From: Saccostrea echinata | Taxonomy: Eukaryota | NCBI RefSeq assembly: GCF_033153115.1 | Contig: NW_026889758.1 | Span: forward strand, 17,422,001 to 17,486,000 | Direction of reading: 5' to 3' | DNA length: 64,000 nucleotides | The notes under the pieces: model-generated | What the model was told of the DNA's origin: nothing | Seen by the model: only the letters and a program-made list of their open reading frames with translations | The model's database searches: none | In this document: positions 1 to 64,000 of the stretch, one piece after another | Position numbering within the stretch: position 1 is the stretch's first letter | How the letters are laid out: every line of letters starts with the position of its first letter | Position numbers and translations under genes: made by a program

Positions 1-24800: not shown

Positions 24801-26377
24801 ATTTAAGAGGAAAAGTACCTATGATTGAACCATTTGTTCCTAATGCACTATATTACCGAAAAAAGACAATAAGGAGGGCAGAAATTATGGAACATAGAAA
24901 CAAATTGGCCAAAGGAGTTCCACAGACGGGGAAACGAAGTTTGTATGATATACCGAAAAGAAAGGTTGCTAGAAGTATGAAGCAGCTGAAAACTGCTAAT
25001 GCTGAGCAAGAGCTGTTAAGTCCGTCCATGAATATTGTCAGACCATTTAGTGATTACAGAGCGACGACTCGACGGGAGGTTCAACAACGACCCCGCACTG
25101 CCATAGGCCTGACAAGTTTGACATCAATGAAAGAGCGAACCAGACCAGTTTCAGAAAACAACCGAGTGTTTTTAACTGAATGCAGCAATGGTAATTCAGA
25201 GGGTGAAAGGGATAACATGATATTGAATGAAAACGATAATTTTTTAAAGCAGTTAGATAATCTTCATCGCGAAAAATATGAAAATAGGTCCAGGATTATT
25301 TGCTCTGCCACAGCAAGAGAAGAATTGATGAACGATATGCGATACTTTAACGGTAGTACAGGCGAGGTTCAGGTACCAAATGACGATGCTTATTTTGACT
25401 GGGAGACCAGTGAAGGGCACCTTAATAGGTTAGAGGATAGGATTAAAAGTTTCTGTGACAAGCTAGAAAAGACAGCAAATAACAAGGACGCACCAAGGCT
25501 TTCTCCTCTAAAGAGATTTTCCATTCAAGATGATAGAGATGTGAGTACAAACTTTTTGCAAGAACATTTATTGTACTTAATCGGGAATAAATGGGGGAAG
25601 GGGGTTGTTCCAAAATATAGATAAGTACCTGCATATGTTGAATTGTACAAAAATGATTCTGGTATATAATTGTTTGGTATGACAAACACGATTTTTTTAT
25701 TCAGTAAGAAATAAACAATTTTTAGCTCAAGTGACCTGAAAGCTCAGGGTGAACTTTTCAGATACATTTTGTCTGGCGTCCATGTGTAAACTTTTCACAA
25801 TTTTGACCTTCTCAAGAACCACTGGATGAATTTCAGCCAAACCTTGCCACAAAGTATCCTTGGGTAAAGGGGATTTAAATTTCTTCAAGTGAAGGGCGTC
25901 ACATCTTTCTAGGGGAGATAATTCAGAATAAGTGAAAATATAATGCATCTTTCAAAATCTTTTTCTCAAGAACCACTGAGCCAGAAAAGTTGAAACTTGT
26001 GTGAAAGTTCCATTACATAGTGTAAATTCAAGTTTGTTCAAATCATGACCCTCGGGGTAGGGTAGGGCCACAATAGGCATTCAAAGGTTTACATAGGAAC
26101 ATATATTTAGGCTAATGAATATGATATTTTGGAAGAAGGTTGATGTAATTCTTTTCATTTCTTACAGGAAAATAACTTTGATCTTAAAGTTCCCAAACCA
26201 GGAGGAACAGTATTCGTTCGTACAAAAATATGCAACAGTCATGAGATGTCATCGGAGGAAGACGTTCACCAGCATGTACGGAGATTTATTCTAACAAGGG
26301 AGAGTAGTGGTGTGGATCAGGTACAACTTCCGGACAGACCTAAATCGGCGTTTGCTGGTTATCAAGAAAGAAGATAA
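18814..26377 (+). CDS. Cyclic nucleotide-binding domain-containing protein (CNBD2-like)
   Basis: Exons 18814-18943, 20976-21063, 22502-22741, 23030-23157, 23735-23916, 24015-24113, 24203-24351, 24468-25540, 26168-26377 splice in frame. First cNMP domain: DVIIAQGEKGNSFFIMLTG...GKSFGEVALMSEDSVRNATVLADEETDLMVISRELF. Second domain: YGSTIVKQGDPPPGLLFIVQG, with a degenerate phosphate-binding cassette. Confidence 0.87.
25721..26100 (+). mobile_element. Truncated Helentron-like element in the last CNBD intron
   Basis: ttagctcaagtgacctgaaagctcagggtgaac...aaaccttgccacaaagtatccttgggtaaagggg; same family as the 56359 element. Confidence 0.7.
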
Positions 26378-26759
26378 AATTAGTCCTTAAATGTTGATGC
26401 TTAAGATGCAGGAGATACAAATTGGATGGAAACCATGTTTGTTAATTGAAGATAATGAACAACTTAGTTCCTAACTATAATACTTTTTTATCACTCATAC
26501 TTGAGACATGTACATGCAGTTTAGATATAATAAATGTATGTTTGGAGTTTCTCTCCCGTCCACTTTCTGGTAAAATACAATTTGTTGTGATTTACTGTTG
26601 ATAAATTATATCTATTCAACACCACCTTAACTAATTAAGAATATCTTTTATGACATAGTTTGAAAACAGGGGAATGTAAAGCAAATGTCCTTTTGAAGGA
26701 AAATTCTCTACACAAGGTATTCTTAAAAGACTTGATTTTATGGTCGTTATAATGACCTT

Positions 26760-27035
26760 GTTAACAAATATAACCTATCATTAGGTCGTGTGTTGGCTGA
26801 TGTGTTTCATACCAATTGTAAGGCCTTTGTTTTTATACTAAATTTGACAACGGAAGGTTCCGTCTACCTGATCTAGACTGGCGGCGGGTGACTAGTTATC
26901 ATTAGATGCTTGCTCCTCCTAGGCACCTGATCCCTTCTCTGGAATTTCCGGGGGTCCATGTTTTATGTCCTGTTCAGGTATTTGTATTGTTTGTAGATTT
27001 TTTAGGTCGATCACAGTTCGCTATCTTAACCTTTT
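26760..27035 (+). mobile_element. Retroelement 3'-end fragment (probably of the Penelope-like family)
   Basis: gatgcttgctcctcctaggcacctgatccc...; a related copy lies in the opposite orientation at 27433-27600. Confidence 0.55.
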
Positions 27036-27234
27036 TCATTAATGTGATTTTATTCAGCAGTGTACTGTGGAATCAAGTCACTTCTCCAGGGTTTGCTAAA
27101 AATAGATTAAGTCTTTTTACATTGTCTTAATTTTGATGCCTTCCCAACTATATAAATACACATGACGTACTCCATTTCTATTTCCATGGTAAATTTGGAA
27201 GCATTGATAATCAGTCTGCCAGGATTTTCGGAAT

Positions 27235-27432
27235 ATTTAGAGTGATGCCATTTTTCAATTTCTTCAAAGAGAAGCTGTCCTGGACTCTCTGTTGGTCGCA
27301 TATCTGTGTGTCCTTCAAAATTAAGTAAGTTTTCTGATGTTTCTTATTTCCACCAGGCCGCTGAATTAATGCTTTAGCCGCCCCAAGGCTTTGGGATTGG
27401 GAAAACGTTGATTAAAGTTTCTGATGAAGCAG
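27235..27432 (-). pseudogene. Frameshifted PGRP last-exon relic
   Basis: The minus strand reads CFIRNFNQRFPNPKAL / AAKALIQR / FEGHTDMRPTESPGQLLFEEIEKW across frameshifts. It is homologous to [18 protein letters not shown]...[22 protein letters not shown] of the intact PGRPs. Confidence 0.8.
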
Positions 27433-27900
27433 TGGTCATGCTTAAAGGTCCAATTAAACGACTCAAATTGAAATCGTGAGCAGAGCCAATTCGGACCCCT
27501 GAAAACAGGTGGGATCAGGTGCCATGAAGGAGTAAGCATCCCCTGTGACCTGTCACACCCGCCGTGTGCTCTCTGAAAAAAGAGCACATGACGAACACAC
27601 AATCAAACACATACAAAAGAAAATAATAACTTTGAAAAACATTAACAACAATCGGCAAATTTCATAATAATAGAAAAGATTTATAGGAGAGGTATCTTAA
27701 TTCAGATTGTTTTCCCTAAAATAAACAAATCTTAAAACAGAAAGTTTAGTACTGTGCAACAATTTCTCTTCTGTAAATTTGGTGAGATTTAATTCTTTTG
27801 GTTGTCTGGCGTTTCAATCCAAGCAGGTATGAATATGTTCCTCATAACGTCGTGTTCTTCAGTGTGCCAAATTTCACTGTCCTAAGCATTTTCATCATCG

Positions 27901-28249
27901 ACAAAAATATGTCATACAGCTTTACAGAAATAGCAGGGCCGTTGCCACACGACTAAAGGATCTCAAATTCCATTGTTAACGAATCTTGGGGAAAAGTTGA
28001 AAGAAAAGTTACCAAGATGACAAAATAATATTCATATACAACTGCACCAACAGATTACAGATTAAACAAAGAAAAGGAACAATTGATGGAGCAGTTCGTA
28101 GTTCTTTATTTAAGCGGCAAAGTACCTATGATTGAACCATTTGTTCCTAATGCGCTGTATTGCCGAAAAAAAGACAATAAGGAGGGCAGAAATTATGGAA
28201 CATATAAACAAATTGGCCAATGGAGTTCCGCAGACGGGAAAACGAAGTC
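27901..28249 (+). pseudogene. Degenerate partial duplicate of CNBD exon 8 (source about 24600-24940)
   Basis: Near-identical DNA (gaaaagttaccaag...aaagtacctatgattgaaccatttgttcctaatgc) with indels and an in-frame TGA. Confidence 0.88.
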
Positions 28250-29690
28250 TAATTACCTGGGTAACAGATATTTTTTTATTGATCATGTGTGTTGTCATCT
28301 AATTGTTCATTCTTGATTAATCTGAGATCCTTTATATATATTTTGTTATAAGCTACACATAGATTTAATTCCAGACTTAAAGACGTACAACACGGTGGGG
28401 GAGATAACTCTTGTTATGTTTCTCAGCAGAAAATATAGAATCCAGAGATCAAAACTATCGTAACTTCCGTCAAACAATTTCTCTGTTCTGTTCACCATTT
28501 TCTTTAAATTTATCTTTTGAAAAAGTAGAACTTTTCGAATGTTAAACTCCCATCAAGCTTCGACAGAAATTTCGTGTTTTTTAGAAGTTTACGAAACAAA
28601 TCTGTCCATGGACCATATAATACGCTTGATTTGATGCATTCGGTGTATCTTGTTCTGACGCGCATAAATTGGGCATTCTTGGTTAGCATTAAAAAATTAA
28701 GTAATCTTATTATCAGAAATGACTTTTAATTTACATGAAATTAAACATGCCTTTATATTCATTGTCTTAAAATGCTATGCTGCTCTGTGGTCCACTAAGC
28801 TGATGTTGTCCAGATCAGTTGTTTTCTTATGAATAGAAAATGAAGATACGTTTTCAGTTAGGTGAAATGTCAAGTAATTCTACATTCGAATGCTGCAAGA
28901 AAACATGTTAATATCCAGCTTTTTAAGGTATATATTGACTTTGTGCTGATCTGGAAGGTAATGCGAGATCAAAAAGAATAGAAAACAATATCCGAGAAAG
29001 ATGAATTTTAGTGTACATTTACACTTGATTCTATTTACACCCTTATGGCTATTTTGCCGCGAATATACATATATGCATTTTACATTATTTTATATTTAAC
29101 ATTACTTTTTAGGTACTGTATGTGTTGAACAATGTGTGGATATCGAAGGCAATGTAAAGAACAAACGGGAGGAATCGAAATCCATGTACGAGAAATCAAG
29201 TCTGATTCATTGCAAAAAAAAACAAAACAAGTTCACACCTATTCGGAACACCTAGCAATTTCTTTGAATCTTGATATCATCATGGTAATATTGCAAATAA
29301 TATTCTTTTTAATTAAAAAAAAAGACTTTTACTGTATTAAAGTAATGTGATCCGCCTCTTACTGCAAAATGAAAATATTGGTTTTCTAAAAAGAAACACC
29401 CGTACTACAGAGAATGTATTTTTATTATAAAATATTCCGATATTTCCATTGCGTACTTTAGAACTTAGAATTTAGAATTATACCGATCTGCGTTTTGTAT
29501 CGACTTTCGAAAAAGACTTACTTTTGGGGAACTGGAATCTTGCTCCCTCAATGATATACATGTACTTAAACTGTATAATAATAAATTGCTTACGTTTTCA
29601 TTAACAAAAAGGGTAGCTGTATTTTTTAATTGTTCTGTTGATCACTGTTGAAAGTGCGATCTTTACAAATTTGAGTCAGTTTATAAACTC

Positions 29691-29692
<2 letters not shown>

Positions 29693-29726
<34 letters not shown>

Positions 29727-30860
29727 GTATATGTTTTCGTCCGTCGTCGTGCAATGTGCGTCGTCCGTCATTTGAACATTTTCAGCTTCTTCTATGGAAC
29801 CGCTGAACCATTTCCAACCAATTTTGGCATACAGCATATATGAGTGAAGGGGAACAAAATTGGCGAATTTCATGGTCCCTGCCCCCCCCCCCGGGGGCCT
29901 GAGGAGTGGGACTAAAACTATAAAAATTAGTGCATCTTTAAAAATCCCTGTTGAATATATAGTGAAGATGCATTATGTCTTTAAAAATCTTCTCGTCTGC
30001 TCCCGAGCATTAAGCAAACAAACTAAATACATAGTTCTGAAGAGATAAAGAAGGGTACCTCATCCAAAATTGTTAATTCCATGGCGCCAGGGTCAGGGGT
30101 TCTGGTGAAAGGGCGGGGCTCTAATGATTATATAGTGAAAATTCATTAATTCTTTGAAAATCTTCTTCTCTGCTCCGAGGTACAAACCGATGAATTAAGT
30201 ACGTATATATGATGATGAAGGGTGCCTCTTCCAAAATTGTGAATTTTATGTTACATGGGTCAGGGGTTCTAGTGTTAGGGCGGGACTCTAATGATTATAT
30301 AGTGAAAGTGCATTATTTCTTAAAAAAAAATCTCTTCTGCTCCTGGGTATTTTGCAAACAAGTTTAAAACATAGTTATAATGAGATGAAGAAAGGTGCAT
30401 CTTTCAAAATTGCGAATTTCATGGCCCCTGGATCAGGGGTTCAGATGTTAGGGCGGGGTTCTAAAGACTATACAGTGAAAATTCATGAATACTTTGAAAA
30501 TCTTCTCTGCTCCAGGGTGCAAAACCGATGAACGTATTTCATATTTATGATGAGCAAGGCTGTCTCTTTAGAATTATGAATTTCATGGTCTGGTGTTTGG
30601 GTGGTGCTCTAATGATTATATAGTGAAAAATTCATTACTCCTTTGAAAATTTTCTCCTCTGCTCCTGGGTATTAAGCCGATGAAATAAGTACATGGTTAT
30701 GATAAACAAGGTTGCCTCTTCCAACATTAAGAATTTCATGGTCCCTGAGCTTGGGATTCTGGTGTTAGGACGGGGCTTTAATGATTATGTAGTGAAAATT
30801 TATTAATTTTTTGAAAATTTTCTACTCTGCTCCGGGGTACAAAGCCGATGAACTAAGTTC
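29693..30860 (+). mobile_element. Helentron-like element with internal ~165-180-bp tandem repeats
   Basis: 5' palindrome ggtcacctgagtcactcaggtgacc, a (cgt)n tract, and repeated gggcggggctctaatgattatatagtgaaa units. Confidence 0.72.
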
Positions 30861-31287
30861 ATTCTTACGACTTGGGACTTGCTAAAGTTTATATTCCATC
30901 CCTCAATCACCAATCATATAAGATAACAATACATGTTTTTGGTAAATTACCATGCTCAGATCTCAACACTAGAAAATTTTTCCATTTTTATTATTGAGGT
31001 CAAACAAATTACAATTTAGCCAGTTAGTTTTAAAATTATTGTGCATTGATTAATGCATTTTATTCATGGTTTTAGGTGTCAGTTTTGAGATCTTATCTTA
31101 CAACTAATCAATGTTTTATAATGCAAATGTACCTTCCTGAAAATGCGTTATTATTTTCTATGTAATCCCCTGCATGAAAGTACAAATGAATGTCAGTTTA
31201 TCGTGTTAAATTTTATTGAAACGAAGTATTCATTGCAAAACAGTAGATAATAATAGCATTTTGTAATCTCTGTCGACATAAGCAATA

Positions 31288-33343
31288 TCAGTTTCCATGA
31301 TAAAAAGGCCATGTCTTTAAATCTTGGTATAGGCATTTCCCAGGACTCACTGTGTCTCTAAAATCTCTGTGACCCATCAAAATGAAATTAGTCGATATTT
31401 TGCCTTCTTTCACACCCCTGCGTATCAGATCTTTAGCAGCTCTAAGTGCTTTTTGGTTTGGAAGACGTCTGTCAAAGTTTCCAATGAAGCAAATACCTGA
31501 AAAAAGGAGATAGATCTGTTCAATGACTTTTGTTTCGGTGGAATTTTTCACAAGTTTTAATCTGATTTTCTTTAAACTTAATTTTTTTTTATTCTATACT
31601 TTTCATAAATGTTATCTTAGTAAAAAAAAAATTAAAAGCAATGGTCAGTAAAAAGAATATGAAGAAACTTTTCGTAATTATCATATAGAACATAAATAAA
31701 GGTTAAATAAAGATGTATCATATACCTATGCTGTATTTGTTGAGTCCTTTCGTGTGAGCCCCTTCCTTACCCCATCCACGGCCCTCATATACATTCCCAT
31801 CCTCTCCAATCAAGAAATTGTATCCAATATCAGACCATCCTTAAAATAAGATTGAATATGTCCATCCACTAGTTTCTAACAATTAGAAATACATGTTAAT
31901 TAAGTATGTATAAAAATTAGGTATGTCAAATCGATCAATATTTGATAATCGGTTACTCGGACGATTTTCCGATCAAGTACCTGAGTACTTGATAAAAATA
32001 TGAATACAAGGGGTTTTCTTGAGACCAGTTAAACCCTGTTAAGCCTCAACGATATTTTTGATTGGGCTTGTGTAACTTACGCCACGTTAATTACCGTATA
32101 GCCATGGGCTGTTTTTTTAAAAAAGATTTTTAATAAATAAATGTAGTTTGAAATACGAAAAAATATACAAGTAACCAAGTACCAATTTTAGTATTCGATA
32201 CTCCAACGTTCGATCGAGTACCCTTTTAACAGGGTACCAGTTGACATATTTTTTTATTAAAAAATATGTATGCAACTGTTTTCTCGATCGGTTATAACTA
32301 CGATTTTTCAAAGAAAATTCATGGGGAAAAACACCATGTTAACAAAATAAACAAGCGCTGACAGAAATCCGAATGTATATTAAATGATAAGACCACGTGA
32401 CTTCTTTAAGCTTCAGAAATATTTTTGGAATATCGAATTGACAACCAAATGAAGTTATATCGTTAGACATTTTGTAAATGTTCTTGACTGGATTTAATGC
32501 CAAGTAATCCACTGCTCCGTATGCCCTTCTGTACATAAATGCTACTTTGCGGTCTTTTATATCACAGTTCAAATCATTATCTCTTGTCCGTTAGGGATTA
32601 AGTACGACCACGTTTTTGTTCGAAAGCCACATGCGATTTGTTAACAATGTCGCTGATCATGCACAAGAGTTGCATTCTCTTACTTTTTGTAATACTTAAC
32701 AAAAATACTTTAAAATTTTTATATACATGTTTGAATTTTCATATCTTTTTAAAGAAAACCAATCTGACTTATAATTTGACGAAAGTTGAAACTTTTAATA
32801 CAGGATTATTTTTCATGAAAAATACAAAATGGTTCTTTACCATAAAAAAATCGGACCGAGCGCATTTAAGGAATGAATCTGTCTACACACCTTTGGTATA
32901 AATATGGAAGGTCTGATATGAACGCACTTCTGCTGCACACTGCTCTTCTGTAAACGCTTCCTTACTAGAGGCACTGTGTGAAATAATGACGTATTTTGGT
33001 AGGTTTTGCAGACCATCTACCTTTCCCCCTGGCTGTATTGCTCCCCATTCATTACGGTCTATAAATCTACTCGTAAACAGCTCTAAAATGTAGGTAGTAT
33101 AAAAATAATATTATCAATATGTACAATGTGTATAATCAAAAACTGAAGATCGATAATTCAATCTTTTAAAGAAGTTATTTAATAACCTGAAATATTGACT
33201 CTTTCCAAAGGATCTCTGGAATCCTTTGGCCCACAGTCATATTCCTTTGAGCCTAGTGTATGTAAAAAATCTAAAAGTTTCCGCAGTAATTTTGTGTAAA
33301 CATCTTCTTCAGGATTTATTGCAGTGATGATATTCAATGCCAT
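31288..33343 (-). CDS. PGRP copy B: non-catalytic, with the N-terminal DED-like domain largely deleted
   Basis: Exons 33343-33187, 33082-32891, 31839-31726, 31496-31288 are in frame. Product: [67 protein letters not shown]...YVIISHS...[46 protein letters not shown]...[16 protein letters not shown] exon sizes (192, 114, 209 nt) are identical to copy A. Confidence 0.88.
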
Positions 33344-33412
33344 GAATAAATGTTTCTGAAAAAAAAACCAAATACCTTCAGTGAAGGATATATATATATA
33401 TATTATATATAT

Positions 33413-33575
33413 TTAAGGAATAACTGTCTAATTTTTTGGATTCATGATGTGATCAATCGAGTGGCTTGCGTGATAATTTGCATAAACGCCGAAGGCGTTT
33501 ATGCATAAAATTATCACGCAAGCCAATCGATTGATCATCGTCATGAATCCAAAAAATCTGACAGTTATTCCTTAT
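33413..33575. repeat. About 160-bp near-perfect palindrome/hairpin (probable transposon end)
   Basis: taaggaataactgtc...gcataaacgcc-gaa-ggcgtttatgc...gacagttattcctta. Confidence 0.85.
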
Positions 33576-34309
33576 ATTTACATGCTCCTGATTCTGCAAA
33601 TTCCCGTGTTAATAGCCCCGCTTCTGTCTCTATTTGTCCCGCCCCGCACGTGATTTATTTTAATCGCGCCTATCGATGAACCAGTAGATTTATGTAGAAA
33701 TAAAGTAATTTTACAATTTGTAATTTTATCTCGGACAAAGACATTGGAAATGTAAATATTACATTTTAAACAGTGAAATATTGTGATTTATTTATTGAAT
33801 AAAAATTGATATTATCTCACAGAGTGAAAGGATACCAAAATTATATTCCGTATAGTGTAAAAGGATATCAATGTAATTAAAAAGTAATTTGCGGCCTGAA
33901 ATATGATAAAGATAATAAATAAACCATCTTGATAGAGAATAAAACTGCAAATTTCTTCCCAAATATGTTGCTAAAATCCATGTTACAATGCTTTCAATCT
34001 CACAACTGCTAAGCTATGACGTCTCAACTGCTTAACTATGACGTGCCTGCTTCTTACAATAATGTTAGTACTTTGATTTAGTAAAGCCATGTCGATCATT
34101 TGCCTAGAAGACATAAATCATATCATAAGGTGTAACTTATTCTTTTTGGTAGTGTTTTGAACAACATCTAGAGTTTGACCAGGAAGACATGGCTAGGGTA
34201 AACGGTTATCATTAAAATAATGCTAGGTACAGGTACATGTATTTTGGCTGCTTTCCAAGAAGAATTATTCTGTTTAATATATAACTCATGATAATGTTAT
34301 CGCTACCAC

Positions 34310-35400
34310 AAGGTTTGTTAAAATAAAACATATTATTATATATTAGAGTATGTTGATTTTAAACCTGTTGATAAAATATCTTAGATAGTATGTGAAGGTT
34401 ATATCAATCAAACTTACTCATTTGGACGTCATTTCAAAAGAATTTTAGTTACTTGTGTTTCATTTAAAACTAAGATGGCCAACCTGTATAATCTTATGGA
34501 TCATAATTCAGCTTCATTAGCTACGGGTAATCAGCATTTAGGTATACTAAATATGAAATAATGCATAAAATATATTTATAATTTAAAAGGGTTTAACTTT
34601 GGTTGAAACCGAAACTTTTCAGTTAACTTTCATTTTACAAAATATATACAATTCGTGATGTAATGTTTTCTATATCAAAAGGTTAACTGTTTAAACAACA
34701 CATATTATAATATTTTAAAGTATGTATCATTTTAAGATTGATTTTAAACCTGTTGATAAATCATCTTAAATAGTGTGTGAATGTTATATCAATCAAACTT
34801 ACCCATTTGAACTCCATTTCAAAAGAATTTTAGTGACGTGTGTCTAATTTAAAACTAAGATGGCCAACCTGTAGAATCTTATGGAATCATAATTCAACTT
34901 CATTAGCTACGAGTAAACAGCATTTAGGCATATTAAATATGAAATAATGAATAAAATATATTTATGATTTAAAAGGGTTTAACTTTGGTTGAAACCGAAA
35001 CTTTTTAGTTAACTTTCATTTTAAAAAATATATACAATTCATGATGTAATGTTTTCTTTATCAAAAGGTTAACTGTTTAAACAACACATACAGTGTATTA
35101 TAACATTTTGAAGCATGTAACATTTTGAGATTGAATTTAAACCTGCTGATAAAATACCTTAGTGTGTGAATGTTATATCAATCAAATTTACCCATTTGAA
35201 CTCCATTTCAAAAGAATTTTTAGGACGTGTGTCTAATTTAATCTTATGGAATCATAATTCAAATTCATTTGCTACGGGTAAATAGCATTTTGGCATATTA
35301 AATATGAAATAATGTATAAAATATATTTATAAATTAAACGGGTTTAATTTTGGTTGAAAACAAAAACTTTTCAGTTAACTTTCATTTTACAAAATGGTAT
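34310..35400. repeat. Triplicated ~385-bp segment covering the putative promoter and first non-coding exon of PGRP copy B
   Basis: gattttaaacctgttgataaa recurs at about 34356, 34740 and 35133. A homologous single copy lies at about 44245-44580, upstream of copy A. Each unit contains a minus-strand GTAAG/GTAAA donor. Confidence 0.8.
34605..34616. promoter_or_regulatory. ISRE-consensus motif GAAACCGAAACT (second copy at 34991-35002)
   Basis: Matches GAAANNGAAACT. On the minus strand it lies about 25 nt upstream of a TATA-like TATAAATATA (34571-34580). Confidence 0.5.
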
Positions 35401-35929
35401 AAACATCCAAGTTTTTGGTATGCGAAGAATTTTATTTTTTGAATAAAGATTCTTATAATATCCCCTTCCGCTTTATTAGCACTTTGAAAAAACTTTCACT
35501 TTATCTCAACGTCAAGAACGGGTATTTTAACTATAGATATTTCTTTAAATTTTTTAAATGGTATCTTCCTTTTGTGCGAAACATTGTTTTTGTACAGAAT
35601 ACCGGACTTCAACTGGCTTAAATATCGCAATATTGAGATCCAAACAGTTACGTTATGTTTAATCTATTTTAGGATTTTATTTTAGAAAAGACTAACAAAA
35701 ATTTCAATTTTGCAGCATATTTTTGTATAATATTAAAACGTCTTCAAATTACAAGTTTACGATTGAAGATTACTACATCTCGAAAAGATCAAGGAAAGTC
35801 CATTTTTTGATTCCTCGACACCAGAATATAGGCTCGGATCTGTGATTATGGATATTGCAAATCATAGGTTTTTTAAAAACCCACGTTTTACTGAAGAAAA
35901 TGCAGCTAAAACAATCCGTTTTTTCCTTT

Positions 35930-37265
35930 AACTTCAATATGCCAACAAAGGAATTGATGCGGTTAATATAAGTAATATTCTTAATCACAAAAGGGTCCAG
36001 TCTTGTATTCCACCATATTTCAAGTTAAAGACTACGCCTTGTATTTCCTACAAATATACATCGACTATTGCTTCCAAACTTTTTAATTACAAGAAACTTT
36101 ACAGGGCCTGGATATCGAATATCTGAAACATAATCCTCCATCGTGTTCATGTTCTTCTTCACCCTATAACTATAGTCCTGCTGGAAACGTTATTACTGGT
36201 GACGTAAATATAGTTGATAATGACGACCTTAGATCACTAATTTTAAAAGGTCCTAAATATAGGGAACCCCAATCCTTCAACTGGCGTCGGAATTTCATAA
36301 ATATTATGGATTCTGTAGAGGATTACGCCAGGCGATGGGCCAGACATGAAAAAGAAGACCTTAACATTTGTCAGAATGGATTAAATGTATCAGATGTATG
36401 TTAAAATCGCGCATTAAAAGATTGAGGGGCAATTTGAGAACCATTTATCCTTCTGTATTCAATAATCCAGAAGTGAAAAAAGAATTAGAAAGATTACATG
36501 ATCAGTACGTACTGGTCCCTGCTGACAAAGCAGGTAACAACATTGTCTTTGTTTGTAAGGCTCATTACATGTATATTAAATGTATTTTAGAGGAACTTGG
36601 ATTTAATTCTACAAGTGGTAATCCAACTTATACTCATAGTTCCCTTTCTAAGGAAGAAATTCTTGAAAATCATATGTCAGTTTTGAATATTTTTAATATT
36701 CCAAACAACCAAAATGAATTTGAATTACCATATCTATATTGGATTCCGAAACTTCATAAAAATCCTTACAAACAAAGATACATAGCTGGTTCCAGTAAAT
36801 GTTCAACCAAGCCTCTTTCTTTACTCCTTACTATGATATTAACCGTAGTGAAGGAGAAACTTTAAGAGTACTGTGCAATAATATATTGGAGAAGTGGTGT
36901 AAATCAGATGTGGATACTTAAAAATTCCAAGGAACTTTTGGAAAATTTAAAATCACAAGATTTTACCAAAATCAACAGCTTAAAAACTTACGACTTTTCG
37001 TCTATATACACAACCATTTCCCACGATAAATTAAAGTTCAGGCTTTTAGATATCATTGACAACTGCTTTTTCAATAAAAATGGAACTCGTAAATTTACTT
37101 ACCTTGTCATTGGTCATTTGCAAAATTATTTTGTTAAAAAAAAACATTCTTATTGTACACAGAAGTACTCTGAAGTTGACATTAAAAAGATGCTGAGTTA
37201 AGTTCTGATTGACAATATCTATGTGGTTTTTGGAGACCAGGTCTTCCAACAATCTATTGGAATTC
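35930..37265 (+). mobile_element. Degenerate Penelope-like retroelement reverse transcriptase fragment
   Basis: Broken ORFs with VLVPADKAGNNIVFVCK, YLYWIPKLHKNPYKQRYIAGSSKCSTKPLS, MWILKNSKELL, LKTYDFSSIYTTISH and VLIDNIYVVFGDQVFQQSIGI, typical of PLE-type RT. Contains stops and frameshifts. Confidence 0.82.
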
Positions 37266-37822
37266 TTTTAGTATTTACATTTAATTTGAGCCTGAAAGAA
37301 AATATATTTTTTAGTCCATCGAAGCTGAAAATTGGCTGGTTGCTAGGGAAATTTCTTTACCCATGTTTCCATGGTAAAAAAATATAGTAAACTATAGTTA
37401 ACTATAGTATTTTTTGTTAGGGTTACTTCAAGTATGAGTTTGATGACGAGTTCCGAGCAATGCCCTTACAAGGGGCAGAAAAAGAAAAAATAAGAATAAT
37501 TGTATGCTGTTGCATTAGTATTAATTGAAACCTCCATACACCTACAAAATTCCTATTTCTTAGGCAAAATATAAAGATCTTAAAACATTGTCAAAGAGGT
37601 TTAATTCCACCAGAAAAGAAGGTCGTAAGTGGTACAAATCATATCATCGACATTTTCAGGCATTGTTTTGTACTGTAAGTACTACAACGTACTTCATGTA
37701 CACGTGTAATAAGTTAAATCCTGTATTAAAGTACGAATAGATGTCAATTTATCATTTGAAGTATTCATTATAAAATAATAGCTTGAAATAACATTATATA
37801 ACCTCGGTCGACATTACTAATA

Positions 37823-39807
37823 TCAATTTCCATGACTAAAAGGCCATTTCTGCAAATCGTGATACAGACATTCCCCAGGACTCGCAGTATTACTAAAATC
37901 TCTGTGACCCTTCAGAATGAAATTAGTCGGTATTTTGCCTTCTTTCACACCTGTTCGAATCAGATCTTTAGCAGCTTCAAGTGCTCTCTGGTTTGGAAGA
38001 CGTCTGTCAAAGTTTCCAATAAAGCATATTCCTGATAAAAGAAGGTAGACATGGTAAAATATTATTTCAGTCACTGAATGGGATATGTACCAAGTTTACA
38101 TCATTTTTTTCCTTGAAAAATGTATTTTAAATCCTTCATAACTGTCGTCCTAATTAATATAAATATTAAAAGCAATAGTTAATAAATGGAATGGGGAGAA
38201 CTGTGCATAATTCTGATATACAAAAATAAGAATTTAAGTGTTTAGACATATATTAACAACACACCTATGCTGTATTTGTTGAGTCCTTTCGTGTGAGCCC
38301 CTTCCTTGCCCCATCCACGACCCTCGTATACATTCCCATCCTCTCCAATCAAAAAATTGTATCCAATATCAGACCATCCTTAAAATAAGAATATGCCCAT
38401 TCACTATATTCAAGATGAGTTAAGGCCGGTACACACGTTAAGATATTTGTATTATACTACGAAAGTATTATAAAATATAAATCTTACTGTGTATACCGGC
38501 CTTTAGATATTACAATGAAGCGCCTTGAAGTGGTAAAATTTTCTGTTTGAATGGAATGTTTTGAGCTTTCTTTTGAACGTTGGTTGTAACACAGTGACAC
38601 GCCTATTTCTTCAGAAAGGAAAAAAAGAGGGTATGTAGGATAGGTATTCACTAAATACAATAGCCAATCAGATTGGCAGGCTACATAAACACCGAGTGAA
38701 CACGTGTTCGACCGATATATACTAGTAGGTTGTGATAACTTCAATAAACAGAATAAATTCATAATTATGTACATATTCTTTGCAATATGTTAATTTTGCA
38801 GACACGGGTGGTCTCTAACTGTCTCTTCTAACTTCATAAAATATCCATTTCAGCAAAACTCATGTTGCTAGCCGCAGAGAGTGAGGTGCCTCATAAAGCA
38901 CTGAGACGAATATTTCTGTCTGGTTTCTACAGAAATGGGCGTGTCATAATGTAACAATAGACGTTCGATAAGAAAGATCCAAACGTACCATTAAACGATA
39001 AATTTTACCGCTTCGATGCGCTTCATTGCATTTCCTCTGAGAATTATTTTTGAGTATACTGATTTGAATTCAGTGAAGGAACGGATCTGTCTACACACCT
39101 CTGTTATAAATATGATAGGTCTGATATGAACGCACTTCCTCTGCACATTGGTGTTCTGTGAATGCGTTGATACCAGAACCGCTGTGTGATATAATGACGT
39201 ACTTAGGTAGGTTTTGTAAATCATCTACCTTTCCCCCTGGTTGTGTTGCTCCCCATTCATTACGGCCTATAATTTTGCTTGTTAATGGCTCTGGAAATTT
39301 GGATAGTATAAAATAAAATATATTATTCACAAGATATCAAATTGAAAAAACTTGAGATCCTTTTCCTTTTATCATTTAAAATAGTGCAATAACCTGAACT
39401 GTTGACTTTTTTCAAAGGTTCTCTGGAATTAAAAAAATATATACATTTTTTAAATTAGAAAATACTCAGCATGCTTCTCTTATTAAAATAAATCAAATTA
39501 TTTTTGTATCGTCAGCATAGAATAAAGTCCCCTCAATAAATTACCTCAATTCTTTAATGGTTTTCTGAGCTTCTTCGATGTATTCAATCGCTCTTTGATC
39601 ACAGTCAACGAAATATTTTAGAAGTACATCATATTTACCAGGTGACAAATACCCCTTAGCCTCAAGAATGTTAAAATCTTCGACCACATTGCCTTTTGGA
39701 TACGGAGCTTCTGTGATTTGTCCAATAAATAACCTCCATGAGTTAAGTTTAATAAAATCTAAAAGTTTCGATAGTAATTTTCTATGCACCTCTTTTACGG
39801 ACTCCAT
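37823..39807 (-). CDS. PGRP copy A: N-terminal death-effector-domain-like module plus a non-catalytic PGRP (amidase_2 fold) domain
   Basis: Exons 39807-39545, 39422-39394 (29-nt microexon), 39290-39099, 38378-38265, 38031-37823 are GT-AG and in frame, with an in-frame TAA upstream of the ATG. PGRP motifs: [66 protein letters not shown]. The N-terminal 88 aa are helical with [22 protein letters not shown]. The PGRP call is strong; the DED call is less certain. Confidence 0.88.
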
Positions 39808-40978
39808 TGTGGTAATTTAAATGTCATGATTGCATATGTTCAATTTCTTTTAGGGATTTTTCTGCAAAATAAAAGCAGATAAATACTTATCAAACAAAAC
39901 GAGAGGAATACAAATTAATTTGATGGTTTATTTCATTGATTTTTTATTCTGTCAGTTATATTTTGTGAAACAACATTTCAGATTGTGTTTTTCGAATGTA
40001 ATTTCATGTTTTCTCCTTTGGTACCATTTAGAGGAATTTATACGTAGTTGAGAGAAAAACTATTCACATATGAATAATTTTTATCTTCATCAAATAACTC
40101 ATTTCAATTTTACTCAGTTTAGTTTTTATTTTTGCCATATTAGATTTTAAGATTTTTCTATAAATGATGGCATATGAGACGTTGCAAAGACGCACTAAAT
40201 AAAGTTACAGGCTTTCTGTTGTCTTAAAATAAACTTCATATGTATATATACATGTACATAACCATAAATAGATCTAGATCCATAATAATTTTCATGAAGG
40301 AGGAACACAGAACTGCCTACACTTTTTATTGCAGAGATGTCATCTAAATCCTCATTTTGGTGGAGTTTCAGAGATACATGGTGTAATTCTTGTATTTTTC
40401 AAATTATGTTGTTTCACTGTGATTCTATTTAATGTATATCAGACTCTTCCTTGTATATCATATCATAAAGGACGTAATTTACATTATTTTCAAATCATTA
40501 ACTGACACAATTTCTAGTTTCTGTAATCCACATCCTTACATACGTGTACCAACTTATAATGACTCTTAATGATGTGCATGTATCTGATCAGTAGCTTGCA
40601 TATCACAATTAATTAAATCTTTCTGCATTAATAAAAAAAATATGACATCCTTCAAATAACTAAATTTTTAAGCATGAAATTTCAAAAGCGTAAAATTGAT
40701 TTTCATAGCGTAATGTAGTAATAAAAGTGGAAGAAATGCTCCAAAAATGAAAGGGTAGATAGGTCAGGGAACAGGGCATGTACCTCGCCAAATATTTCAG
40801 AATATGAATTGAGTTTGAAATTTTTTAAGCATTTATTAATTTCGCGCTGCATATGACTTGAACAAATTAAGCAGTTTTCAAGACAGCTTCAACGACAGAG
40901 CTCATTTGGGAAAACATTCTGTCAATCAATATTTAAAAATCTACGTCTAAACTGCATGAAGTCCTTCATTTTAATAAT

Positions 40979-41380
40979 TAGTACAAATCTCTTTTCTATT
41001 AAACTTTCAGTAAGGCGTGGCATTCTCGGCGATACATAATTAGTGTCTCTCAAATGGGGACCTAGATTCTCATTGGTTAAGAAATTAATAACATTAGCAA
41101 CTTCAGATTGTTGTTAATTAACAAACGATGAGACGGCATAAGCCACACCTCTTTCCTGTAAGAAACGATGTAATTGGTTTCTTGCGTCACTCGTTGACTC
41201 TGACTCGTTTTTATCCCATGTGTATTTCACCCGTGAATGAAAAGCTGTGCAAATTTCAGTATTGATGAGCTAATCCGGCAACCAATGAGAATCTAGGTCA
41301 CTATTTGAGAGACGCTAATTATGTATCGCCGAGAATGTCACGTCTTACAGAAAGTTTAAGCAGAAAAGAGATTTGTACTA
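40979..41380. mobile_element. MITE with long (~110-bp) terminal inverted repeats
   Basis: tagtacaaatctcttttct...cattctcggcgatacataattag is inverted at ctaattatgtatcgccgagaatg...agaaaagagatttgtacta. Confidence 0.8.
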
Positions 41381-41542
41381 AGATATGTCACTCGTAATTT
41401 TTTGAGAAAAGTTGGATCAAAATCTCTAATTTCAAAACTATTGTTTACAGTTCACTTTTTAAAACATATTTAAATCAAACATTGCAAATTATAAAATATT
41501 CAATTCAAACACTGCTCGTACACTGCTCATAAAATCGTTTAA

Positions 41543-42445
41543 GGAGGTTGGATCCTGGAATCAAAAGTAATGAGAATTTTTTATCAAGTATATTTTTAGA
41601 ATTTATACACATAGCTTAGTTAAAAATCAAAACAAAAAATGGGGGTAAATGCGCTTCTTTTGGTGCTACAGAGCATTTAGTTTGACCTTTTTGCACTGTA
41701 AATATGTCTTTCACATAAATCAATTTTTAAAAGTTTTCCTCCAATATTTTTTTTATTCAAATAGATTATGGGAACAAACACAATCTTATTTCATCTTGAA
41801 TAGACACATTAAAATTTGTTCAATTATTTGACCTTTTTGCACTCAAAAAATTTCAATTTTCGCCATTAAAAATTTAACAAGCAAAAATATCATTTGAAAG
41901 TAATGACATTTTACTGAATTTAAGAAGAATGTTTAAAAGTATCTTATATATTCAGAAAATAAAATAAAAAGTGGGGGTCTGTGATGTTAATTTTTAGGTA
42001 TAACTAAAATAGTGCTAATTTTAAGCTTAAAATAGGGATATTTTTTTTCTTGAATTTCACAATATATTTGCTATAATTATCAAATATGATGATAGAATTC
42101 ATGACAGTTTATTTAATATATAGTTTAAGACCAGTATAAAACAGTTCACTGCACAAAATAACTCTGTGTGCAGACTGCATGTAAAAATAGGAACCCAAAC
42201 TTCACATCCTTTAAATACTTCGAAAGAGAAAAAAATGATCATTTTCTTTTAAAAAACCTTCCGCCACAAAATATAGTTCCTCACTTAATGCTTTTGGTAT
42301 GGAATTTAATCCTGGAGCTTTAACTGAATATAGTTTAATTGGCATTGTAGAATCCAAAATTATTGTAAGAATTAAAACTTTAAGCAAAGTTTTTGAAATC
42401 TAGGTTAAGATATAAATCTGCTCAAAAGCTCAGGAGCGAACCTCG
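41543..42445. mobile_element. TTAA-flanked non-autonomous DNA transposon (Kolobok/piggyBac-like)
   Basis: ttaa|ggaggttggatcctg ... caggagcgaacctcg|ttaa: imperfect TIRs with TTAA on both sides. Confidence 0.55.
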
Positions 42446-43133
42446 TTAAAAAGGTTTATGGGGGACTATTTCTTGTGTTGGAAGGATTTTTAGAAGTAAA
42501 TTCTGCAATTCTACGCATTTGCTTAATTTAATATACTGGAACTTAAACCCAACATTGTAAACTCAGAGAATTCTTTCATCATTATATGCTAGAAATTTTA
42601 AATAAAGGTTTCATTTGATATAATTAGAGCAAATTTTACACATTTAAACATTCGTTCAACAGATTATGCTAAGGAATAAAGATATATGCTGAAGAAGTCA
42701 AGATAATTGACACTGTAATTTGCCTGAAAATTGCATATTTTGACCAATATTTCAAAATTTACATTACTGACGCAAAGTTTTTCTTACATTATTTTAAACT
42801 ACAAGATACTTTCAACCGATCAGCATTAAAATCATTAAAGGCTTGATAATGATTCAAGAAAATATTTTATTTCCTGTTTACAGTTTATACTTTTAATAGC
42901 CAAACATGCTATATTTTTAGTGTAAAAGAATATTAATTAAAGCGCATAAATTTGCAGATTTTTTTCAATGATAAATATTATTCAAACTTTTTTTTATATA
43001 TAAAATAAGATTATAATTATTTTCATGAATACATCTGTCGAAATATGATAAAGGTTAAAGTGATTAACCTGAAAATTACAATTTAATTTACGATTTTGAG
43101 TAATGCTGTATGAGTATAGTTAATTAAGAAATA

Positions 43134-43275
43134 GATAACAAGGTTAAAAAGTTCTCTGGGAAATGAATTTGGTTGGCCACGTGATCAAATCCTGTGAATC
43201 CTGTGAAGATTGAAGTAGATTTGATCACGTACCAACCAAGTTCATTTCCCAGAGAGTTTTTTAACCTTGTTATTT
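43134..43275. repeat. About 140-bp hairpin/inverted repeat (probable transposon end)
   Basis: ataacaaggttaaaaagttctctgggaaatgaa...gtgatcaaatc / gatttgatcac...ttcatttcccagagagttttttaaccttgttat. Confidence 0.8.
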
Positions 43276-46029
43276 ATTACTTATATTTACATTTGAGACG
43301 AATATTCGAATAGAAATATTACAAAAACGGCCTGCCGTATGTTGTGAGAAAAGATGTTGAATAATTCGAAATTCAAAGAAAAATCATGGATCTCATTCAG
43401 AATTTTAATTTTTGAAAATAGCACTAGATTTTAAATATATGAATAAAAATTAGCTTAAGAAAAGAAAATGATTAAAGAACATGCAGATTTGTTTAAACGA
43501 ATCTGCATTTTAATAATCGTTATATTTTCCCGCCATATATCTAAAACCGGCGATTCCTTGCCGGTCGTTTCCAACCGGCATACGCCGGCAAACGTTCCCC
43601 GTTCAAATGAAGTACAAAGCCAGGTTACCAAAGGTCAAGAGGCACAATGACAAATGAAGTCCTACCCTAGAACTGGAAGTTAAGTTAGCCTACCTCCAAC
43701 ATTTGAATGTTAACGTTGATGATTAGCAATTAAGCTTTAAAATATTCATTGAAAGGCTGTTTGTCCCCTCTTTTTTGTTGAAGAATAGTTAAATCATGAT
43801 AATTTGGTAATGTATTAATAAAATGTGGTTGTGAAAGGAATTTGTAACCCTTCCCCACGAAATAGCATTTTCGTGTTTGGACAATTTTCCCTTCTTTAAT
43901 TAAATTTATTTATTTTATTTTTGCTTTTCAGTTTGTTTTTTTTTTCAGGCGAGTTGTAATTTTTTTTTCTGGCTACCCCCCCCCTTCCCCTATCGTGCCT
44001 GTCTTTCAATACTGTCAGTACTTTGATTTTTTAAAGTATGTCTTCACAACAAGGTGTAAATATTTCTTAGTAGTGTTTTAACATCAAATTTTGACCAGGA
44101 AGACATGACCAACCCTAAATGATGCAAAGAAACACAAAACTGTCTTCCCTTTATGTTAGTATAATTATTGGTATAATGTAATCTCTACCAAAGGATTAAC
44201 TGTTAAAATATTACATTAAACATTCCAGTATTAGTTTCACAGTGAGATTAATTTTAAATCTGTTGACAGAATATCTTAAATGGATTTGAAGGATATCATT
44301 ATCAAACTTACCAGAAAGAGCCACTGGAACATCATTTTGTGAACTTGTACGACAGAATTTTATTGACGTGTGTCTAATTATAAAACTATGATGGCAAAAC
44401 GATTTTTCTTATGAATGACAATTTTACGTTATCAGCAACGGTTGAACAGCATTTTTTGCATATTAGATTAGAAAGAATGCATTAAATATATTACTATTTT
44501 ATCAGGATTTTACTTTTGATTGAAGTCATAACCCATCACTTAACTTTCATTTTCACAAAATATTGTGAACATCGAAGTCTTTGTTGTGCAAAGTCCTTCA
44601 TTGATTGAAGAAATAGAGGATTTTTCTAATTTCTCCTTCAGTTTTATATATTAGTTCTTTAAAAACTCCCACTTCACCTAAACGTCAACTGTAAGTGCCT
44701 CTTGTATTATCCTCGCAGCACTAACATGGTAATGTTCTCTTCTACATTCCAGAGGTGGGATGTTGTCAGAACAGAAAGAAATGGTCATATTCACCTACAG
44801 GTATTTTAACTAAGTATTATTTTTTTTTTTTGTAAATTTTAAATTTTGGTATCCTTTCTTTTCTATTTGTACGAACTTTTGTTTTTGTATAAGAGATCCG
44901 ACCTCGACTTGCGTAAATATCTCAACGGCCCAGAATGTGTAAAGTAAAGTATCTTAGAAAAGACTACAATTTTTTTTTAATTTCATGACATAAAATAACT
45001 ACATGTATCGAAAAATGTATGCAAAATTGATTAACTGATTAAAGCTACAAGTCCATGTATGATTCAGCACTGTCTATCTAAGATATTACGGTAAATGCAT
45101 ATACAGTTGTATATGTCTTTAAAAGTCATCTGACCTATATATACTGTACATAGACATTTAAATGTGAAATAAGCACACAATCATTCTCAAAAGTGCTTTG
45201 GTATTTAAGTGTTTATTGTGAAATATTTTGAATGTCTTGAAAAAGTTGAGATATTCGTTAATAGTTCTGACGGATAACGTTCCTCTCATAAGGTAAGTTT
45301 TAATGAGAGATAAGTTCCGTAATTGAAGTAAGTTTTAATTAGAGATACGCAGTGTTCATGGAAACGTTCACCATGCTTATCATTTATATAACATGTCTGC
45401 ATCATGGTAATAATAAATATATCTATTCTTAAATTATTGTTTTTCTAAGCTGTGCAGCAGAAAGTATGAAAGAGACGAAAAGACATTTTTACATGAAAGA
45501 TTAGTAGTGAAAAAAGCTGAAACTATGCAAGGTTTTACAATTTAACTCAACTGGAAAAGAAAAACCTTAGGACATTTTTCAAGACGTTTGGTTAAAACGA
45601 TCTACAAAAGTAATCAGGATCGTTGCATTTTAACATTGCATGCATATGAATATCGCAAACAACATTTGATCGAGTCGGATCAATGAAAATTGAGGCACGT
45701 TTTGCCATGTCCCTATTCCCTTTAAACTCTGGATCGATATTCTTTAAACTGGAAATGTAAATGGCTGAGAGCTTATTATAGTCTTATCTAAAATACGTAA
45801 TCATTCCATAAGTAAATATCTCATTCTTTCATCGTGAAGTGAAGCCTGCATTTTCAATGTGTAATATATATATTTCGTATATTTTTGAAAATCTTTGAGT
45901 TCAACATTTTCAATCTTAAATCCCTTTCAATCCAAATTTAGACACACAATTTTAAGAATTTCGAGAATCTCCAGGCATTGTTAAACCGTGCAGAGCGATT
46001 GCAAAATAATGTACGAAAAAAATTGACAT

Positions 46030-46160
46030 NNNNNNNNNNNNNNNNNNNNNNNNNNNNNNNNNNNNNNNNNNNNNNNNNNNNNNNNNNNNNNNNNNNNNNN
46101 NNNNNNNNNNNNNNNNNNNNNNNNNNNNNNNNNNNNNNNNNNNNNNNNNNNNNNNNNNNN
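46030..46160. other. Assembly gap (N run)
   Basis: Run of n characters. Confidence 1.
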
Positions 46161-46240
46161 TAGTAAACAAAGTTTTTAATTTCTGTAAATTCATTTCAAT
46201 CTTTTCTCCTTCCAAGTGTATATGTTAAAGCAGAGTCACG

Positions 46241-47737
46241 ATGGGAAAGTTAAGGAGTTTCCAGATAGACCTGGATAATCTTCAGGGATTGTATTGGGCG
46301 GGGCAGACGGTCAGCGGAAGGGCGACAGTGGACCTCGAGTCCGAGATGAAGATGAGAGGTAAAAAATCTCAAAGCCTATATATCTTTCTCTATCCAGAGT
46401 TGTCTTCCGCTTCGCTCCCAAGGAGCGGTCCCCCGAACGACAACTCTGGATAGAGATTGATTATCAAATCTGTGTCCGAACTTCTCTTCGTACGATTTTC
46501 GTCAGTATCTTAAAGTCAGTGCACAAGCTCCAAAACTGTAGCTCTCTGCTTGAGAAAATTCGGATAGATAACGCAGAGAGCTACAGATCCAAGCGTTATC
46601 AAAACCTTCGATTTACGCCGCCGCTTTTTTGTCGCTCGCTTCGGGTATTATTTCTTAAATTTATGCTTTCCCCTGCTTTAATAATGGCATCCAATAAATA
46701 ACTATTTATTTTACTCCTATTCTTGATACTTTATTTACCTTTCAACAGTCCAAAACAGCCCTTAATAATGGTTGTGGAATGTCGGATTAAAAAATTCCCA
46801 TTCCGACGTCCATGTTGGGGGGTTGTGTTAAAAAAGGTCTTTCAAAGAACATACACTTAGCCCAGAAAATGTAAATAAAAAATATTAAAAAATGCAGGAG
46901 GTTCAAATTTCATGAATATTGTCTATAAAGAAGACAACATGTATGTAAAAAAAAAAAAGAAAACAAGATGTGTTTGTGAAACACTGATGCCCCCGTATGG
47001 CAGCTTATGGCGAAGGTTAAAGTTTCTCAAATGCAAGTCAAAATCCAGGCCAAAAGATAAAAAATGTTGATACCCAAAGAAAGGTCTTGTCTCCAGGAAT
47101 ACACCTGTGAAATTTGAAAGACCTAGATACAACTGTTCAAAAGTTATGGCCAAGGTTAAAGTTTTTTAAATAAAAGTCAAACGTCAAGGTCAAAGTGGTT
47201 GGTATCCAAAGGAAGATCTTGTCACAAGGATTACATATGTGAAGTATGAAAGCCCTAGCATCAACCATTCAAAAGTTATGGCACAGGTTAAAGTTTTTCA
47301 AAAGTAGGTCAAACTCCTAGGTCAAGGTCAAAGGGTCAAAGTGGTTGGTATCCAAAGGAAGGTCTTGTCACATGGATTACTTATGTGAAGTATGAAAGCC
47401 CTAGCATCAACCATTCAAAAGTTGTGGCCAAGGTTAAAGTTTTTCAAAAGTAGGTCAAACTCCTAGGTCAAGGTCAAAGGGTCAAAGTGGTTGGTATCCA
47501 AAGGAAGGTCTTGTCACAAGGATTACATATACGAAGTATGAAAGCCCTAGCATCAATCATTCAAAAATTATGGCCAAGGTTAAAGTTTTTCAAAAGTAAG
47601 TCAAACTCCTAGGTCAAGGTCAAAGAGTCAAAGTGATTGATATCCAAAGGAAGGTCTTGTCACAAGGAATACACATGTGAAGTTTGAAAACCTAAGCACC
47701 AACTGTTCAAAAGTTATGGCTAAGGTTTAAGTTTTTC

Positions 47738-47768
<31 letters not shown>

Positions 47769-50700
47769 AAAGGTCAAAGTTGTTGGTATCCAAAGGAAGG
47801 CCTAGTCACAAAGAATACACATGTGAAGTTTGAAACCCCAAGCACCAACTGTTCAGAAGTTATGGCCAAGGTTAAAGTCTCATAAAATTTTGCAAAAGTG
47901 GGTCAAACTCCAAGGTCAAGGTCAAAAGGTCAAATATGATGGTACCCAAAGAAAGGTCTTGTCACAAGGAATACACATGTGAAATATGAAAGTCATAGCT
48001 CCAACCAATCAAAAGTTATGGGCAAGGTTAAAGTTGACAACAGACAGACAGACAAACAGACAAACGGACAAACAAACAGACAAACAGACGGACAGGACAA
48101 AAACAATATACCCCCGGGATCTTTCGATGCGGGGGCATAAAAAGAAATGAGATATATATACATGTATAACTTGGGCGTGTTATTTCAGGACATTAACATG
48201 GATGTCGGAATGCATTTTTTAACTGATACTCCAAAACCACATACGACCGTTTGGAATCGTTGAAAGGTAATAAAATAAATAAATAAACAAAGTATCAGGA
48301 ATAGGAGTAAAATTTTCAATTAATTATCAGTAGGGATTTTATCGGTATACCGGTATATCGAGATTTTTTTATTGTGTGATACGTATCGTGATACGGAGAC
48401 TAAAATATCGGTATTTGGTACATAATTATAAATTCCAGAAATTATTCATTTATTTGTTCAAACTATTAAATAACAATTACAGGAAGTGTAAAGAATGTTG
48501 AAAAAAGTTAAACAACGGCATCCAAACATGCTTTATATTATAAAAATAAAACTTTAAAAAGTGAAGCAATGTTTTTATAGCATCTTTGTTAGAAATAAGG
48601 AAATTCATTGGAATTTGTTGTAAAAATATTTGTGTGTAAAAATATCACAATATTATCGTGATATTCTGAGGAAAAAATCGTGATATATCACGATACGAAA
48701 TTTTAGGCGATATCCATCCCTGATTATCAGATACCATTCTTAAAGCGGGGGAAAGCATAAAATACAAGAAATAAAAACCTAAAACAAAAAGCGGCGGTGT
48801 AAATCGAAGGTTTTGACAACGCTTGGGTCTGTAGCTCTCTAGAGAGCTTCAGTTCTGCAGCTATGCTCTAGCATGTGGAAAATGAAATTATTATTAACAA
48901 AGAGTTTTCCCAAAGAATTATTATGTTCTTTTCCTCGTTTCAATTCAGCGTACATAAATCTTTTTTTTTTCTCCTTGTTTGATTAAAAATATTTTAAACT
49001 TATAAAAAATATAAAAAAATAAATAAATAAAAAGGCGCAGGATCTTAGACTAAGATTTTCTTGATGTGAGTGTTATTTTCATTTTTACTGTTTATGTTTA
49101 GTCTGCACAAACTTTTTGAGGGTGTTATATAACCGACAATCAAGTTGTACATATACGGACGTGTAGCAACAAGCGTTACTTTTCAGAAAGAATGGGGACG
49201 TACAAGGCGAGAACAACCCTCCGCTCTGAGACTTTATATTTCTCAATTTCAAAAGTTCATGGAAAAGTTTTATTTTTCAAAAGTTATGTTGTCAGTAATG
49301 TCATCTTTAACACATTTTATTCATTTATTTAACTGAATAATTCATTGTTTTTAATTAGTTTTTTAAGTTGACTGTTAAAGCATACATGTTGTATTTAGTG
49401 GAAAATGGGTCTATTAGAGCCATTCAACATGATTTTGAATATGAAATATGAATTTGAATATGAATATGAAAAAGTCTCCATTCTACATAAACGTTTAAGG
49501 TCAAGATCTAGTAAATGAGTTTAGTCTGTCTTTTGGTGCTAGACCCATTATGACGTCATAATTGATTTAATTTTATTTTTTCCCGTATTTTATGGCTATA
49601 ACAGAATTAAGTAGAAAATGACACATTTTCATGGAATTCAATTTGAAATCATTTCAAAAGGAACCCCGATACCTATATTCAATTTAATATCATTTTAAAG
49701 AAGACGTCAAGAAGATATGAAAAACCGTTTACTGAGAGACTGTAGGCAATATTGATACATTTTGTTTGTCTGAGATGGAGAAAACTCCCATTTTTATTCC
49801 TGATTTTCTTCATTTTTCATTGAAAAGGGCAAGTTAAAAGGTGTTTTTTCGTTCCGTTTATCTAAATATTATGCCCCGATACACCTCAATTTATTTAGCT
49901 ACAGTTGTAATATATTATTAAAGGAATTTGTTTCTCAAATTTGAGAAATCTGTAGGCACTCTTCATTTACTAGATCTTGACCTTAAATGACGGGAAAATG
50001 AATGTGAAATCTATTTTACATTGTTTTATGTTTTTAAAAAAAAATGGAGTCAGAACTTATTCTATATGAAAAATGAAAATTTAAAAAAAAATATACGCTT
50101 CAACAAACTAGTTTATTTAATTCACACTGACACACTCGAGATACAAGAAGACTGCATAGCGATTAAACACTATGCACCATTGCTAGCATGAGGATTTTTT
50201 TTTTCTTTGAACACACACTGTTCCTTAAAAACAAAAATTCAATGAAGTAAGGGATTCAAATGTGTAAAAGATGATACCGACACACAATTTTTGAAAAAAT
50301 AAATGTATTAATTTTCTGAACTTTTAGAATTGAGAAATATCTTTCTCAGAGCGGGGGATTGTCCTCGCCTAGTACGCCTTCATTCTTTAAACCTGAAGAT
50401 ATCTCCTATTTTTTATTTTTCGGGGGCATTCCACTCAATGTGTGACCGTTGACCCAATGTGTTTACTGACAGCAAAGTAAGTTTCTGTCTGCTTTATGTT
50501 GAATCCCATTGATAATTGCATGCACGTGGTGCAGATTTTTATAGCGTACGTAATTGATAAACTTTGTAAATTATTATATACTAATATATAGACAATAAAC
50601 TGAGACACACGACCAGTCATATTCTGGACACTAGCCTCAAAAACGTTCCTACTATTGGACCTGATTTACAATGGGTATATGAAAATAATACAAAACAAAT

Positions 50701-64000: not shown

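Follow-up and report, generated by a model that had tools for sequence, protein, structure and literature searches.

A DED-PGRP gene and its DED-less neighbour in the oyster Saccostrea echinata, with a possible role for the neighbour as an inducible competitor

Two PGRP genes lie in tandem in the oyster Saccostrea echinata, and the locus raises the question of what the downstream copy, gene B, can do when it has apparently lost the N-terminal module that the upstream copy, gene A, carries ahead of its PGRP domain. An earlier note on this DNA proposed that B binds ligand without signalling and competes with A. The window, by which we mean the whole 64-kb stretch that was analysed, covers positions 17422001-17486000, and the S. 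echinata genome searched alongside it comprises 923 Mb. Both genes are on the minus strand with A upstream of B. The spliced translation of A is RefSeq XP_061173305.1 (268 aa) and that of B is XP_061174341.1 (223 aa; length and printed sequence agree), both auto-named 'peptidoglycan recognition protein 1-like'.

Gene models and transcripts

The features of the two genes, in window coordinates, are these.

44160..44925, minus: putative promoter and first-exon module of A; present once, with its donor below 44312 and one IRF-type site at 44543-44553
39545..39861, minus: gene A DED exon; start ATG 39807, coding 39807-39545, ancestral ATG 20 nt upstream and out of frame
39394..39422, minus: gene A linker microexon, 29 nt; protein identical to the RefSeq model
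39099..39290, minus: gene A PGRP exon 1, 192 nt
38265..38378, minus: gene A PGRP exon 2, 114 nt
37823..38031, minus: gene A PGRP exon 3 and stop, 209 nt
34353..35395, minus: putative promoter and first-exon module of B; 386 bp in 2.7 copies, donors below 34418 and 34803
33187..33355, minus: gene B exon with the annotated start (ATG 33343); remnant of DED helix 1, probable eroded middle remnant, microexon-derived linker
33343-33187, minus: coding part of that exon, 157 nt, ending in phase 1
32891..33082, minus: gene B PGRP exon 1, 192 nt; B-type diagnostic residues
31726..31839, minus: gene B PGRP exon 2, 114 nt; carries the DAP-type Arg, differs from A at 4 nt and 0 aa
31288..31496, minus: gene B PGRP exon 3 and stop, 209 nt; SPG replaces CPG

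As the earlier note had it, the three PGRP exons are intact and equal in size in the two genes (192, 114 and 209 nt), and the 157-nt exon of B is open in the correct phase, the frame of B being open over 223 aa. The duplicated unit is colinear from the 3' untranslated region to the promoter, and gene B arose by duplication of the whole gene and has a promoter of its own. All 13 candidates found with the last exon of B in the genome match it, the 11 beyond the A/B pair being at most 53% identical, and no processed DNA copy of the B 5' exons was found in the genome.

Five runs contain part of B, and four of them, from two studies, were examined as assembled contigs; the runs are unrecorded as RNA, and the RNA nature of the contigs rests on their GT-AG joints. 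The joints 33187-33082 and 32890-31838 occur in all four runs and 31722-31492 in three, with GT-AG ends and 0-1 differences per exon, and contigs span 33187-33356 with 0-1 differences. The truncated exon of B is spliced to PGRP exon 1, and B is expressed; the earlier note had allowed that B might be silent, and spliced B contigs were found in every run examined. Alongside B, two of the four runs also contain a contig whose differences are those expected of A; all the runs were chosen by their match to B, so that its lack in the other two is no sign of absence, and contig depths are not comparable between A and B. Two B variants were noted in the contigs: M195K, a return to the consensus, and D41A, which lies in the DED remnant. 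No stop or frameshift is among the variants listed for the B exons, beyond which stand 29 substitution and 4 indel entries.

The ATG of B aligns with the out-of-frame ATG 20 nt upstream of the A start, and the B start position is also that of the S. cucullata A type. By these alignments, B keeps the ancestral start and S. echinata A uses a newer one. At 39796-39861 of the window, the ancestral A start opens a 10-codon upstream ORF overlapping the ATG in use, and there are four ATGs in all upstream of the A start. This upstream ORF could lower the translation of A, or be an allele or an assembly error; given the out-of-frame ATGs upstream, A may be the weaker partner.

The DED of gene A and its loss in gene B

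The N-terminus of A has no match to Pfam PF01335. A profile search over 1.84 billion representatives, however, gathered 92 proteins at E <= 0.001, A among them, and 25 of the 91 relatives of A match PF01335 at E <= 0.01, three of them passing its cut-off. A 64-sequence family profile matches caspase-8 DEDs (E 1e-5), and a model of the A N-terminus from 64 sequences has five helices (pLDDT 84.7). With Foldseek, the model matches a caspase-8/cFLIP DED at TM 0.75 and probability 1.0, but with an E of only 0.16. With VIA-align against 48,161 chains, the top 11 matches are all DEDs (Z 9.6-12.1), those of PEA-15 and caspase-8 being matched; the best has Z 12.1 and rmsd 2.0 over 84 aa, and pyrin domains come next at Z 9.3 and below. 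On this modelling the N-terminus of A is a divergent DED of an oyster family, and the 'DED-like' label of the earlier note is borne out by the profile, the model and the structural matches. A single-sequence fold of A (pLDDT 32) was discarded, a 4-sequence profile of A searched against the PDB gave repeat-protein artefacts only, and the Atlas feature score of 0.89 for a DED was treated as a lead only.

The DED family of A also occurs on TIR, NHL and death-domain proteins. The DED-PGRP architecture was found in two Saccostrea species and also in Ostrea edulis, where the PGRP domain is degenerate. In S. cucullata, XP_062620951.1 and XP_062603016.1 are of A type and XP_062620919.1 is of B type; in O. 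edulis, XP_055999562.1 joins a DED-like module to a degenerate PGRP domain and XP_048733651.2 joins HEPN_DZIP3 to PGRP. All of these fusions are auto-named, and they resemble A and B in that a non-catalytic or degenerate PGRP domain lies behind a cytosolic N-terminal module. Pfam detected no DED in the four Saccostrea and Ostrea DED-like PGRP fusions scanned, and our literature search found no paper on the S. cucullata or O. edulis PGRP fusions.

Several related sequences were observed along the way. S. cucullata XP_062610816.1 (P0079; 125 aa) is mostly a DED, 48% identical to that of A in the alignment, and is possibly a DED-only decoy, a mirror image of B. The A-type XP_062603016.1 (P0003) is without the last DED helix and the linker, which is a second truncation or a gene-model error. 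At L006:1288-2541, a gene encodes an A-family DED and then an unnamed 230-aa domain that is conserved in Crassostrea virginica. Within the window, 27236..27431 (minus strand) is a frameshifted relic of the last exon of a third PGRP, with a second piece at 28282-28374 (minus); the relic resembles the O. edulis HEPN_DZIP3-PGRP (E 1e-11) more closely than it does A (5e-6) or B, and a weak upstream piece matches the end of the O. edulis HEPN region (E 0.002). Judging from these matches, a DED-PGRP may have taken the place of a HEPN-PGRP at this locus. The stretch 27904-28248 is a partial 87% copy of the coding exon 24602-24940 of the adjoining plus-strand gene. Between the A 3' end and the B promoter, 36087-37300 holds broken ORFs with no Pfam match, which we take to resemble a retroelement remnant.

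In gene B the DED family profile scores 1.1 bits compared with 82.7 bits in A, hhalign gives B a probability of 2% over 18 columns against the DED, and Atlas features gave no usable match. By these scores B has no foldable DED. A six-frame scan of the window and of all the loci retrieved showed no second DED exon in the 64 kb, nor therefore any alternative exon there that could restore the death domain, an outcome on which the earlier note would have abandoned its reading. The 5' ends of the two genes are nonetheless homologous, as the note had claimed, their local score of 59 being reached by 0 of 1000 shuffles (mean 22.7, maximum 37).

The claim that B kept only the first helix, followed by a short unrelated stretch, needs amending, as the middle is probably a remnant of the DED exon. 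The S. cucullata B type (XP_062620919.1) is without helices 2-3 and the last DED helix, and its 29-aa piece aligns gap-free to residues 43-71 of the A DED (p 0.0005); the middle stretch of B aligns in turn to this piece with one 14-aa gap (p 0.012). By themselves the B pieces do not match A significantly (p ~0.2), and at the DNA level the middle 50 nt give p 0.17 against the A DED exon and p 0.026 against exon plus intron. The B middle is thus linked to the DED by way of the S. cucullata piece, and loss of the DED in the B type looks stepwise from these alignments. All inferred deletions in B keep the frame. Across the two species, the B-type N-terminus shows little conservation, being identical at 24 of 53 positions, against 74 of 98 for the A type.

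The last 29 nt of the B exon match the A microexon at 24 positions, in agreement with the earlier note, which also had B run into the end of the A intron before it. The latter is one of two equal readings. The B junction matches the A intron end at 7 of 8 nt; over 11 nt it fits the A intron end and the A DED-exon end equally, with 7 matches each. The sequence fits equally well a deletion reaching into the end of the intron and an exact loss of the intron, and does not separate the two.

The PGRP domain, selection and history of the pair

The PGRP/Amidase_2 domain scores 77.1 bits in B and 78.5 bits in A (family cut-off 26), and its best PDB matches are PGRPs (E 1e-45). In amidase PGRPs the zinc ligands are His, His and Cys, and five key residues are listed in the excerpted text of PMC8347126. 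Both genes are without two of the zinc ligands, the first His being Ser87 and the Cys being Ser205 in B, with the same changes in A. The domain was rightly called non-catalytic in the earlier note, with IISH and SPG where amidases have HH and CPG, a pattern that agrees with the non-catalytic chain 1yck_A. A and B are identical at all 19 groove and catalytic-site positions compared. The DAP-type Arg (R137 in B) is present, as is the Gly-Trp pair (G117-W118), which has a role in DAP-type binding. This Arg is the counterpart of R254 of PGRP-LE, which is presumably position 84 of chain 2cb3_A. The groove residues kept in B predict peptidoglycan binding, with the caution that the DAP-type Arg does not always predict specificity (PMC8347126, excerpt). 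The B-type PGRP domains are more basic (+6 and +7) than those of the A type (+2 and 0).

Neither A nor B has a hydrophobic leader, and both proteins are accordingly predicted to be cytosolic. In B, no signal peptide or transmembrane segment was found, the best 19-residue hydropathy being 0.37 in the first 100 aa and the remainder being PGRP domain. A signal-anchor reading suggested by the hydrophobic N-terminus of the S. cucullata B model was rejected, as B is without such a stretch. The N-terminal extension of that model has a weak match to repeat DNA (E 0.07); as the model is without the ancestral Met and its start perhaps comes from repeat-like sequence, it may not represent a working gene.

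Over 170 PGRP codons the pairwise omega of A and B is 0.23 (bootstrap 0.13-0.40). When the 29 amino acid differences are polarised by the S. cucullata A types, 21 fall on the B branch and 3 on the A branch, with 5 on neither. Assuming an equal split of synonymous change between A and B, the branch omega is ~0.38 (0.22-0.68) for B and 0.08 for A. A neutral frame of 223 codons stays open in only 0.7-4.5% of simulations. Taken as sequence estimates, these values indicate that B is constrained, clearly less than A (4-5 times less); the earlier note had named a dN/dS near 1 as fatal to its reading, and both the pairwise and the B-branch values lie below 1.

The DED-less B type is common to S. echinata and S. 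cucullata, as judged from the linker and PGRP exon 1. In a tree of this region (7 rows), the two B types group together, the S. cucullata one being P0007, with support of 91/98, just under the bar for a starred branch; trees joining A and B by species are rejected with the same 7 rows (p-AU 0.008 and 0.0005). Six PGRP exon 1 residues are B-type in both species. In the last-exon tree, S. cucullata A and B group together instead (82/92), and in S. echinata the middle PGRP exon differs between A and B at 4 of 114 nt and 0 aa. Taken together, that grouping and the near-identical middle exon suggest gene conversion at the 3' end. The A/B synonymous divergence is 0.4-0.5 in the other two PGRP exons, with no stop and no frameshift. 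In S. cucullata the A and B types are on contigs identical in size, which are probably one contig.

The role of gene B

Upstream of B, the module that precedes A is present in 2.7 copies, its splice donor conserved. The unplaced 5' ends of a B contig (62 nt) and an A-like contig (80 nt) end within 4 nt of each other when set on these donors; the last base of the B contig 5' part fits the second unit of B, and the unit ending at 34803 fits the contigs best, while another B contig has 313 nt of 5' sequence without placement. The first exon of B is placed by deduction from contig sizes and not by direct mapping. Were the second unit the one in use, B would gain 9 residues from an in-frame ATG, for a length of 232 aa, and would still have no DED.

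Perfect ISREs, by what we take to be the consensus, lie at 34605-34616 and 34991-35002 in units 1 and 2 of B, ~125 nt above the presumed start and beside an IRF-type site shared with A; A has no perfect ISRE. Units 1 and 2 each hold two IRF-type sites within 250 nt, and such pairs occur in 0 of 244 background windows, in a test made after the motif was seen and with the two copies counting as one duplicated site. By chance, 0.43 ISREs are expected in the window. Oyster IRF1 binds the ISRE (PMC13524488, excerpt). Two simple patterns for NF-kB-type sites had no match upstream of either gene.

Given the above, the explanation that we favour, tentatively and at a little under an even chance, is that B, once induced, competes with A in the cytosol, taking up the peptidoglycan fragments that A binds but relaying no signal, and damps A. 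Under this scenario, A would bind DAP-type peptidoglycan in the cytosol and cluster on it, and the clusters would nucleate DED-DED assembly with FADD- or caspase-8-like partners without Imd or RHIM. B would be induced through the IRF sites and would either sequester ligand or join the A clusters as a DED-less subunit, and could thereby raise the threshold or end the response. Candidate partners of A are the L033 gene with a DED and a death domain, and 17 loci matching tandem death domains. A FADD-like query matches 20 of 33 candidate places, tandem death domains accounting for 17 of these, and at one locus a DED exon lies upstream; these matches make DED partners for A plausible. L033:1485-2816 and L010-L017 belong to an expanded FADD-like family with tandem death domains, of which at least one has a DED of the divergent type of A. 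As anatomy, the 'ligand-binding, non-signalling paralog' of the earlier note is well supported by the sequences. Counting against the competitor reading are the laxer constraint on the B branch, the weak conservation of the B-type N-terminus, the doubtful S. cucullata B model, the more basic B-type domains, the origin of both ISREs in one duplicated site, the ATGs upstream of A and the uncertain predictive value of the DAP-type Arg.

A helper or stand-alone role for B fits as well as that of competitor, and we regard it as somewhat unlikely. B could hand peptidoglycan to A or another receptor, like the PGRP-only form of fly PGRP-LE, or itself act on bacteria inside cells like the non-catalytic mammalian PGLYRP1. 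The intact groove under purifying selection and the IISH/SPG pattern seen in 1yck_A suit such a binder; the more basic B-type domain, found in both species, also fits a separate effector, which the IRF-type promoter would serve too. PGRP-LE presents ligand to PGRP-LC (PMC4309185, excerpt). Without a signal peptide, however, B lacks the extracellular setting of those helpers, and in S. echinata it has kept both a promoter of its own and its linkage to A; linkage may be kept in S. cucullata too, on its contigs of identical size. Regaining of a DED by read-through splicing from A, which would make the B exons a second ligand-binding cassette for A, is highly improbable. The two genes share a strand and their exons are both in phase 1, but in each of the four B contigs extending to the boundary, PGRP exon 1 is spliced to the exon of B itself (contigs drop rare forms, and a minor isoform is possible), B has its own duplicated promoter module, and the window offers no other DED exon.

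The remaining alternative, that B is a slowly decaying duplicate still transcribed through its kept promoter, with conversion from A mimicking constraint, we consider unlikely. It would account for the stepwise erosion of the N-terminus, the nearly homogenised middle exon and the by-species grouping of the S. cucullata last exons, and a broken third PGRP copy adjoins. Yet with the homogenised exon left out the B-branch omega is still 0.44 (0.22-0.82), with 0.45% of bootstraps reaching 1. Two exons have diverged at synonymous sites to 0.4-0.5 free of stops and frameshifts, every inferred deletion is in frame, and the six B-type residues of PGRP exon 1 are common to both species.

For B as a competitor, the closest working analogy is Drosophila rPGRP-LC, which binds peptidoglycan, gives no signal and resolves the response (PMC9496462, excerpt). 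That protein arises by alternative splicing of a membrane-receptor gene, a PHD domain standing in for the intracellular part, whereas B is a separate cytosolic gene with a DED remnant only. Drosophila PGRP-LF, the analogy chosen in the earlier note, is like B a non-signalling paralog that restrains a PGRP receptor (putatively so for B), but the comparison is a poor one: PGRP-LF spans the membrane and fails to bind peptidoglycan (PMC9496462, excerpt), whereas B has no membrane segment and keeps its groove. B also resembles duplicated, truncated death-fold regulators. Among these, cFLIP-S, PEA-15 and the POP/COP proteins act as death-fold decoys. What they have lost is the effector part and not the death fold, the reverse of B, and the note's likening of B to them is a poor fit as well, because decoys need an intact fold and that of B scores 1.1 bits. 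A is most like Drosophila PGRP-LE, a PGRP of the cytosol that is not catalytic, carries its signalling part at the N-terminus and has the DAP-type Arg; the N-terminus of PGRP-LE is a RHIM region signalling to Imd, whereas that of A is a DED fold with a putative signalling role.

The DED-PGRP architecture of A is the less expected and newer part of these results, the decoy idea being a familiar theme. Neither a DED-PGRP fusion nor such a pair is described in the titles and abstract openings that our literature search brought up, or in the excerpts of PMC4892480, PMC4346834, PMC9835746, PMC3308963, PMC9334734, PMC4309185, PMC9496462, PMC8347126 and PMC13524488. According to the excerpted part of PMC9835746, molluscs and brachiopods yielded neither Imd nor PGRPs with a RHIM, and whether bivalve PGRPs replace NLRs as intracellular sensors is posed as an open question in that of PMC3308963. 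The DED-PGRP fusion is a concrete candidate link for PGRP signalling in molluscs. Its natural DED-less twin, B, provides a ready-made control and perhaps a tolerance switch in this farmed species. It is conceivable, though doubtful, that rock oysters built an Imd-independent cytosolic PGRP-DED receptor feeding a FADD/caspase-8-type assembly and paired it with a linked, interferon-factor-induced DED-less decoy. If so, an antiviral-type signal could turn down antibacterial sensing.

Follow-up and report, generated by a model that had tools for sequence, protein, structure and literature searches.

A candidate peptidoglycan sensor of rock oysters with a divergent death effector domain fold

The genome of the blacklip rock oyster Saccostrea echinata contains a real gene whose architecture is likewise genuine and, as it seems, undescribed: an N-terminal death-fold domain is followed by a peptidoglycan recognition protein (PGRP) domain. 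As modelled, the N-terminal domain is a divergent member of the death effector domain (DED) subclass. Judging from its sequence, the gene could connect the sensing of bacterial cell walls directly with caspase/FADD signalling. We lean, with some reserve, towards a reading in which it encodes a cytosolic, non-catalytic PGRP whose divergent DED belongs to a bivalve-specific DED-like subfamily, was acquired as a single exon, and signals in the manner proposed below.

How PGRPs are coupled to signalling in molluscs is puzzling, since IMD and RHIM-bearing PGRPs are absent from these animals, yet FADD, Dredd/caspase-8 and Relish are present (PMC9835746). The link between peptidoglycan sensing and signalling is therefore an open question in this group, and a PGRP with a built-in DED is a concrete and testable candidate for it. 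Our search of open-access papers found no published description of a DED-PGRP, nor of a death-domain PGRP in molluscs, in agreement with the first-pass annotation of this DNA, which knew of none. If the DED of this protein directly nucleates caspase-8-type assemblies, a rather doubtful possibility taken up below, oysters would possess an IMD-independent route from peptidoglycan to the activation of caspases and NF-kB. The reach of the finding is limited in that the fusion is known from one oyster genus so far and the shuffling of death-fold adaptors in bivalves has already been described.

Gene structure and the peptidoglycan recognition domain

The gene, here called gene A, occupies positions 39807-37823 on the minus strand of the window, by which we mean the whole 64,000-nucleotide stretch of S. 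echinata DNA that was analysed (positions 17422001-17486000 of its contig). Its five exons all have canonical AG/GT borders and measure 263+29+192+114+209 = 807 nt, which keeps the frame through 268 codons and a TGA stop, so that the earlier model of five exons encoding about 268 residues is borne out. Its product does not differ at any residue from RefSeq XP_061173305.1 (P0001). The gene was thus already annotated, under the name "peptidoglycan recognition protein 1-like", which describes the PGRP domain only. The joined five-exon model served to check frame and identity against P0001, while full-length searches were run with the record P0001 itself and exon-level searches with the window sequence of each exon; the genome measures 923 Mb. 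The 131 N of the window, at 46030-46160, lie outside gene A.

All exons are read from the minus strand. Exon 1 (39545-39807) is an open frame ending in a GT donor; it holds the start codon and the whole DED-fold domain, that is, residues 1-87 and two nucleotides of codon 88. Exon 2 (39394-39422) is a 29-nt linker exon (…EPLKKVNSS…) recognised by its AG/GT borders and frame, and its homolog is fused into the first exon of a neighbouring paralog discussed below. The PGRP domain is spread over the remaining three. Exon 3 (39099-39290) contributes S132-H133, where a zinc-ligand His has become Ser, and A140/C146, the site of a broken C-x5-C disulfide. The core, with G162-W163, Y168, R182 and H190, comes from exon 4 (38265-38378), and the C-terminal part, with H242, T248, S250 in 'TASPG' and the TGA stop, from exon 5 (37823-38031).

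Residues 98-268 constitute the PGRP, in which Pfam Amidase_2 (PF01510) is matched over residues 126-253 with 78.5 bits and an E-value of 7e-22, where the cut-off is 26. Taken by themselves, exons 4 and 5 also both exceed the Amidase_2 cut-off (1e-5 and 6e-6, respectively). In the PDB, 24 PGRPs are matched by P0001 at E<=1e-20 (lowest E-value 4.6e-46); PGRP-LCx, PGRP-LE and human PGLYRP1 belong to this set.

The residues of amidase activity are, in T7 lysozyme numbering, H18, Y47, H123, K129 and C131; catalytic PGRPs have His, His and Cys as zinc ligands, together with Tyr and Thr/Lys (PMC8347126). We aligned T7 lysozyme (NC_001604) and P0001 with catalytic PGRPs, fly PGRP-LE-like proteins and oyster paralogs. 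In this alignment H18 corresponds to S132 ('IISHS'), H123 to H242 and C131 to S250 ('TASPG'), with Y47 opposite Y168 and K129 opposite T248. The substitutions IIHH->IISH and TxCPG->TASPG read earlier from the sequence are therefore correct, and substitutions affect two of the three zinc ligands (H->S132, C->S250), so that no amidase activity is expected of the PGRP of gene A. In fly, the PGRP-LE-like proteins P0087 and P0102 share this pattern ('ISHT…TASPG'). A pairwise phmmer alignment had hinted at H133 as a retained zinc ligand; this assignment was rejected, since the multiple alignment with T7 and a one-residue gap in P0057 point to S132. All animal PGRPs keep the second His of 'HH', and H133 occupies this position.

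The peptidoglycan-binding groove is conserved, with H157, W163, Y168, R182, H190 and N195 in invariant columns. The GW...EGR signature reported by the first-pass annotation is present as G162-W163 together with R182 ('EGR'). A Gly-Trp pair and an Arg (Arg254 of PGRP-LE) are tied to recognition of DAP-type peptidoglycan (PMC4309185, PMC8347126). The residue rule that separates DAP from Lys binding has documented exceptions (PMC8347126), and DAP-type binding by gene A accordingly stays a prediction.

Hydropathy analysis detected neither a signal peptide nor a transmembrane segment in gene A, which agrees with what had been noted before: the Kyte-Doolittle maximum over 19 residues is 0.8, no stretch without charge among the first 45 residues of P0001 is longer than 7, and the N-terminus forms a charged amphipathic helix. 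The C-x5-C disulfide of PGRPs corresponds to Cys74-Cys80 of PGRP-SA (PMC8347126). Its first Cys is replaced by Ala140 in gene A and in its paralog, and the second position is C146 in gene A. Both cysteines are absent from the fly LE-like proteins, which are of the intracellular type, and all secreted-type PGRPs in the alignment keep both. Loss of the disulfide, as an independent feature, would fit a reducing, cytosolic location. The signal peptide and C-x5-C disulfide that mark secreted short PGRPs (PGRP-S type) are thus both missing from gene A. Drosophila PGRP-LE also acts outside cells, and the lack of a signal peptide leaves room for release of the gene A protein.

The N-terminal domain and its relatives

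Structure prediction provides the main evidence on the N-terminal domain. AlphaFold2 modelled it with a pLDDT of 91.9 and a pTM of 0.80 from a shallow alignment of 14 rows, placing helices at residues 4-18, 21-32, 41-50, 60-66 and 71-86. Helix 3 is represented by a Pro-rich loop, which is why DSSP counts five helices in the model. When this model was submitted to Foldseek, the top 12 matches were all DEDs, with query-normalised TM scores of 0.70-0.76. VIA-align, which is independent of Foldseek and was applied without bias to 48,161 chains, likewise placed DEDs in all of its top 11 positions (Z 12.2-9.7), superposing 75-86 of the 87 residues at an rmsd of about 2 Å. PEA-15 leads this ranking with a Z of 12.2, in the company of caspase-8, MC159, FADD and vFLIP. 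Death folds other than DEDs score lower, PYD reaching at most 9.0 and DD/CARD at most 7.3.

At the level of single sequences the domain is elusive. Exon 1 (87 aa) alone finds no match in Pfam, even with the limit relaxed to E<=10, and a single-sequence phmmer search of the PDB returned one meaningless match (E 0.57). The wider family is more informative. The ESM Atlas clusters nearest to exon 1 are DEDs (0.91; 179 shared features), and phmmer, run exhaustively against 1.84 billion cluster representatives, yielded 11 matches at E<=1e-3. Among these relatives, P0007, with tandem domains, and P0011, a Mercenaria protein that combines tandem domains with a trypsin-like protease, lie above the Pfam DED cut-off with 41.6 and 47 bits, and P0002, P0005 and P0006 give DED matches below the threshold. 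The S. echinata genome contains a dozen or more single-exon relatives, and one of these paralogs (L007) reaches 33.3 bits, just under the cut-off of 35.9. Searched against the PDB, the family profile finds the DEDs of caspase-8 first (DED2, E 1.4e-3) and then cFLIP. Its comparison by hhalign with nine canonical DED exons of S. echinata gives an E-value of 6.8e-5 and a probability of 63%, over helices 3-5.

On the strength of the structural ranking, with DEDs above PYD and PYD above DD/CARD, and of the links between sequence profiles, we assign the modelled domain to the DED subclass. The death-fold (DED-like) N-terminus suggested by the first-pass annotation is in this way upheld by AlphaFold2, Foldseek, VIA-align and profile searches. 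The checks it had set for residues 1-88 came out unevenly: AlphaFold combined with Foldseek returned a DED fold, Pfam gave no match, and the model shows five helices, not six. The domain is divergent in its motifs as well. Its subfamily carries the signature WK…DF..LE.KG.L.VG.YD.L…ID.RA, and the RxDL charge-triad motif (E/D-RxDL, helices 2 and 6), already noted as absent, is indeed missing from the DED of gene A, where D70-x-R72-A stands in its place. Canonical DEDs of S. echinata read 'I.R.DL' at this site and the subfamily 'ID.RA', with D70 and R72 nearly invariant.

The window also contains a tandem paralog, gene B (P0024, 223 aa; 31288-33343, minus strand), with the same three PGRP exons as gene A (33082-32891, 31839-31726 and 31496-31288). 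Its first exon begins with a remnant of DED helix 1 (…LLRKLLDFL…), continues with a match to the intron-1 acceptor of gene A and then with a homolog of exon 2, and splices to the PGRP exons. This arrangement shows that gene B arose by deletion from an ancestral gene that had a DED and already united it with linker and PGRP. The fusion is therefore ancestral in the Saccostrea clade, and the exons of gene A belong together. A frameshifted remnant of a PGRP exon is found near gene A.

Evidence from a second species points in the same direction. P0022 of S. cucullata (280 aa) has the same DED-PGRP architecture with a DED that is 74% identical, so that the domain is intact in two species, S. echinata and S. 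cucullata. Another S. cucullata protein, P0027, has a decayed DED. A tree of PGRP domains groups the proteins with an intact DED into one clade with support of 98/97, places the DED-degenerate P0024 and P0027 below this clade, and leaves P0057 of Ostrea outside; no member of the DED-PGRP clade has a signal peptide. The S. cucullata architecture, the structure of gene B and the PGRP-domain tree together support the assignment of the five exons to one gene, as first modelled. Sister paralogs without the domain indicate that the DED is dispensable for at least some copies. Between genes A and B, dN/dS over the PGRP exons is 0.21 at a dS of 0.42. The exhaustive protein search found the pairing of DED and PGRP only in Saccostrea.

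Signalling role and competing readings

Candidate partners are encoded in the same genome. FADD of S. echinata has a DED exon (70.5 bits) at C53:2658471-2658719 and a Death-domain exon (43.2 bits) 2.5 kb downstream, with a near-identical copy on C34, and two tandem-DED loci of the caspase-8/cFLIP type are located at C56:14677614-14678559 and C25:11792390-11793380. A complex prediction for the DED of gene A with that of oyster FADD scored 0.00 and was returned as no answer, which speaks neither for nor against binding.

The ligand, localisation, partners and output of the gene A protein are things that we only infer, and the mechanism that we propose is conditional at each step. The PGRP domain would bind muropeptides, probably DAP-type ones, that have entered the cytosol, and the ligand would cluster the PGRP domains and thereby bring the DEDs together. 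Ligand-driven clustering of this kind is known for Drosophila PGRP-LE. The clustered DEDs would seed homotypic assemblies with oyster FADD and/or tandem-DED caspase-8-like proteins, and these might lead to caspase activation and cell death or to Rel/NF-kB signalling. Such a route would bypass the RHIM-IMD-FADD relay of insects, which molluscs lack. Possibly, though we hold this with considerable doubt, the system amounts to a one-protein 'peptidoglycan DISC', in which cytosolic DAP-type muropeptides cluster the gene A protein and its DED directly nucleates caspase-8-type tandem-DED filaments, with or without FADD.

A rather unlikely alternative, still to be taken seriously, accepts the architecture as real and supposes that the DED does not recruit FADD/caspase-8. 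It could instead have a regulatory or decoy function like PEA-15, cFLIP or DEDD, or pair only within a private network of its subfamily made up of DED-NHL, DED-protease and DED-only proteins. The structural ranking can be read both ways here, for the best match, PEA-15 (Z 12.2), is a non-apoptotic regulator, but caspase-8, FADD and vFLIP are also among the top matches with nearly equal Z. Membership in a distinct subfamily with its own signature and without RxDL favours this alternative. At least 8-12 single-exon copies of this subfamily exist in the S. echinata genome, and relatives are fused to NHL repeats or to a trypsin-like protease. Yet the domain may keep a feature of canonical DEDs: in the profile alignment its L26-F27 lie opposite F122-L123 of caspase-8, the exposed hydrophobic pair of helix 2 (the FL motif) that mediates canonical DED-DED contacts. 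More sceptical readings concern the gene itself. That the five-exon model is an annotation artefact, with exon 1 a separate DED-only gene and the PGRP beginning with a different first exon that might encode a signal peptide, is very improbable, and we reject it. Small DED-only proteins do occur in oysters (P0002, P0006, P0009), but the frame of gene A is kept across four canonical introns and independent models in S. cucullata show the same architecture. Moreover, gene B joins the helix-1 remnant, the intron-1-acceptor match and the exon-2 homolog in one exon spliced to the PGRP, and signal peptides are missing throughout the clade.

It is also improbable, if less so, that gene A is a young lineage-specific duplicate in the process of losing function, the fusion having arisen incidentally as exons were shuffled within an expanding gene cluster, and having no role. 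The start of the gene lends this idea some weight. In the DNA alignment gene A has a 4-nt gap just after the ATG that it shares with gene B, a deletion that displaced the ancestral ATG (39827, minus strand) out of frame and left a 10-codon uORF (39795-39827) overlapping the annotated ATG at 39807. The context of this new ATG is, however, strong, with A at -3 and G at +4, and neither the 268 codons nor the splice sites show any damage. Similarly, the structural disulfide has been lost, but the residues of the peptidoglycan groove are invariant, and the dN/dS of 0.21 at dS 0.42 over the PGRP part speaks against loss of function. The DED has decayed in gene B and in P0027 of S. cucullata, and the frameshifted PGRP exon relic lies nearby; against this, the domain is intact in two species and models at a pLDDT of 92 with the shallow alignment. 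Decay would also be in keeping with the restriction of the fusion to Saccostrea and with the failure of a search, itself weak, to find a transcript-derived copy or fragment of the gene A protein in the protein collection. For the reading that we prefer, a cytosolic PGRP signalling through its DED, gene B offers a natural control within the window, with the same PGRP domain and the DED deleted.

Comparison with known systems

In function, gene A comes closest to Drosophila PGRP-LE, a non-catalytic receptor that recognises DAP-type peptidoglycan inside cells and feeds into the IMD pathway. Like PGRP-LE, gene A lacks a signal peptide and is predicted to be non-catalytic, and fly LE-like proteins share with it 'ISH[ST]', 'TASPG' and the loss of the disulfide. 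The G-W and Arg positions tied to DAP recognition are kept as well, and the match to 2cb3 has an E-value of 5e-39. The two differ in their N-termini. PGRP-LE signals by an N-terminal RHIM-like motif through IMD to FADD and DREDD (PMC9835746), whereas the N-terminus of gene A is modelled as a folded DED. In gene A the PGRP is preceded by 87 residues in this domain and a linker of about 10 residues.

With the DEDs of FADD, caspase-8, cFLIP/vFLIP and PEA-15 (PF01335), gene A has in common the predicted fold, similarity at the profile level and, putatively, the hydrophobic pair of helix 2. Unlike them, it has no Pfam match of its own, carries D-x-R-A for RxDL and forms a loop in place of helix 3. 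It also joins the DED to a pattern-recognition domain, not to a death domain or a caspase.

In bivalves, lineage-specific expansions have been described in which a constant DED/Death-like adaptor is combined with variable sensor or effector domains, in Crassostrea as in other sessile marine animals (Kaur et al. 2021, PMC8195603). In the main text of that study peptidoglycan or amidase domains have 0 occurrences, and DED-PGRP is not among the architectures given there. A different combination is found in Ostrea edulis, where a related PGRP, P0057, is preceded by HEPN_DZIP3.

By analogy only, the design of gene A parallels that of cytosolic sensors such as AIM2, which combines PYD and HIN, and NOD1/NOD2, which combine CARD with NACHT-LRR and sense muropeptides or peptidoglycan fragments. 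In each case a ligand-binding module is attached to a death-fold adaptor that polymerises, or in gene A would polymerise, on clustering. Unlike these proteins, gene A makes use of the DED subclass and of the amidase-type PGRP fold as a sensor, and has no NACHT. If the reading as a one-protein 'peptidoglycan DISC' is true, gene A would be the first known pattern-recognition receptor with a DED as its output domain. With a signalling role for gene A, the plan of a sensor plus a death-fold adaptor, as in AIM2, NLRPs and NOD1/2, would extend to the DED subclass and the PGRP fold.

A tandem paralog and its flanking sequence

The DED-PGRP fusion gene, gene A, has a tandem paralog, B (P0024, 223 aa), at window 31288-33343 on the minus strand, which carries the same PGRP exons and differs from gene A with a dN/dS of 0.21. 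Of the DED, paralog B retains only a remnant of helix 1, joined to the linker. It would provide a natural control without the DED, and a role as a decoy is possible. About 60-240 nt 5' of its start codon lies a nested inverted repeat (window 33405-33583) with arms of 43 nt that are 88% complementary and a further pair of 30-nt arms that are 97% complementary. The repeat resembles a hairpin of the MITE type, situated in the promoter region of paralog B.

Between the two PGRP genes, two neighbouring plus-strand ORFs of 165 and 97 aa (window 36368-37201) gave no Pfam match. As the second contains by eye a reverse-transcriptase-like stretch (…YDFSSIYTTI…), the pair is probably a retroelement fragment.

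Other features of the window

A relic of the last exon of a PGRP (…GHTDMRPTESPGQLL…) is found at window 27248-27431 on the minus strand, its two halves separated by a frameshift; tblastn revealed no PGRP exons upstream of it. It looks closer to the type of P0057, a PGRP of Ostrea edulis. A BTBD17-like gene (2744-4494, minus strand) comprises BTB, BACK and BTBD17-type TRAF domains, shared between two large ORFs. On the plus strand, a 112-aa ORF (54522-54860) matches Arrestin_C (8e-9), and a 381-aa ORF (24479-25624) has no Pfam match.

DED-like relatives and exchanged modules

Elsewhere in the S. echinata genome (G000), the loci L002-L008 on contigs C33, C34, C32, C30, C25 and C57 are single-exon members of a bivalve-specific DED-like subfamily with the signature H..L…WK…DF..LE.KG.L.VG.YD.L…ID.RA, of which this genome has no fewer than 8-12 copies. 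The DED exons of FADD, a possible partner of the gene A DED, occur at L010 (G000:C53:2658471) and L013 (G000:C34:444947); they differ by one residue over an open frame of 143 aa and are haplotigs or else the product of a duplication that took place very recently.

Relatives of the subfamily are found in other combinations: P0005 is fused to NHL repeats, and P0011 from Mercenaria joins a tandem DED to a trypsin-like protease. On the PGRP side, P0057 (312 aa) is a related, non-catalytic PGRP that lacks a signal peptide and has HEPN_DZIP3 (51 bits) as its N-terminal domain. It gives a second example of an apparently cytosolic oyster PGRP with an exchanged N-terminal module.
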